A stretch of DNA of 33,198 bases from the IMG/VR virus record IMGVR_UViG_3300045919_000425, positions 1 to 33,198 of that record. One strand, 5' to 3'. Numbering within the stretch: the stretch's first letter is position 1; each line of letters opens with the position of its first letter. The notes below the pieces were generated by a model. That model did not search any database. It saw only the letters and a program-made list of their open reading frames with translations, and had not been told where the DNA came from. The translations under genes were made by a program, and so were the position numbers. Shown here one piece after another: positions 1 through 33,198 of this stretch. This DNA is from a virus. Taxonomy: Duplodnaviria > Heunggongvirae > Uroviricota > Caudoviricetes.

Positions 1-64
1 GGTTTCATTTACTATCAAGCATTATCTGGACATTTATTGTGATATTTATCATGAGGTTAGTTGT

Positions 65-301
65 ATGAAATTAACAACTAGGACAGAGGTCAAAACACAC
101 CCATATTTTACGGTTTTAGATTTCATGAATTGTCCTGGTTGTCATTCAGAACAGCGGGCAATATCTCACACTGATAGGAAAGTAGGGAACCTATTAACCT
201 GCTGGAATTGTGGGGTTACCATTAAATTACATCATATGATTCAGTTTGATCATGAGGTGAGCGAATACGAAGCAGAGGTGATTAGTGTTAAAAATCATTA
301 G
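65..301 (+). CDS. small zinc-ribbon protein
   Basis: 78 aa ORF with CPGC and CWNC pairs. Confidence 0.65.
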   Translation: MKLTTRTEVKTHPYFTVLDFMNCPGCHSEQRAISHTDRKVGNLLTCWNCGVTIKLHHMIQFDHEVSEYEAEVISVKNH

Positions 302-608
302 GAAATATATCGAAAAAGGTCACAAGCCAGGAGATACGTTAACTTTACTTACTAGGAATTACTTACTAATATCGCCCACAGGCAAAGTAAGACTTATGAA
401 GCACCCATTACAAGGGGTGCACACTGTGAAAGAGTTGTGGGATCTATATGAAGTTGGAGATCCTATGACTAAAGGCGAATTGCTGGGATTGTGCAAATAT
501 CTTTGTAATTATGGTAATCATAGTTTTACTGTAAGAATGGGTCTTAGATACCCTGATTTAATTGATAAGGAAGAAGGAAAAGCAATTATAAGCAGAGAAC
601 TTTCATAA
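285..608 (+). CDS. hypothetical protein
   Basis: 107 aa ORF overlapping upstream gene, GAGG RBS. Confidence 0.6.
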   Translation: MLKIIRKYIEKGHKPGDTLTLLTRNYLLISPTGKVRLMKHPLQGVHTVKELWDLYEVGDPMTKGELLGLCKYLCNYGNHSFTVRMGLRYPDLIDKEEGKAIISRELS

Positions 609-612
609 GTAG

Positions 613-1224
613 GTGATTATGAAGCACAAGGATTTAATCAAGCTACATAAAGAATCCTTTAGGAGTCTTAAAGGAACATCATTATTCCAGGATGTTGTTA
701 GTTGCTCGGAGTTCAAAAACAGTAAATATCGTAAGCATACTTTTGAGTATGAGGATAAATTAGTGATCATATTCAAAGGAACTGGCAGGCAATATCAATC
801 TGGCAGTTTGTCGGATTCCGAAGAGTTTTGTAATCTGCTTTATTTAGATCCAGAGATAATGCTGAAGCACTCAAAGCCGGTGATATTGGTCGGATATTTC
901 CTAGGAACAGCTCTGGCAACTAAGTATGCTATGGATTTGGTTTTAAACGGCACAGATGTCACAGAAATCATAACATTTGGGTATCCCTTGTCCGATGTAG
1001 GCATATTTAATGACAAGTACCATGACACGCCTAATCATAAGAGAATATTCCGGTACGTTAGCGGCTGTGAATCTGCAACGGAGCATTCTCCTTCTTTCAA
1101 GCACACGACTCTTGATAAGAGATCGCTAAGGAAATCTAAAGTATCTTGCATATTGAATCCATTTCGATGGAAGTCGAGTATTCTTAAGGTGATGCACCCA
1201 ATCAGGAAGAGCTTACTCACTTAG
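613..1224 (+). CDS. class-3 lipase-like alpha/beta hydrolase, catalytic motif degenerate
   Basis: VIIFKGT, ILVGYFLGTALA (cf. GHSLGGALA) and IITFGYP (cf. TFGxP) in lipase_3 order. Confidence 0.65.
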   Translation: MIMKHKDLIKLHKESFRSLKGTSLFQDVVSCSEFKNSKYRKHTFEYEDKLVIIFKGTGRQYQSGSLSDSEEFCNLLYLDPEIMLKHSKPVILVGYFLGTALATKYAMDLVLNGTDVTEIITFGYPLSDVGIFNDKYHDTPNHKRIFRYVSGCESATEHSPSFKHTTLDKRSLRKSKVSCILNPFRWKSSILKVMHPIRKSLLT

Positions 1225-1280
1225 TCTTCCATCTTTTGCTAAGTCATAACGCCAGCAACTACAAAGAAAGTGAGTACATA

Positions 1281-1496
1281 ATGTTGAAAATAAAGCCACC
1301 CTATGGCTCTGTTCCACCAAGTCATAATATTAATGAGTGTGAGCCTAAAAGCACTGTGCAGAAGAATTTAGACGGTAAAATACCTGGTATGTATTTTAAT
1401 GAGGAATCTTTTGATCGTTTTTGTTTGATTGTTAAGGTAGGGTTAATTGCATTACTTCTTTTGTTAATGGGAGTGATCATAGGAATTCTTTTATGA
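1281..1496 (+). CDS. small membrane protein
   Basis: ATG at 1281 preferred over TTG 1236; C-terminal hydrophobic helix. Confidence 0.55.
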   Translation: MLKIKPPYGSVPPSHNINECEPKSTVQKNLDGKIPGMYFNEESFDRFCLIVKVGLIALLLLLMGVIIGILL

Positions 1497-1900
1497 GATT
1501 ATTGATTTTCGGAAGCAGGAGTATTAAGTACACACCCGAACAAGTACATCTTGATGTAGAGTATTTTGCTCAACACATAGGGATATCAAGTGATGAACCA
1601 TTAGAAATCATAAGTGGAGGGGCCGTAGGGATAGATACATATGCGGAACAGTTTGCCGACTCTTGCAAGCTAGCAAGTAAGAAGATCTTTTATCCAGATT
1701 GGGATAAGAACGGTAAAGCGGCAGGAATTATCCGCAACAGGCAGATGGTTGAGTACTGTGATTTCGCTTTAGGATACTGGGACGGAGTAAGCAAAGGAAC
1801 TAAAAGCACTATTGATTTTTTAAGAAAATCAGGGAAGTATTACATTATCAACACAAATGAGTTTAATTGGGAGGTTAAGTGGAAGTTATTAATACCGTAA
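1493..1900 (+). CDS. SLOG-superfamily (DUF2493/YspA-like) protein
   Basis: IFGSR, IISGGAVGIDTYAEQFA, GKAAGIIRNRQMV, WDGVSKGTKSTI motifs. Confidence 0.85.
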   Translation: MRLLIFGSRSIKYTPEQVHLDVEYFAQHIGISSDEPLEIISGGAVGIDTYAEQFADSCKLASKKIFYPDWDKNGKAAGIIRNRQMVEYCDFALGYWDGVSKGTKSTIDFLRKSGKYYIINTNEFNWEVKWKLLIP

Positions 1901-2247
1901 TCGGAGTTTCTTGTCTTTTAGCGGGTATTGCTTTGTTAGCGAGCAGGTTTATTAAGCCAAAGAAAAAGTATGACGTAGTAGTGATACTTCCGACCAAGGA
2001 AGATAGTGATGAGGTGATTTCTATTGGATTTAATTGTCCAGAAAAGTTAACCAAACTAAAGAAAATCGAGGAAACTCTTAAGATATATGATTTAGTATTG
2101 TTCCCTGATGAGATTGAAGATGATGAAGAAAAACGTAAAAAATTTAAGGACGTGAACGAGGCAATAGATATAGAAAAAACCGCAGATCAGGCATTAAGAT
2201 TAGCAATCAAATACTCTAAATTACATAGAAAAACATACAGAAATTAA
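1879..2247 (+). CDS. membrane-anchored hypothetical protein
   Basis: GGAGG RBS, GTG start, N-terminal hydrophobic helix followed by KPKKK. Confidence 0.6.
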   Translation: MEVINTVIGVSCLLAGIALLASRFIKPKKKYDVVVILPTKEDSDEVISIGFNCPEKLTKLKKIEETLKIYDLVLFPDEIEDDEEKRKKFKDVNEAIDIEKTADQALRLAIKYSKLHRKTYRN

Positions 2248-3038
2248 TTTCTGTATGTTAAGAGAGTTTTATAAGGGTTGTTGATGGATAAGCTAAGTAA
2301 AAGACTTTCTATATCCCTACGAGTCACGAGACCTTCAGATAGTACGCCTTTAGAGGTTATGAACGAAGCTTTAATCGCTTTAACCGCCTTACTCAGCCTA
2401 CCATGCTTAATTAAACTAGCCACGTCCGAATTATTAAATCTATCCATTCCAATGTTATAAACAAATGAAACAAGAGCCGCTTTTCCATAGGCAGAAATCC
2501 TGTGATCCATATTATTCTGAATTAGGAAAGTCATAACTGTCTCGTAGTTTGTATTTATTAACTTCCGTTGATTAAGAATCCCTTCGCTTTTTGTTAGGAC
2601 ATCTCCCTTTCTTACTCTCCTAATTTCACCAGAATGCTTATCGTGTATATACGTGTTACCGAATCCTATAGTGTAGGTTCCATATCCATCATCATAAGCT
2701 TTTTCTCGATAATCACCTTCTAAACTCTCAATAATACCATGTGATAAACCGATAATCAGGGCTTTATCGTTTCCTTTCTTTTTCTTAATCTTACTCATAA
2801 TAGCATTTCGTACTTTTATAAGAGCTTCGGACGAAGATTTCTTAGTTGCCCTATTAATTAAGTAGTTTATCTCCAGAATATGTAATGGAACATCGTTCGT
2901 TGTGTTTTGGGATAAGTCGACAGAATCTATCGTTGAGTCTCGATGGAGATTGGGTTCAACCTTCATTCTTACTGAGGTGAAGAAGATACTCGACAAAACA
3001 GCGCACTTAACAACAAAAACACAAGTTTTAACATTCAT
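2244..3038 (-). CDS. GH24 phage lysozyme with N-terminal extension (possible SAR/signal anchor)
   Basis: LEGDYREKAYDDGYGTYTIGFG catalytic region; ALVSFVYNIG; GLVTRRDIE. Confidence 0.85.
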   Translation of the reverse strand: MNVKTCVFVVKCAVLSSIFFTSVRMKVEPNLHRDSTIDSVDLSQNTTNDVPLHILEINYLINRATKKSSSEALIKVRNAIMSKIKKKKGNDKALIIGLSHGIIESLEGDYREKAYDDGYGTYTIGFGNTYIHDKHSGEIRRVRKGDVLTKSEGILNQRKLINTNYETVMTFLIQNNMDHRISAYGKAALVSFVYNIGMDRFNNSDVASLIKHGRLSKAVKAIKASFITSKGVLSEGLVTRRDIESLLLSLSINNPYKTLLTYRN

Positions 3039-3133
3039 CGCACAGCACCGACTTTCTGTCTCAAAAGTGAGACGGTTTTATACCCACCGGGTGGGGTGGG
3101 GGTAGTAAATACCCTATTTTAGGGTAGGGGTGT

Positions 3134-3162
3134 AATATAAGAGATTTAATAAAGGAAGTCAA
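3134..3162 (-). promoter_or_regulatory. sigma70-type promoter facing the lysozyme gene
   Basis: minus strand TTGACT-17 nt-TATATT. Confidence 0.6.
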
Positions 3163-3206
3163 CCGGCAGAATTTGCTTTTTGCGCATGGCCTATTTTTAA
3201 GATTGC

Positions 3207-3406
3207 GTACTAGTATTATGGTACACTAGTGTACTACTGTACTAATGTGCTAGTACCTTAGTGTACTAGCACATTAGTACAGGTAATATTAGTAAATTTA
3301 TATCATTAATCTAGTACATTAGTACAGTATTGTACCTATACCTTAGTGTACTAGTACAAAGGTATAGGTAATATTAGTAAATTTATATCATTAATCTAGT
3401 ACATTA
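3207..3406. repeat. GTAC/CTAG-rich palindrome and direct-repeat array
   Basis: 13 GTAC in 196 bp; 41-bp direct repeat 3281-3321/3366-3406; 20-bp inverted repeat 3237-3256/3263-3282; 12-bp inverted repeat 3333-3344/3359-3370; palindrome 3221-3234. Confidence 0.9.
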
Positions 3407-3425
3407 AGGTTGTAATTGATAAACA

Positions 3426-3475
3426 GCAAAACGCAAAAAAGGCAAGTTTATTTACCTCAGTTTTTTGCGTTTTGC
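3426..3475. repeat. 15-bp inverted repeat
   Basis: GCAAAACGCAAAAAA 3426-3440 / TTTTTTGCGTTTTGC 3461-3475. Confidence 0.85.
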
Positions 3476-3570
3476 CATCATATCCCTTAACTAGTAAGGA
3501 TGTGGCTTATTAAGTTTTAGGTGCGAAACTATCTAATTCTACTAAATCCCCTTTCTTAAATCTCAGATAC

Positions 3571-3599
3571 ATACTGCCATAAAATAAGCCGAAAGTCAA
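3571..3599 (-). promoter_or_regulatory. candidate leftward sigma70 promoter
   Basis: minus strand TTGACT-17-CAGTAT, one mismatch to the phage consensus. Confidence 0.45.
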
Positions 3600-3703
3600 G
3601 CTGCGATCTGAGAATTCCTGTAGGCATTAATGTCAGTTACTTTTTACAAACTAGTACAATTAAATATATTTTCAGCTCCCTATACATAATAGGGATTTTT
3701 TTA

Positions 3704-3733
3704 ATTCGTTCTTTTAACGTTAAAAGAACGAAT
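3704..3733. repeat. perfect 30-bp loopless palindrome
   Basis: ATTCGTTCTTTTAAC|GTTAAAAGAACGAAT. Confidence 0.9.
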
Positions 3734-3807
3734 ATAGGGCTTAAATCAGCAAATACTAACTATTAAGTTGTTGATTGTATTAAATATTTTTTATTTGACA
3801 GACTCAC

Positions 3808-3836
3808 TTGACTTCTAGTTAAGATTAGGATAGTAT
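3808..3836 (+). promoter_or_regulatory. early sigma70 promoter P1
   Basis: TTGACT-tctagttaagattagga-TAGTAT. Confidence 0.85.
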
Positions 3837-3999
3837 TTAAATATGGAAGGGAAACGAAAGAATCCAGTCCATAAGGTTAAAGCTCCCATACCGATAAGTC
3901 TCGGGTTGGGTTAGGCAGTGGGTAACTCCATGGTGCGGCCGGTTGCGGTGAAACAGCTTAAAGCCTTACAATTTAATAGCCTTACTACCATTAGGCGGG

Positions 4000-4114
4000 T
4001 TACGATTTAGATTGTAACGATAAGTAAAATGATTCATTGGAGTACGATCAAGTGGGTTAGTCACCACATGAAATAATACGACGATCCAAAGAATGAAAAC
4101 TTTACTTACTTTAC
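4000..4114 (+). ncRNA. candidate structured leader RNA, family R1 copy A
   Basis: covarying stems shared with 5491-5609 and 8692-8808. Confidence 0.6.
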
Positions 4115-4152
4115 CGTTTAAATAATTCAACAATTTTTAAGGAGATCCCAAG

Positions 4153-4440
4153 ATGACAAATCTATGTAACATCAACGAGCTTTCGAGATTTTCTCAAGTA
4201 TGTGGTTCCAATGAATTTGATAAGTTTGTTAAAGGCTCTCTAGTAGGTTCAAAGGCAATTCAAGTTAAGGATTCCTACTATTTTGCAGTAGCTAATAAGT
4301 CCTTTGAGGGTAAGCTAGCTTGGACTATTCACCAATTAAATAGATTCGGTGATGTGTCGGCTGTTTGCGACAAGAAAAGATTCTCGAGCTTTGAGCGTGC
4401 GGTGCAAGTAATAGAATCAATAGTAAAAAATCTCCCTTGA
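4153..4440 (+). CDS. small early protein, paralog family A
   Basis: AAGGAG RBS; similar to 7292-7600 and 10476-10793. Confidence 0.75.
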   Translation: MTNLCNINELSRFSQVCGSNEFDKFVKGSLVGSKAIQVKDSYYFAVANKSFEGKLAWTIHQLNRFGDVSAVCDKKRFSSFERAVQVIESIVKNLP

Positions 4441-4501
4441 TGTGCCGATAAAGAACGTATTAACTATAACCATACAAATGAATCATTAATCGGAGTTTAA
4501 C

Positions 4502-4747
4502 ATGGTAGCTAAATCAAGTAAAAAAGGTTATTTTGGCGTTATATTAAAGGATAAAAATACTGACGACTTGGATTTTAACGGACTTACAAGCGAGTTTTTA
4601 GCTGATTCGGACAAAGAAGCTTGTGCTGTGGCTCAATACATTCTTGAAAAAAGAAAAGCGGAACTCAAACTATCAAATCAAGTGATTATTGTTTATCAAG
4701 TAAAGAAAGATACTTTTACCGTCGTGATGAAATATTCTTTCGCCTAA
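4502..4747 (+). CDS. hypothetical early protein
   Basis: GGAG RBS, 81 aa. Confidence 0.7.
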   Translation: MVAKSSKKGYFGVILKDKNTDDLDFNGLTSEFLADSDKEACAVAQYILEKRKAELKLSNQVIIVYQVKKDTFTVVMKYSFA

Positions 4748-4795
4748 GTCCACTTAAACTACTTAATACAAAAATAACTTTTAGGAGATATAAGT

Positions 4796-5083
4796 ATGTC
4801 GAAATTTTCGATTCGCTCCACTGCCACTCAATTGGAGAGATGGTTAGATAAGCTAGGAGTAGCGTATAAATCTATCCATGCGGATTATGGTAGCAGGTAT
4901 ATAGATGTGAGATTGCCATACATAGACGAATTCTGTAAGATTCGCATAAGCGACCATATGGCTAGGTACGATTGTGACTTCTCTATTAGCCCATTCGAAT
5001 TAAGTCTTTCTTATGTAAAAAAAGAAGTAAAGAAGCTAATTAAGAAAAATTTCGAGAATCAACTACTAGAGGCACTAGAATAG
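4796..5083 (+). CDS. hypothetical early protein
   Basis: AGGAG RBS, 95 aa. Confidence 0.7.
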   Translation: MSKFSIRSTATQLERWLDKLGVAYKSIHADYGSRYIDVRLPYIDEFCKIRISDHMARYDCDFSISPFELSLSYVKKEVKKLIKKNFENQLLEALE

Positions 5084-5134
5084 TATCGTAAACTTATTAA
5101 TCAATCACATTCCACAAATAAAGGAGTAACTCTT

Positions 5135-5320
5135 ATGAGATTCAAGGCAGGTACGCTAGTTGTAACTGATTACGATATCAAGGCAGGCATAACAACAGGT
5201 ACTATCTACGAGGTGTTAGATTTCGACAACACCGTTGAAGGTAAAGAGTTAATACTTATTGAAGATGACAACGGCCAAAACACTTGGCAGAATCCATACA
5301 AGTTCTACGAGTCAAAATAA
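5135..5320 (+). CDS. small beta-rich (SH3-like) early protein
   Basis: AAGGAG RBS; FKAGTLVV..TTGTIYEV..ILIEDDNG pattern. Confidence 0.6.
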   Translation: MRFKAGTLVVTDYDIKAGITTGTIYEVLDFDNTVEGKELILIEDDNGQNTWQNPYKFYESK

Positions 5321-5333
5321 ATGGTCAAGCTAC

Positions 5334-5362
5334 TTGACTTCTAGTTAAGATTAGGATAGTAT
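5334..5362 (+). promoter_or_regulatory. early sigma70 promoter P2
   Basis: identical -35/spacer/-10 to P1. Confidence 0.85.
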
Positions 5363-5490
5363 TTAAATAGGAGAAGAATACTTCTCCGAGCACCGAGAGG
5401 GTTTAACCGCTAGCGAAACTGAGGTTAAACAAGTAAATGGGACACCGACTATACAGGTGTTGACCTGAACCCAAGAGTACCGGGTAAGTT

Positions 5491-5609
5491 CAATCGAAAG
5501 ATTGCAACGATAAGTAAAATGATTCGATGGAGTAGGCAACTAGTGAGATAAGCGCACTTTACCAAAAAGGAAAGCTTGGCCGAAAGATTAAATACTTTAC
5601 TTACATTGC
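5491..5609 (+). ncRNA. candidate structured leader RNA, family R1 copy B
   Basis: GCAA-CGA-TAAGTAAA ... TTTACTTA-CA-TTGC; GGAGTA/GAAAG internal loop. Confidence 0.6.
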
Positions 5610-5654
5610 TTTTTTAACGACTCTAAACAAAACAATCTTTAAGGAGATTCATAA

Positions 5655-5873
5655 ATGAGACAAAAGCTAACAATATTAGAAACTAGAGAAAAAATTGAAG
5701 AGTTAAACAATTCAATATCCGAGGGTTGGCTAGAGGTTAGCGATCTGTATAAAGAATTAGCCGCCAAACCTAACAGTCAAGATATTAAAGATACAATAGC
5801 ACTTGTTAAAAGCATTACCCGTGAAAATATCAACGAATCCAAAAGACTAGAAAACACACTTGTAAACCTGTAA
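5655..5873 (+). CDS. small coiled-coil early protein
   Basis: AAGGAG RBS, heptad-like pattern. Confidence 0.65.
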   Translation: MRQKLTILETREKIEELNNSISEGWLEVSDLYKELAAKPNSQDIKDTIALVKSITRENINESKRLENTLVNL

Positions 5874-5923
5874 CACAGGAAAAATATTCAAAAAAAATAA
5901 AGTCAAAAACTTTAGTCCACTAC

Positions 5924-5952
5924 TTGACTTCTAGTTAAGATTGTGAGAATAT
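5924..5952 (+). promoter_or_regulatory. early sigma70 promoter P3
   Basis: TTGACT-17-GAATAT with extended -10 TG. Confidence 0.75.
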
Positions 5953-5992
5953 ATGAATAAGGAAGGGAACTTGGAAACCAGGAACTTTCCAA

Positions 5993-6004
5993 GTTATTTG
6001 ACAA
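5993..6004 (+). promoter_or_regulatory. boxA-like element
   Basis: GTTATTTGACAA after a 5' hairpin; identical at 7114-7125 and 8619-8630. Confidence 0.5.
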
Positions 6005-6009
6005 TTTTG

Positions 6010-6073
6010 GGTTTGAATCCTTTAAATAGGATCGGGAGCCTGCTAGTCTGGAATAAGATGGCTAGTTATGATA
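6010..6073 (+). ncRNA. candidate two-hairpin leader RNA, family R2 copy 1
   Basis: covaries with 7131-7191. Confidence 0.5.
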
Positions 6074-6167
6074 CGAACGAAAAGTTTAAAAGCTTTTTGA
6101 TATTAGGTTGAACTTTTCAGTCTAATACAAAGCGTTTTTTAACCAAACAATTTTTAGGAGATAAACA

Positions 6168-6530
6168 ATGACAACTAATCAAATCACTTTCGCTCAAGCT
6201 TACATATTCGCTAAAGAGTTAATTACTCAAAGATGTGAAAACTACGGTTATGACTACAAAGTGTTTCAAAGAATTAGCCGCCAACGCTCCGACGCAAGAA
6301 AAGCGTTCCAACATTTCTTCCACTTCAACCCTGAAACAGTAATACAAAGACTTGCTAACGAATACAGAGTAAGTCTTGAAAGCTGTAAAATCACAGAAAC
6401 ACTTTCAAGCGGCTCTAAGATTGTCAAAGAAGAAATGAGGCTTACTTATACAGTTGGGCAATCTAACAATGAAGAAATTACCAACCTCTTGAGAAGATTA
6501 GTAAACCCAAAAGCTAAATGGGTACAATAA
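6168..6530 (+). CDS. early protein, paralog family B
   Basis: RCENYGY, RISRQRSDAR, YTVGQSNNEEITNLLRRLVN shared with 9112 and 10101. Confidence 0.85.
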   Translation: MTTNQITFAQAYIFAKELITQRCENYGYDYKVFQRISRQRSDARKAFQHFFHFNPETVIQRLANEYRVSLESCKITETLSSGSKIVKEEMRLTYTVGQSNNEEITNLLRRLVNPKAKWVQ

Positions 6531-6541
6531 GAAAGGACGCT

Positions 6542-6727
6542 ATGAGAGTTTACCTTGTATATAGAATGGAAGACGCAAACACTTACTCTTATCATGAGTT
6601 TATATCAGAGCTTCATTGTATAACACTGACCGAGGACAAAGCGATAGAAATAGTTAATGAATTAAACAAGGGGATTAGAAGCCTTGAGCGTGAAGCGTAC
6701 TATAACCCTGAAGACGTAATCGAGTAA
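6542..6727 (+). CDS. hypothetical early protein
   Basis: AAGGA RBS favours ATG 6542 (MRVYLVY...). Confidence 0.65.
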   Translation: MRVYLVYRMEDANTYSYHEFISELHCITLTEDKAIEIVNELNKGIRSLEREAYYNPEDVIE

Positions 6728-6757
6728 CAATAAACAAACATTTAGGGAGACTTAAAA

Positions 6758-7021
6758 ATGACTAAGAAAGGTGTTGAAGTTTCGACCGATTTCTTACTTG
6801 AAAAATTTTACAGTAAAATAAGCAGCTATTTTACTGTTCAAACTCATATCTTGGCAGATGGGACTTGCGAAGAGTTTAACGAGTTAGAACTTTTTAAGTC
6901 CCATGAACAGTTTAAGTCAAAGAGGTATGGGTGGTTTCAGGATTGGCTTAAAGCTCGTTGCAAAACGGGATTATTAAGAAAAGAAGGTAAAAAGCCAAAT
7001 GTAAGGTATTTCGCACTGTAA
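6758..7021 (+). CDS. hypothetical early protein
   Basis: GGGAG RBS, 87 aa. Confidence 0.7.
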   Translation: MTKKGVEVSTDFLLEKFYSKISSYFTVQTHILADGTCEEFNELELFKSHEQFKSKRYGWFQDWLKARCKTGLLRKEGKKPNVRYFAL

Positions 7022-7038
7022 AAATAATGGACCGCAGT

Positions 7039-7125
7039 ACTTGACTTATAGTTAAGATTAGGATAGTATTTAAATATGGAAGGGATAAGAGAACAAAACC
7101 TCAAAATCCCTAAGTTATTTGACAA
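7039..7125 (+). repeat. 87-bp exact direct repeat (promoter P4 + 5' hairpin + boxA-like element), second copy 8544-8630
   Basis: base-by-base identity; TTGACT 7041-7046, TAGTAT 7064-7069. Confidence 0.95.
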
Positions 7126-7130
7126 TTTTG

Positions 7131-7191
7131 AAGCTGTACTCTTAAGAGAGTCGGGGCTTTACTCGGTTGGAAACGATACCGAGTTATGATA
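7131..7191 (+). ncRNA. candidate leader RNA, family R2 copy 2
   Basis: AAGCT/GGCTT, ACTCT/AGAGT and CTCGGT/ACCGAG stems; TTATGATA tail. Confidence 0.5.
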
Positions 7192-7210
7192 AAAAGATTA
7201 CAACCGAGAA

Positions 7211-7265
7211 TAACAAACTTAACTGCTAGGGATATTAACCCTAGAGGATAAGAATGTTTCTTATC
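7211..7265 (+). ncRNA. candidate RNA, family R3 copy 1
   Basis: covaries with 10026-10078. Confidence 0.5.
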
Positions 7266-7291
7266 AGAACGAAATTTTTTAGGAGGTTCCC

Positions 7292-7600
7292 ATGACTACA
7301 GTTCAATCTATCGTATCTATTTCTGAAGTTGTTGAGTATGCTAATGTTTGCGGCTCCGATTTTTTCAAGTCCTCAATGCTTAAAAGTATCGGCTGTGAAA
7401 TTATTAAAGGCTCTGAGGCTTTTCTTGCTAATAATAAGTATTATTTCGTAACATGCGATAAGATTATTGGAGATAAAAAACCAGGCTACACAGTTCGTTG
7501 CTTAAATTCTCTCGGAAACACCAAGACGCTTGGCTCTTACCAACAATTCAAATCATATAACCATGCAATGCGTGTAATTAAAGCCCATCTTTCTAAGTAA
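7292..7600 (+). CDS. small early protein, paralog family A
   Basis: AGGAGG RBS; VCGSDFF, YYFVT, YTVR..NSLG, FKSYNHA. Confidence 0.8.
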   Translation: MTTVQSIVSISEVVEYANVCGSDFFKSSMLKSIGCEIIKGSEAFLANNKYYFVTCDKIIGDKKPGYTVRCLNSLGNTKTLGSYQQFKSYNHAMRVIKAHLSK

Positions 7601-7641
7601 CCTAACAATAAACCATTAAACTTAAACATTTAGGAGATAAC

Positions 7642-8310
7642 ATGGAAAATAAGAGCTATTTCTATTTCAGTAAAGAACTTAGTAAGTGGATTGTCGCTAC
7701 AAATCTAACTATTGTAGTAGGCCAATATGATAGCTTAAACGACGCAACAAAAGCATATGAGCTTTTAACTAGTAAGCCAATACTAGACACTAAGCCAGTA
7801 AAAAGACGATCCTTAAAAGGATTACGCAAGGCGGTTAGAAGCTACCACAGAGCGATAGCAAAGGGAGATCTTAAGACTTCCTCTTGCTCTAAAGAGGAAG
7901 CGATTGTAGCACTGTCTACTACAAGTAATCAACAAACAGACACTAAACCAGTTAAACGTATACGTTTAACCTCAGTTGAAAAGAAGGGATTCTATTACAA
8001 CAAGAAAGCAAAGAAATTTCAAGCCTATTTTGGTGTTGGTGCCGGGAAGCAACTATATCTCGGATTGTACGAAACAGAGTCGGACGCACGTCATGCAAAT
8101 CTCAGAGCCATGCTAGAGTACAGATCTAAAGGTTCCGTAACAATCCCATTTGTTTGTCCGAAAATGGGGTACTACTTGAAAGGTAATCAGTGGGATGTTT
8201 GCTTTTATAACCCATTAACCAAAAAGACGGAATTTATGCCATCTTTCAAATCTCAACTGGAAGCTAGAGAAGCCTACTTAGACGCACTTGAGGAAATACT
8301 CGGAGGTTAA
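7642..8310 (+). CDS. protein with AP2-like DNA-binding repeats
   Basis: KKGFYYNKKAKKFQAYFGVGAGKQLYLGLYETESDARHA matches the AP2 pattern; weaker N- and C-terminal copies. Confidence 0.6.
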   Translation: MENKSYFYFSKELSKWIVATNLTIVVGQYDSLNDATKAYELLTSKPILDTKPVKRRSLKGLRKAVRSYHRAIAKGDLKTSSCSKEEAIVALSTTSNQQTDTKPVKRIRLTSVEKKGFYYNKKAKKFQAYFGVGAGKQLYLGLYETESDARHANLRAMLEYRSKGSVTIPFVCPKMGYYLKGNQWDVCFYNPLTKKTEFMPSFKSQLEAREAYLDALEEILGG

Positions 8311-8314
8311 GTTT

Positions 8315-8533
8315 ATGACAATAAGAGTTATTAACGGTAAACGCTACAGTTTTGATAAGCAAAGATCTTACTGTGATTCAGTTGAAACTTTTTGCTACAA
8401 GGTTCATGAAGTAAACGGAAACAATAAGCAAATCTCAGTAAGCGACACTTTACCCCTCAAAATGTCTTACCTTGTTGAAATGATTAAAGAAAATAGGCTA
8501 TGCCTTGAAAGATTAGAAGGAGTAGAAAAATAA
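8315..8533 (+). CDS. hypothetical early protein
   Basis: GGAGG RBS favours ATG 8315. Confidence 0.65.
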   Translation: MTIRVINGKRYSFDKQRSYCDSVETFCYKVHEVNGNNKQISVSDTLPLKMSYLVEMIKENRLCLERLEGVEK

Positions 8534-8543
8534 TTTCATAATC

Positions 8544-8630
8544 ACTTGACTTATAGTTAAGATTAGGATAGTATTTAAATATGGAAGGGATAAGAGAACA
8601 AAACCTCAAAATCCCTAAGTTATTTGACAA
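8544..8630 (+). repeat. 87-bp exact direct repeat, copy 2 (promoter P5)
   Basis: TTGACT 8546-8551, TAGTAT 8569-8574. Confidence 0.95.
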
Positions 8631-8691
8631 CTAAATAGGTGCTGGTAGGGCTTACCAACAATAAGCGACAAGCCTACTAAGTTAAAGGTTA

Positions 8692-8808
8692 CAACCAAGG
8701 GTTGCACCGATAAGCAAGAAATTGAATGGATTAGGTTACTGTGGGTTAGTCACCACATCAACAAAAATAAAAGGACAGCCGAAAGATTCAAGCCTTGCTT
8801 ACATTGCA
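8692..8808 (+). ncRNA. candidate structured leader RNA, family R1 copy C
   Basis: TAAGCAAG/CTTGCTTA compensatory version of TAAGTAAA/TTTACTTA. Confidence 0.6.
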
Positions 8809-8845
8809 GTTCTTACAAACAAATAATAATTTTTAGGAGGTTTCA

Positions 8846-9073
8846 ATGGAAGGCTTACTTGTAGATAACAACATGTTAGTTGAATGGTTTAATGAATATG
8901 TAGATATGAATAATCCCAAAATAACGCTCATGGGTTATTCATATAGATCCTCTGATGTTTTAAAGATAAGTAAAGAACGCTATGATTTTGAATTTAATCA
9001 ATGGTTAGAAATGGAAATAGATCTTGGCAAATTATTACAGGATGATTTAGGCAACATTTACGAACCGTTTTAA
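8846..9073 (+). CDS. acidic hypothetical early protein
   Basis: AGGAGG RBS, 75 aa. Confidence 0.7.
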   Translation: MEGLLVDNNMLVEWFNEYVDMNNPKITLMGYSYRSSDVLKISKERYDFEFNQWLEMEIDLGKLLQDDLGNIYEPF

Positions 9074-9111
9074 TAAGAGGGTTCAATAAACTTATTTTTA
9101 AGGAGTACAAC

Positions 9112-9471
9112 ATGACAGTTCAAGAAAATCAAATCACAATCGAAATGTTAAACGCTTTCACTTCCGAGTTACTAACTGCTCGTTGCAATAACTACGGCTA
9201 TGATTACAGAGACTTTAAAAGAATTTCAAGCCAAAGAAGTAAGGCGAGAAAAGCTCTTTTAAATCAAGTTAGCTCATTCGGCTTTGAATCTATTAAAGCT
9301 AACTTAGTTCAAGAAGCGAGAATACAGTTTATGAGATTTAAAATTATTGACGGCAATAAAATTCCAACTTTTGAACGTGGGATATGTTACATGGTTGGTC
9401 AGTCTTCAAATGAAGAAATTACCAACCTTATGAGAAGATTAGTGAATTCACAATCTAAGTGGGTTAAATAA
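9112..9471 (+). CDS. early protein, paralog family B
   Basis: RCNNYGY, RISSQRSKAR, YMVGQSSNEEITNLMRRLVN. Confidence 0.85.
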   Translation: MTVQENQITIEMLNAFTSELLTARCNNYGYDYRDFKRISSQRSKARKALLNQVSSFGFESIKANLVQEARIQFMRFKIIDGNKIPTFERGICYMVGQSSNEEITNLMRRLVNSQSKWVK

Positions 9472-9524
9472 TCCAATAACCATACAAACAATATTAATCA
9501 GATAACAATTTTTAGGAGATTCAA

Positions 9525-10028
9525 ATGAACATATTCGTAACATCTACATGCCCATTCTCAAGCGCAAGAGCGCTAGATGATAAGCGCCTAATCAAAATGA
9601 TCCTTGAAACTGCACAAATCCTCTCCACAAATTGCCATCTAGCAAATCTAACCGACGCACCATATAAGAAAACCCATCAAAATCATCCGTGCACTGTGTG
9701 GGCTAGACAGTCTTACGCTAACACCAATTGGTTAATCGACCACTTTAACGCTTTAAGCGGTGAATATACACACAGATTCAATAAAATTCATAAATCAAGT
9801 CAATACTTACAATATTTCATTGATTCTAGTAAGAAGCTAGCTCTTGAAGGGTTTTACCCAAATCAGGGAATGAGTGAGTTTGCAAGCTGCGTAGCTGATG
9901 ATCTCAAGACGCTTCAATTAAGCGTCACTGAAAAATACCGGGCATACATGAAAATGAAGTGGGTTGCAGATCAATCATCAAAGAGGCATGCTAAGTGGAC
10001 CAACACCAATCAACCAAATTGGCTATAA
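9525..10028 (+). CDS. pyrimidine-dimer DNA glycosylase family protein
   Basis: MNIF..DDKRLIKMILETAQILST..YKKTHQNHPCTVW..EYTHRFNKIHKS. Confidence 0.8.
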   Translation: MNIFVTSTCPFSSARALDDKRLIKMILETAQILSTNCHLANLTDAPYKKTHQNHPCTVWARQSYANTNWLIDHFNALSGEYTHRFNKIHKSSQYLQYFIDSSKKLALEGFYPNQGMSEFASCVADDLKTLQLSVTEKYRAYMKMKWVADQSSKRHAKWTNTNQPNWL

Positions 10029-10078
10029 CAAACTTAACCGCTAAGGATAATGACCTTAGAGGGTAGGAATGTTCTACT
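10026..10078 (+). ncRNA. candidate RNA, family R3 copy 2
   Basis: TAACAAACTTAAC-CG-CTAAGG/CCTTAG-AGG-GTAGGA/TTCTAC. Confidence 0.5.
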
Positions 10079-10100
10079 ATTAACAATTTAAGGAGATCAC

Positions 10101-10412
10101 ATGACAGTTACACAAATTACAGTTGAAATGCTAAATGATTTTACATCCTCTTTATTAGCAAACCGTTGTGATAATTATGGCTACATTTGGAAAGATTTCC
10201 GTAGGATCTCTAACCAAAGAAGCAAGGCAAGAACTGAGTTCCGTAGCTTTGTAAAGTATTTTACTGGGACCTTAATAGAAAGAATTGAGCAAGAAAGTAG
10301 AATACAACTAGAAAATGGCAAGCTAACTTACATTGTAGGTCAATCAAGTAATGAAGAAATTACTAATCTCATGAGAAGGTTAGTAAATCCAAAAGATAAA
10401 TGGGTAAGTTAA
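10101..10412 (+). CDS. early protein, paralog family B
   Basis: RCDNYGY, RISNQRSKAR, YIVGQSSNEEITNLMRRLVN. Confidence 0.85.
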   Translation: MTVTQITVEMLNDFTSSLLANRCDNYGYIWKDFRRISNQRSKARTEFRSFVKYFTGTLIERIEQESRIQLENGKLTYIVGQSSNEEITNLMRRLVNPKDKWVS

Positions 10413-10475
10413 TGAAAGTTTATGTTATTTACGATGTAGAAACAGTACAAGATTAAACAATTTAAGGAGATCAGT

Positions 10476-10793
10476 ATGAAAGTTCTTTCAAGTGTTTCTT
10501 TTGACAAAGTTATCGAAATTGCCAGCGCTTCGAACAATCCAATCACTGCAAGATGGTTTTCCGAGGAAAACCTATCAATCCTAGAAACAAACCTACCTAA
10601 AACCGCAATTTACCACAAAACCTATAAATGCTTTTATTTCATTACCTCAGAGTTTAACCCTAACGTCTGGTCAAAAGAGTCCTGCACGATTCGCAAATTT
10701 GACAAATCGGGTATTAGGTTAGTTTCAGAGTTTCTTGAGCATTCAAACTATGACAATGCTTACCGTGCGTTACGTGCTTATTTATCTAAATAA
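10476..10793 (+). CDS. small early protein, paralog family A
   Basis: WFS, FYFITSE, CTIRKFDKSG, HSNYDNA. Confidence 0.75.
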   Translation: MKVLSSVSFDKVIEIASASNNPITARWFSEENLSILETNLPKTAIYHKTYKCFYFITSEFNPNVWSKESCTIRKFDKSGIRLVSEFLEHSNYDNAYRALRAYLSK

Positions 10794-10807
10794 TTTAAGG
10801 AGAACAA

Positions 10808-10984
10808 ATGCAAGTGAAAGAACTTAAGGAAATTCTAAACGGGATTAATGATAAGACTATCTTAAAGGTTTTAGTGAATGGGCAATTGATTGATATTAAA
10901 AGGGTTTCCTTTGCAAAGGACAAATCAAACCAAGAAAACCATACGATTTACACCGCAATCGTCATAGAAGAAATTCCAACCTAA
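10808..10984 (+). CDS. small hypothetical protein (58 aa, below ORF-track cutoff)
   Basis: AAGGAG RBS; MQVKELKEILNGINDKTILKV... Confidence 0.65.
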   Translation: MQVKELKEILNGINDKTILKVLVNGQLIDIKRVSFAKDKSNQENHTIYTAIVIEEIPT

Positions 10985-10996
10985 GGAAGGTTTCAA

Positions 10997-11218
10997 ATGA
11001 GAAAATCCTATTTAATCGTAAAAACAACAACAAACAATAACACCACCAAAACAGAGGCACTTATCGCTTTTGAGTGCCCTATCAAAGCTAAAGAATGTAG
11101 AGATCTATTATCCCAAAAGTCAGAAGCGGTACTTAAGGAAATTCTGTCAACAGTTACGGTCTTTTACGAAGTAAAAGAAGTGACACTCATAGAAGGATTA
11201 CAAAATGCCCATCAGTAA
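10997..11218 (+). CDS. hypothetical early protein
   Basis: GGAAGG RBS, 73 aa. Confidence 0.6.
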   Translation: MRKSYLIVKTTTNNNTTKTEALIAFECPIKAKECRDLLSQKSEAVLKEILSTVTVFYEVKEVTLIEGLQNAHQ

Positions 11219-11483
11219 GCTAATAGGTCAAATGGTTATTACTCCGATCTGTCGATTTTACAGAATTAGATAAAGCAAGTCTTAAAAGCTTAGAAAGTAA
11301 ACTTTTAAAGGAGGGTCTTAATGTTTAGAGGCAACCCCGAGCTAATATCAAAATCGGAGGCTTTGAACGATTCTATGAAGGAATCCAGTACTTTTACCTA
11401 GGATCTTGGCACGATATTTCTAGCGCCGATCCTATTGTTAGGCTTTTCATTTATGACTTAAGAATCAAACCAAAGGAGATTTC

Positions 11484-11894
11484 ATGTCTATCACAGAACT
11501 TAGGATCATCCAGTCCGCAGTCTCAAGCCAAGAAACAAAAGTGGAAATCGAGGAAATCTTAAAAAATATTCAAGAAAATCCAAAACCGGATGATTATTTC
11601 CGAGGAACTTTTGATACAGGGCTTACAATCAAATTCTTTTATGTTACCAAGTATTTAACCATTGGGGAATATTATCCCGAAACTATAGAAGTTCAAGACA
11701 GAAAGAAACTAGGAGTAGTACTTAAGGATGGAGACGAACCCTGGTCAAAAGGTCAAATTTCTATCTTTAAGGAGGTAATCGCACATCACTTAAGGATTAA
11801 GCTAGAGAAGGAAATTAAAAAGGCTCAAGAGTGTCTCTCGGAATTACAAAAAGAACTGTGTAAGATTGAAAATATACGATTTCCTGTTTCATAG
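11484..11894 (+). CDS. hypothetical protein with C-terminal coiled coil
   Basis: AAGGAG RBS, 136 aa. Confidence 0.7.
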   Translation: MSITELRIIQSAVSSQETKVEIEEILKNIQENPKPDDYFRGTFDTGLTIKFFYVTKYLTIGEYYPETIEVQDRKKLGVVLKDGDEPWSKGQISIFKEVIAHHLRIKLEKEIKKAQECLSELQKELCKIENIRFPVS

Positions 11895-12277
11895 CTCAAA
11901 CAACCCAAGATCGCACGGATCTACACCTTAGTTCTGTATACTCAGGATCAATAGGTGTTGCAATGATATGTCACACCAACAAAATACAGTCGTATCAAAG
12001 GAAACTTTGATACGTGGCATTTTCGTATTAAGCTAATGAGTAGCGCTGTGGTAGCAAGTTAGGATTTCGAGGATCTTCTTTAAGAGATCAAGTCTCCGAG
12101 AGTTTAAGCTTTAAAAAGATTAAGAGCTTAAAAAGAGCCTTTCCGCTGCCACAAAAATACAAAGAGCCAAAAATCTTAGGAATTCTTTCCTAGGCTTTTT
12201 CGTGTCCTAGTACGATAGGACACTAGCAAACTAGTATTTCCATGTACTAGTTTAGAATTTCGGAGTTTGATTTTGGC

Positions 12278-12537
12278 CTTGCGATTTCCCTAGGGAGAAA
12301 ACAGACTCAACCAACCTCAAAATCACCACACTAATAATATCAATCACTTACCTTTTCAACCAACTAAAAAGATTCACAACCGCTCTCAACCCCTAGGAGG
12401 AAAATCGCTCGGTATGATTTCCTACGGAGCGATCCGAGCACGAAAGCTTTCTTTTATACGAATCTAGTAATATTAGAGACTTATAAAAGAAGGAAGAATT
12501 TTCTTAAAACCTCTTGCGATTTCCCTAGGGAGAAAAC
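12278..12537. repeat. 25-bp direct repeat pair with CCCTAGGG palindromic core
   Basis: CTTGCGATTTCCCTAGGGAGAAAAC at 12278-12302 and 12513-12537. Confidence 0.9.
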
Positions 12538-12575
12538 TAGCATGAGGAGGTTTTTGACAATTTTCTCCGAGACTC

Positions 12576-12604
12576 TTGACTTCTAGTAAAACCTAGGATA
12601 GTAT
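12576..12604 (+). promoter_or_regulatory. early sigma70 promoter P6
   Basis: TTGACT-17-TAGTAT. Confidence 0.8.
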
Positions 12605-12711
12605 TTATATATGGGTAGTAGGGAATGAGGGATAGCACGCCTCCACTGACAAAAAGATTAAGTGCCTCGAACGCCATAAGAAACAGAGCAACCAACTTTT
12701 TAGGAGACAAC

Positions 12712-12957
12712 ATGAACGCTTATGAGCTATCCATCAGGATTACAGAAATTAACAACCAGATTGAGTCATCTAAGGCTCGGATCGCTAACTTTAGCAGTAA
12801 GAAGCTACATGGGACTGCGCAAAGGATTATTGAGAATAAGATCATAGAGCTTAAGGGATTAATTATTAGCTTACGAACTGAGCATATTAAAGTCATGACA
12901 GAGCTTTGTAATGAGCTTGGCGCAACATACATCCCAAATCGGGGGATGTATGCCTAA
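12712..12957 (+). CDS. coiled-coil hypothetical protein
   Basis: AGGAG RBS favours ATG 12712. Confidence 0.7.
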   Translation: MNAYELSIRITEINNQIESSKARIANFSSKKLHGTAQRIIENKIIELKGLIISLRTEHIKVMTELCNELGATYIPNRGMYA

Positions 12958-13333
12958 TGTACTAGTTTATAGGGTTGAGGATAGGAACGGAATTGGTCCC
13001 TTTCAGTCTGAGCTTTTGGGTGAAAGTGCGTGCTTTCAATTACGATCCCACATGGGAGGTCTTCCGACACCTAGATCGGAAGGGTTTAGGCTGATACCTG
13101 ATTCATCCCTGTTTGATAATTTGATTTGCGGTTGCGGATCTTTGGAGGATCTCCAGTCTTGGATACCGTATGATGTAGTTGATGATTTGGATTCTTTGGG
13201 GTTTAGGTTGATTACTTACAGTATAGAATTTGATCCCTTAGCAATTGAGATAAAACAATCTCAAACTGTATTTAATAGGAATTTAGCTACAAAGGTTGGC
13301 TCTTCTCCAGTTTACGAGATCTACTCTTATTAG
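12950..13333 (+). CDS. hypothetical phage protein (VYRVE..G.GP type)
   Basis: GGGGGA RBS favours ATG 12950. Confidence 0.65.
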   Translation: MPNVLVYRVEDRNGIGPFQSELLGESACFQLRSHMGGLPTPRSEGFRLIPDSSLFDNLICGCGSLEDLQSWIPYDVVDDLDSLGFRLITYSIEFDPLAIEIKQSQTVFNRNLATKVGSSPVYEIYSY

Positions 13334-13341
13334 GAGGTTTT

Positions 13342-13572
13342 ATGAGAACTTACATTGACGCATTTGCGGTTTCCTATTCTGATACTTCTCAATCTGGCTT
13401 AACTGAGGTTTCCATCAAAACAAACGGTAAAGAGAGTCGTTCTTATTTTGATGACTTTAACGAGGCGGCGGAATATGCCTTATCCCTAGGCAGAACTTGT
13501 ATGTATGCGGTAGAACAATACATTGTCTCTGTGGAGACTACCCGGGAGCTTTTCAACCAACACTTAGGATAA
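13342..13572 (+). CDS. hypothetical protein
   Basis: AGGAGG RBS. Confidence 0.7.
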   Translation: MRTYIDAFAVSYSDTSQSGLTEVSIKTNGKESRSYFDDFNEAAEYALSLGRTCMYAVEQYIVSVETTRELFNQHLG

Positions 13573-13582
13573 GGAGATTATT

Positions 13583-14026
13583 TTGAAGCTCATACATCTA
13601 TCTGCTAATAATTACAAATTTAAGGGTAGGATTGATTACAGGAATGTAAACGCTATTAGTGCTATTATTGGCGATGTTCTTTTGGAGAAGGTGAGTGCTC
13701 TTTATGATTTTAATGCCGTTTATGTGTCTACAACGATTACGGTTCAAGGGTTATCAAATACCACCATTACTAGAAAGATCTGCTTTGAAATCCAGAAAGC
13801 CCTTAAAGAGAAGTCAAATGTGCGTGTGTCTTTCGGTATCTTCAGTGAAAGCAGCTCTTTGACTGTTAGCTTGAAAGCTACTAAGCGCCTTGCTGATATG
13901 GCTCCGTCTAATTTACTACCTAGAAATAATGGGATTGTGAATGCTGATATAGTTCCTAGCACTTGGAATGAAGTAGCTAATGAGTGCGTTACGAACTATT
14001 ACGCTTCATTAGGGGTTTGTTTGTGA
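13583..14026 (+). CDS. hypothetical protein
   Basis: AAGGAG RBS, TTG start, 147 aa. Confidence 0.65.
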   Translation: MKLIHLSANNYKFKGRIDYRNVNAISAIIGDVLLEKVSALYDFNAVYVSTTITVQGLSNTTITRKICFEIQKALKEKSNVRVSFGIFSESSSLTVSLKATKRLADMAPSNLLPRNNGIVNADIVPSTWNEVANECVTNYYASLGVCL

Positions 14027-14050
14027 TTCGGTAAATAAGCGCTTAATCTC

Positions 14051-14079
14051 TTGACTTGTAGTTAACACTATGTTACTCT
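14051..14079 (+). promoter_or_regulatory. sigma70 promoter P7
   Basis: TTGACT-17-TACTCT with extended -10 TG. Confidence 0.65.
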
Positions 14080-14146
14080 TTTTATAGGAAGCAATGAAGC
14101 TTCAAAGAACAGAGAACCTTAGTTCTCAACAATTTAAGGAGAGAAC

Positions 14147-14380
14147 ATGCTAAGCGAATTAAAGACAGGCACACTAGTAGAGTTAGGCGATGGTTCTACT
14201 GCAATGATTATGCGTAAGAAGAAAAGCAAGAGTATGTTTAAAGATATCTTCCCTTGGGTTATTAGTTTCGTTAAAATGGGAGATACCAAAGTCCAGGTAA
14301 GGAGTTTGAAAGAAGACGGTAGCGCCTTTAAGCTAGCTAACGGATCATTTAGTGAATTCTCAATTGTGAAGGTAAAATAG
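14147..14380 (+). CDS. hypothetical protein
   Basis: AAGGAG RBS. Confidence 0.7.
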   Translation: MLSELKTGTLVELGDGSTAMIMRKKKSKSMFKDIFPWVISFVKMGDTKVQVRSLKEDGSAFKLANGSFSEFSIVKVK

Positions 14381-14549
14381 CAACTTCAAATCGAATTTGT
14401 CCCTAGTGTTAGTATCAACCAACGATTTACCTAGCCTTAAATCGCCCTAAAACGATTCATTGTACTTATTATTGATATTACTGTATAACTTTAGGAGATG
14501 GTATGAAAATTAAGGAGATCGTCTTAAGTGAGAGATTTAAGGACTATCG

Positions 14550-14768
14550 ATGTTAGAAGATATTAAGGAGCAACTGGTAAGATCTGAATACGCCTTTGTT
14601 GATTCGAAGGATGTTCTTTGGTTGTTTTATCAAGACGGAACTATCAAGTACGAACTCGTTCGATTTCTTGAAGCCCGATTTGAGCATGAAGGGCTAACGA
14701 TAAGAAAAGCAAGGTTGCAGGGACTATCTGACAGATTCACGGTATGGATTTTATCAGTAGAGCCTTAA
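14550..14768 (+). CDS. hypothetical protein
   Basis: AAGGA RBS, 72 aa. Confidence 0.55.
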   Translation: MLEDIKEQLVRSEYAFVDSKDVLWLFYQDGTIKYELVRFLEARFEHEGLTIRKARLQGLSDRFTVWILSVEP

Positions 14769-14778
14769 TGGAGGGATT

Positions 14779-14907
14779 ATGGAAGACTTAGAAATAGAAA
14801 CCTATGAAGACTATCTACCGCTGCATGTATCTGAAATGTTAGACGATTTTGAGGATCTCGATGACGATTTTGAGGATCTCGATGACGATTTTGAAGATGA
14901 CGAATAA
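14779..14907 (+). CDS. 42-aa highly acidic peptide with 21-bp tandem repeat
   Basis: GGAGGG RBS; MEDLEIETYEDYLPLHVSEMLDDFEDLDDDFEDLDDDFEDDE. Confidence 0.65.
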   Translation: MEDLEIETYEDYLPLHVSEMLDDFEDLDDDFEDLDDDFEDDE

Positions 14908-14924
14908 CCTAGCAGGGAGATATT

Positions 14925-15200
14925 ATGACAAATGAATTAGCAGGTCTTATCTGGGGCATTCACGAGAACAATAAGGCGCAAAGTGCAGTCTTTACGGTCT
15001 GGCTTACTGAGGTGATTGATAAGCCTTCTTTCTATACGCTAACGTACGTAGACACTCAAGCTCTATATGAAAGGCCGTTCCTGTTGGTTGATTCTGCAAC
15101 AATTAAAGTTACTGTGTCGTCTGAGGACCTTTTACAATTTATTGACTCATGCACTGCCAAAGGTATTACATTGAATATTGAGCATAAAAAGAGTGTGTAG
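14925..15200 (+). CDS. hypothetical protein
   Basis: GGGAG RBS. Confidence 0.65.
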   Translation: MTNELAGLIWGIHENNKAQSAVFTVWLTEVIDKPSFYTLTYVDTQALYERPFLLVDSATIKVTVSSEDLLQFIDSCTAKGITLNIEHKKSV

Positions 15201-15207
15201 GAGATTT

Positions 15208-15483
15208 ATGTTTGACTTTCTTATTATCCTGTCCCTGGTTTTAATGTCATTACCGTTATTTGAATTAATGTTAACCGTATTTGGTTGTTTTGTGGAGATA
15301 AGTCTAGGTCTTACGGTTTTCCTATTTGTTGCCGGGACAATAATGTTTATAACCACATGCACAGCCTACGAGGAACAACGAATCAAGCTAATTACTACAG
15401 AATGCACATTTAAGCAAGGTCATATTAAAAAGTTGCGCAATGATAATATTTGCTTATCAACTGATGGAAGGATACTCGAATAA
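15208..15483 (+). CDS. two-helix membrane protein
   Basis: AGGAG RBS favours ATG 15208; long hydrophobic N-half. Confidence 0.65.
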   Translation: MFDFLIILSLVLMSLPLFELMLTVFGCFVEISLGLTVFLFVAGTIMFITTCTAYEEQRIKLITTECTFKQGHIKKLRNDNICLSTDGRILE

Positions 15484-15620
15484 TGCTTTACTGGTTAATC
15501 GTTTTAGTTTTAATTCCATTAACTGTTATTGTTGGTTGTGCAATTGGCTTTCTGTTTATCTGTTTTATTGCTGGCCTTATTCACCCAAAGAAGGAGATTA
15601 AACATGAAAACTCAAAATGA
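15483..15620 (+). CDS. 45-aa membrane peptide
   Basis: TAATG coupling; MLYWLIVLVLIPLTVIVGCAIGFLFICFIAGLIHPKKEIKHENSK. Confidence 0.55.
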   Translation: MLYWLIVLVLIPLTVIVGCAIGFLFICFIAGLIHPKKEIKHENSK

Positions 15621-15792
15621 TTTTAGTGGGTTAAATGAGTCCGAGATCCGGACTATTTCTATTGAGAGTGCGGAACGTTACTTGCGTTCAAAATACACCA
15701 ATGAACCACATTTACTTTATGCTGTCAAACCATTAACAAATAAAGATACCGCTCACTTAGAGCAAATCAACCAACGACTTAAGAAGGATTGA
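15604..15792 (+). CDS. hypothetical protein
   Basis: AAGGAG RBS favours ATG 15604 over the TTG 15529 call. Confidence 0.6.
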   Translation: MKTQNDFSGLNESEIRTISIESAERYLRSKYTNEPHLLYAVKPLTNKDTAHLEQINQRLKKD

Positions 15793-15817
15793 CAACTAGG
15801 AATTTTCTTGCTAGATT
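15789..15817 (+). promoter_or_regulatory. sigma70 promoter P8
   Basis: TTGACA-17-TAGATT followed by a 5' hairpin. Confidence 0.65.
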
Positions 15818-15873
15818 AGTTATAGGAGAATTTAAAGCTAGATTCTCTCATTAACCAATTTAAGGAGTTCTTC

Positions 15874-16401
15874 ATGAAAAACTTACTCGCTTCTTTGATA
15901 TGCCTTCTTCCAATAGCCGCACTTGCGACAACCTTATCACCTTCAGAGCTAAGAACAAGAGCGATCAACCAGATTCAAGGCCAAGCGACCGAAACGGGCT
16001 TTATCGCAAATATGTCTGAAGAAAACATCAAGGGCGTTATGGAGGCGATACAACCAACACCAATGAAACCTAAAGTGTATGGCGAGCTATCATGCGCCGC
16101 TTACGTAGTACGTAACAAGGTAGCAATCCCCATAGAAGGGCTGACGTTATCTGTAGATTTAGCTTCATTTGATAATGATGTTCAACGTAATGTAAGTTCT
16201 TTCGAGATTTACATGATCCACAAGTACAACTTAGGTAGCTCAAAAATTATTCATAAGACAGCACAGATAACAGCGACTCAAAGAAAAATACTAAAAACTA
16301 AGAACAAAGATATTTTCTTTATAGACTGGATCGCTCATGACTCCTCGGGCTATAAAGCGACCATGGTTTGCTACTGGTCAAAAAATAAACTCATAAAATA
16401 A
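15874..16401 (+). CDS. exported protein (signal peptide)
   Basis: MKNLLASLICLLPIAALA N-terminus. Confidence 0.7.
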   Translation: MKNLLASLICLLPIAALATTLSPSELRTRAINQIQGQATETGFIANMSEENIKGVMEAIQPTPMKPKVYGELSCAAYVVRNKVAIPIEGLTLSVDLASFDNDVQRNVSSFEIYMIHKYNLGSSKIIHKTAQITATQRKILKTKNKDIFFIDWIAHDSSGYKATMVCYWSKNKLIK

Positions 16402-16413
16402 TTTCATAATCAC

Positions 16414-16442
16414 TTGACTTCTAGTTAAGACTCGTGTAGTAT
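16414..16442 (+). promoter_or_regulatory. early sigma70 promoter P9
   Basis: TTGACT-17-TAGTAT; upstream 26 nt shared with P5. Confidence 0.8.
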
Positions 16443-16467
16443 ATAAACAGGGAGAAGAGAAGGGTAA

Positions 16468-16510
16468 AAGCCGAGTGGGTTAATCACCACAGTAAATAAC
16501 ACGATGGCTT
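16468..16510 (+). ncRNA. apical module of family R1 (short copy D)
   Basis: AAGCC-GA-GTGG GTTAATCA CCAC-A-rich-GGCTT. Confidence 0.5.
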
Positions 16511-16555
16511 CAAGCTTCAAGCCCCGAACCGATAATTAACTTTAAGGAGAGTCTC

Positions 16556-16627
16556 ATGTTCACAATCATCATCGCAATCACAGTTGTCTCAATGCTAGGA
16601 ATCGGGATCTACGGGAGCACAAAATGA
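16556..16627 (+). CDS. 23-aa membrane micropeptide
   Basis: AAGGAG RBS; MFTIIIAITVVSMLGIGIYGSTK. Confidence 0.55.
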   Translation: MFTIIIAITVVSMLGIGIYGSTK

Positions 16628-16749
16628 TAATAGCTCTTTACTTTCTAATAAACGCACCACTGCTAGCTTATTTAGTCCTCACTGAGCGTTGGTTGACAGT
16701 TTCCCTAGCTTTTATCTTAAATGTGATTTTAGTTATTTACTATTTTTAA
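16624..16749 (+). CDS. 41-aa membrane micropeptide
   Basis: ATGA overlap; MIIALYFLINAPLLAYLVLTERWLTVSLAFILNVILVIYYF. Confidence 0.55.
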   Translation: MIIALYFLINAPLLAYLVLTERWLTVSLAFILNVILVIYYF

Positions 16750-16758
16750 GGAGCTTCA

Positions 16759-16854
16759 ATGCTAACCGTAATCATCCTTATGGGCGTTCTATTTACTGGA
16801 GTCTACTTCTTCCTTCGCTCCGTTGACAACTGCAATAAAAGGATTTCAAAATGA
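16759..16854 (+). CDS. 31-aa membrane micropeptide
   Basis: AAGGAG RBS; MLTVIILMGVLFTGVYFFLRSVDNCNKRISK. Confidence 0.55.
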   Translation: MLTVIILMGVLFTGVYFFLRSVDNCNKRISK

Positions 16855-17171
16855 AAGTAATCATCGCAACCGTTTTAGCTCTTGCCTCTCATGCTTACGC
16901 TTACTCTAAGCAATTACAAGGGCAGGCAATGTGCCAAAGTTCCGATAATGAGGCTATTGTGAACATTTATAGCCCTATCACTAAATTGACTCCGAAGGAA
17001 GTTCAAGCTTTTGTTAATAAAACAGCACGAACCTATGGAGTGGACACAGTAGATCAATCAACAGTGATCAAAAGCAACGGAGCATTCGAGCAATCATTTT
17101 TCTTGTCTAACTCTATTACATCCTACGCTATGAAGATTCAATGCACATGGACAAAAAACTTACAATACTAA
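16851..17171 (+). CDS. exported protein (signal peptide)
   Basis: ATGA overlap; MKVIIATVLALASHAYA. Confidence 0.7.
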   Translation: MKVIIATVLALASHAYAYSKQLQGQAMCQSSDNEAIVNIYSPITKLTPKEVQAFVNKTARTYGVDTVDQSTVIKSNGAFEQSFFLSNSITSYAMKIQCTWTKNLQY

Positions 17172-17623
17172 GGAGAATTAAATTAAAAATAGGTACAGTT
17201 GTTAGAGTAGCCGCTCCTGATTTGGGATATTATAATATGACGGGTGTAGTATATGAACAGGGTTACATTACTGATGTATTACTAGTTGACGCTGGGGTTA
17301 TAGTATCTTTCAGAAAGGATGATTTAGAACCCTATAATAAAAGACTTATAGCTCTTGATGGTAAATTGGAAGTAATTGCTCGCTGGCTAGACGGTGAACC
17401 CATAGAATACCTTGTAGGTGACAGATGGAAGGTAGCGAAGTACTCGGACGACTTATTGTCCATACTCAAACAGCATGACTTGAGAATACAAGAGTCGGAG
17501 AAGTTCCAATGGGTTTTTGATAACGGGCATGGCAAAGAGCTAACCAACGGTTACTACACCGAGGAAGATATTAAGGAACGAAACCCAAACAGTAAAGTGT
17601 TTATCAAAATACCTAACTCATAA
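17141..17623 (+). CDS. hypothetical protein (N-terminal KOW/SH3-like segment)
   Basis: LKIGTVVRV..MTGVVYE pattern; start uncertain. Confidence 0.6.
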   Translation: MHMDKKLTILRRIKLKIGTVVRVAAPDLGYYNMTGVVYEQGYITDVLLVDAGVIVSFRKDDLEPYNKRLIALDGKLEVIARWLDGEPIEYLVGDRWKVAKYSDDLLSILKQHDLRIQESEKFQWVFDNGHGKELTNGYYTEEDIKERNPNSKVFIKIPNS

Positions 17624-17637
17624 ACTCAGGAGGTTAA

Positions 17638-17883
17638 ATGCTAGCCCAATTTAAGGATCGTGAATCGGTAACTTTCTGGTTGCCCATCACCACCGATCTT
17701 GTACTAGCTCTTGATAACTTGTTGGTTGAGAATTCTATCAGTGTGCCAGTGAGTAAAATCAGAGCGCAACTTAATAAGCTAAGCTTGAATGAGATCTACT
17801 ACCGACTATTAAGCAGTAGGGATAACTGGACTCTCTTAACCCCTAGGGAAATTATCAAGCTAAGGAAGCTAGCACAACCCTAG
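17638..17883 (+). CDS. hypothetical protein
   Basis: AGGAGG RBS. Confidence 0.7.
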   Translation: MLAQFKDRESVTFWLPITTDLVLALDNLLVENSISVPVSKIRAQLNKLSLNEIYYRLLSSRDNWTLLTPREIIKLRKLAQP

Positions 17884-17894
17884 AGAGAAGTCAA
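17866..17894 (-). promoter_or_regulatory. candidate antisense promoter at the right end of the early island
   Basis: minus strand TTGACT-17-TAGCTT. Confidence 0.4.
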
Positions 17895-18072
17895 GGACAG
17901 GAACTACCTTGCGACAAAATGAAAGTTCCATAGTTTTTTCTTTCTGGGGATGGCCGGTAGCCCCACCCACGAATTTTCTAAAAATTTTGAAATATTGGGC
18001 TGTTGATAAATAAGGATAACTTTCCTACCAGAAACTCAACCAACTCTCAATCCAATCTTTTCCTTCGCCTCA

Positions 18073-18609
18073 TCAGAGTTCCCATACTAAAACTGCATCC
18101 AATCCATTATTAAACTCAATCGTTCTTGTTGGCTTTACGAGATCTATCCAATACTGGAGTGGTAAAAGCCTTTCATCTCCAAAGGAGGGTGTCTTCCATC
18201 CTTCGAGTGGTACATAATGTACAACCTTCTTAGCAGTGAATCTCTGTCTATGGATAATCCGCTTAATATCTTCATCGTTGAAATGTTCCAAAACTCCATG
18301 AGAGAAGATTATGTCTGGCTCATTGTCTACATATTGGAAGTTCAGAATACTTCCTTGAACTAAGTCAATCTTGCGATCTCCAATATTAACCCTAGCTAAA
18401 TTCAGTTGCTCTGGACATAAATCAAAAGCCGTGTGCTTTTTCCTACTTTTATGGTAAACAATCTTTGATATTGTCGCTATTCCACAGCCTTCTTCACTGA
18501 TATGATTAAGCGAGTGTAATTCGTCGATGAAGGCTTTGTACTTTATCTTACAATGTGCAGGATAAGAATCACCAACTCGTTTCTTGTAATACTCTGACCA
18601 TTCACTCAT
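18073..18609 (-). CDS. class I SAM-dependent methyltransferase
   Basis: EEGCGIA (motif I), AFDLCPEQL, QGSIL, DIIFSHGVLEHF. Confidence 0.85.
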   Translation of the reverse strand: MSEWSEYYKKRVGDSYPAHCKIKYKAFIDELHSLNHISEEGCGIATISKIVYHKSRKKHTAFDLCPEQLNLARVNIGDRKIDLVQGSILNFQYVDNEPDIIFSHGVLEHFNDEDIKRIIHRQRFTAKKVVHYVPLEGWKTPSFGDERLLPLQYWIDLVKPTRTIEFNNGLDAVLVWEL

Positions 18610-18655
18610 TTAATCATCCTCCAACACCCAAGGTGCCTCATATTGTACACACGCC

Positions 18656-18970
18656 TCAGATTCTTTTTGGTCGATACTTTGGACGGTATAAGTTAATAAC
18701 CTTACCGTCGATATAAATAAGGGTTAGCTTGATAAGTGTTCCTGTAACGCCCGGATTACAAAGAAAAAGAGGCTCATGTGTCGATAGAACATTCTCGATC
18801 AGATAATTAACGATCTTATCACCCTTATCGCCTACTCTTCGTACAAGGCATGGCTGCTGTGTTTCTTCATTAAATATCTCAAAAATCTCATCTGTAAAAT
18901 CAAGCTGATAGAAAACGCAACATGGGATTCTACCATCGCAATCAATCTCTTCAAGACGGTACCAATTCAT
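18656..18970 (-). CDS. YxDG-family small protein
   Basis: MNWY...KLTLIYIDGKVINL. Confidence 0.75.
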   Translation of the reverse strand: MNWYRLEEIDCDGRIPCCVFYQLDFTDEIFEIFNEETQQPCLVRRVGDKGDKIVNYLIENVLSTHEPLFLCNPGVTGTLIKLTLIYIDGKVINLYRPKYRPKRI

Positions 18971-19008
18971 TCAAAGCCTCCTTTCTGTATTCCTTATCTG
19001 ACACTCCA

Positions 19009-19272
19009 TTACACAAACAAAGAATCATATGCTCTGCAAGTAAACCTTGTTAATAAACCAGCCGTCGTCGTTTGACGAAAAAGTCCTTCTTCTTTGTAGT
19101 GCTCGATATAGAGTTCATAATCTATGAGAGATCCTGGCCAATGCTGAAGAGGATAATTTCTATATAACTCGATAATCAGGTCACGAACTTCGCCCCAGTC
19201 AGATTCTCGCCACTCAGAATTACTCATTACGCCCTCCTTAAGGTTTATTTGAAGTGTTATTGAATACTTCAA
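19009..19272 (-). CDS. hypothetical protein
   Basis: 87 aa, TTG start. Confidence 0.55.
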   Translation of the reverse strand: MKYSITLQINLKEGVMSNSEWRESDWGEVRDLIIELYRNYPLQHWPGSLIDYELYIEHYKEEGLFRQTTTAGLLTRFTCRAYDSLFV

Positions 19273-19304
19273 CCAGTTAATTTCATATCACTATCCCCTA
19301 AATA

Positions 19305-19333
19305 ACTGTAGCATAGTTTTATCTATTTGTCAA
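19305..19333 (-). promoter_or_regulatory. sigma70 promoter
   Basis: minus strand TTGACA-17-TACAGT. Confidence 0.6.
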
Positions 19334-19623
19334 GTACCTAAATTCTTAAACAAACTCCTTATTGTTTTCACGGTGCCGTCTAAGTAAATAATAATTAAAG
19401 TCAAATCTGCTGATTCCTTCTTGAAGCAGAGAGTTTTATAGATCATAGATGACAAATAGCCATCTCCTTCTTCAATTATTTCATCCCTTTGGTTAGTTCT
19501 ACGGTAATAATCAAACACTTCGTCATATGTGGAAAACTCCCGAAAAATAAATTCAACCTGATTGGGTAGTCTCTCAGTAGGCTTATAGGTCCAAAGTGAA
19601 AATCTCTTCATTTGAAAAGCCAC
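19330..19623 (-). CDS. YxDG-family small protein
   Basis: LTLIIIYLDGTVKTI. Confidence 0.75.
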   Translation of the reverse strand: MAFQMKRFSLWTYKPTERLPNQVEFIFREFSTYDEVFDYYRRTNQRDEIIEEGDGYLSSMIYKTLCFKKESADLTLIIIYLDGTVKTIRSLFKNLGT

Positions 19624-20000
19624 GAAAGGTCGCCCTTCACATAATCTCGCCTAAATCCACCAGAGATGACCTTTTCTATTTGATCCTTAAAAATAATCCG
19701 AATATTAAACTCCTCTGCCTTGTAGTCGATAAACCTATCAGAAATAAGGCTTTGAGATATAAATTCCGACAAAAGAAGGCTAAAATCATCGAATTCGAGA
19801 TTGTTCGCAATTAAGCCATCAACAGTCCTGGTTGTTAAATTTATATCCATCGTAAATTTAAGCTTTACATCAGGAAAGGATGAGATCACTGGCCGATGAT
19901 TACCTACAGGTACAGTGATCTCATCCTTGCAAACCTCATATATTCTTTGCTCAGTAAGAGAGCCGTCTAAATCCTCAAACACAAACACAGTGTTACTCAT
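19608..20000 (-). CDS. hypothetical protein
   Basis: AGGAG RBS, 130 aa. Confidence 0.7.
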   Translation of the reverse strand: MSNTVFVFEDLDGSLTEQRIYEVCKDEITVPVGNHRPVISSFPDVKLKFTMDINLTTRTVDGLIANNLEFDDFSLLLSEFISQSLISDRFIDYKAEEFNIRIIFKDQIEKVISGGFRRDYVKGDLSWLFK

Positions 20001-20029
20001 TTAAATCTCCTAGCTTATTAGTCTTCTAA

Positions 20030-20236
20030 CTAAAGAACTTTTGTCGATCCGTCCATGTAGTGAATCTCTACTGGAGTTGTGCAGTCAATTGCAAAATTCT
20101 TGTACTGAGTAATTTCCCAATCTGCAAAAGGAGTCCGGGTTTTAATTGGCCCACAATTCGGTCCTTTTTTGTTTACCTTCATAACTACTTCCAAGTTTCC
20201 GTATTTGGCTGTTTTAATCTCAATGATTTTCTCCAA
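20030..20236 (-). CDS. YxDG-family small protein
   Basis: PVEIHYMDGSTKVL. Confidence 0.65.
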   Translation of the reverse strand: MEKIIEIKTAKYGNLEVVMKVNKKGPNCGPIKTRTPFADWEITQYKNFAIDCTTPVEIHYMDGSTKVL

Positions 20237-20412
20237 TATGTTATCGTTTATTGCATAAGAAACGCAATCTGATCGGAGGTGGTTGGAGTATCACCTTCAA
20301 CATAAACAATTAATCCTGACTGCAATTCCTGAATAACACTAAAACTCATTGTTTCCCTTTCTATGGATAGTTTTATCAATAACATTTATCCATATTTCTT
20401 GAATTATCTTCC

Positions 20413-20655
20413 TCAAAATATGGATAAATGCCTAATTGTGCCATCTAAATAAACTAGAGTTAAGTAAAGAGGACAACATTCTACCTTTGAGTCAATAACC
20501 TCTCCACCTCTTCCTATGACATATGTATATTTTTTAGTTAAGAATTCATTAAGTACATAGTCCATTTCTTCGTCATCTAGCCAAAGACTCGATTTATTAG
20601 TTTCTATGAAAGTTCTTACCTCTGACTCACGCTTAATTATCCACTTTCGAGACAT
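20413..20655 (-). CDS. YxDG-family small protein
   Basis: CCPLYLTLVYLDGTIRHL. Confidence 0.8.
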   Translation of the reverse strand: MSRKWIIKRESEVRTFIETNKSSLWLDDEEMDYVLNEFLTKKYTYVIGRGGEVIDSKVECCPLYLTLVYLDGTIRHLSIF

Positions 20656-20678
20656 TAGACCTCCTGTTTATGTAATGC

Positions 20679-21005
20679 CTAAAACTCTATCACCTGAACG
20701 TCATAATCTGGATTAGACAAATCACAATTCCCGAACCTTTTAATCGAACCATCTTTGTATATAAATATTACCCCATAATGCAAGGGGTTTTCCAAAGCGA
20801 AAGAAAGAGAATCTGCAAGTATTGTGTTATCGGCGTAATAGGCCATTCTAAAATCACTGTAATCCACAAACTCTGGAAGTACGTCGAGTACTTTTTGTTT
20901 AACATCCCTAAGATTACCGTACTCTATATATAAGTGAATTGCAATATTAATATTGCAATATTGTGTGATCCTTCCAATCCAACTTTTATCATACTTCTTT
21001 ATCAA
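20679..21005 (-). CDS. YxDG-family small protein
   Basis: GVIFIYKDGSIKRF; start uncertain. Confidence 0.65.
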   Translation of the reverse strand: MIKKYDKSWIGRITQYCNINIAIHLYIEYGNLRDVKQKVLDVLPEFVDYSDFRMAYYADNTILADSLSFALENPLHYGVIFIYKDGSIKRFGNCDLSNPDYDVQVIEF

Positions 21006-21132
21006 ATTGGATCTCCTTTATTAGCCCGTCTAAGTATTGTATCTCTAAAAACAACGGGCAACAGCTTGCGAAATTACCTCCTGACTTGGTTGACTGAATA
21101 AGTTTACCTGAAATGAACTCTCATAGTCTCAT
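20989..21132 (-). pseudogene. YxDG-family remnant with in-frame TGA
   Basis: MRL*EFISGKLIQSTKSGGNFASCCPLFLEIQYLDGLIKEIQFDKEV*. Confidence 0.6.
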
Positions 21133-21152
21133 ACAATTTACTGTTATTTTTG

Positions 21153-21432
21153 TTAAGGCTTCTTTGGATTGTAGTTTGGATTCCAAATCTCTTTAGCTTT
21201 CCCATCCAAGGGAACTAACTTAGTCATCTCAACCTTTATATAATTCCAACCAATAAAATTATTAGTAGGATCTACATTAAAGTACTTAACAGTGAAGCAA
21301 AAATGGGGTATTTGTTAAAGTCTCGTACAACTCTCTTTCCATCTCTTCTTTTAGGAGCATCCCCGAGAACCTCCCTGACTTAGCAGTCATCTCCCTTAAG
21401 TCTCCTTCCTCATCTGTTATCCAATGACTCAT
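21153..21432 (-). pseudogene. frameshifted YxDG-family gene (one extra base)
   Basis: MSHWITDEEG...LTNTP joins FCFTVKYF...KLVPLDGKAKEIWNPNYNPKKP* if one T is removed from the T5 run (plus-strand A run 21299-21303). Confidence 0.6.
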
Positions 21433-21498
21433 CTTAATACCCCCCCTTTTTTTTAATATCTAATTAATGTCAAATATTTATCACGCAGTAGAGGGGGG

Positions 21499-21798
21499 TC
21501 AGTTCATTCTTTTGTAATTAGGGTGGTAAAGGTCTTTAATTAATCCATCTTTGTATTTTAATGTTAAATGAAGAATCGATATTACAACATATGCCTTAGT
21601 TTTAGTATCGAGTGATATTGGCACTTGCATGTAATGGAATATATTATTAATATCTTTATCGGATATTTTCTTGAAATGGTTACCTAAATCATGGTCAGAT
21701 TCTACCAGCTCTTCAACTTTTTCTCCGAAATAATTTCCCCCTATTATGCTGAGGGTTCCTACAACGAACGATGTAGTTCTTTTAACATACCAAGCCAT
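21499..21798 (-). CDS. YxDG-family small protein
   Basis: MAWY...LHLTLKYKDGLIKDL. Confidence 0.8.
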   Translation of the reverse strand: MAWYVKRTTSFVVGTLSIIGGNYFGEKVEELVESDHDLGNHFKKISDKDINNIFHYMQVPISLDTKTKAYVVISILHLTLKYKDGLIKDLYHPNYKRMN

Positions 21799-21846
21799 AA
21801 TCTCTCCTTTCTTATAAGTTTTTCGATAAACTTTCTTTTAATCTAT

Positions 21847-22056
21847 TTAAATCAGGCTAAGCTCTTTTACTGTTCCGTCTTTATAGGATAATTTAAGATA
21901 TAAAGGGCATGAGTTTATGTGCTCTATGGTCTTGTTAAAAAACCGTGAAATCCAAATATCTACATACTCGGAAATTACTGTGGTTCGGGAGAGACTTATA
22001 CATTCATAAAAGCAAAGATCTATGGAACCACATTCCTTATACCAGACACAGTTCAT
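21847..22056 (-). CDS. YxDG-family small protein
   Basis: CPLYLKLSYKDGTVKEL. Confidence 0.8.
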   Translation of the reverse strand: MNCVWYKECGSIDLCFYECISLSRTTVISEYVDIWISRFFNKTIEHINSCPLYLKLSYKDGTVKELSLI

Positions 22057-22343
22057 AATATGCCCTCAACTATTGATAGGTTCTTAATAGTTTCGTCCAA
22101 ATAGTGAACCTCTATAAAAAGCGGACAGAATTCTACTGTATTCCCGTTCCTATCTTCATATATCAATCGGAGTTTTTTGGCATAAAGTGTTTCGATCATA
22201 AACGACACACTTTGATTAGACACTTGATTCCAATTCGAATACCTGTTTTCTTCGTCAAACCTACCATCAGGAATTACCGATGAAGACTCCTTTAATATGA
22301 ATCTTGGGTAATTCATTAAATGATCTGTATTATAAAACCACAC
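22053..22343 (-). CDS. YxDG-family small protein
   Basis: CPLFIEVHYLDETIKNL. Confidence 0.8.
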   Translation of the reverse strand: MWFYNTDHLMNYPRFILKESSSVIPDGRFDEENRYSNWNQVSNQSVSFMIETLYAKKLRLIYEDRNGNTVEFCPLFIEVHYLDETIKNLSIVEGIL

Positions 22344-22353
22344 ATACTTCTCC

Positions 22354-22590
22354 TTAAATCTTAGTAATGTATTTTACGTTCCCACACTGGAAATGCAAAT
22401 ACATTTCCATCCATTTGTTTGCACCAAAAGGTTCTAATTCTGCTGGCTCTTCTCTACCGATTAAGACCGCAGAAATAAGATGATTTACCTCACTTTCTGA
22501 CACTTTCAATAATTTACGAGTTACTTTGGTTTCATCATTGAACTCATAGCACTGAAAACTTCTTTTCCATCCTAATTCTATAAACCACAT
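22354..22590 (-). CDS. small protein, divergent YxDG-like
   Basis: MWFIEL...MYLHFQCGNVKYI; ATG 22590 preferred. Confidence 0.6.
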   Translation of the reverse strand: MWFIELGWKRSFQCYEFNDETKVTRKLLKVSESEVNHLISAVLIGREEPAELEPFGANKWMEMYLHFQCGNVKYITKI

Positions 22591-22661
22591 AACTAAACCT
22601 TCTTTCTTTTTGCTATAAACCTCCTGTAACACTCATAATCCTCCTCACTTAGAAGGTTTAA

Positions 22662-22686
22662 CTGGTCTAATGTAATATTAGACCAG
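22662..22686. terminator. 10-bp perfect hairpin, possible terminator or processing site
   Basis: CTGGTCTAAT-gtaat-ATTAGACCAG; U-tract weak. Confidence 0.35.
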
Positions 22687-22794
22687 AACTTAATTAACTC
22701 CTTCTTCTTTTCTGGCTTTTTAACTTCAACAAGTACCTTTCGTTTCGATTTCATGGTTCCTCCAGAATAAATGTATCATACATATTCAAATAAG

Positions 22795-23097
22795 TCAAAA
22801 GGGTGAGAAGTACATATCTCCATAATTCGAGTATGGTCTACCTTCTCTGTTATCTATCTTCACAACTCTTCCGTCTTCATAGTAAATAGTGAAAAAATTT
22901 AATGCGCCAAATCTATTAGAAATAACTTCTGATATTAAACTTGATAACGTATCGGAAGAGTAAACATTACCAGATTTGCGAAACTTATCCGGTCTTGGGC
23001 AACTATCATTTTCAATGAAAATCACATTAACCCCTCGAACCTTATTCGAATTTTCCCTAAATCTTCGATAGTACAACCTATAGTAATTCTTTTTCAT
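22795..23097 (-). CDS. YxDG-family small protein
   Basis: FFTIYYEDGRVVKI. Confidence 0.7.
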   Translation of the reverse strand: MKKNYYRLYYRRFRENSNKVRGVNVIFIENDSCPRPDKFRKSGNVYSSDTLSSLISEVISNRFGALNFFTIYYEDGRVVKIDNREGRPYSNYGDMYFSPF

Positions 23098-23102
23098 TGT
23101 TA

Positions 23103-23435
23103 TTACCTTACATTAAAGAATTTACGGGCATCTTCCTCTTTTGCATAGTAAAGAGACTCCAGATATCCATCACAGATGAATTCTACTACAACACTCCCTG
23201 ACCAGTGAAGTATTAGGTTTGCGGTGTTTTCAGAAACATTCTCAATCATAACTCTTTGTCCGTCCTCGTACGTTATGGATATAGGTTTTCTATAGCCCTC
23301 AAGAACAGTGACTATGACTCGTTGCATGCTATCTTGATGTAATCTATTACTCCAATCAATTAAGGCATCAGCGGTATTTGAATTCTTTTCGATAAAATGA
23401 ACTCCGCCTAATGTTGGATAGAAGTATTTAGCCAT
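23103..23435 (-). CDS. YxDG-family small protein (motif internal)
   Basis: PISITYEDGQRVMI. Confidence 0.65.
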   Translation of the reverse strand: MAKYFYPTLGGVHFIEKNSNTADALIDWSNRLHQDSMQRVIVTVLEGYRKPISITYEDGQRVMIENVSENTANLILHWSGSVVVEFICDGYLESLYYAKEEDARKFFNVR

Positions 23436-23598
23436 GAGACCTAATCTCCTTCACTAAACCATCCGCATAATAAATGAGGGCTGTGTCCTTTGTTGAGCAT
23501 AAAATCAGAGAAATTTTTCGAGAAATAGATATTTCATTGTCCAGTGAGACATTGATGGATAACTCTTCTCTGCCTATTTTAAGTACTTTCTCGGCCAA
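23428..23598 (-). CDS. 56-aa YxDG-family protein (not in ORF track)
   Basis: GGAGG RBS, TTG start; ...TALIYYADGLVKEIRSHG. Confidence 0.55.
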   Translation of the reverse strand: MAEKVLKIGREELSINVSLDNEISISRKISLILCSTKDTALIYYADGLVKEIRSHG

Positions 23599-23690
23599 AA
23601 CACTTGCCTCCGCCTCCCATCTTTCAACTGTATGAATAAGAAATCATACCCACCCAAAAGGTTGTACTTTTTCCAAGAAAACCAACGCAT
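23574..23690 (-). CDS. 38-aa YxDG-like peptide (not in ORF track)
   Basis: AGGAG RBS; MRWFSWKKYNLLGGYDFLFIQLKDGRRRQVFWPRKYLK. Confidence 0.5.
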   Translation of the reverse strand: MRWFSWKKYNLLGGYDFLFIQLKDGRRRQVFWPRKYLK

Positions 23691-23691
23691 A

Positions 23692-24036
23692 CTATCTCCT
23701 GTGTATTGTGATTTCGTTGTCCTCTGAAATAACCGTAATCGGGAAAATCCTATCTTCGCAAATCATCTCATCAATTCTCTGTTTAGTGAAATATCCACCA
23801 AAAATCTTTGCAGTTTGGTCATCAAAGGTTCTTAATTTACTTAGCGCCTCTTCTTTTGTCTGTGCGGCGATGAAAATATCCCCATACGGAATCCCCAAAT
23901 TCAATCTAGCTTTAAAGTACTTAATTTCATCTATCACTTGCAGTCTCTTCATTGTCGGTTTAAATCTCTCGTAAGACTCCTTAATCATATTACGAAGCTC
24001 ACTGATCGTTGGTTTTGTTTTCATACATCTCTCCAT
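23692..24036 (-). CDS. hypothetical protein
   Basis: 114 aa; true start may be ATG 24024. Confidence 0.65.
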   Translation of the reverse strand: MERCMKTKPTISELRNMIKESYERFKPTMKRLQVIDEIKYFKARLNLGIPYGDIFIAAQTKEEALSKLRTFDDQTAKIFGGYFTKQRIDEMICEDRIFPITVISEDNEITIHRR

Positions 24037-24395
24037 ATTCCGTCTAAATATAATAATGAGAATCTACTTCCACTCATCAAAGATTGCCTAATCTCGTCAC
24101 TTGTGCTCAAAACAACCTTTGAGCACCTATACTCCGACTTAACATCATCTATGGATAAAATGAAACGAAAGACTTGCCCACCGTAGGAAGAATCTTGATC
24201 GTATTCACAATTAATACCTACTCCTTTTAAGAGTGGGATTACTTCCTCAGCCGCCGTTATAATGATTATTGCTGATGTTTCAATGAATAAATAATTGGAC
24301 GAGAGTCTTTTATACCTTGCTAATAGGTCTTTATTTCTAGCAAGCTTCTTATTTATCATTATTGAGCGCTGCTCAAGCACTAACCATCGACTCAT
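24021..24395 (-). CDS. YxDG-family small protein
   Basis: MSRW...FSLLYLDGIWRDV. Confidence 0.75.
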   Translation of the reverse strand: MSRWLVLEQRSIMINKKLARNKDLLARYKRLSSNYLFIETSAIIIITAAEEVIPLLKGVGINCEYDQDSSYGGQVFRFILSIDDVKSEYRCSKVVLSTSDEIRQSLMSGSRFSLLYLDGIWRDV

Positions 24396-24664
24396 AGATT
24401 AATCTCCCTGATTACTCCATTTAAAAACCCAAGAACCAGCACTGAATCTTTATTAAATTTAAAGAAGTTGTGCTTGGATATATTACCTCTCTCGTCAAAA
24501 TGAAGGATAAATTCACGTCCAACTAGTGCATTCTCTGTAATAATTTCCATCTGCTCTTCTGAGCGTATACAGTATTTTTCTCCACATGGGAGGTTGGATT
24601 CTTTACTCATCTCATTGAAGACGTATTTAGATTCCGACTCGAACATACACACCCAATAGCTCAT
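24392..24664 (-). CDS. small protein, YxDG-like
   Basis: MSYW...VLVLGFLNGVIREI; AGGAG RBS favours ATG 24664. Confidence 0.65.
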   Translation of the reverse strand: MSYWVCMFESESKYVFNEMSKESNLPCGEKYCIRSEEQMEIITENALVGREFILHFDERGNISKHNFFKFNKDSVLVLGFLNGVIREINL

Positions 24665-24738
24665 CCTCGCTCCTTTAACCATGCTCGCTTAACAGTTCTT
24701 CCACTAAGATTGTTTTTATCAGATATTAAAGTGAATAT

Positions 24739-25080
24739 TTACCTGCGTTTATCAGATTTTTTACCAGAACACTTAGTTTTAGGTGGTTTAGTGCTCTTAT
24801 CTGTTTCATTTTCGATAATCCTTACTATTCCATCAAGATATTTAACGTTTATTTTCTTTAATTTATGGATTTTATCCTCAGCCCGGCTTGGAAGAGTTCT
24901 CAAGCCTGTGATTATCTTAAAATCCACGCCAGATATTACTGCCAGAATTAGCAAACTGAACGCCTGGTCAGAAAATACAGATTCCTTAAGGTCAAACTCA
25001 CAAATACTTAACCCTTCTCCGATATAACGTGTTATTTCATACCAATCTATGAAATTATGAGTCTTAAAACTTCTAGCCAT
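24739..25080 (-). CDS. YxDG-family small protein
   Basis: KINVKYLDGIVRII. Confidence 0.75.
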   Translation of the reverse strand: MARSFKTHNFIDWYEITRYIGEGLSICEFDLKESVFSDQAFSLLILAVISGVDFKIITGLRTLPSRAEDKIHKLKKINVKYLDGIVRIIENETDKSTKPPKTKCSGKKSDKRR

Positions 25081-25397
25081 CAGTTTTCCTCACAATTCTT
25101 GATGTTCTCTTTTGATTCTTCGACTAATTTTGTAAAAATAGTGCCCTGTAAGTACTTCCTGCGGTAGCATTGATATTTTTCACACCTATGAACAGGTGAA
25201 GTTATTGGAACTAATACCTTACCGACTAATACGAATGAATGATTGTAATGATCTATGACCGTATTTTCACATACATTCACTAATTCCGTAAAGAGTTCAC
25301 CTTTTTTATGTGGTCGAATAAGGATCGGTATTAAGAAAATCGCCAATAAGAAAGCCAATACTAGGTATATTACAAGTTTCGGGGAAGTGGGACTCAT
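25080..25397 (-). CDS. membrane-anchored protein
   Basis: N-terminal helix LVIYLVLAFLLAIFLIPILI. Confidence 0.7.
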   Translation of the reverse strand: MSPTSPKLVIYLVLAFLLAIFLIPILIRPHKKGELFTELVNVCENTVIDHYNHSFVLVGKVLVPITSPVHRCEKYQCYRRKYLQGTIFTKLVEESKENIKNCEEN

Positions 25398-25702
25398 TTA
25401 ACCCTCCCTATAAAGCTGTTGATATCTTCTTTTGTTAATTCTTCGCCAGATATTTTGATCTCCGAACCATCACTAAACATAATTGAATGTGACTTATCTG
25501 CACAGATCTCGTGTAAAATGACACAATGTAAGGTTTCTGGTATTTTTGACCAATGCTCATACGACCCAGTTCCATTTAGAAACCCCAATCTATGTTGGAT
25601 ACTGTTATTTACAAGATCGCCTTCGCTTATGTGACTGAATAGCTCTTTTATACTGTAAAGATTACCCGCAACAAAGGTGAATTCCGTTCGCTTGATCATC
25701 AT
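25394..25702 (-). CDS. small protein, weak YxDG-like motif
   Basis: HSIMFSDGSEIKI. Confidence 0.6.
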   Translation of the reverse strand: MMIKRTEFTFVAGNLYSIKELFSHISEGDLVNNSIQHRLGFLNGTGSYEHWSKIPETLHCVILHEICADKSHSIMFSDGSEIKISGEELTKEDINSFIGRVK

Positions 25703-25704
25703 AT

Positions 25705-26298
25705 TTACTCCATTGATATGATTTCTAGTGCCTGGAAATAATTAAACTTACCTTTCCAGTAAGCGACCCTATCGCTTCGCACTCGGACTGCTACATTCTC
25801 TTCATGAAAGGTCTCGTATGACTGGAACAAGCCATCTCTGTCGATACTTATCATTAACTCAGAAGTTTTGATGGTTGTGCTTGGAGGTTCCTTTATCTGA
25901 AGAAATCCATTAAATCCTGTATCGCACGAATAATGTTCTGAGGTTAAGTTATCGGCATGTTTGTAGATAACACATGGAGCATTATCATCAAAATAGAGCA
26001 TATCCTTAAGCCCTATTAATGTCACAGACCCATTTTGATGAGATGTATTAGCCTTTAAGCATTCAGAGGATGACCATACAAATGAACCAAAATCCATAAC
26101 ATACCACAACTCTATAAACATATGCTCTGTAAGAAATGGACTCTTCAATTTTCGGATTTCAATGCCATTTCTTTTAGTGTTTATTTCTAGTTTCCAGGAA
26201 TTGTCTATCTCCTGCCTAACGCAGATAGGTTTCTTTGGGCTGTTCCACGACTTCCACTCTCTGATTACATTTATCTGTGTTTCTCGAAATTTATCCAT
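25705..26298 (-). CDS. hypothetical protein
   Basis: GGAGG RBS, 197 aa. Confidence 0.7.
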   Translation of the reverse strand: MDKFRETQINVIREWKSWNSPKKPICVRQEIDNSWKLEINTKRNGIEIRKLKSPFLTEHMFIELWYVMDFGSFVWSSSECLKANTSHQNGSVTLIGLKDMLYFDDNAPCVIYKHADNLTSEHYSCDTGFNGFLQIKEPPSTTIKTSELMISIDRDGLFQSYETFHEENVAVRVRSDRVAYWKGKFNYFQALEIISME

Positions 26299-26324
26299 AC
26301 CACCTCCCTTAAGCTCCGTAATAT

Positions 26325-26492
26325 TCAGTGACTATAAAATTCATTCCAGCGTTCTTCCCAGTACTCCTGATAAGTTTCTGCGCATTGATCACAAAGTAAA
26401 GGTTCTCGATTTCTGTCGGGTTCTGTGTAATTTGTCATACATGCCCTGTACAGTAATGAGTCTGCTGGAACCTGGCAAAATTCACATTCCAT
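26325..26492 (-). CDS. 55-aa zinc-finger-like protein (not in ORF track)
   Basis: AGGAGG RBS; MECEFC...LLCDQCAETYQEYWEERWNEFYSH. Confidence 0.7.
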   Translation of the reverse strand: MECEFCQVPADSLLYRACMTNYTEPDRNREPLLCDQCAETYQEYWEERWNEFYSH

Positions 26493-26500
26493 GTTTCCTC

Positions 26501-26731
26501 CTAATATCCTCGCATTTCCCTTTCAAGCTCTGCCCGAATTTCGGAGTCTAGCTCCATACGACGCTGTTCTTGAAGGTATTCATTTTCTTGATCTTCTAAA
26601 AGTGCTGACTGCTCCCAAACTTCATACATTGCAGATTCCACTGCTTGAAGCTCCTCTTCTGTATGGTCAATACCTAGTCCTAATAATATTTCTTCCCGTT
26701 TCTCATTCAGCTTAGATAATTCGTTTTGCAT
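26501..26731 (-). CDS. acidic coiled-coil protein
   Basis: GGAGGG RBS, E-rich. Confidence 0.7.
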   Translation of the reverse strand: MQNELSKLNEKREEILLGLGIDHTEEELQAVESAMYEVWEQSALLEDQENEYLQEQRRMELDSEIRAELEREMRGY

Positions 26732-26748
26732 ACACCCTCCGTGAAATT

Positions 26749-26777
26749 AATCTATCATACCCTTAACAGTCTGTCAA
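26749..26777 (-). promoter_or_regulatory. sigma70 promoter
   Basis: minus strand TTGACA-17-TAGATT with extended -10 TG. Confidence 0.75.
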
Positions 26778-26822
26778 TGGCGACAACTAATTTAATTAAA
26801 CAATTTAATAACCGAGGTTTTT

Positions 26823-27731
26823 ATGAGTGGTACGACTAGTATTGGTATGATCTTACCCTATGCAGGGGACATCCGGCAGGGATTTTTACCAAGAGGGTTT
26901 CTGTTTTGCGACGGTTCGGCTATTTCAAGGAGTCAGTATTCTGATCTATTTGATGTGATCGGAGTTTCATTTGGAGTAGGAGATGGAGTCTCCACCTTTA
27001 AACTACCTGATTTTAGGGGTAGATTTATTAGAGGTGTAGATAACGCATCTGGTCACGATCCAGATGCTTCCAGGAGGGTTTCTATGGCATCTGGTGGCAA
27101 TCCTGGAGATAACGTAGGATCTATCCAAACCGATGAAATACTATCTCACACTCACTTTGGGAATGTCTCTGGTGTACCGCAAGCCAATGCGACCACTATG
27201 TGTGCTCAAGCTGGTGGACTTGATATTGGGGATATATTTGCGCTGCGTATGTCTTATTCTGGTGGTGCTGAAACTAGGCCAAAAAATGCGGCAGCTCATT
27301 TTATTATTAAATACACAGAAATATCACCAGTTTCACTTAACATAACAAAGACGGACTTTTCCTCCCAATCTTTTGTGCCCAATACTCGCATACCTTTAAG
27401 TTGGGATTCATATGATTCGATCTATGACCCATATAAAATGAAGATGGCTGATAAAACCGCATTATTTCTCCCAACACAAGGAGAATATGATATTTCCAGC
27501 TCGTGCTTATTTGATGGCTCATTGTCTGGGATTAAGAATGTGACAATTTCCGTGCTTATTAATGGCCGGATACTTCAGGAAAATACAATCTCAGGAGTTT
27601 CTTCTTTAGTTTGTTGCAGTTCGTCACTGAATTCTGGAGATTTTGTTGAAATACGGATAACACAAGACGGGAAACTCCTGGCCCCACTAATTTTCGCTTC
27701 AATAAGTATTAAGCTGGCCAGAGTTTATTGA
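26823..27731 (+). CDS. phage tail-collar domain protein with C-terminal C1q-like domain
   Basis: IGMILPYAG..GFLFCDGSAISRSQYSDLFDVIG..TFKLPDFRGRFIRG; ETRPKN; C-terminal PTQGEYDI and LNSGDFVEI. Confidence 0.85.
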   Translation: MSGTTSIGMILPYAGDIRQGFLPRGFLFCDGSAISRSQYSDLFDVIGVSFGVGDGVSTFKLPDFRGRFIRGVDNASGHDPDASRRVSMASGGNPGDNVGSIQTDEILSHTHFGNVSGVPQANATTMCAQAGGLDIGDIFALRMSYSGGAETRPKNAAAHFIIKYTEISPVSLNITKTDFSSQSFVPNTRIPLSWDSYDSIYDPYKMKMADKTALFLPTQGEYDISSSCLFDGSLSGIKNVTISVLINGRILQENTISGVSSLVCCSSSLNSGDFVEIRITQDGKLLAPLIFASISIKLARVY

Positions 27732-27788
27732 TCTCAGGGTGTATAATTACTGCGAGGACAATCCCACTAAAAAATAATAAGAGAAATC

Positions 27789-28292
27789 ATGTACACTCAA
27801 ACTAAAGATATCAATATCTCTCTTTATTCAGTAACTTATCCCGATCAAGCGAATTTGCCATTATTTATAAATAATCGTAATCCTGATGGGATAAGTTACT
27901 CATTAGCTTATCCGACAAATATTAATTTGTTTATTTCTATCAACACGCTTGATAACCCAAATGTTAATGGGATACTGTATGTATTTAGGGATCTGACCGA
28001 CCTTACAGTGATTAATCCGACTCCTGATTACATTATTAATATCGTCAATAGCGAGATTTTAAACTCAGATAATGGGATTTATACGCTTTCATTTGGGTTC
28101 AGTGGGACGGAACAAGTATTCGTTGGGTTTCAGTTTATCCCAAGCACCAGGAACACCTTTCAGGGTGCTCTTAATATTCATTCTAATATTTTATATAGCT
28201 TTACCCCAACTCTTCCGCCTGGAGGATTTGTAGTGAAAGAGGTCGACTCAATTTCAGGGGTTGAGATTCCTCTAATGTTATTCTTCCCCTGA
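27789..28292 (+). CDS. probable structural protein
   Basis: beta-rich, N/S/T-rich, lies between structural genes. Confidence 0.55.
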   Translation: MYTQTKDINISLYSVTYPDQANLPLFINNRNPDGISYSLAYPTNINLFISINTLDNPNVNGILYVFRDLTDLTVINPTPDYIINIVNSEILNSDNGIYTLSFGFSGTEQVFVGFQFIPSTRNTFQGALNIHSNILYSFTPTLPPGGFVVKEVDSISGVEIPLMLFFP

Positions 28293-28304
28293 GTGGAGAT
28301 TTTT

Positions 28305-28919
28305 ATGTCATTTGTTAAGTTTACGGGTAATGTGGATTTAGACTCCCACAAAATACTCAACCTTGCCAACCCTTCTGCTTCTTCTGATGGAGCGAATAAA
28401 GGATATGTTGATTCTGCTATTGCGGCGATTAATCCAGCTAAAGTTGTTCATGCCTCAGACGCATCACTAACTGCATGGATCGCTTCTTCTAGCTATGCGT
28501 CTAATATTTCTTCCTATCCAGCAGGGACCGTTCTTTTACTTCCTAGTGCGTCGTCTGCTGAAAGTGGTCAATACTTTCAAAATGGTGGCTCGGCTGGAAC
28601 TGAGGCGGATTGGTCTTTACTAGGTAACGCACCCTCTGCAAGTGAAGTAAGAAGTCACTTAAGCGCAGGGAGCGGTTTGGCCTTTTCGGGAGGTGCATTT
28701 TCTGTATCTTCAGCGATTAAAGGGATGATTGGGGACGGATCGGCAACATCTTTTACTATTTCCGTACCTATTGATGATGTTGTTATTTCAGTAAGAGAGG
28801 CTTCTTCTGGGGAGTTTGTTGGGGTACAAGCTGCGGTAGCTTCTGGAGTAGTTACGCTCACTTTTGCGTCAGCGCCTTCATCGAATCAATACAAGTATTG
28901 TATTATTCCAGGGTATTAA
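28305..28919 (+). CDS. probable minor tail/fibre structural protein
   Basis: NLANPSASSDGANKGYVD motif; Ser/Ala/Gly-rich; C-terminal GDGSATSFT..VTLTFASAP. Confidence 0.65.
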   Translation: MSFVKFTGNVDLDSHKILNLANPSASSDGANKGYVDSAIAAINPAKVVHASDASLTAWIASSSYASNISSYPAGTVLLLPSASSAESGQYFQNGGSAGTEADWSLLGNAPSASEVRSHLSAGSGLAFSGGAFSVSSAIKGMIGDGSATSFTISVPIDDVVISVREASSGEFVGVQAAVASGVVTLTFASAPSSNQYKYCIIPGY

Positions 28920-28923
28920 AAAC

Positions 28924-28946
28924 AATAAGCCCAATCGGGGCTTATT
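28924..28946. terminator. bidirectional intrinsic terminator
   Basis: AATAAGCCC-aatcg-GGGCTTATT between convergent genes. Confidence 0.7.
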
Positions 28947-29424
28947 TAACTTCAGAGTATTCTTTTGATTCAAAGAAGAATGGTTTCGGGGTTACAAAGC
29001 TTAAAATATTATCTTCTGAGATGGAATATTCTGCTTTGTAACTATCGGACCAGGCAATTGTTGCTGAGTCTTTTGCACAATAAATATGACTAAACTCTAA
29101 TTCACCTAATGAGTTAGTTCCTGAAACTACCACAGTAGCAGTGCAATCCCAAAGAGCAGTGTCGGCTACCCAGTAAGATAAACTTACTTTTCCTTCCCAA
29201 GCAACTGGCGAGTTAAATTCAGACGGAGAAAGCTTGAAAGTTTGGCCATCAGCCGACTGGAATGCTGAAAAAATTGTCGCATGATGTACTGGAGGTTTTA
29301 CTGGAATATCTGGTTGTATGATTACTGCTGGTGGCACCGCTGACGTTTTGTCACTAAATTGGCGGCTACAAGAAGCAGACGTTAAAAGCAAAGAAGCCGC
29401 TAATATTTTACTATAAAGTTTCAT
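28942..29424 (-). CDS. probable lipoprotein
   Basis: MKLYSKILAASLLLTSASC lipobox-like; Pro-rich linker; ATG 29424 preferred. Confidence 0.65.
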   Translation of the reverse strand: MKLYSKILAASLLLTSASCSRQFSDKTSAVPPAVIIQPDIPVKPPVHHATIFSAFQSADGQTFKLSPSEFNSPVAWEGKVSLSYWVADTALWDCTATVVVSGTNSLGELEFSHIYCAKDSATIAWSDSYKAEYSISEDNILSFVTPKPFFFESKEYSEVK

Positions 29425-29475
29425 ATAAATCCCTTTCAAAAGATTTGGAGCAAGATAGTTCTTGCTATTTTATTA

Positions 29476-31044
29476 TCAGACAACAGAGAGTTTATCACTA
29501 TCATTCTTGATGCAAATTAAATTAACGGTTCTATCTGCTAGGATCTCCGTTAAATCTACATACATATCGGTAACATACACTACCGATATTAACTTATTTG
29601 GTGGCAGATCTAAATCTTCCCGAATTTGCTTGATTTGTGCTGAACCCAAATCAGTTCCTCCACCTCCAACCAGGGCTACCTTGGAAGCCATTACGGCTGC
29701 GGGATCTACTCGCCGAAGTTCCACATCACAACAGTACATTGCTGATAAATGTCCTGCCTTCATCAGACTGTTCGCAACAGAAAAACTCATACTCAATGTT
29801 TCTTCATCAAACATAGAACCTGAAGTGTCCAAGACTAAAATAATAGCCGGCCTGTAATTTTGTGCTGAAAACCTTTCAGTAGGGACAAAGAATGAATTTC
29901 TGGATCTAATAACCCTCCAAGACAATTCACTTTTAGGCTTAGATGACAAAACCTTCACTGCATTTCGAATTTTCATTAAGAGAGCTGTAATGTACTGAGG
30001 CGCATATTTTTCTTTTACGAAAATTTCTGCATCTGCTGCACCCTTTCCAGGAGAACCTTTTGTTAGATCTCTCCCTACCACCTTAGCCTGGCGCATGGCC
30101 TTTTCTGTTCTTTTCTTTCTAGACTCCTTGGAATTATCACCATCGTCACAATCCATATCATGATCATCAAGCCCGTTTTCTCCAACTTGATCGAGCTTAT
30201 CCTTCATTCTCCGAAATGCTATGCTCGATAAAATAGGCCAACTCGTATCCGGTCGCACTTCTTGAATAGAGATGTCGTTTGGATCTATAGGGAATAATTC
30301 ATCAAAACCTGCTACCGTGCAATATGAAGTGAAAGGAGTCCCACTGATCGATTTCTCCCTCTCTCCTTCTAATCTTAGTAACTCTTTCTCCGTGGAGCTA
30401 ATTTTATCGCTCAGCAGATTTGCCTCTGAGGAATCTACTGTTGAGCTTAATATCTCATTAAGCTTGATTAACGTTAACTTTAACTCCTTGATAGCTTCTT
30501 CTAACGTGTATCGAGAAATTTCATACGCCCCTGCCTGGATTTCTTCCATCTGAAGAATATCTGAATGTAAGGCCATATCCATACAGATATTCAGAATTCT
30601 ATGCGCTGAAGAGCCTTTTATTTTCCCAGTTTTTTCATCTTCCAGCATTTTAGCTAGATCTGAATCAAGCTCTCTGTTGGAAGTTTGGTCTCTTTGATAA
30701 GCCTGGGGGATATGCCTTAGTTCGTGTAAGATTAAGAAGCATACTGCCCGTGCTGAACCCTTAAATGGAAATCCTGGATTGATTTCTATTGTTTTTTCAA
30801 AAAAATTTTCAGATGGCCGTTCTGTTTCCGGCATAAAAGTTTCGATGATATCTTTACGGATCGAAACTTTTATATCCTTAGTAATGGTTATAGAAGCTAA
30901 CGCCCGTGCTTTTGATGGGAATTCCCATATATCAACCACTGAAGCTAACGCTTGGGTGTAATACATCTGTTTTTGACGTAAGTACGAGTACAATGTAGAT
31001 CTAGCTAGGTGATACTTCTCTTCCGTAGACAATTCTCTCTTCAT
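29476..31044 (-). CDS. DUF2201-type protein: HExxH metallopeptidase-like domain plus VWA domain
   Basis: LILHELRHI; ILVLDTSGSM (MIDAS); GGGGTD. Confidence 0.85.
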   Translation of the reverse strand: MKRELSTEEKYHLARSTLYSYLRQKQMYYTQALASVVDIWEFPSKARALASITITKDIKVSIRKDIIETFMPETERPSENFFEKTIEINPGFPFKGSARAVCFLILHELRHIPQAYQRDQTSNRELDSDLAKMLEDEKTGKIKGSSAHRILNICMDMALHSDILQMEEIQAGAYEISRYTLEEAIKELKLTLIKLNEILSSTVDSSEANLLSDKISSTEKELLRLEGEREKSISGTPFTSYCTVAGFDELFPIDPNDISIQEVRPDTSWPILSSIAFRRMKDKLDQVGENGLDDHDMDCDDGDNSKESRKKRTEKAMRQAKVVGRDLTKGSPGKGAADAEIFVKEKYAPQYITALLMKIRNAVKVLSSKPKSELSWRVIRSRNSFFVPTERFSAQNYRPAIILVLDTSGSMFDEETLSMSFSVANSLMKAGHLSAMYCCDVELRRVDPAAVMASKVALVGGGGTDLGSAQIKQIREDLDLPPNKLISVVYVTDMYVDLTEILADRTVNLICIKNDSDKLSVV

Positions 31045-31073
31045 TAAACCTCCCTGAAATCTTCTATTAATTA

Positions 31074-32282
31074 TTACGATTTAATAGAAGACTGATTATT
31101 AAGAATCAACTTACCGCAACCACCATTAGCCTTCATGATGACAAAAATGTTGACATCCTTGAATTTGCCATCCCTAGTTTCTATCTCAAGCCTTACGGAA
31201 TCTGTGTATGAAATATTTGCTGGACTTAACACATAAGACACAACTTCAGGAGAAGCCATTTCGTACAAATAATTCGTGTAAATAATCGACCTTCTTTTGG
31301 ATTCTTCTGTTGTGATGGTTGGGATAACCTCACGGAGCTTTCTTAAAAGAAATCCGTAAACTTCTACCTGTTGTCCTGTTGATTCTAACTTCTTAAATAC
31401 ATGGAAATTATCATAAGTTAACTCCTCTGGTATTTTAACTTCCTTCTTCTTTTCTCTTAATATGCGTAAATCCTCTGCTAAGATTTCCCCATACTCTAAT
31501 CCTAATCTTCCACATAAAATAGTGGAAATTTCATTGTCATCCAAGAAATCCATTCCTGCTTCGATGATCGCTATCGCATCTGTCTGTTGACGAGCACACG
31601 CAAGTTGTTTATGATCGTATCCGTCAACGTCAAAAAAGTGCTTTTGAACAAAATACGTAATACAAGATGGTCCACGCATTTCAATTAGTTCTAAGTTTAG
31701 TCCCGTGGCATACTTTTTAAACGTATTGTAGTCAATTTGATGTGTCACATGAGTAAATCTTCTCATTCCAGCCTGGTTTAATGTTAAGTCCTGATGGCCA
31801 CCATCTTCACGATCAAAGTTTGAGGCAGCGATAATAAACACATCACCTCTTATCTTACGGCCTGCAATTGTGTGATCATTTGCTATTTCCATGATGATAG
31901 GGAGCATGCTTTGATGTGCTCTTGTGATCTCATCCAAAAACAAGAACATTGGTGGGTACTTATTACCGTTTTCATCTACTGCGTCAGTTAGTTTACGAAT
32001 CCACCATGCTGGAAATTCAACCAGTTTCCCATCCACGATCCCCATAGCGAACATATCTATAGATGATTTATCTGCCATAGGCAAAACGAAGCATTCAAAT
32101 CCACATTCCTTAGCTAACTCCTGGGATAACTCTTTGGAAAAAGCTGTGACCGATTGCGATTTACCGTTTCCTGATGAACCCCAAATTAATAAAGACTTGT
32201 TTGCTAGTATATGTGCTTTAACTATGTTTCTGGTATTCAAATAAGAAGAATAAGATCTGACAGAATTATTTGTATCGTTCAT
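31074..32282 (-). CDS. MoxR-like AAA+ ATPase
   Basis: Walker A GSSGNGKS, Walker B LFLDE, AASN, RRF; adjacent VWA gene. Confidence 0.9.
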   Translation of the reverse strand: MNDTNNSVRSYSSYLNTRNIVKAHILANKSLLIWGSSGNGKSQSVTAFSKELSQELAKECGFECFVLPMADKSSIDMFAMGIVDGKLVEFPAWWIRKLTDAVDENGNKYPPMFLFLDEITRAHQSMLPIIMEIANDHTIAGRKIRGDVFIIAASNFDREDGGHQDLTLNQAGMRRFTHVTHQIDYNTFKKYATGLNLELIEMRGPSCITYFVQKHFFDVDGYDHKQLACARQQTDAIAIIEAGMDFLDDNEISTILCGRLGLEYGEILAEDLRILREKKKEVKIPEELTYDNFHVFKKLESTGQQVEVYGFLLRKLREVIPTITTEESKRRSIIYTNYLYEMASPEVVSYVLSPANISYTDSVRLEIETRDGKFKDVNIFVIMKANGGCGKLILNNQSSIKS

Positions 32283-32309
32283 AGAAACTCCTTTTTATTC
32301 ATTATTCAA

Positions 32310-32645
32310 CTAGTGTGATAAAACTTCTACACGGAAAACTTTGTAAGCGCAATCATCAGATATCGATAATTCTTTTGCCTTACTCTCTGCATCTTCTTCT
32401 GATAAAGATGCAAACTCTATTGATGACTCCTCTGGATATTCCACGAATTCAGGGATTACCCAATAAATAAATGACTCAGAAACCGGAGTATCTGCGAACG
32501 TCGCTCTCACTGAAACAATAACTTCTTCTATTTCACAATCATTATCATTCTCTTCCAGTTCATTCATCTTGTAAAACTCCGCTGTTTCTGCGTTCTTGCA
32601 AACATAAAGAACATCTTCCTGGCTAGAAACATAAAATACTTTCAT
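32310..32645 (-). CDS. acidic hypothetical protein with two internal repeats
   Basis: VFYV..ETAEFY and IYWV..SEEDAESK segments. Confidence 0.7.
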   Translation of the reverse strand: MKVFYVSSQEDVLYVCKNAETAEFYKMNELEENDNDCEIEEVIVSVRATFADTPVSESFIYWVIPEFVEYPEESSIEFASLSEEDAESKAKELSISDDCAYKVFRVEVLSH

Positions 32646-32662
32646 TGAATCCTCCCTGAATA

Positions 32663-32691
32663 ACTCTACCAGACATTTAACTAAAAGTCAA
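32663..32691 (-). promoter_or_regulatory. sigma70 promoter of the early family
   Basis: minus strand TTGACT-tttagttaaatgtctgg-TAGAGT. Confidence 0.7.
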
Positions 32692-32978
32692 GGACTCCGC
32701 TTAATTATTTTAACACATCCATCTAAGTACCGTAATTCTATATACAAAGGGCAGTTTAATCCACACATCTCATCGTCTGCCTCTGCGTAATCCTCGGCAC
32801 CACTGTCATAAAACACAAGACTCCCTTCGATACAATCTCGGACTATGTTATTCATCTCATTTTCATAGTAAGTAAAATCTGGATCGTACTCTAACATTTC
32901 TCTATCAAGGTCACGGAACAAGAATTGCACGTAAGTGTTTGAATAACTTTTCATCGCCCAAATAGTTAATTCATTCAT
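32688..32978 (-). CDS. YxDG-family small protein
   Basis: NCPLYIELRYLDGCVKII. Confidence 0.8.
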   Translation of the reverse strand: MNELTIWAMKSYSNTYVQFLFRDLDREMLEYDPDFTYYENEMNNIVRDCIEGSLVFYDSGAEDYAEADDEMCGLNCPLYIELRYLDGCVKIIKRSP

Positions 32979-33198
32979 TTAATTTCCTCACTTGGAGTCC
33001 AAGTGAGGTTCGGATCTCTCCCAAGAAATCTTAGCCATCGATACAGATCTTCATTATTCTTAGATAGAATGTACTTACCATCACTAAAAATATCGGTATA
33101 GTCTAAATGATATTCATTTTGTTTTAGTTCAATTCTCGGGAGATTTTTGATTACCCAGAAATCGTGACAGTTACAGCCTTTTCTTTTTGTTTTATTCC
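32975..33198 (-). CDS. partial ORF (5' end outside window)
   Basis: open frame ...DIFSDGKYILS...PSEEIK* overlapping the next ATG. Confidence 0.5.
   Translation of the reverse strand, partial: NKTKRKGCNCHDFWVIKNLPRIELKQNEYHLDYTDIFSDGKYILSKNNEDLYRWLRFLGRDPNLTWTPSEEIK

Follow-up and report, generated by a model that had tools for sequence, protein, structure and literature searches.

The window analysed here, a stretch of 33,198 nucleotides of phage DNA, has eight early leaders, five of which carry a copy of the same RNA element, R1 (Table 1). This cis-encoded RNA is a conserved folded module located in the untranslated leaders of early operons; it is about 125 bases long and precedes the first gene of most of these operons. 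The phage that carries it is uncultured, with a 159-kb genome, and comes from freshwater or wetland. A predicted strong sigma-70-type early promoter precedes the R1 copies and, wherever such a promoter was recognised, the long form of R1 starts 111-160 nt past the -10 element and the short form 4-16 nt past it. The distance from the end of R1 to the ATG was 25-46 nt in all copies measured, the spacer 3' of R1 being G-poor and unstructured. The genes downstream belong to unrelated families and differ from copy to copy. In two other early leaders of the same phage (5962-6167 and 7079-7291), structured modules of other kinds take this position beside the ribosome-binding site.

Table 1. Positions of the R1 copies, their structural parts and the surrounding leader elements in the window.
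Feature	Position	Strand	Remarks
Early promoter upstream of R1a	3807-3836	+	TTGACT, 17 nt, TAGTAT; consensus match only
R1a, long form	3997-4119	+	127.5 bits (covariance model); 108.8 bits (second model)
R1a helices	P1 4000-4006/4011-4017; P3 4021-4028/4101-4108; P4 4033-4038/4092-4097; P5 4046-4049/4083-4086; P6 4052-4055/4064-4067	+
R1a CGA (J2/3)	4018-4020	+
R1a internal loop	4039-4045 opposite 4087-4091	+	GGAGUAC opposite CAAAG; sarcin-ricin-like, shifted one nucleotide, A.A upper pair
R1a pseudoknot	4060-4062 with 4080-4082	+	GUC with GAC, at the end of the A-rich linker (4068-4082)
Spacer, ribosome-binding site and ATG after R1a	4120-4155	+	AAGGAG; ATG at 4153; spacer G-poor, A/U/C-rich
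Promoter before R1b	5333-5362	+	near-identical; consensus match only
R1b, long form	5486-5614	+	122 bits (covariance model)
R1b helices	P1 5491-5495/5500-5504; P3 5511-5518/5596-5603; P4 5523-5528/5587-5592; P5 5535-5537/5579-5581; P6 5542-5545/5555-5558	+
R1b CGA	5508-5510	+
R1b internal loop	5529-5534 opposite 5582-5586	+	GGAGUA opposite GAAAG
R1b pseudoknot	5549-5553 with 5574-5578	+	UAAGC with GCUUG
First start codon after R1b	5655	+
Promoter before R1c	8545-8574	+	near-identical; consensus match only
R1c, long form	8686-8812	+	141.7 bits (covariance model)
R1c helices	P1 8692-8696/8700-8704; P3 8711-8718/8794-8801; P4 8722-8727/8786-8791; P5 8734-8737/8777-8780; P6 8741-8744/8753-8756	+
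R1c CGA	8708-8710	+
R1c internal loop	8728-8733 opposite 8781-8785	+	GGAUUA opposite GAAAG
R1c pseudoknot	8749-8751 with 8774-8776	+	GUC with GAC
First start codon after R1c	8846	+
Promoter before R1e	12575-12604	+	near-identical; consensus match only
R1e, short form	12610-12678	+	newly found; at the 5' end of the transcript predicted from the promoter at 12575
R1e helices	P4 12610-12614/12674-12678; P5 12621-12623/12666-12668; P6 12627-12630/12640-12643	+
R1e internal loop	12615-12620 opposite 12669-12673	+	GUAGUA opposite GAACG
R1e pseudoknot	12635-12638 with 12662-12665	+	GCAC with GUGC
First start codon after R1e	12713	+
Promoter before R1d	16413-16442	+	near-identical; consensus match only
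R1d, short form	16459-16518	+	26.5 and 36.9 bits (two models); ~10 nt from the predicted transcript start
R1d helices	P4 16459-16462/16515-16518; P5 16469-16472/16506-16509; P6 16475-16478/16487-16490	+
R1d internal loop	16463-16468 opposite 16510-16514	+	GGUAAA opposite UCAAG
R1d pseudoknot	16483-16485 with 16503-16505	+	AUC with GAU; co-varies (GUC/GAC to AUC/GAU)
First start codon after R1d	16556	+

Copies of R1 and their fold

Three copies are long forms (R1a, R1b and R1c) and two are short forms (R1d and R1e); a preliminary description of this DNA had counted three copies and a fragment, and had missed both R1e and the pseudoknot. A covariance model was built from the three long copies, which score 122-142 bits with this model of themselves (E 1e-25 to 1e-29); R1d scores 26.5 bits with it, and a second model was also used. 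The covariance model search found no R1 copy elsewhere in the 159-kb genome, outside the early leaders of the window. A 16-nt apical word occurs three times where 0.1 occurrences would be expected by chance. The model match of R1e is weak (22.7 bits, E 0.025-0.09) and is backed by a sarcin-ricin pattern, by a 4-bp Watson-Crick pseudoknot at the anchored position of the family and by a canonical ribosome-binding site and ATG downstream.

R1 has the overall shape of a long irregular hairpin, in which P1, P2, a CGA/CA internal loop, P3, P4, a 6x5 internal loop, P5 and an apical H-type pseudoknot follow one another from base to tip. P1 is a side hairpin with an A-rich or GNRA-type loop, P2 is a short basal stem and the CGA/CA loop is near-invariant. 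The shared architecture and the stems described earlier are all present in the three long leaders, with two corrections, both in R1b: the stem TTCGAT/ATTAAA is correctly placed and contains one C.A mismatch, and the apical hairpin GTGG/CCAC, previously assigned to all three leaders, is AGTG-AGATAAGCG-CACT in this copy. The short form retains solely P4, the 6x5 loop, P5 and the pseudoknot, and these parts are therefore taken as the functional core. The apical module does recur in a fourth leader as reported, in the form of R1d, although not alone, as a 4-bp P4 and the internal loop are also kept there.

Conservation of R1 in related phages

Other metagenomes yielded ten further copies of R1, spread over three lineages of related phages; among these copies is an ortholog of R1d in relative L049 (14929-14997). 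In the resulting alignment (15 sequences, 4 phage lineages), standard pairs make up 89.9% of the pair cells, against 30-43% paired in slid-partner controls, and 26 of 29 pairs show changes on both sides; none of 500 shuffles matched the observed covariation on any measure. The compensatory changes noticed earlier in the window copies are real, for example those in P3 (T-A to C-G, A-T to G-C) and P4 (C-G to G-C, T-A to A-T), and covariation among homologs is strong in the three other lineages. A strain variant of R1b (5581 C>T) retains the P5 pair as G.U. The fold given here is the minimum-energy structure of R1a and of R1c; the folding energy of R1 is by itself unremarkable (z -0.1 to -2.5), and it is covariation rather than thermodynamics that supports the structure. 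With Rfam 15, the window and the relatives gave no match at gathering thresholds or at E<=10, and no family match of E<=10 falls on an R1 copy, in agreement with the earlier failure to match the element to a named family. Together with the covariation among homologs, this negative result supports the proposal of a cis-encoded structured phage RNA. That R1 is real and functional as a structured RNA is almost certain; it is found within a clade of uncultured freshwater and wetland phages with genomes of ~160 kb.

The 6x5 loop has the consensus GGAGUA/GAAAG. In 11 of the 15 copies it fits the pattern of the sarcin-ricin motif (bulged-G, eukaryal loop E), with AGUA opposite GA(A/G) adjoining P5. 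The likeness extends to the 5' AGUA set against a 3' GAA, to the A.G pair adjoining the helix and to the 6x5 size, which is known among versions of this motif (PMC8450098). The lower, most variable loop pair is G.A, A.A, U.C or C.C only, all of which occur in solved sarcin-ricin motifs (PMC8450098), so that the loop-E motif suggested at the outset is now better founded. The pattern is broken in the remaining four copies: R1d, L049 14929, L049 9095 and a near-duplicate of the latter in relative L056. The sarcin-ricin motif differs from R1 in being a building block that carries no family function, and the three-dimensional geometry of the R1 loop is a predicted one.

The apical pseudoknot joins two strands, one from the P6 hairpin loop, in its 3' part, and one from the 3' end of an A-rich linker of 15-22 nt. 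In 10 of 14 sequences the pseudoknot helix is all Watson-Crick, 3-5 bp long and anchored at one fixed position; it exists in seven distinct co-varying versions (GUC/GAC, AUC/GAU, UAAGC/GCUUG, UUAGC/GCUAA, GAGC/GCUC, GGC/GCC and GCAC/GUGC). An exact permutation gave P=0.0004, and none of 20,000 loop shuffles reached the observed count. Three diverged copies (loop UGCAGUUCA) and the copy at L049 6479-6606 have no anchored pseudoknot.

Possible roles of R1

Our favoured reading of R1 is a shared docking platform, an operator that would control the translation or stability of early mRNAs; this is still a guess, to which we give a probability of about 0.35-0.4. The sarcin-ricin loop, the CGA/CA loop and the pseudoknot would form conserved non-helical surfaces on which one shared trans-acting partner could dock, most likely a protein, made by the phage or by the host. 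Bound beside the ribosome-binding site, such a partner may act on all early mRNAs together and set how well they are translated and/or how stable they are. The strict closeness of R1 to the ribosome-binding site is what would be expected of a translation or stability element, whereas antitermination sites need no such closeness: in the case of putR, the promoter is ~270 nt away and the action reaches over 10 kb (PMC9378689). Several observations count against an operator. Predicted folds do not consistently pair R1 with the ribosome-binding site, so that a simple occlusion mechanism is not visible, and some copies are without the anchored pseudoknot or depart from the sarcin-ricin pattern. As different modules take the same position in other leaders, any stable structure, for insulation or stabilisation, may suffice.

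The leader of T4 gene 32 mRNA contains an H-type pseudoknot that serves as a translational operator, present in a single copy and controlling its own gene. The logic of an R1 operator may be likened to this case or to a RegA-type shut-off, R1 being unrelated to either. In the gene 32 leader, as in R1, an H-type pseudoknot is followed by an unstructured G-poor stretch that leads to the ribosome-binding site, a layout that suits nucleated binding of a repressor. R1 differs in being multi-copy, in preceding unrelated genes and in having extra conserved motifs, and has no sequence similarity to the gene 32 leader.

While we favour an operator, a put- or nut-like antiterminator ranks next and is possible, if doubtful. 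R1 would then be a nascent-RNA element for processive antitermination or Rho protection that folds on leaving the polymerase and makes elongation resist termination. It might do so unaided, like HK022 put, or supply the structured half in a nut-like site to which a boxA-like sequence and Nus factors of the host also belong; protection would extend to the long leaders, which are untranslated, and to early transcripts of several kb. Several copies per genome, promoter-proximal and downstream of early promoters, would suit this role, and untranslated leaders of 200-300 nt are natural Rho targets. HK022 put is likewise a cis-acting structured RNA that a phage carries in more than one copy past its early promoters. 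The placing of the short forms, where the transcript begins, and of the long forms, 110-160 nt further on, mirrors that of putL (at the start) and putR (~270 nt downstream), and put RNA contains a minor-groove triplex, of which the A-rich strand along a helix in R1 is reminiscent (PMC9378689). Yet put consists of two stem-loops of about 70 nt, without pseudoknot or sarcin-ricin loop, shares no sequence or architecture with R1 and is not tied to a ribosome-binding site; the constant 25-46-nt gap to the start codon is left unexplained.

As for a nut-like site, the R1c leader and five leaders of relatives contain a conserved boxA-like element (GUUAYUUGACAA) 3' of the 5' hairpin; this order matches the rrn arrangement (boxB, boxA, boxC; PMC10250234), and lambda nut and rrn sites are likewise leader elements just past promoters. 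A boxA-like element in three R1 leaders points to control of transcription elongation and argues against an operator. However, the element is absent from R1a- and R1b-type leaders, that is from two of the three long R1 leaders of the window, and R1 is far larger than boxB and does not adjoin the boxA-like element, which is 40-100 nt upstream of it. No N-like protein tracking with R1 was found, an Arg-rich early protein family being present also in phages without R1. Only one intrinsic-terminator-like site (12175) divides the early island on the + strand, and there is none between operons.

On the new results, a platform for specific binding is more likely than a plain processing hairpin. It is unlikely that R1 acts mainly in processing and stabilisation, as a site for RNase III or RNase E or as a 5' roadblock, where the long leader would be trimmed to give a protected mRNA. 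RNase III sites occur in early transcripts of phages T7 and SP82, and T7 R0.3 lies in a place equivalent to that of R1. Like these repeated, conserved irregular hairpins with internal loops, which include one in the leader before the first early gene, R1 recurs in several operons and, a short way 5' of the first cistron, offers an irregular hairpin with internal loops (P2-P4, ~17 bp); its short forms stand at the extreme 5' end, where structure guards against 5'-end-dependent decay, and other structured modules can occupy its position. The T7 sites are, however, simple two-stem hairpins of about 60 nt, whereas R1 includes a sarcin-ricin loop and a pseudoknot, and the core conserved in it, also in the short forms, is the apical domain and not a long double-stranded stem. 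A hairpin or roadblock needs no sarcin-ricin loop, invariant CGA/CA loop or co-varying pseudoknot, and loops of up to 10x8 nt (L049 9095) interrupt the duplex and make it a poor RNase III substrate.

Comparably improbable is a riboswitch-like aptamer: the pseudoknot, the A-rich strand and the conserved internal loops would bind an ion or small molecule indicative of the host state, and all early operons would be tuned together. Aptamers typically combine such a size (about 125 nt) and number of helices (six) with a pseudoknot and with strongly conserved nucleotides outside the helices. R1 also has the topology of preQ1-I and SAM-II-type aptamers, whose H-type pseudoknot includes an A-rich third loop. 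R1 is also directly upstream of the ribosome-binding site, and the overlap of the P1 3' strand with P2 in several copies makes an alternative pairing possible. Against this, extending the basal helix gives a weak alternative, in most copies no better than in shuffled controls. No conserved expression platform and no terminator hairpin after R1 were found, the ribosome-binding site is not sequestered, the short forms are without P1-P3 and the downstream products are diverse, functionally uncharacterised small proteins with no metabolic theme.

The two conserved internal loops of R1, the hinge-like loop between them and the pseudoknot loosely recall how the hairpin ribozyme is laid out, and strong early promoters would yield abundant RNA. 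Self-cleavage by R1, or its release from the leader as a stable non-coding RNA to act in trans, e.g. as a host-protein decoy, is nevertheless very unlikely, as Rfam ribozyme models gave no match even at E<=10, the short forms are without one of the two loops, a trans-acting RNA would not need a fixed place before the ribosome-binding site and a genome search for partners complementary to the apical loop gave none.

Among known families, freshwater-2 (RF02980) resembles R1 as a cis-regulatory motif of freshwater metagenomes that lies before the ribosome-binding site, and differs from it in that it overlaps no R1 copy at E<=10. A sub-threshold match to freshwater-2 (26.9 bits, cutoff 49.9) lies in a different leader, at 3077-3164 of the relative L052.

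Copies of R1 in the early leaders

The parent IMG/VR record of the window is 158,938 bp long and 98% complete, the window being its first 33 kb, and the early island spans 3.8-17.9 kb of the + strand. Behind each of its eight promoters lies an untranslated leader of 60-300 nt and then several small genes in series, their AGGAG ribosome-binding sites being strong. R1, the repeated structured RNA of these leaders, occupies five of the eight, in three long forms (R1a, 3997-4119; R1b, 5486-5614; R1c, 8686-8812) and two short forms (R1e, 12610-12678; R1d, 16459-16518). The preliminary description had reported three leaders and an apical module alone in a fourth. All the stems that it listed were found in the sequence, and a covariance model derived from R1a, R1b and R1c re-found these at 122-142 bits and the apical module, within R1d, at 26.5 bits, with no other match in the 159-kb genome; the number of copies was nevertheless underestimated, as the window holds five. 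The remaining copy, R1e, was matched weakly by a refined model (22.7 bits at 12584-12689). When read by hand, it displayed P4, a GUAGUA/GAACG internal loop of the prototype sarcin-ricin type, P5, the apical helix P6 and a 4-bp pseudoknot at the anchored position of the family. Its 5' end coincides with the predicted transcript start of the 12575 promoter. Because a canonical TTTTTAGGAGA ribosome-binding site and an ATG at 12713 follow R1e, the listed ORF start at 12625 is probably wrong and the true start is probably ATG 12713. The segment 12610-12678 is non-coding and represents a short-form R1 at the 5' end of a transcript. The leaders 5962-6167 and 7079-7291 were rejected as R1 copies, scoring only ~9 bits; other structured modules are present at their ends.

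Features of the early leaders in the window and in contigs of related phages (L049, L052, L054, L056); pseudoknot versions are given as loop strand/linker strand
Feature	Sequence or version	Location or carrier	Strand	Basis
Sigma-70-type promoters, near-identical (n=8)	TTGACT-17 nt-TAGTAT	window 3807, 5333, 5923, 7040, 8545, 12575, 14050, 16413	+	predicted from sequence
Pseudoknot	GUC/GAC	four copies, including R1a and R1c		
Pseudoknot	AUC/GAU	R1d		
Pseudoknot	UAAGC/GCUUG	R1b		
Pseudoknot	GCAC/GUGC	R1e		
Pseudoknot	UUAGC/GCUAA, GAGC/GCUC, GGC/GCC	relatives		
BoxA-like element directly 3' of a 5' hairpin	GUUAYUUGACAA	window 7112-7125, 8617-8630, 5991-6004		
BoxA-like element in relatives	GUUAYUUGACAA	L049 6390-6410, 7740-7760; L052 1082-1096, 2347-2361; L054 9750-9765, 13797-13812		
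Second leader module		window 6020-6075, 7125-7190; L049 6415-6478, 7755-7815; L054 13815-13878		
Third leader module		window 5388-5485; L049 8985-9094; L054 8140-8243; L056 upstream of 1045		

Conservation of the R1 fold

In an alignment of 15 sequences fitted to the covariance model, and hence biased toward the structure, standard pairs fill 89.9% of the pair cells, compared to 63.8% in shuffled alignments and 30-43% when the partners were slid by 1-3 columns. Both sides changed in 26 of the 29 pairs (17 in shuffles) and the covariation score was 0.577 (0.184 in shuffles); none of 500 shuffles attained the observed value on any measure, and a 12-sequence version of the alignment gave similar values. 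The covariation initially proposed from the window leaders is thus borne out by homologs from other lineages. The pairs are kept in three diverged copies (L049 6479, L049 7818 and L054 9833) despite little shared primary sequence in P2-P4, and a metagenome strain variant, 5581 C>T, converts a G-C pair of P5 into G-U in R1b; DNA contigs from four sequencing runs contained only three variants within R1b. Folding energies were only modestly better than those of shuffled sequences (z -0.1 to -2.5), so that thermodynamics alone would not establish R1. The preliminary description could not match this RNA to a named family and, indeed, Rfam 15 gave no match in the window at gathering thresholds, and at E<=10 no match overlapping any leader, R1 included, in the window, or R1 in the relatives. 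R1 is a real, well-supported structured RNA family without a match in Rfam 15.

A sarcin-ricin type internal loop and an apical pseudoknot

P4 and P5 are separated by an internal loop of 6x5 nt with the consensus GGAGUA/GAAAG. The sarcin-ricin (bulged-G) motif is recognized by 5'-AGUA-3' facing 5'-GA(A)-3', with an A.G pair stacked on a Watson-Crick helix; in three dimensions it has an S-turn backbone and a G-U-A base triple. The sequence pattern fits nine of the 15 copies exactly and 11 if a shift by one nucleotide is allowed in R1a and a bulged U in R1c, and the orientation of the loop relative to P5 is correct. According to this reading, the final A would pair, beside P5, with the G that opens the facing strand; the U would pair with an A, the preceding G being bulged into a triple; and an A opposite A would be followed by a variable lower pair at the next position. 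In the copies keeping AGUA, the lower pair is G.A, A.A, U.C or C.C, substitutions that all belong to the set observed in solved sarcin-ricin motifs, among which 6x5 versions also occur (PMC8450098); the loop-E motif suggested at the outset is strengthened. Four copies depart from the pattern: L049 9095, its near-duplicate in L056, R1d and L049 14929. A K-turn was rejected because neither strand carries the required three-nucleotide bulge followed by GA.

The preliminary fold missed a further helix. An A-rich linker connects P6 to the 3' strand of P5, and its final 3-5 nt, directly 5' of this P5 strand, are complementary to a segment of the P6 loop that stops one nucleotide short of the 3' end of that loop. 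The helix was found in 10 of 14 sequences, at one anchored position and with Watson-Crick pairs only. Its significance was assessed by anchored permutation, as pair counting is unsuitable for a helix whose 3-bp versions cannot be placed in the same alignment columns as those of 4-5 bp: none of 20,000 loop shuffles attained the observed count, and for the seven distinct versions the exact permutation gave P=0.0004. The covarying complementarity of the two strands indicates that the apical domain is, as predicted from the sequences, a pseudoknot of the H type whose third loop is A-rich. Such a loop may lie in the minor groove of stem 1 as an A-minor triplex; the A-rich linker, at 15-22 nt, exceeds the length required to cross a stem of 4 bp. 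The pseudoknot is absent from the anchored position in three copies with the loop UGCAGUU(U)CA and in L049 6479; a consistent partner was sought for the UGCAGUUCA loop type and none was found, nor was a kissing-loop partner for the apical loop found on the + strand.

Position of R1 and modular organization of the leaders

In leaders where the promoter pattern matched, long forms begin 111-160 nt and short forms 4-16 nt past the -10 element; by inspection, the same promoter type is present upstream in the remaining leaders of relatives. The distance from the end of R1 to the first ATG is 25-46 nt in all copies, and this spacer is G-poor and A/U/C-rich. The first genes behind R1 encode small proteins of unrelated families without known domains; the short form has an ortholog, in both the window and L049, ahead of a small hydrophobic peptide gene.

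The leaders are modular: a 5' hairpin comes first, a boxA-like GUUAYUUGACAA element often follows, and any of several modules in the middle leads on to R1. Upstream of R1c, and in several relatives, the leader has the boxA-like element; the R1a and R1b leaders have none. The element is conserved throughout the phage clade and resembles a boxA positioned as in rrn leaders, where a hairpin precedes boxA; it includes a TTGACA hexamer. A second conserved module, with the core GGAUCGGG ... GCUAG ... UGGAA ... CUAGUUAUGAUA, lies directly 5' of R1 in three leaders of relatives and is followed by other modules in the window leaders. The third, conserved as well, combines GCACCGAGAGG ... GGGACACCGACUAUA ... 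GUGUUGACC with a hairpin and stands 5' of the R1b-type copies of the window, L049, L054 and L056, in leaders devoid of the boxA-like element.

Other repeats and matches were noted in this region. A 49-nt repeat, 86% identical and carrying a CTAGGG/CCCTAG hairpin, is present upstream of a ribosome-binding site at window 7210-7258, in leader 7079-7291, and at 10025-10073, in an intergenic region with no promoter near. An early-gene leader of a relative (L052 3077-3164) gave a sub-threshold match to freshwater-2 (RF02980; 26.9 bits vs a cutoff of 49.9) that rests largely on the ribosome-binding site and AUG; window leader 5962-6167 ends similarly (compare window 6085-6167).

Distribution of R1

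Homologs were reached via an early protein family that is triplicated in the window (6168, 9112, 10101) and has ~90 homologs in public assemblies. R1 is present on contigs encoding this family at 43-89% identity, with two copies in L052/L053, four in L049/L050/L051, three in L054/L055 and one more in L056. No R1 was found in more distant phages with the same family (L057/58, L068, L069-71) nor, with either covariance model, in G001-G004, family-level relatives identified via a DenV-like gene at ~50% amino-acid identity. The closest DenV relative, at 81% identity, comes from a Logan assembly. Exact-word scans of IMG/VR returned 25 loci for the apical word and two for the P3 word, only chance matches in coding DNA, and a back-translated search of IMG/VR for the triplicated family gave no match. 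Pattern scans yielded eight matches in JGI metagenome contigs, a collection that evidently does not include the R1-bearing contigs reported here, and eight in 185,579 representatives of a bacterial genome collection; all were chance matches, none being confirmed by the model. All the copies found so far come from a single clade of large uncultured phages, to which R1 is restricted on the evidence available.

Possible functions of R1

To our knowledge, structured leader RNAs controlling phage early programmes come from a few model phages only, as with lambda nut, HK022 put, the T7 RNase III sites and the T4 gene 32 operator, and orphan RNA motifs are numerous. R1 belongs to this known kind, the leader RNAs that act in cis in early operons of phages; an architecture like its own is not known to have been described there. 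Its core, as the short forms show, is the sarcin-ricin loop plus the pseudoknot, and the conserved non-Watson-Crick surface that this core would expose suggests that R1 is recognized specifically and is more than a generic hairpin. With a probability of about 0.35-0.4, we infer that R1 would be a post-transcriptional operator or platform controlling translation and/or stability, through one shared partner that would act on all early transcripts beside the translation start. This reading is favoured because R1 stands ahead of any kind of gene, yet always at a strictly kept distance from the ribosome-binding site. Two observations count against it: other modules are able to fill the same leader position, and sequestration of the ribosome-binding site by R1 is not conserved, with no consistent pairing in the predicted folds.

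First among the rivals, possible though doubtful, is a put- or nut-like antitermination or anti-Rho element. RNAs of the put type bind the transcribing polymerase and suppress termination without protein factors, whereas in lambda-type nut sites boxA stands beside a small boxB hairpin bound by the phage N protein; no N-like protein was identified here. The promoter-proximal multi-copy layout recalls putL and putR (PMC9378689) and the leaders carry a boxA-like element (PMC10250234), but antitermination leaves the fixed start-codon distance unexplained, and boxA is absent from two of the three long leaders. Moreover, put comprises two stem-loops of about 70 nt in total (PMC9378689), an architecture not matched by the six helices and pseudoknot of R1 (~125 nt); promoter-proximal position is all that the two have in common. 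It is unlikely that R1 represents a new autonomous class of phage regulatory RNA, either an antiterminator that binds the polymerase without protein factors and has no kinship with put, or a ligand aptamer switching the whole early programme; such an RNA would comprise a sarcin-ricin loop stacked under an A-rich pseudoknot.

A riboswitch couples an aptamer to an expression platform, through pairing that alternates with a terminator or the ribosome-binding site, and is associated with genes of one pathway. The complexity of R1 is aptamer-like, yet a riboswitch appears improbable: no expression platform was found, and the downstream genes encode unrelated small proteins that form no coherent gene set or pathway. 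An extended basal helix was rejected as a switch, this alternative pairing being weak and, in 8 of 12 copies, matched or surpassed by shuffled controls. The chances of a processing or stabiliser signal are similarly small. An RNase III site requires a nearly uninterrupted RNA duplex of about two turns that is cut at a defined position; P2-P4 amount to 17 bp interrupted by two internal loops, and a signal of this kind would need no conserved tertiary motifs. A ribozyme or a released trans-acting RNA, taken together, are very improbable.

The sarcin-ricin and pseudoknot core is small enough for direct biochemistry. As one module heads five early operons, the partner of R1, once found, would reveal the means by which these phages coordinate early expression or shut it off, and R1 could give a compact, portable RNA control element. 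Being modular (5' hairpin, boxA-like element, middle module, R1 or other), the leaders lend themselves naturally to studies of the assembly of untranslated regions in phages.

The phage and its early island

The phage belongs to an uncultured lineage far from cultured phages, its closest cultured relative, Myxococcus phage Mx1, providing the best match to the DnaE-type polymerase at only 29% identity; a similarity search with a 522-aa protein returned no match whatever. Metagenomes from wetlands and freshwater contain near-identical DNA; among the sequencing runs listed as carrying it, none is an RNA run. One gene of the early island (window 9525-10028) codes for a pyrimidine-dimer DNA glycosylase of the T4 endonuclease V type (PF03013; phrog_624 at E 2e-49), which is widely conserved (424 homologs). 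In G003, one of the relatives without R1, three copies of a ~170 nt GC-rich repeat (L031 3060-4210), starting with GACGGAGGCGTGGAAAGCTG and closing on CCCGTCAAC, sit behind TTGACTT-type promoters; without a match in Rfam, they look like structured RNAs unrelated to R1. Synteny is conserved between window 2244-3800, L049 4398-6100 and L054 6545-8080, where a minus-strand lysozyme/endolysin gene and a non-coding stretch of 750-900 nt come before the early island. This block is terminal on the 166-kb L054 contig, which suggests that the early island adjoins a genome end. Within the non-coding stretch, window 3207-3406 is dense in GTAC/CTAG palindromes.

Follow-up and report, generated by a model that had tools for sequence, protein, structure and literature searches.

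An uncultured phage of 159 kb carries, behind three of its early promoters, a 14-nt word (AAGTTATTTGACAA) that is probably an rrn-type boxA, copied or mimicked from host rRNA leaders and serving host Nus antitermination of early transcripts. As this word is identical to the boxA in the rRNA leaders of Silvanigrella-like bacteria, the phage most likely borrows the rRNA antitermination machinery of its host. The computed evidence consists of the identity to the rrn boxA of one clade, the order and position of the elements, the predicted single-strandedness of the motif and the finding that the clade possesses NusB and Rho, and from it we infer Nus binding and Rho resistance at the phage boxA.

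The original prediction had placed a 12-mer (GTTATTTGACAA) after the hairpins of the promoters P3, P4 and P5. It does lie there, at 5993-6004, 7114-7125 and 8619-8630 (+), and the window (the whole 33,198-nt stretch of DNA that was analysed) holds no further exact copy. In the entire 158,938-bp phage genome there are exactly three exact copies, all on the + strand, against ~0.06 expected by base composition in our own calculation. The word is indeed present in all three copies, but its invariant part is longer than first described, namely 14 nt (8617-8630 in the third copy), and the continuations, TTTTG in P3 and P4 and CTAAATAGG in P5, are those that had been noted (Table 1). When up to two mismatches are allowed, the window contains nine matches versus 6.4 by chance, i.e. 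not above chance. All three copies follow members of a CTTGACTTnTAGTTAA...TAnnnT promoter family (-35/-10 at 5924/5947, 7041/7064 and 8546/8569), and the 12-mer starts at about +35 to +39 relative to these predicted promoters, directly 3' of the 5' hairpin, where it is predicted to be single-stranded (unpaired in the centroid fold of 3/3 leaders). Since the P4 and P5 copies are part of an exact 87-bp duplication, which stops on the last base of boxA, the three copies amount to only two lineages of independent origin. When P3 is compared with P4, the motif stands out as a 19-nt island of identity between diverged hairpins. The extension in P5 matches rrn-leader contexts as well, namely GTTCTTTGACAACTAAATAGTG in a Patescibacteria genome and ...GACAACTGAATAG in rrn leaders from the phylum of the clade genome G001. 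Among the near-copies, GGTTTTTGACAA differs by a single mismatch from GTTTTTTGACAA, which is the spacer boxA in genome G129.

Table 1. Coordinates of predicted early promoters and hairpins, putative boxA copies and related features in the window.
Feature	Position	Strand	Remarks
Early promoter P3	5924..5952	+	-35 TTGACT, 17-nt spacer, TGa-GAATAT extended -10; predicted start ~5959
P3 5' hairpin	5961..5990	+	purine-rich 5' arm, boxB-like position; MFE and centroid folds agree
Putative boxA copy 1, AAGTTATTTGACAA	5991..6004	+	~+33 to +46, then TTTTG; unpaired in centroid fold; identical to Silvanigrella-clade rrn leader boxA
Early promoter P4	7041..7069	+	TTGACT-17-TAGTAT; predicted start ~7076
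P4 5' hairpin	7081..7111	+	AGGGAU...AUCCCU, inner GAG/CUC
Putative boxA copy 2, AAGTTATTTGACAA	7112..7125	+	~+37 to +50, then TTTTG; unpaired in centroid fold
Early promoter P5	8546..8574	+	identical to P4
P5 5' hairpin	8586..8616	+	identical to P4 hairpin
Putative boxA copy 3, AAGTTATTTGACAA + extension CTAAATAGG	8617..8639	+	unpaired in centroid fold
Duplicated 87-bp unit with promoter, hairpin and boxA	7039..7125	+	family D2, 100% identity; twin at 8544-8630
Near-copy TTTATTTGACAG	3790..3801	+	7 nt upstream of P1 -35 hexamer (3808); not counted as boxA
Near-copy GGTTTTTGACAA(TTTT)	12549..12560	+	15 nt upstream of P6 -35

An anchored scan of 185,579 species genomes, which was validated on E. 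coli rrnH and covered a single range of distances upstream of the 16S 27F site (96-156 nt), recovered the exact 12-mer at 12 loci in 11 genomes, in each case behind a promoter and a hairpin; outside this range, other lineages with the same boxA may exist. In ten genomes of one freshwater low-GC clade (G001, G002, G125-G130, G133 and G134), which comprises Silvanigrella, a likely Spirobacillus genome and their relatives, TTATTTGACAA is present in 30/30 rRNA leader copies, all of which read TTATTTGACAAGAGAAG, while TTCTTTGAAAA is found in the sister clade and TTCTTTGAAAACTGAATAG in the remainder of the phylum. Comparison with the rrn leaders of the presumed host is positive for the full 14-mer too, which is identical in 5/5 fetched Silvanigrella-clade leaders, and the rrn-style reading proposed originally is thus supported at the sequence level by clade-wide identity and by position. 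The 13-mer AGTTATTTGACAA occurs 18 times in three clade genomes (reversed-sequence control: 0 copies in the same three genomes), and all 18 copies are oriented with the downstream transcription unit; 15 are located in rrn leaders or spacers and the remaining three, in the same orientation, in the 5' regions of other genes. The spacer boxA of the clade reads GTT[A/T]TTTGA[C/A]AA, and NusB and Rho are present in 5/5 clade genomes.

A particular feature of the phage and clade boxA is an A at core position 5, a lineage-specific variant of the C found there in E. coli. In the boxA of lambda, the corresponding C5A change abolishes both function and NusB-NusE affinity (PMC3177189). A variant that is deleterious in E. 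coli and at the same time specific to one lineage argues for tuning to the NusB-NusE of that host, and such a variant is what one would expect in the phage if its boxA has to suit the NusB-NusE of this lineage.

The host of the phage is inferred to belong to the Silvanigrella-like clade, an assignment which is partly circular. Weak and partly independent support is provided jointly by habitat (the phage was found in wetland and freshwater metagenomes), by relative synonymous codon usage (RSCU correlation of 0.78-0.91 between phage and clade, versus 0.73, 0.58 and -0.46 for other boxA-matching lineages), by the phage Lon protein, which is 51-52% identical to clade Lon versus 45% elsewhere, and by the GC content of the pond MAG G002 (0.37, versus 0.385 in the phage). 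Against the assignment, most clade genomes lie 5-9 GC points below the phage, and tetranucleotide usage does not favour the clade, all AT-rich candidates giving correlations of 0.31-0.44. The phage tRNA-Pro, at 72-76% identity to all candidates, does not discriminate. When the first 20 kb of the phage were compared by BLAST with 34 genomes of the order, no spacer or CRISPR-like match was obtained, the hits being confined to low-complexity and methyltransferase-motif sequences. Other hosts were considered and rejected: Bacteroidota on established knowledge, because the promoters of the phage are of the TTGACT/TAnnnT type and its ribosome sites are strong ones (AGGAG); and Patescibacteria, where the A-variant was found only in the seed genome among 401 sampled. 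The rrn boxA of plasmid-borne operons from Firmicutes and Actinomycetota differs from the phage word by four mismatches (GAACTTTGAAAA, GACCTTTGAAAA) or two (GTTGTTTGAGAA). In a limited literature search, no paper on Silvanigrellaceae phages came to light. For this uncultured phage, the boxA variant reduces the candidate hosts to one clade of about family rank, and exact lineage-specific boxA mimicry, which here points to Silvanigrellaceae, could become a host-assignment signal that requires sequence only.

A terminase search of viral contigs yielded no close relative, and the early-protein family A1 led only to distant loci of 20-64% GC which are devoid of the motif; for the gene behind P3, the proteins P0002-P0007 are relatives with 55-89% identity. 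Searched alone in viral contigs, the 14-mer gave ~114 chance matches, mostly in coding regions, and the promoter word five. Four DNA runs contributed low-depth phage fragments only, with no usable variation at the motif, and there were no RNA runs among those listed as containing the phage.

According to the mechanism that we propose, host RNA polymerase would start at the strong early promoters P3, P4 and P5 and transcribe first the hairpin and then a single-stranded boxA at about +35 to +50. Host NusB-NusE (S10) would bind this boxA RNA and be joined by NusA, NusG and SuhB, turning the elongating polymerase into the fast, Rho-resistant form normally kept for rRNA, and the polymerase so modified could cross the structured untranslated leaders as well as the operons of small genes that follow. 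A phage N-like protein would not be needed. Indeed, the absence of an evident N-like gene, as stated in the original prediction, holds among the 20 early ORFs, none of which matches an N- or Q-like family (PHROG), a search that small divergent N-like proteins could escape. The "long early operons" of that prediction, on the other hand, have to be given up, since the operons behind P3-P5 are short (1-3.5 kb); their untranslated leaders measure 210-270 nt, and 165-215 nt separate the boxA copies from the start codons downstream. No clear intrinsic terminator was found before 12175, the P3-P5 operons included, and any benefit of boxA must therefore be against Rho, whose sites are not predictable here; boxA is thus likely to be directed at Rho acting within the leaders and not at termination along long operons. 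BoxA is present at three of the eight early promoters. The untranslated leaders of P1 and P2 are as long as those of P3-P5 but without boxA, which is thus no general requirement for early transcription, and the same phage offers a directly testable system in which boxA leaders (P3-P5) can be compared with boxA-free ones (P1, P2).

Beyond providing a borrowed loading site, the cassette might do more, a tentative idea to which we give little chance: it may act as a takeover RNA that soaks up NusB-S10 and starves the host rRNA operons of antitermination, or as a protein-independent antiterminator in which boxA is combined with covarying downstream stem-loops (a hybrid of rrn boxA and a put-like RNA). 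That titration is the main purpose of the element, with abundant early leader RNAs drawing NusB-S10 off the rrn operons and so depressing host rRNA synthesis for the takeover, appears quite unlikely. Identity with the rrn boxA would serve such a decoy equally well, three strong promoter cassettes would each give a boxA RNA, the lack of boxA in P1 and P2 makes the element dispensable for some early units, and in E. coli, boxA RNA made from multicopy plasmids is a competitor for NusB. However, a position at +35 to +50 behind a promoter and a hairpin is the position for loading in cis in rrn operons and in T7, and no terminator or obvious processing site is present that could free a small stable boxA RNA. 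Moreover, the host has 4-5 rrn operons with two boxA copies each, so that three phage sites would need very high expression.

It is decidedly improbable, in our view, that the motif is a leader-RNA element unrelated to Nus factors, such as a single-stranded linker or a processing site, whose match to rrn boxA is captured or coincidental. Some features of the leaders would suit this explanation, as they are mosaics of common modules, with conserved stem-loops following boxA at once in P3 and P4, whereas in P5 its place is taken by a different structured module that is also repeated (no Rfam family was found in the early region). Against it, the identity is limited to a word of 14-19 nt with wholly different flanks in P3, in P4/P5 and in the host leaders, and this confinement is what a binding site recognised by sequence in single-stranded RNA would show. 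In addition, the word is nearly confined to rrn operons in the host-clade genomes, and T7 has the same arrangement without these RNA modules.

Finally, the motif could be a DNA element, its TTGACA core being either the -35 of a tandem second promoter or an operator for a DNA-binding regulator. The perfect TTGACA, the AT-rich DNA before it, the near-copies just upstream of P1 and P6 and the clade rrn promoters, which have AATATTTGACAA at -35, would fit; since these promoters read (A)TTTGACAA there, the core word taken alone has more than one possible meaning. This explanation is nevertheless highly improbable, because no copy has a -10 with A2 and T6 at 16-18 nt and P5 has none at all (hexamers at 16/17/18 nt: CTTTAA/TTTAAA/TTAAAT in P3, CTTAAG/TTAAGA/TAAGAG in P4 and TAGGGC/AGGGCT/GGGCTT in P5, those at 17 nt agreeing with the original claim that no -10 is conserved there), a promoter scan calls no sigma-70 promoter from the embedded TTGACA in any of the three copies, the exact 12-, 13- and 14-mers match rrn boxA and not the -35 regions of the promoters, which vary, each of the 18 copies of the 13-mer found in the clade genomes is co-oriented with its downstream unit, and the word has no dyad.

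If the motif is read as an rrn-type boxA, its closest counterpart is the rrn antitermination signal itself, which consists of boxB hairpin, boxA and boxC and is bound by a complex of NusB, NusE, NusA, NusG, SuhB and S4. The P2 leader of E. coli rrnH likewise shows a promoter, a hairpin and a 12-nt single-stranded boxA at about +35, so that the order of hairpin and boxA was rightly called rrn-like and is unlike that of lambda nut. The phage boxA differs in that it heads protein-coding early operons instead of rRNA, and neither a partner for a leader-trailer helix nor a convincing boxC was found with it. In the clade, the 16S trailer pairs with CAGAGTGCGGG, which stands after boxA; the G-rich words GAGAGTCGGGG (P4, 20 nt after boxA) and GGATCGGGAG (P3) resemble it, but the phage has local stems and hairpins only.

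In the nut sites of lambdoid phages, boxA RNA recruits NusB-NusE to the early transcript and suppresses termination (PMC2800207, PMC3177189). These sites are arranged in the order boxA, spacer and boxB, and the boxA of lambda is off the rrn consensus and needs N on the downstream boxB. The phage described here cannot be assigned to this type, for its boxA has the rrn form, its hairpin lies upstream and no N-like gene was detected among the 20 early ORFs. BoxA elements unrelated to rRNA are also known from the 5' UTRs of suhB, S10 and other genes (Baniulyte et al. 2017, PMC5725501); their effect, which can be repression, is exerted at a distance of up to ~50 nt from the start codon. Similarly, the three non-rrn sites in the candidate host genomes precede other genes, whereas the phage copies are located much farther from the start codons, at the distances given above.

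A comparable arrangement is seen in T7. This phage possesses the exact E. coli rrn boxA (GCTCTTTAACAA) at 813-824, i.e. 63 nt after the A3 start at 750, in a region conserved in 277 T7-like records, with an island (815-846) kept at 94% in the most distant of them. Because T7 thus has the exact boxA of its host after A1-A3, the idea has a precedent among lytic phages, although to our knowledge the function of the T7 boxA has never been established, and the only textbook case of Nus-factor antitermination in phages known to us is that of the lambdoid phages with N. In both phages, an exact rrn boxA (that of the host in T7, of the presumed host here) is found tens of nucleotides after strong early promoters for the host polymerase, behind a hairpin and before the first early gene, and neither has a known lysogeny module. 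T7 has one boxA common to three tandem promoters (A1-A3), whereas here three cassettes serve separate operons. The present phage is unrelated to T7, with its genome of 159 kb, a contractile tail (the sheath is 33% identical to that of Myxococcus phage Mx1) and a presumed host in another phylum. That such an unrelated large phage carries the exact rrn boxA of one clade three times suggests that an N-independent use of rRNA antitermination is recurrent in early phage transcription.

The word GTTATTTGACAA, with its embedded TTGACA core, has exactly three copies in the complete phage sequence, each downstream of a promoter belonging to a genome-wide family, CTTGACTTnTAGTTAA..(TGn)TAnnnT; about 20 sites fit this family with at most 9 substitutions, and the early island contains eight of these. 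The original observation of three boxA-like copies following a hairpin after the early promoters P3-P5 is borne out, and its invariant 12-mer is exact in all three, although the word truly shared is longer (14 nt, AAGTTATTTGACAA). If transcription starts 7 nt past the -10, as predicted, the first base of the 12-mer falls at about +35 (P3) or +39 (P4 and P5); in each leader a 5' hairpin stops 0-2 nt upstream of the 14-mer, and the predicted centroid structure leaves the motif unpaired. An exact 87-bp repeat, ending on the motif's last base, is common to P4 and P5; P3 matches P4 only over a 19-nt island, the hairpins on either side having diverged. The P3-P5 leaders extend 210-270 nt to the first ATG; those of P1 and P2 are of similar length and lack the boxA word, near-copies of which occur upstream of P1 and of P6.

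Further elements were observed around these leaders. The P2 leader contains GAGGTTAAACAAGTAAATGGG, which loosely resembles the P5 word AAGTTATTTGACAACTAAATAGG minus its U-rich core, a likeness that may reflect a decayed boxA or simply chance. Downstream of boxA, the P3 leader is predicted to fold into a long AU-rich hairpin ending in GCGUUUUUU, which may act as an attenuator or a weak intrinsic terminator; its G-C pairs are too few for it to be called in a terminator scan. Two copies of a ~24-nt direct repeat, CTTGCGATTTCCCTAGGGAGAAAAC, sit in the extended non-coding region that separates the terminator-like hairpin of the P5 operon from P6, the second directly 5' of a boxA-like near-copy, and could be operator sites or RNA elements.

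Positions of the phage features discussed (window coordinates)
Feature	Position	Strand
GAGGTTAAACAAGTAAATGGG, P2 leader	5405-5445	
boxA word, P3 leader	5993	+
AU-rich hairpin, P3 leader	6084-6147	
A1 family, paralog 1	6168-6530	
boxA word, P4 leader	7114	+
boxA word, P5 leader	8619	+
A1 family, paralog 2	9112-9471	
A1 family, paralog 3	10101-10412	
Terminator-like hairpin, P5 operon	12175-12194	
CTTGCGATTTCCCTAGGGAGAAAAC, first copy	12277-12302	
CTTGCGATTTCCCTAGGGAGAAAAC, second copy	12513-12538	
boxA-like near-copy	12549	
Methyltransferase gene	18073-18609	-

Downstream of the E. coli rrnH P2 promoter come a hairpin and, around position +35, GCTCTTTAACAA, which precedes the 16S 27F site by 140 nt. 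A scan pattern joining boxA to the 27F site, validated by its recovery of this rrnH element, was run with the phage 12-mer on one genome per species (185,579 species) within one boxA-to-16S distance window. The 12 matching loci belong to 11 genomes, of which five are Bacteroidota, three are Patescibacteria and one is a member of the Lentisphaeria, the other two being a lake Silvanigrella sp. and a pond MAG. Since on the order of one match is estimated by chance, and promoter and hairpin precede the word at every locus, the phage word is, judged by sequence, a natural rrn-leader boxA variant.

Within the phylum of the Silvanigrella genome (131 genomes), TTATTTGACAAGAGAAG is present in every recovered rrn leader of the Silvanigrella clade (30 copies in ten genomes: G001, G002, G125-G130, G133, G134), the sister group having TTCTTTGAAAAGAGAAG and the rest of the phylum TTCTTTGAAAACTGAATAG or TTYTTTGACAACTGAATAG. 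Comparison with rrn leaders was positive for the full 14-mer as well, which stands in the leaders of five fetched clade operons; their 16S-23S spacer boxA reads GTT[A/T]TTTGA[C/A]AA. The 13-mer AGTTATTTGACAA has 18 copies across three clade genomes, 15 in rrn leaders or spacers and three, in unchanged orientation, in 5' regions of other genes, against zero copies of its reversed-sequence control in these genomes. NusB-NusE reads an 8-nt boxA core. In E. coli the C5A change in lambda boxA abolishes function and binding (PMC3177189). Phage and clade alike have A at core position 5 and U at position 3, so that the phage variant is lineage-specific and not the general consensus; other variants occur in sampled Firmicutes, Actinomycetota and Patescibacteria. 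The P5 extension CTAAATAGG matches rrn contexts in one Patescibacteria leader (GTTCTTTGACAACTAAATAGTG) and in the phylum of the Silvanigrella genome (CTGAATAG).

Other features of the clade genomes were also recorded. Non-rRNA copies of AAGTTATTTGACAA lie in gene 5' regions at L214 (G129:C1:1830100-1833200), L215 (G129:C2) and L216 (G130:C1); two of the three share the 20-mer AAGTTATTTGACAATTGAAT, one is directly 3' of a TTGATA-18-TATAAT promoter ahead of a lipase-like ORF, and the genes behind them are candidate cellular Nus-regulated genes. In the clade rrn operons (L171-L175), leader GCAGAAACAGAGTGCGGGTCC, 10 nt past boxA, is the perfect complement of GGACCCGCACTCTGTTTCTGC directly after the 16S 3' end, and this pairing is the leader-trailer processing helix. 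Three of these five promoters have CAAGTT, and no TAnnnT hexamer, 17 nt past TTGACA.

The phage itself (158,938 bp, linear, GC 38.5%, estimated 98% complete, the window being its first 33 kb) is an IMG/VR record and is found in wetland and freshwater metagenomes. It encodes terminase, portal, baseplate protein, DnaB, RNR and Lon protease, and is very divergent: the tail sheath shares only 33% identity with its counterpart in Myxococcus phage Mx1, and the GenBank phage set contains no close DNA relative. Its host is probably the Silvanigrella clade, to judge from codon usage (RSCU r 0.78-0.91, the best, vs 0.73, 0.58 and -0.46 in other boxA-sharing lineages) and Lon identity (51-52% to clade Lon vs 45% elsewhere). 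The pond MAG's GC of 0.37 also speaks for this assignment, whereas the 0.29-0.33 of most clade genomes does not favour it; tetranucleotide usage and tRNA comparison did not discriminate among candidate hosts, and BLAST of 20 kb of the phage gave no spacer-like match. Bacteroidota have different promoters and little Shine-Dalgarno pairing, and are therefore, though boxA-sharing, an unlikely host for a phage with TTGACT/TAnnnT promoters and strong AGGAG sites. A 72-nt stretch of one phage gene, an early or middle methyltransferase (Pfam Methyltransf_25/11), is 80% identical to Silvanigrella sp. G001 and is probably the SAM-binding motif. Three early paralogs (alignment A1) share the invariant motifs NYGYD...SQRSKAR...GQSxNEEITNLMRRLVNP; relatives (L011-L037) lie on metagenomic contigs of 20% to 64% GC, and thus in phages of very different hosts.

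The rrn-style antitermination originally proposed is supported at the sequence level. The host rrn antitermination complex would load in cis on the boxA of the phage leaders and shield both these long untranslated stretches and the early operons from Rho, a reading we hold to be somewhat favoured; NusB and Rho are present in the clade, and, as first noted for N-like genes, 20 early ORFs gave no match to an N- or Q-like family. It is conceivable that the boxA RNA instead acts as a decoy titrating NusB-S10, or has a role independent of Nus factors. That TTGACA is the -35 of a tandem promoter is unlikely, as anticipated: clade -35 regions do also read TTTGACAA, but all three copies lack a -10 at a distance of 16-18 nt, and the exact word matches the clade's boxA and not its variable -35 regions.

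Cis loading of the host complex has a possible precedent in T7 (L180), where an exact E. coli rrn boxA lies at 813-824, 63 nt past the A3 start, with a small hairpin upstream and gene 0.3 downstream. The region is kept in 277 T7-like records, its boxA-containing island being 94% kept in the most distant ones, and this island is conserved better than the rest of the leader across T7-like phages of Escherichia, Klebsiella, Yersinia, Salmonella, Serratia, Citrobacter and Pantoea. The element is without annotation in the RefSeq record and was reportedly remarked upon in the original T7 sequence paper. The literature searched does not discuss it and treats Nus factors in phages as a lambdoid matter (PMC5725501). 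Both T7 and the present phage place an exact bacterial rrn boxA after an early promoter and hairpin; what is new here is an unrelated large phage with three promoter-hairpin-boxA cassettes, exactly matching a lineage-specific boxA of its probable host.

Follow-up and report, generated by a model that had tools for sequence, protein, structure and literature searches.

The window, meaning the whole stretch of 33,198 nucleotides that was analyzed, corresponds to the initial 33 kb of a virus record of 158,938 bp, whose completeness is 98% and whose G+C content is 38.5%. Between 3.8 and 17 kb, the window contains many small co-directional genes, and host-type promoters (CTTGACTTNTAGTTAAGATT plus a -10 element) are situated at 3807, 5333, 5923, 7040, 8545, 12575, 14050, and 16413. 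An untranslated leader lies behind each of these eight promoters, measuring 210 to 310 nt in five cases and 59 to 96 nt in three. A Lon protease, an RNA ligase, and a polymerase of the DnaE type are also encoded in the phage genome. A CsrA homologue lies on the minus strand at genome positions 78783 to 78992 (58 bits to PF02599 of Pfam), and a family of 120-amino-acid early proteins is present in triplicate. Behind the promoters at 5923 and 7040 are the two copies of a structured RNA element, R2, each of which follows a 5' hairpin and a boxA-like box. The features are as follows.

5924 to 5952, plus strand: copy-1 early promoter, with -35 TTGACT, a 17-nt spacer with TG, and -10 GAATAT
5962 to 5989, plus strand: copy-1 5' hairpin H0, purine-rich and promoter-proximal (predicted fold)
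5992 to 6009, plus strand: copy-1 boxA-like box, AGTTATTTGACAATTTTG, directly abutting P1
6010 to 6073, plus strand: R2 copy 1, at 112.7 bits under the first model and 83.1 under the family model
6010 to 6014 with 6036 to 6040, plus strand: copy-1 helix P1
6015 to 6016 (GA) versus 6033 to 6035 (CGG), plus strand: copy-1 internal loop
6017 to 6021 with 6028 to 6032, plus strand: copy-1 helix P2
6041, plus strand: copy-1 linker
6042 to 6048 with 6060 to 6066, plus strand: copy-1 helix P3, with loop UGGAAUAAGAU
6067 to 6073, plus strand: copy-1 tail, UAUGAUA
7041 to 7069, plus strand: copy-2 early promoter, with -35 TTGACT, 17 nt, and -10 TAGTAT
7082 to 7110, plus strand: copy-2 5' hairpin H0, promoter-proximal (predicted fold)
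7113 to 7130, plus strand: copy-2 boxA-like box, identical to the copy-1 box
7131 to 7191, plus strand: R2 copy 2, scoring 106.8 bits with the first model and 96 bits with the family model
7131 to 7135 with 7155 to 7159, plus strand: copy-2 helix P1, which leads into the copy-2 internal loop (GU versus CGG)
7138 to 7142 with 7147 to 7151, plus strand: copy-2 helix P2
7160, plus strand: copy-2 linker
7161 to 7167 with 7178 to 7184, plus strand: copy-2 helix P3, with loop UGGAAACGAU
7185 to 7191, plus strand: copy-2 tail, UAUGAUA
7201 to 7208, plus strand: competitor CAACCGAG, which pairs with 7162 to 7169 in copy 2 and is absent from the other eight copies of the family

R2 has a size of about 57 nt and three helices, and it starts about 45 to 60 nt past the transcription start. 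Its fold runs from P1 through a G-N/C-G-G internal loop, P2, one linker base, and P3 (loop UGGAA..GAU) to the UAUGAUA tail. A preliminary description of this DNA had reported the two copies at 6010 to 6073 and 7131 to 7191, and all of the sequence details that it gave are found at those positions. The minimum free-energy structures of both window copies, as computed with ViennaRNA, are the folds given above, and their folding z-scores are modest (-1.9 and -2.2). Between copy 1 and copy 2, all 17 base pairs are retained, 9 of them altered on both sides, and there is no difference in the unpaired bases or in the flanking box.

In the 159-kb genome, a covariance model based on the two window copies detects these two only. 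A profile search with the 120-amino-acid early protein family returned 92 metagenomic homologues, and the contigs carrying them were fetched, yielding syntenic early regions from four further phage lineages. The covariance-model search for additional copies that had been proposed along with the original observation recovered, in four related uncultured phages, seven more distinct copies with a conserved structure, bringing the total to nine. The relatives are located as follows.

L022, 2992 to 3077: one R2 copy
L031, 13798 to 13883: one R2 copy
L025, 6397 to 6483, 7738 to 7823, and 9834 to 9919: three R2 copies
L064, 48 to 133 and 669 to 754: two R2 copies

With the family model, the members score 83 to 103 bits, and everything else scores at most 18 bits. 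The nine-sequence alignment bears out the earlier proposal of a covarying RNA family: 98.6% of the cells are paired, and 13 of the 17 pairs show compensatory changes, being altered on both sides. In a shuffle control for R2 pairing, none of 500 shuffles reached any of the measures, and sliding the 3' partners by 1 to 3 columns, with relatedness preserved, lowers the pairing to between 20 and 54%. The stems are diverse, with four distinct P1 and seven distinct P3 sequences among the nine copies, and recombined versions occur, as in L064_b, which joins P1/P2 of L025_a to P3 of L025_b. G.U pairs account for about 12% of the paired cells, including an invariant U.G that closes P1, and each of them would be an A.C mismatch on the opposite strand, indicating that the constraint acts on the plus-strand RNA and not on the DNA. 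R2 is a genuine, selected RNA structure of early leaders, far beyond what chance would produce.

The preliminary description also held that the stems diverge while the loops are kept, which is correct for the P3 loop and the unpaired bases but not for the apical loop of P2, which varies. This P2 loop is a GNRA tetraloop (GUAA or GAAA) in seven of the nine copies, all from the other phages, and those of the two window copies are UUAAAU and UAAG, neither of which is GNRA. The invariant unpaired bases are G26, C44-G45-G46, and, within the P3 loop, U, GG, A, and GA. That these bases are invariant while the stems drift points to specific recognition rather than mere stability. The second G of the P3 loop faces U in seven copies, C in one, and G in one; the base facing this G suggests that P3 is extended via a bulged U, a G.U pair, and tandem G.A pairs.

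Several other identities for R2 were considered and rejected. Its coding potential is negated by indels of 4 and 1 nt between copies, which break every frame, and the AUG within UAUGAUA, as the start of a leader peptide, is absent in three of the nine copies and has no ribosome-binding site. The stem sequences vary among copies, contrary to a CRISPR repeat or other fixed-sequence mimic; the helices (5+5 and 7 bp) are too short for an RNase III site; and a candidate closing helix between the box and an AUAAC tail shows no covariation.

R2 is a previously uncatalogued RNA, lying outside Rfam 15 and with no paper found that describes it. Rfam 15 gave no match at gathering thresholds over the window, and a search over positions 3700 to 9000 gave two matches only, both at chance level (E values of about 1 and 3.4). 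No R2 was found in the more distant phages that possess the 120-amino-acid protein family, and the R2 model, applied with strict filters to a bacterial sample of 5 whole, 151 Bdellovibrionota, and 151 Cyanobacteria genomes, returned no match. A pattern scan of metagenomes gave 22 matches, all attributable to chance and none fitting the R2 model, and a scan of IMG/VR with exact patterns and single proteins found nothing. From these targeted searches of metagenome and species-genome collections, R2 appears to occur only in this small phage clade.

The carriers of R2 are a clade of uncultured freshwater phages with genomes of about 160 kb. At neither the nucleotide nor the protein level did the early region or its genes match anything in a collection of cultured phages; on comparison of DnaE, the closest cultured phage is Myxococcus phage Mx1, at just 29% identity. 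Protein searches with the phage Lon found a relative at 85% on a Logan contig of 53 kb and another at 67% on a JGI contig of 166 kb that shares the gene order. The sequencing run of one of the relatives is cited in a study of freshwater-lake metagenomes (PMC11283720).

The leaders that carry R2 have a fixed order. In eight of the nine copies, a sigma70-type promoter (-35 TTGAC(T/A), a 17-nt spacer, and a -10 element) is followed by a purine-rich 5' hairpin, the box AGTWAYTTGACAAYYTTG, and R2 without a spacer; the contig bearing the ninth copy begins inside the -10 region, with the hairpin, box, and R2 all present. The box starts 27 to 43 nt past the -10 element, and P1 follows it at zero spacing in all nine copies, as the initial report of R2 lying directly after a boxA-like element had stated for this window. 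R2 is restricted to this promoter-proximal position in early leaders. The 5' hairpin precedes the box in every copy, with stem sequences that vary. The box itself is the most conserved stretch of the R2 family alignment, and the 159-kb genome contains its 13-mer core at just three sites, each of them at a hairpin-then-box position. R2 is not the only element found behind such a cassette, as the window contains a further example.

8618 to 8630, plus strand: third hairpin-plus-box cassette, with another folded module in place of R2

This site sits within an exact 87-bp repeat (8544 to 8630, identical to 7039 to 7125) that contains the copy-2 promoter. The module behind the 8618 box has an orthologue with compensatory changes at L022:2348, and the same cassette at L022:1083 carries a third kind of module, indicating that the leaders are modular and built on a constant promoter-hairpin-box chassis. 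What follows R2 also differs among copies: six have a further hairpin (GAAAR..YUUUC) and GAUAUUAGG, and in three R2 runs into an R1-type module starting ACAACC...GGUUGCACCGAUAAGC, of which window copy 2 retains a remnant only. The P4/P5 extension after R2 was recognized by eye in six of the nine copies, and RNAalifold support for it is weak on a poor alignment. In five cases the first gene behind R2 encodes a member of the 120-amino-acid family, and in two it encodes a DUF7447 protein; DUF7447 is the only Pfam match among these first genes. The window has a gene of the 120-amino-acid family at 6168 to 6530 and one for a DUF7447 protein at 7292 to 7600. The 120-amino-acid protein is confidently predicted to fold into a compact domain, for which Foldseek found no match in the PDB. 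The two units headed by R2 here are short, at 0.9 and 1.3 kb, and a simple scan for intrinsic terminators between R2-led units detected none.

The box sequence for comparison with an rrn boxA is AGTWAYTTGACAA. The box agrees with the E. coli and Aquifex rrn boxA at 8 to 9 of 12 positions, a figure that applies to these two bacteria and not necessarily to the phage host. The box departs from the E. coli/Aquifex boxA core at two positions, C3 to U and C5 to A. For this comparison, the full E. coli 12-mer is a reconstruction based in part on the text of a single paper. That paper, PMC3177189, gives the Aquifex boxA 12-mer and the three positions at which E. coli differs from it. The sequence ACTTGAC is common to the box and to the -35 region of the phage's own promoters. 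As a promoter in its own right the box was rejected: TTGACA is a perfect -35 hexamer, yet no -10 element lies at 16 to 18 nt in any copy. Searching species genomes for the exact 18-nt box gave 84 matches, all inside coding sequence, and roughly 20 matches in Microcoleus represent one orthologous gene situated away from rRNA. The 12-nt box occurs at background level in a sample of 401 Pseudomonadota and 301 Bdellovibrionota genomes.

The most probable function of R2 is to assist RNA polymerase or a binding protein in handling early transcripts. Our preferred reading, to which we assign a probability of roughly 0.4, is that R2 is the folded half of a boxA-coupled leader element that resembles nut and rrn and acts during transcription. 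Strong sigma70-like promoters of the host type drive the early transcripts bearing R2, which emerges on the nascent RNA right after the 5' hairpin and a single-stranded boxA-like box. Box and R2 would together make up a single two-part leader signal of the nut/rrn type, acting in cis. The box would recruit host factors of the NusB/NusE type, and the folded R2 would present its invariant unpaired bases, along with the U.G closing pair (i.e., U.G, G26, the C-G-G bulge, and the U-GG-A..GA loop of P3), to RNA polymerase or an accessory factor. The elongation complex would then gain resistance to premature termination, above all of the Rho type, throughout the untranslated, highly structured leaders of 210 to 330 nt and on into the early genes. 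Within this scheme, the binding of Nus factors or polymerase and the effect on termination are inferred.

The main clue to antitermination is the fixed fusion of R2 to the box, together with the rrn-like order of the elements and the nut-like geometry (the box, 7 nt, and then P2). The conservation of unpaired bases and the length of the untranslated leaders point the same way. The nut sites of lambda and P22 consist of boxA, a spacer, and boxB, and they act with N and the host factors NusA/B/E/G; boxB-like hairpins carry GNRA loops. Leaders of rrn operons contain a boxB hairpin, boxA, and boxC, forming the rrnTAC with Nus factors, SuhB, and S4, and boxA complexes protect long untranslated RNA from Rho. 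The succession of hairpin, boxA, and downstream element is the rrn leader order, and a boxA with a hairpin at most 7 nt away is the arrangement of lambda nut, according to the passages on these leaders in PMC10250234 and PMC2724277. Like nut, R2 is a cis-acting RNA of early leaders that is duplicated behind several early promoters, and a hairpin begins no more than 7 nt behind its box, ending in GNRA in seven of nine copies. R2 is far larger than boxB: it has three helices, its internal loop is conserved, and a second hairpin is present. Its GNRA loop is dispensable, being absent in both window copies; and a hairpin also stands before the box. With rrn leaders it shares a strong promoter, a hairpin, a boxA-like box, and a downstream element, as well as the long, untranslated, structured RNA. 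R2 stands at the place of boxC, but it is a folded domain rather than a short G/U-rich box, and no copy of it turned up in a sample of about 300 bacterial genomes.

Several observations count against antitermination. The box is off the known boxA cores at two positions, the window copies are without a GNRA loop, and no N-like gene or protein was recognized downstream of R2. Moreover, since the box shares ACTTGAC with the phage -35 region, it may have a role at the level of DNA, and since the R2-led units are short and no intrinsic terminator was seen between them, a need for antitermination is not obvious. The same cassette carries other modules, so R2 is perhaps cargo and not part of the signal.

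In kind, R2 belongs with the RNA signals of phage early leaders (nut, put, and rrn-like boxA leaders). Its form is what is new: three helices make up a domain joined directly to the box, and this domain is one of several interchangeable modules. To our knowledge, RNA signals that cause polymerase to ignore stops come from very few systems, namely nut, put, rrn boxA, and EAR. A bolder and somewhat doubtful proposal is that the box and R2 constitute a new class of processive antitermination or anti-Rho signal that would reprogram host RNA polymerase at the onset of early transcripts, R2 being interchangeable with at least two other RNA domains on the promoter-hairpin-box chassis. If functional, this compact covarying RNA welded to a boxA-like box would supply a new and easily mutable example, and it would show large uncultured phages building early host-takeover operons from swappable promoter/leader modules. 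Even as a protein-binding site, R2 would be a clean new RNA family with defined invariant bases.

Such a protein-binding role is the basis of the main alternative. RNAs of the CsrA/RsmA system present GGA in hairpin loops, both in the CsrB/RsmZ sponges and in mRNA leaders, and RegA of phage T4 shuts off early genes. R2 could likewise be a post-transcriptional operator or sponge whose P3-loop GGA is bound by CsrA, from phage or host, or by an early phage protein that would also bind other GGA sites and the AGGAG ribosome-binding site and thereby control translation or decay of early mRNA. UGGA is invariant in the P3 hairpin loop, the R2 leaders are rich in GGA (8 and 6 occurrences, or 3.8 and 2.8 per 100 nt, against 1.4 to 1.6 for the genome), the phage has its CsrA homologue, and five of nine R2 copies precede a member of the 120-amino-acid family. 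We nevertheless consider this role rather unlikely: each R2 offers one strong candidate site with atypical flanks, the base two before GGA not being the A typical of CsrA, in a large loop of 10 to 11 nt whose further conserved bases (GA and U) are superfluous for CsrA. P3 is 82 to 166 nt from the ribosome-binding site, a long way for one dimer to span; the specificity of a motif as short as GGA is low; the 120-amino-acid family is present in more distant phages without R2; and the obligatory fusion to the box is left unexplained. R2 may instead be an interchangeable folded module whose synthesis and folding are shielded, like those of rRNA, by the hairpin-plus-boxA cassette, serving as a 5' stabilizer of the mRNA, a processing signal, or an abundant non-coding RNA. 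The cassette does precede at least two other covarying modules (8618, L022:1083, and L022:2348), the P4/P5 extension or an R1-type module may follow R2 in what would be modular leaders, and P1/P2 and P3 versions have recombined between copies. The invariant unpaired bases and the zero spacing from the box, however, exceed what passive stability calls for, and the short helices argue against an RNase III processing site, making a cargo role distinctly unlikely.

Antitermination by R2 might also proceed without protein factors. The putL and putR RNAs of HK022 are factor-independent antiterminators that bind the beta' zinc-binding domain (PMC9378689), and the preliminary description had drawn an architectural analogy between them and R2. 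The outline of this analogy stands, as both comprise two bulged stem-loops joined by one unpaired base (in R2, one stem contains the internal loop), are promoter-proximal, just downstream of early promoters in the case of R2, and occur in at least two diverged copies per phage. A -10-like TATGAT follows P3 in six of the nine copies, with TATGTT or TAAGAT in two more, and a -10-like pause element within putL is discussed in PMC9378689. Kinship and independence from the box did not hold up: R2 has no detectable homology to put in sequence or structure, the best hit of the R2 model to HK022 positions 24000 to 36000, which include the early control region, being 9.6 bits (E = 3) with filters off; it is shorter, at about 57 nt versus about 73 nt and an RNA triplex in put (PMC9378689); and it is invariably joined to the boxA-like box, for which put has no requirement. 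Factor-free binding of R2 to polymerase, with consequent resistance to termination, is very unlikely, and the boxA-coupled reading is preferred. Even less credible, indeed highly improbable, is a conformational switch or riboswitch, throughout R2 or at least in copy 2, with P3 alternating with pairing to the downstream CAACCGAG to regulate expression. The 8-bp pairing of 7201 to 7208 with 7162 to 7169, noted from the outset as a competitor of P3, can form in copy 2, and at equilibrium ViennaRNA predicts it to win over P3 by about -2.3 kcal/mol, with a pair probability of 85 to 96%. As in classic switches, its 3' strand holds a direct repeat of the P3 3' arm (ACCGAG). The energy model, though, omits the likely non-canonical pairs of the conserved P3 loop, the pairing affects neither a terminator nor a ribosome-binding site, and no Rfam riboswitch matches. 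The competitor duplex reaches -14.0 kcal/mol in copy 2 versus -4.9 to -9.7 in the other eight copies; confined as it is to one of nine copies, the alternative pairing is not a property of the R2 family, and the suggestion of a family-wide switch is abandoned, although the pairing may conceivably have a role in copy 2 itself. In two relatives R2 is followed by an R1-type module, with whose start (ACAACC) the competitor aligns; judged from this alignment, it looks like the truncated start of a neighboring module of that type.

On the non-template strand, a -10-like hexamer lies directly 3' of P3 in the leader RNA R2, both in the window (6067-6072 and 7185-7190) and in relatives. It reads TATGAT in 6 of the 9 R2 copies; a further two have TATGTT or TAAGAT at this place. 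The hexamer is possibly a sigma-dependent pause site, of the kind discussed for the HK022 antiterminator RNA putL (PMC9378689).

Promoter-like sequence also occurs in the boxA-like box (window 5992-6004), whose ACTTGAC(A/T) recurs in the -35 region of early promoters belonging to the phage itself (window 5923 and 7040, and L025:6337 in a related uncultured phage). At the L025 promoter, the -35 is overlapped by the box 13-mer itself; the leader boxA-like boxes have no -10 element 3' of them. The 18-nt box sequence is conserved in many Microcoleus species (L065, L068, L127 and about 17 other loci), but these matches all fall inside one orthologous protein-coding gene and were rejected as coincidence rather than phage related.

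The R2 copy at L064:669-754, from another related phage, has the P1/P2 of one paralogue but the P3 of a different one, as comparison with L025:6397-6483 and L025:7738-7823 shows. This mixed make-up is evidence for sequence exchange between leader copies by recombination or gene conversion.

The first gene 3' of R2 encodes a member of the 120-aa family in 5 of 9 cases. These early proteins are triplicated in the window:

6168-6530, 120-aa family, first gene copy
9112-9471, 120-aa family, second gene copy
10101-10412, 120-aa family, third gene copy

The family has 92 metagenomic homologues, and its confident AlphaFold model (pLDDT 91.8), a beta hairpin plus four helices, returned no fold match in the PDB. 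Elsewhere in the genome, 45.6 kb past the window end, there is a gene whose product could bind the GGA-rich early leaders:

G000:C1:78783-78992 (whole-genome coordinates), minus strand, CsrA homologue, 69 aa (Pfam PF02599, 58 bits)

A folded module that differs from R2 follows the third hairpin-plus-box cassette:

8631-8682 (window), non-R2 folded module
L022:2361-2410, the same module in a related phage

Its consensus is AUAGGUGCUGGUrGGGyyUACCAACAAUArGCGACAAGCCyACUAAG, and the compensatory changes come from comparing these two phages. The next element 3' is an R1-type module. The 8631-8682 module is a candidate third leader RNA family. Separately, a 49-nt stretch within the remainder of the copy-2 leader (7210-7258) is 86% identical to 10025-10073, 5' of the third 120-aa-family gene, and the hairpin within this repeat shows a compensatory change (CUAGGG..CCCUAG versus CUAAGG..CCUUAG, respectively).

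Follow-up and report, generated by a model that had tools for sequence, protein, structure and literature searches.

The uncultured 159-kb phage genome analyzed here carries about 22 copies of one small-protein family, very probably a real, expressed family of paralogs sharing a common scaffold, as judged from sequence profiles and structure models. Seventeen copies are packed into a single 6.4-kb block (18.66–25.08 kb) of the window, the stretch of 33,198 nt, while five or six more lie beyond it at 65.6–66.0 kb, 88.6 kb, and 154.8–155.4 kb; together the family makes up about 4% of the genome. Its members appear to be small (∼40–125 aa), cytoplasmic, single-domain alpha/beta proteins, in which the conserved elements are an N-terminal Trp strand and a C-terminal L-x-L-x-Y-x-D-G-x-V-K-x-L hairpin, with hydrophobic residues alternating around the DG turn.

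All 13 C-terminal motifs quoted in the original prediction were confirmed at their stop coordinates in minus-strand ORFs, as was the copy at 32688. The regular expression [YFH].[DN][GE].[VILWT][KRV].[IVLF] matched 16 of 1076 genome ORFs, as compared to 1.44 ± 1.16 expected (maximum 5; 200 residue shuffles), although it was composed after the motif list was known and three independent tests carry more weight; 14 of the 16 ORFs are family genes. An iterated HMM searched against six-frame segments converged at 18 members, including three non-seed copies, and leave-one-out HMMs recovered 12 of 16 members at rank 1–3 among the 1076 ORFs, the four weak members being 20030, 20679, 24021, and 24392. 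An HMM built from 13 array genes alone found four dispersed copies, at 88639 (E 1.8e-7), 32688 (E 3.7e-5), 65582 (E 1.4e-4), and 154761 (E 4.9e-4), versus E 7.2 for the best reversed-sequence decoy. The predicted N-terminal aromatic start was likewise borne out, with Trp present in residues 1–8 of 11/18 members versus 20/467 other ORFs (Fisher p 2.6e-10). One could put the motif down to chance or to the composition of AT-rich small ORFs, given its shortness and the presence of a similar hairpin in unrelated proteins. However, the shuffles, the leave-one-out HMMs, and the separation of the array-only profile from its decoy, together with the placement of every match on the coding strand and at the C terminus, led to rejection of a chance origin, which is extremely improbable. 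The copies found in the window are as follows, with E values from leave-one-out HMMs unless another source is given.

18656–18970, minus strand: family member, 104 aa, basic LYRPKY tail subtype (HMM E 8e-17; leave-one-out E 0.002, rank 2)
19330–19611, minus strand: family member, 93 aa, MKRFSLW...IIYLDGTVKTI (E 6.8e-7, rank 1; public protein P0007 has an identical start)
20030–20236, minus strand: weak member, 68 aa, TTG start, no clear ribosome-binding site (hairpin motif; E 2.4)
20413–20655, minus strand: family member, 80 aa, CCPLYL subtype (E 2.8e-8; AF2 pLDDT 76.7, order bb-a-bb-bb)
20679–21005, minus strand: weak member, 108 aa, TTG start, AAGGAG ribosome-binding site (HMM E 3e-14 as seed; leave-one-out E 3.3)
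20989–21120, minus strand: N-terminally truncated remnant of a CCPLFL-type copy, 43 codons, no ATG, GTG, or TTG (non-seed HMM match, E 2e-6 to 7e-8; frame view)
21153–21432, minus strand: split copy in which the frame shifts by 1 nt at a C4/T5 run; N-terminal half 21286–21432 (MSHWIT...), C-terminal half 21153–21314 (...LVPLDGKAKEIWNPNY) (frame view; tail-subtype regular expression)
21499–21798, minus strand: family member, 99 aa, LYHPNY tail subtype (E 0.0018, rank 2)
21847–22056, minus strand: family member, 69 aa (E 7.8e-6; counterpart P0016 in a related phage, 45% identity)
22053–22316, minus strand: family member, 87 aa, MNYPRF...FCPLFIEVHYLDETIKNL (full-length BLASTP to the 20413 copy, E 1.7e-5; leave-one-out E 0.012)
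22354–22590, minus strand: divergent member, 78 aa, MWFIEL...HFQCGNVKYI (recurring top non-training match of hairpin-less N-terminal profiles, E 0.03–0.9)
22795–23097, minus strand: family member, 100 aa, basic (E 0.037, rank 3)
23103–23435, minus strand: possible member, not established, with a 45-aa C-terminal extension (ISITYEDGQRVMI) (motif by eye and element order; HMM E 0.5–5 only)
23428–23598, minus strand: short member, 56 aa (E 0.014, rank 2)
23574–23690, minus strand: mini copy, 38 aa, W-strand fused straight to the hairpin plus an FWPRKY tail (sequence; tail regular expression)
24021–24395, minus strand: weak member, 124 aa (motif at the extreme C terminus; E 2.8)
24392–24664, minus strand: weak member, 90 aa, MSYWVCMF...GFLNGVIREI (HMM E 1e-13 as seed; leave-one-out E 11)
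24739–25080, minus strand: family member, 113 aa, basic tail (counterpart P0014 in the related phage, 61% identity; E 0.039)
32688–32978, minus strand: dispersed member, 96 aa, pI 4.1, two genes upstream of an AAA_5 ATPase (array-only HMM E 3.7e-5; AF2 pLDDT 70.5)

The LYRPKY-type tail motif occurs in four copies, versus 0.04 in shuffles. The earlier count of about 17 array copies is reached only when the remnant, the frameshift-split copy, the 38-aa mini copy, and the divergent member at 22354–22590 are included; the segment at 20989–21120, previously taken as a family ORF, does match the family profile but lacks a start codon. The array had also been drawn out to 25702, an end that was not upheld because ORF 25394–25702 has no profile support (E 5–8).

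Conservation at the protein level rather than as a DNA repeat was borne out, as no DNA repeat family was found spanning the genes or lying beneath the motif, and the motif codons vary synonymously (Tyr as TAT 9 and TAC 7 times, Asp as GAC 10 and GAT 9 times, Gly as four codons). Mean column identity in the protein alignment is 18%, and pI ranges from 4.1 to 10.7. The middles had been described as unalignable, which agrees with the failure of leave-one-out detection when the hairpin is removed but does not extend to all pairs, some of which align over their full length (20413/22053, E 1.7e-5; 88639/32688, E 6e-4). Across the family, almost nothing has been conserved of the helix, the loops, the tails, or the surface charge. 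Because there is no detectable family-wide homology outside the hairpin, the weak members could carry a shared C-terminal module on unrelated N termini.

Structure prediction yielded independent AF2 models of two members (20413, pLDDT 76.7; 32688, pLDDT 70.5), of moderate confidence and built from alignments of 15 to 20 sequences, which have in common the order hairpin, helix, small hairpin, and C-terminal hairpin, with a helix of 12 to 13 residues between hairpins; ESM Atlas models of these proteins are poor (pLDDT 0.41–0.49). The C-terminal hairpin is among the best-modeled parts in both AF2 models and lies within the domain's own sheet. Both models retrieve one common weak structure list, and the best structural similarity, with a recurrent echo of the PD-(D/E)XK nuclease fold, is itself weak (Z 3.6, TM 0.44–0.47, Foldseek E > 0.1). 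A PD-(D/E)XK core, with its D...(D/E)-x-K catalytic residues, was rejected on two grounds: the position two residues ahead of the conserved Lys is occupied by T, L, I, S, K, R, G, C, or V and never by an acidic residue, and the element order of the AF2 models differs from the alpha-beta-beta-beta-alpha-beta order of that core.

A YxDG(T)xK beta-hairpin near-identical to that of the family is found in bacterial Ig-like repeats (Pfam Big_3 PF07523, Big_2 PF02368, and RibLong PF18957), as exemplified by YPITIVYEDGTSKEI versus CPLYLKLSYKDGTVKEL, and the 93-aa repeats of the T9SS-tailed protein P0009 follow the same order of hairpin, helix, and hairpin as the family. However, membership in Big_3, Big_2, or Rib was rejected, given that the family has no Pfam match to them, that its AF2 models contain a helix and no Ig sandwich, and that the likeness is limited to the hairpin, profile–profile alignment covering only its 16 residues at 66% probability. 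The YxDG hairpin of Ig-like repeats is likely to reflect convergence on a stable hairpin. Since the models place the hairpin in the domain sheet and the same hairpin is common in unrelated Ig-like repeats, a structural core is the simpler reading: the C-terminal motif is most likely a folded core rather than a docking tag, and we lean toward a mainly structural role for the hairpin. In the models, the Trp strand and the C-terminal hairpin would make up the domain's own beta-sheet and serve as a fold-determining scaffold. A binding surface, instead of core, could be made up of the conserved Lys together with hydrophobic residues of the second hairpin face.

No match to a characterized family was found, whether in Pfam (10 members, none above cut-off), PHROGs v4 (10 members, none below E 0.007), the PDB, or fold libraries. 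An exhaustive profile search of 1.84 billion (1.84e9) representative proteins returned as outside relatives only three proteins, P0011, P0016, and P0014, all on one syntenic 45-kb phage contig and also devoid of Pfam or PHROG matches, the remaining matches being hairpin-only. By these searches the family is uncatalogued and lineage-specific, with one other known phage.

The three relatives are 47, 45, and 61% identical over their full length to their respective counterparts and are collinear with them, with gene order and sizes largely alike; P0011 occupies the place equivalent to that of the 32688 copy. Because the relatives match their counterparts individually and in order, the duplications are older than the divergence of the two phages. 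The recovered copies appear to have been kept individually in the relative, and their full-length conservation implies that purifying selection has acted on them, also in their variable parts. The "gene accordion" of the original prediction is not supported, in that the copies are about 18% identical and without DNA similarity and the relatives have diverged to 45–61% identity with order kept; the near-identical tandem DNA copies expected of recent amplification were not found. The one relative by which the stability of copy number could be judged is distant (counterparts 45–61% identical) and largely collinear. Poxvirus-type accordions consist of recent near-identical amplifications, with copy numbers that change between close relatives. 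The present array resembles them in its proposed origin, in which a viral gene for host interaction was multiplied in tandem; it differs in its great age, its divergence, and its collinearity with the relative. Sequence comparison portrays a family that is old, stable, and diversified rather than a live accordion, and in which some copies have decayed. The family would have arisen by old tandem duplication followed by slow birth and death, to which two copies split by frameshifts and two remnants lacking a start codon attest.

The array might instead be largely evolutionary debris, duplicates without current function that drift to loss while the motif decays slowest, as the two copies frame-split at homopolymer runs, the two without starts, and the four barely recognizable members would suggest. 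This is very improbable, however, since at least 17 copies retain an open reading frame, a ribosome-binding site, and coupling, the three relatives have preserved both full-length similarity and gene order, and synonymous variation at conserved residues points to selection on protein.

Across the genome, 30 sites match the promoter class TTGAC[AT]-N12-14-TGnTAnnnT, versus 1.0 in shuffles, and three of them serve the array, all in gene orientation.

26749–26777, minus strand: predicted host-type promoter at the head of the operon block, TTGACA, 17 nt, TG-extended TAGATT (best promoter-like site in the region; class consensus)
22770–22798, minus strand: predicted internal promoter of this class (class consensus)
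19305–19333, minus strand: predicted internal promoter of this class (class consensus)

Most array genes have GGAG-type ribosome-binding sites, and their stops and starts are coupled or overlapping. Host RNA polymerase would transcribe the array from these three sigma-70-type extended −10 promoters, and the genes would form translationally coupled polycistrons rather than late structural genes. Because replication and nucleotide-metabolism genes are also served by this promoter class, it indicates "not late" and not specifically "immediate early"; we infer early timing of the array genes.

A diversified family in a non-structural region with host-type promoters is compatible with a host-interaction or anti-defense repertoire. 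Most likely the copies would form a battery of early accessory proteins, each binding a different host target via the common scaffold, for host takeover or counter-defense. The explanation as a whole (a lineage-specific scaffold family, early host-type expression, and accessory host-target binders) stands at about an even chance, and a host-interaction or anti-defense role taken by itself is a tentative assignment, somewhat short of even. Doubtful is a binder scaffold of hairpin-helix-hairpin with a rigid core and more than 20 surface variants, each neutralizing a different defense or takeover target; if true, the array would be a ready-made library of new anti-defense proteins on one fold.

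Two other roles were considered. The hairpin, alone or together with the N-terminal strand, may be a constant docking or oligomerization tag that brings variable cargo to a shared partner, either the AAA_5 ATPase and its VWA-like neighbor or the capsid interior. Conserved ends with variable middles would fit such a tag, its interface could be provided by a second hairpin face that is partly hydrophobic and by the conserved Lys, and in both phages the 32688 copy precedes the ATPase module by two genes. However, this adjacency, kept in the relative, is the sole link found and concerns a single copy out of about 22, the other 16 copies of the array lying 6–14 kb from the ATPase genes, and the VWA-like signal of the neighbor is weak (DUF2201, E 0.078). 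Both AF2 models also build the hairpin into the protein's own sheet with N-terminal strands, the equal hairpin sequence is purely structural in many unrelated Ig-like repeats, and the predicted promoters are host-type, not late, all of which makes a docking tag unlikely. T4 internal proteins carry a capsid-targeting sequence, are packaged in the head, and are encoded by genes expressed late; the host-type promoters of the present array argue weakly against a likeness to them. Quite improbable are small nucleic-acid-binding or transcription-modulating factors whose diversification tracks DNA or RNA sites or RNA polymerase surfaces. Several copies are indeed strongly basic (pI 9.5–10.7) with Lys/Arg-rich tails, and nuclease-like and ALBA/DNA-binding folds are among the weak structural echoes (Z 2.6–3.6), but these echoes are under any meaningful threshold, other copies are strongly acidic (pI 4.1–5.4), and no HTH, zinc-ribbon, or known nucleic-acid-binding family was detected in the family proteins.

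Arrays of more than 30 similar small genes are present in phages G and 121Q (Hua et al. 2017, PMC5646251), and plastic, "hyperplastic" genome regions are described for T4-type phages (PMC4122927). The present array shares with them head-to-tail small genes of one family, tandem duplication, an accessory region, and interspersed promoters. In contrast to the "very similar" genes of G and 121Q, however, its copies are about 18% identical, without DNA similarity and with no sequence relation to those genes, and the present phage is not an established T4-type phage. AcrID1 homologues of Rudiviridae are clustered, duplicated, very diverged (minimum pairwise identity 7.3%), and expressed early from shared promoters, a pattern read as duplication and functional diversification against host defense (PMC11065993). 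The likeness lies in many clustered, highly diverged paralogs of one small family, although the AcrID1 clusters belong to archaeal viruses and an anti-defense activity of the family here is a proposal; the exhaustive profile search revealed no AcrID1 homology. Arrays of diverged small genes in large phages are already in the literature, and what is new is the family and candidate set, not the principle. The compact, apparently new hairpin-helix-hairpin scaffold, which would tolerate near-total surface change, may be of interest to protein engineers. That a distant relative has retained at least three of the copies, one by one and in order, is what would be expected if these were accessory proteins that each have a target of their own; such proteins keep yielding anti-defense and host-takeover factors.

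The small paralogs of this phage form a real protein family. Every C-terminal motif quoted in the original prediction sits at its stop coordinate in a minus-strand ORF, and a regular expression for the core hairpin matched 16 of the 1076 ORFs in the genome, as compared to 1.44 ± 1.16 in residue shuffles. Fourteen of these matches belong to the family; the remaining two lie in the methyltransferase and a 243-aa protein and are probably fortuitous. Because the expression was composed after the motif list had been seen, profile tests were relied on instead. An iterated HMM run on all six-frame segments converged on 18 members, three of them non-seed, and leave-one-out profiles regained 12 of 16 members at rank 1 to 3 among the 1076 ORFs. 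Copies 20030, 20679, 24021, and 24392 (named by their lower, stop coordinate) were weak in this test, and their membership depends mainly on the motif. A profile built solely from the 13 array genes found four dispersed copies (E values between 1.8e-7 and 4.9e-4); among reversed-sequence decoys the best score was E 7.2. The predicted N-terminal aromatic start was also borne out, with a Trp in the first eight residues of 11 of 18 members versus 20 of 467 other ORFs (p 2.6e-10). Conservation is at the protein level, as had been proposed: no DNA repeat lies beneath the genes, and every synonymous codon available for the invariant Tyr, Asp, and Gly is in use.

Seventeen members were counted in the block at 18656-25080 (nine robust, four weak, and four atypical). 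The range first proposed, 18656-25702, holds as a family block to 25080, while gene 25394-25702 within it received no profile support. Six unrelated small genes are interspersed in the array (19009, 19608, 20248, 22593, 23692, and 25080), and a Pfam search with these returned no match.

Individual copies within the array (minus strand) and dispersed in the virus record
20989-21120, minus: start-less C-terminal remnant
21286-21432 plus 21153-21314, minus: frame-split copy, one-base frame change at a C4/T5 run (21286-21314)
22354-22590, minus: divergent copy, hairpin HFQCGNVKYI, recurrent top match of hairpin-less profiles
23103-23435, minus: possible member with a C-terminal extension
23574-23690, minus: mini copy of 38 aa
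32688-32978: dispersed copy
65582-65861: dispersed copy split at a T5 run, one-base frame change near 65667-65722 of the record
65861-66010: dispersed start-less copy
88639-88896: dispersed copy
154761-155054: dispersed copy
154991-155380: probable further copy, neighbor of the 154761 copy

For the two frame-split copies (21286-21314 and 65667-65722), a pseudogene, an assembly error, and a frameshift site are all conceivable. When the hairpin was removed from the profiles, family-wide similarity was not significant. Some pairs align end to end (e.g., 20413 and 22053, BLASTP E 1.7e-5), and a larger alignment displays the recurring columns W, F-x-E, and S-x-x-E-[MIV]. Members with a Cys-Pro directly preceding the hairpin form a more closely knit subgroup, and an extra basic tail matching the expression [LIV][YWF]xPxY is common to four array copies versus 0.04 in shuffles. 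Two perfect inverted repeats were observed in the array, one of 16 nt with a 21-nt gap (window 19876-19928) within the 130-aa gene 19608-20000 and one of 15 nt with an 18-nt gap (window 20383-20430) across the 20385/20413 gene junction.

The virus record, of which the window is the first 33,198 nt, is a single contig of 158,938 nt with 38.5% GC, a CheckV completeness of 98, and an IMG/VR class of linear. An identical 41-aa stretch is encoded at both contig ends (window 65-301 and record 158815-158940), which points to overlapping ends (a terminal repeat or circular permutation) despite the linear class. GroEL, NAMPT, ribonucleotide reductase, and RNA ligase are encoded elsewhere in the genome. 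All-against-all BLASTP also returned two less diverged paralog triplets, at window 6168-6530, 9112-9471, and 10101-10412 (plus strand) and at record 59054-60742 (minus strand), with identities of 48-54% and 41-60%, respectively, much closer than those of family copies. A collection of 50,697 phages held no record like this phage, by DNA (megablast, tblastn) or by ATPase protein, and related DNA was not found in IMG/VR scans and two metagenome scans.

Recognizable genes and promoter-class sites in the window
endolysin gene
18073-18609, minus: SAM-dependent methyltransferase
26823-27731, plus: tail-collar fiber protein
31074-32282, minus: AAA_5-type ATPase
14051 (+), 15789 (+), 17894 (−), 19333 (−), 22798 (−), 26777 (−), and 32691 (−): promoter-class sites

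The promoter class, TTGAC[AT]-N12-14-TGnTAnnnT, with a spacer that often contains TAGTTAA, occurs at 30 sites in the genome versus 1.0 in shuffles; it is found on both strands, upstream of genes for accessory functions, replication, and nucleotide metabolism. The array contains three sites oriented as its genes are (26777-26749, 22798-22770, and 19333-19305), the first preceding the 76-aa, 55-aa Cys-rich, and 197-aa genes that open the block, and a fourth (32691-32663) stands immediately after the 32688 copy. Most array genes carry GGAG-type ribosome-binding sites and abut or overlap their neighbors. These features suggest that host polymerase transcribes the array ahead of late expression, which need not mean immediate-early timing. 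The operon leader is short, and BLAST against the rest of the genome returned no copy of it. The 76-aa opening protein (window 26501-26731, minus) is acidic and probably helical, and the 55-aa protein (window 26325-26492, minus) has CxxC...CxxC spacing and a zinc-ribbon look; neither matched Pfam.

Downstream of the AAA_5 ATPase lies a 522-aa protein (window 29476-31044, minus) exhibiting faint signals of a VWA-like domain (DUF2201, E 0.078) and of a phage metallopeptidase (E 0.21), together with a match to PHROG 1314, labeled HNH endonuclease, at E 8.5e-15. The earlier designation of these two as a MoxR/VWA pair is plausible but weakly supported.

AlphaFold2 was run with the 96-aa 32688 copy as first sequence of a 15-row alignment and with the 80-aa 20413 copy as first sequence of a 20-row alignment, yielding pLDDT values of 70.5 and 76.7. 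Both models have the same order of elements: an N-terminal β-hairpin that includes the Trp strand, a helix of 12 to 13 residues, a short and poorly defined middle hairpin, and the conserved C-terminal hairpin, which with the helix is the best-modeled part. Searches of both models against Foldseek PDB, BFVD, AFDB clusters, ESM Atlas, and VIA-align wide returned nothing above noise, the best values being VIA-align Z 4.7, Foldseek E at least 0.14, and a TM of at most 0.5, the last with short uncharacterized proteins. The two models retrieve one common weak list of structures and therefore at least resemble each other. On the strength of these moderate-confidence models, the family fold counts as unassigned, not as new. 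Single-sequence ESM Atlas models of the same proteins were poor, nothing usable came from feature searches of the ESM Atlas, and in a homodimer prediction of the 80-aa copy the chains themselves folded poorly; this run speaks to oligomerization in neither direction. A degenerate PD-(D/E)XK nuclease was considered and rejected, as the proteins lack the acidic position of the (D/E)xK motif and have their elements in another order.

No Pfam or PHROG model matched the family, a PDB sequence-profile search gave hairpin-length chance matches and no sequence relative, and a word-indexed homolog search returned the genome's own proteins only. Among 1.84 billion representative proteins, the sole outside small-protein matches were three (P0011, P0014, and P0016), all on one 45.5-kb contig from Logan run SRR20217181; a 1.6-kb fragment, ERR12037365, was also listed. 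The related contig mirrors the window in gene order and sizes.

Gene order on the related contig
93-aa family member, 111-aa gene, 403-aa ATPase, and 513-aa protein, in that order
collar-domain gene
200-aa gene, then about twenty small genes

Over their full lengths, P0011, P0014, and P0016 are 47%, 61%, and 45% identical to copies 32688, 24739, and 21847, respectively. Counted from the ∼200-aa gene, both P0014 and the 24739 copy come third, and P0016 is fifteenth where the 21847 copy is fourteenth. Three counterparts of 45-61% identity at corresponding positions imply that the duplications are older than the split of the two phages and that these three copies have been retained one by one since then. 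This argues against the "gene accordion" first suggested, as one currently breathing. Split and truncated copies suggest that slow birth and death are still going on. By these searches the family is uncatalogued, with members known to date from two phage genomes only.

The hairpin had been read as a docking or oligomerization element. Its pattern of alternating hydrophobics, Tyr, a DG turn, and then V-K-x-L looks like a stable two-residue-turn hairpin with one face buried. The exhaustive profile search of the 1.84 billion representatives further yielded long proteins that match on the hairpin only, namely Big_3, Big_2, and Rib-like Ig repeats and a T9SS-tailed protein made of seven repeats of 93 aa; strings such as YPITIVYEDGTSKEI are present in each repeat. 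The latter protein, P0009 (780 aa, Por_Secre_tail, 37-kb contig from an ENA metagenome), has a hairpin, helix, and hairpin in each repeat (CFExxYPxTYxMPDGT ... EWYxxNP ... YPxTIVYEDGTxKxI), and its repeats reached no Pfam threshold. Profile-profile alignment of these repeats with the family was limited to 16 hairpin residues, and homology to the P0009 repeats was considered but is not supported beyond the hairpin. The hairpin sequence is thus a recurrent structural solution, probably reached by convergence, and no docking role has to be invoked for its conservation in the family. The second face of the hairpin, partly hydrophobic, and the conserved Lys still leave room for such a role; a docking tag for one shared partner is an unlikely reading.

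Nucleic-acid binding by the family proteins appears less probable still. The same is true of the array being debris. Among documented cases, the rudivirus AcrID1 homologues, which are clustered, highly diverged, and driven by shared early promoters (PMC11065993), come closest in logic, and the tandem arrays of phages G and 121Q (PMC5646251) come closest in form. The array is of a kind already described, a diverged small-paralog array in a large-phage accessory region whose "motif" is a domain core. The reading preferred here, which is tentative, is a scaffold family in which a small hairpin-helix-hairpin domain would keep a constant core. Its copies would have diversified in surface, tail, and charge (pI from 4.1 to 10.7 among members), each toward a specificity conserved on its own. 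These proteins would be accessory factors produced early, and they may bind host targets, for takeover or counter-defense.
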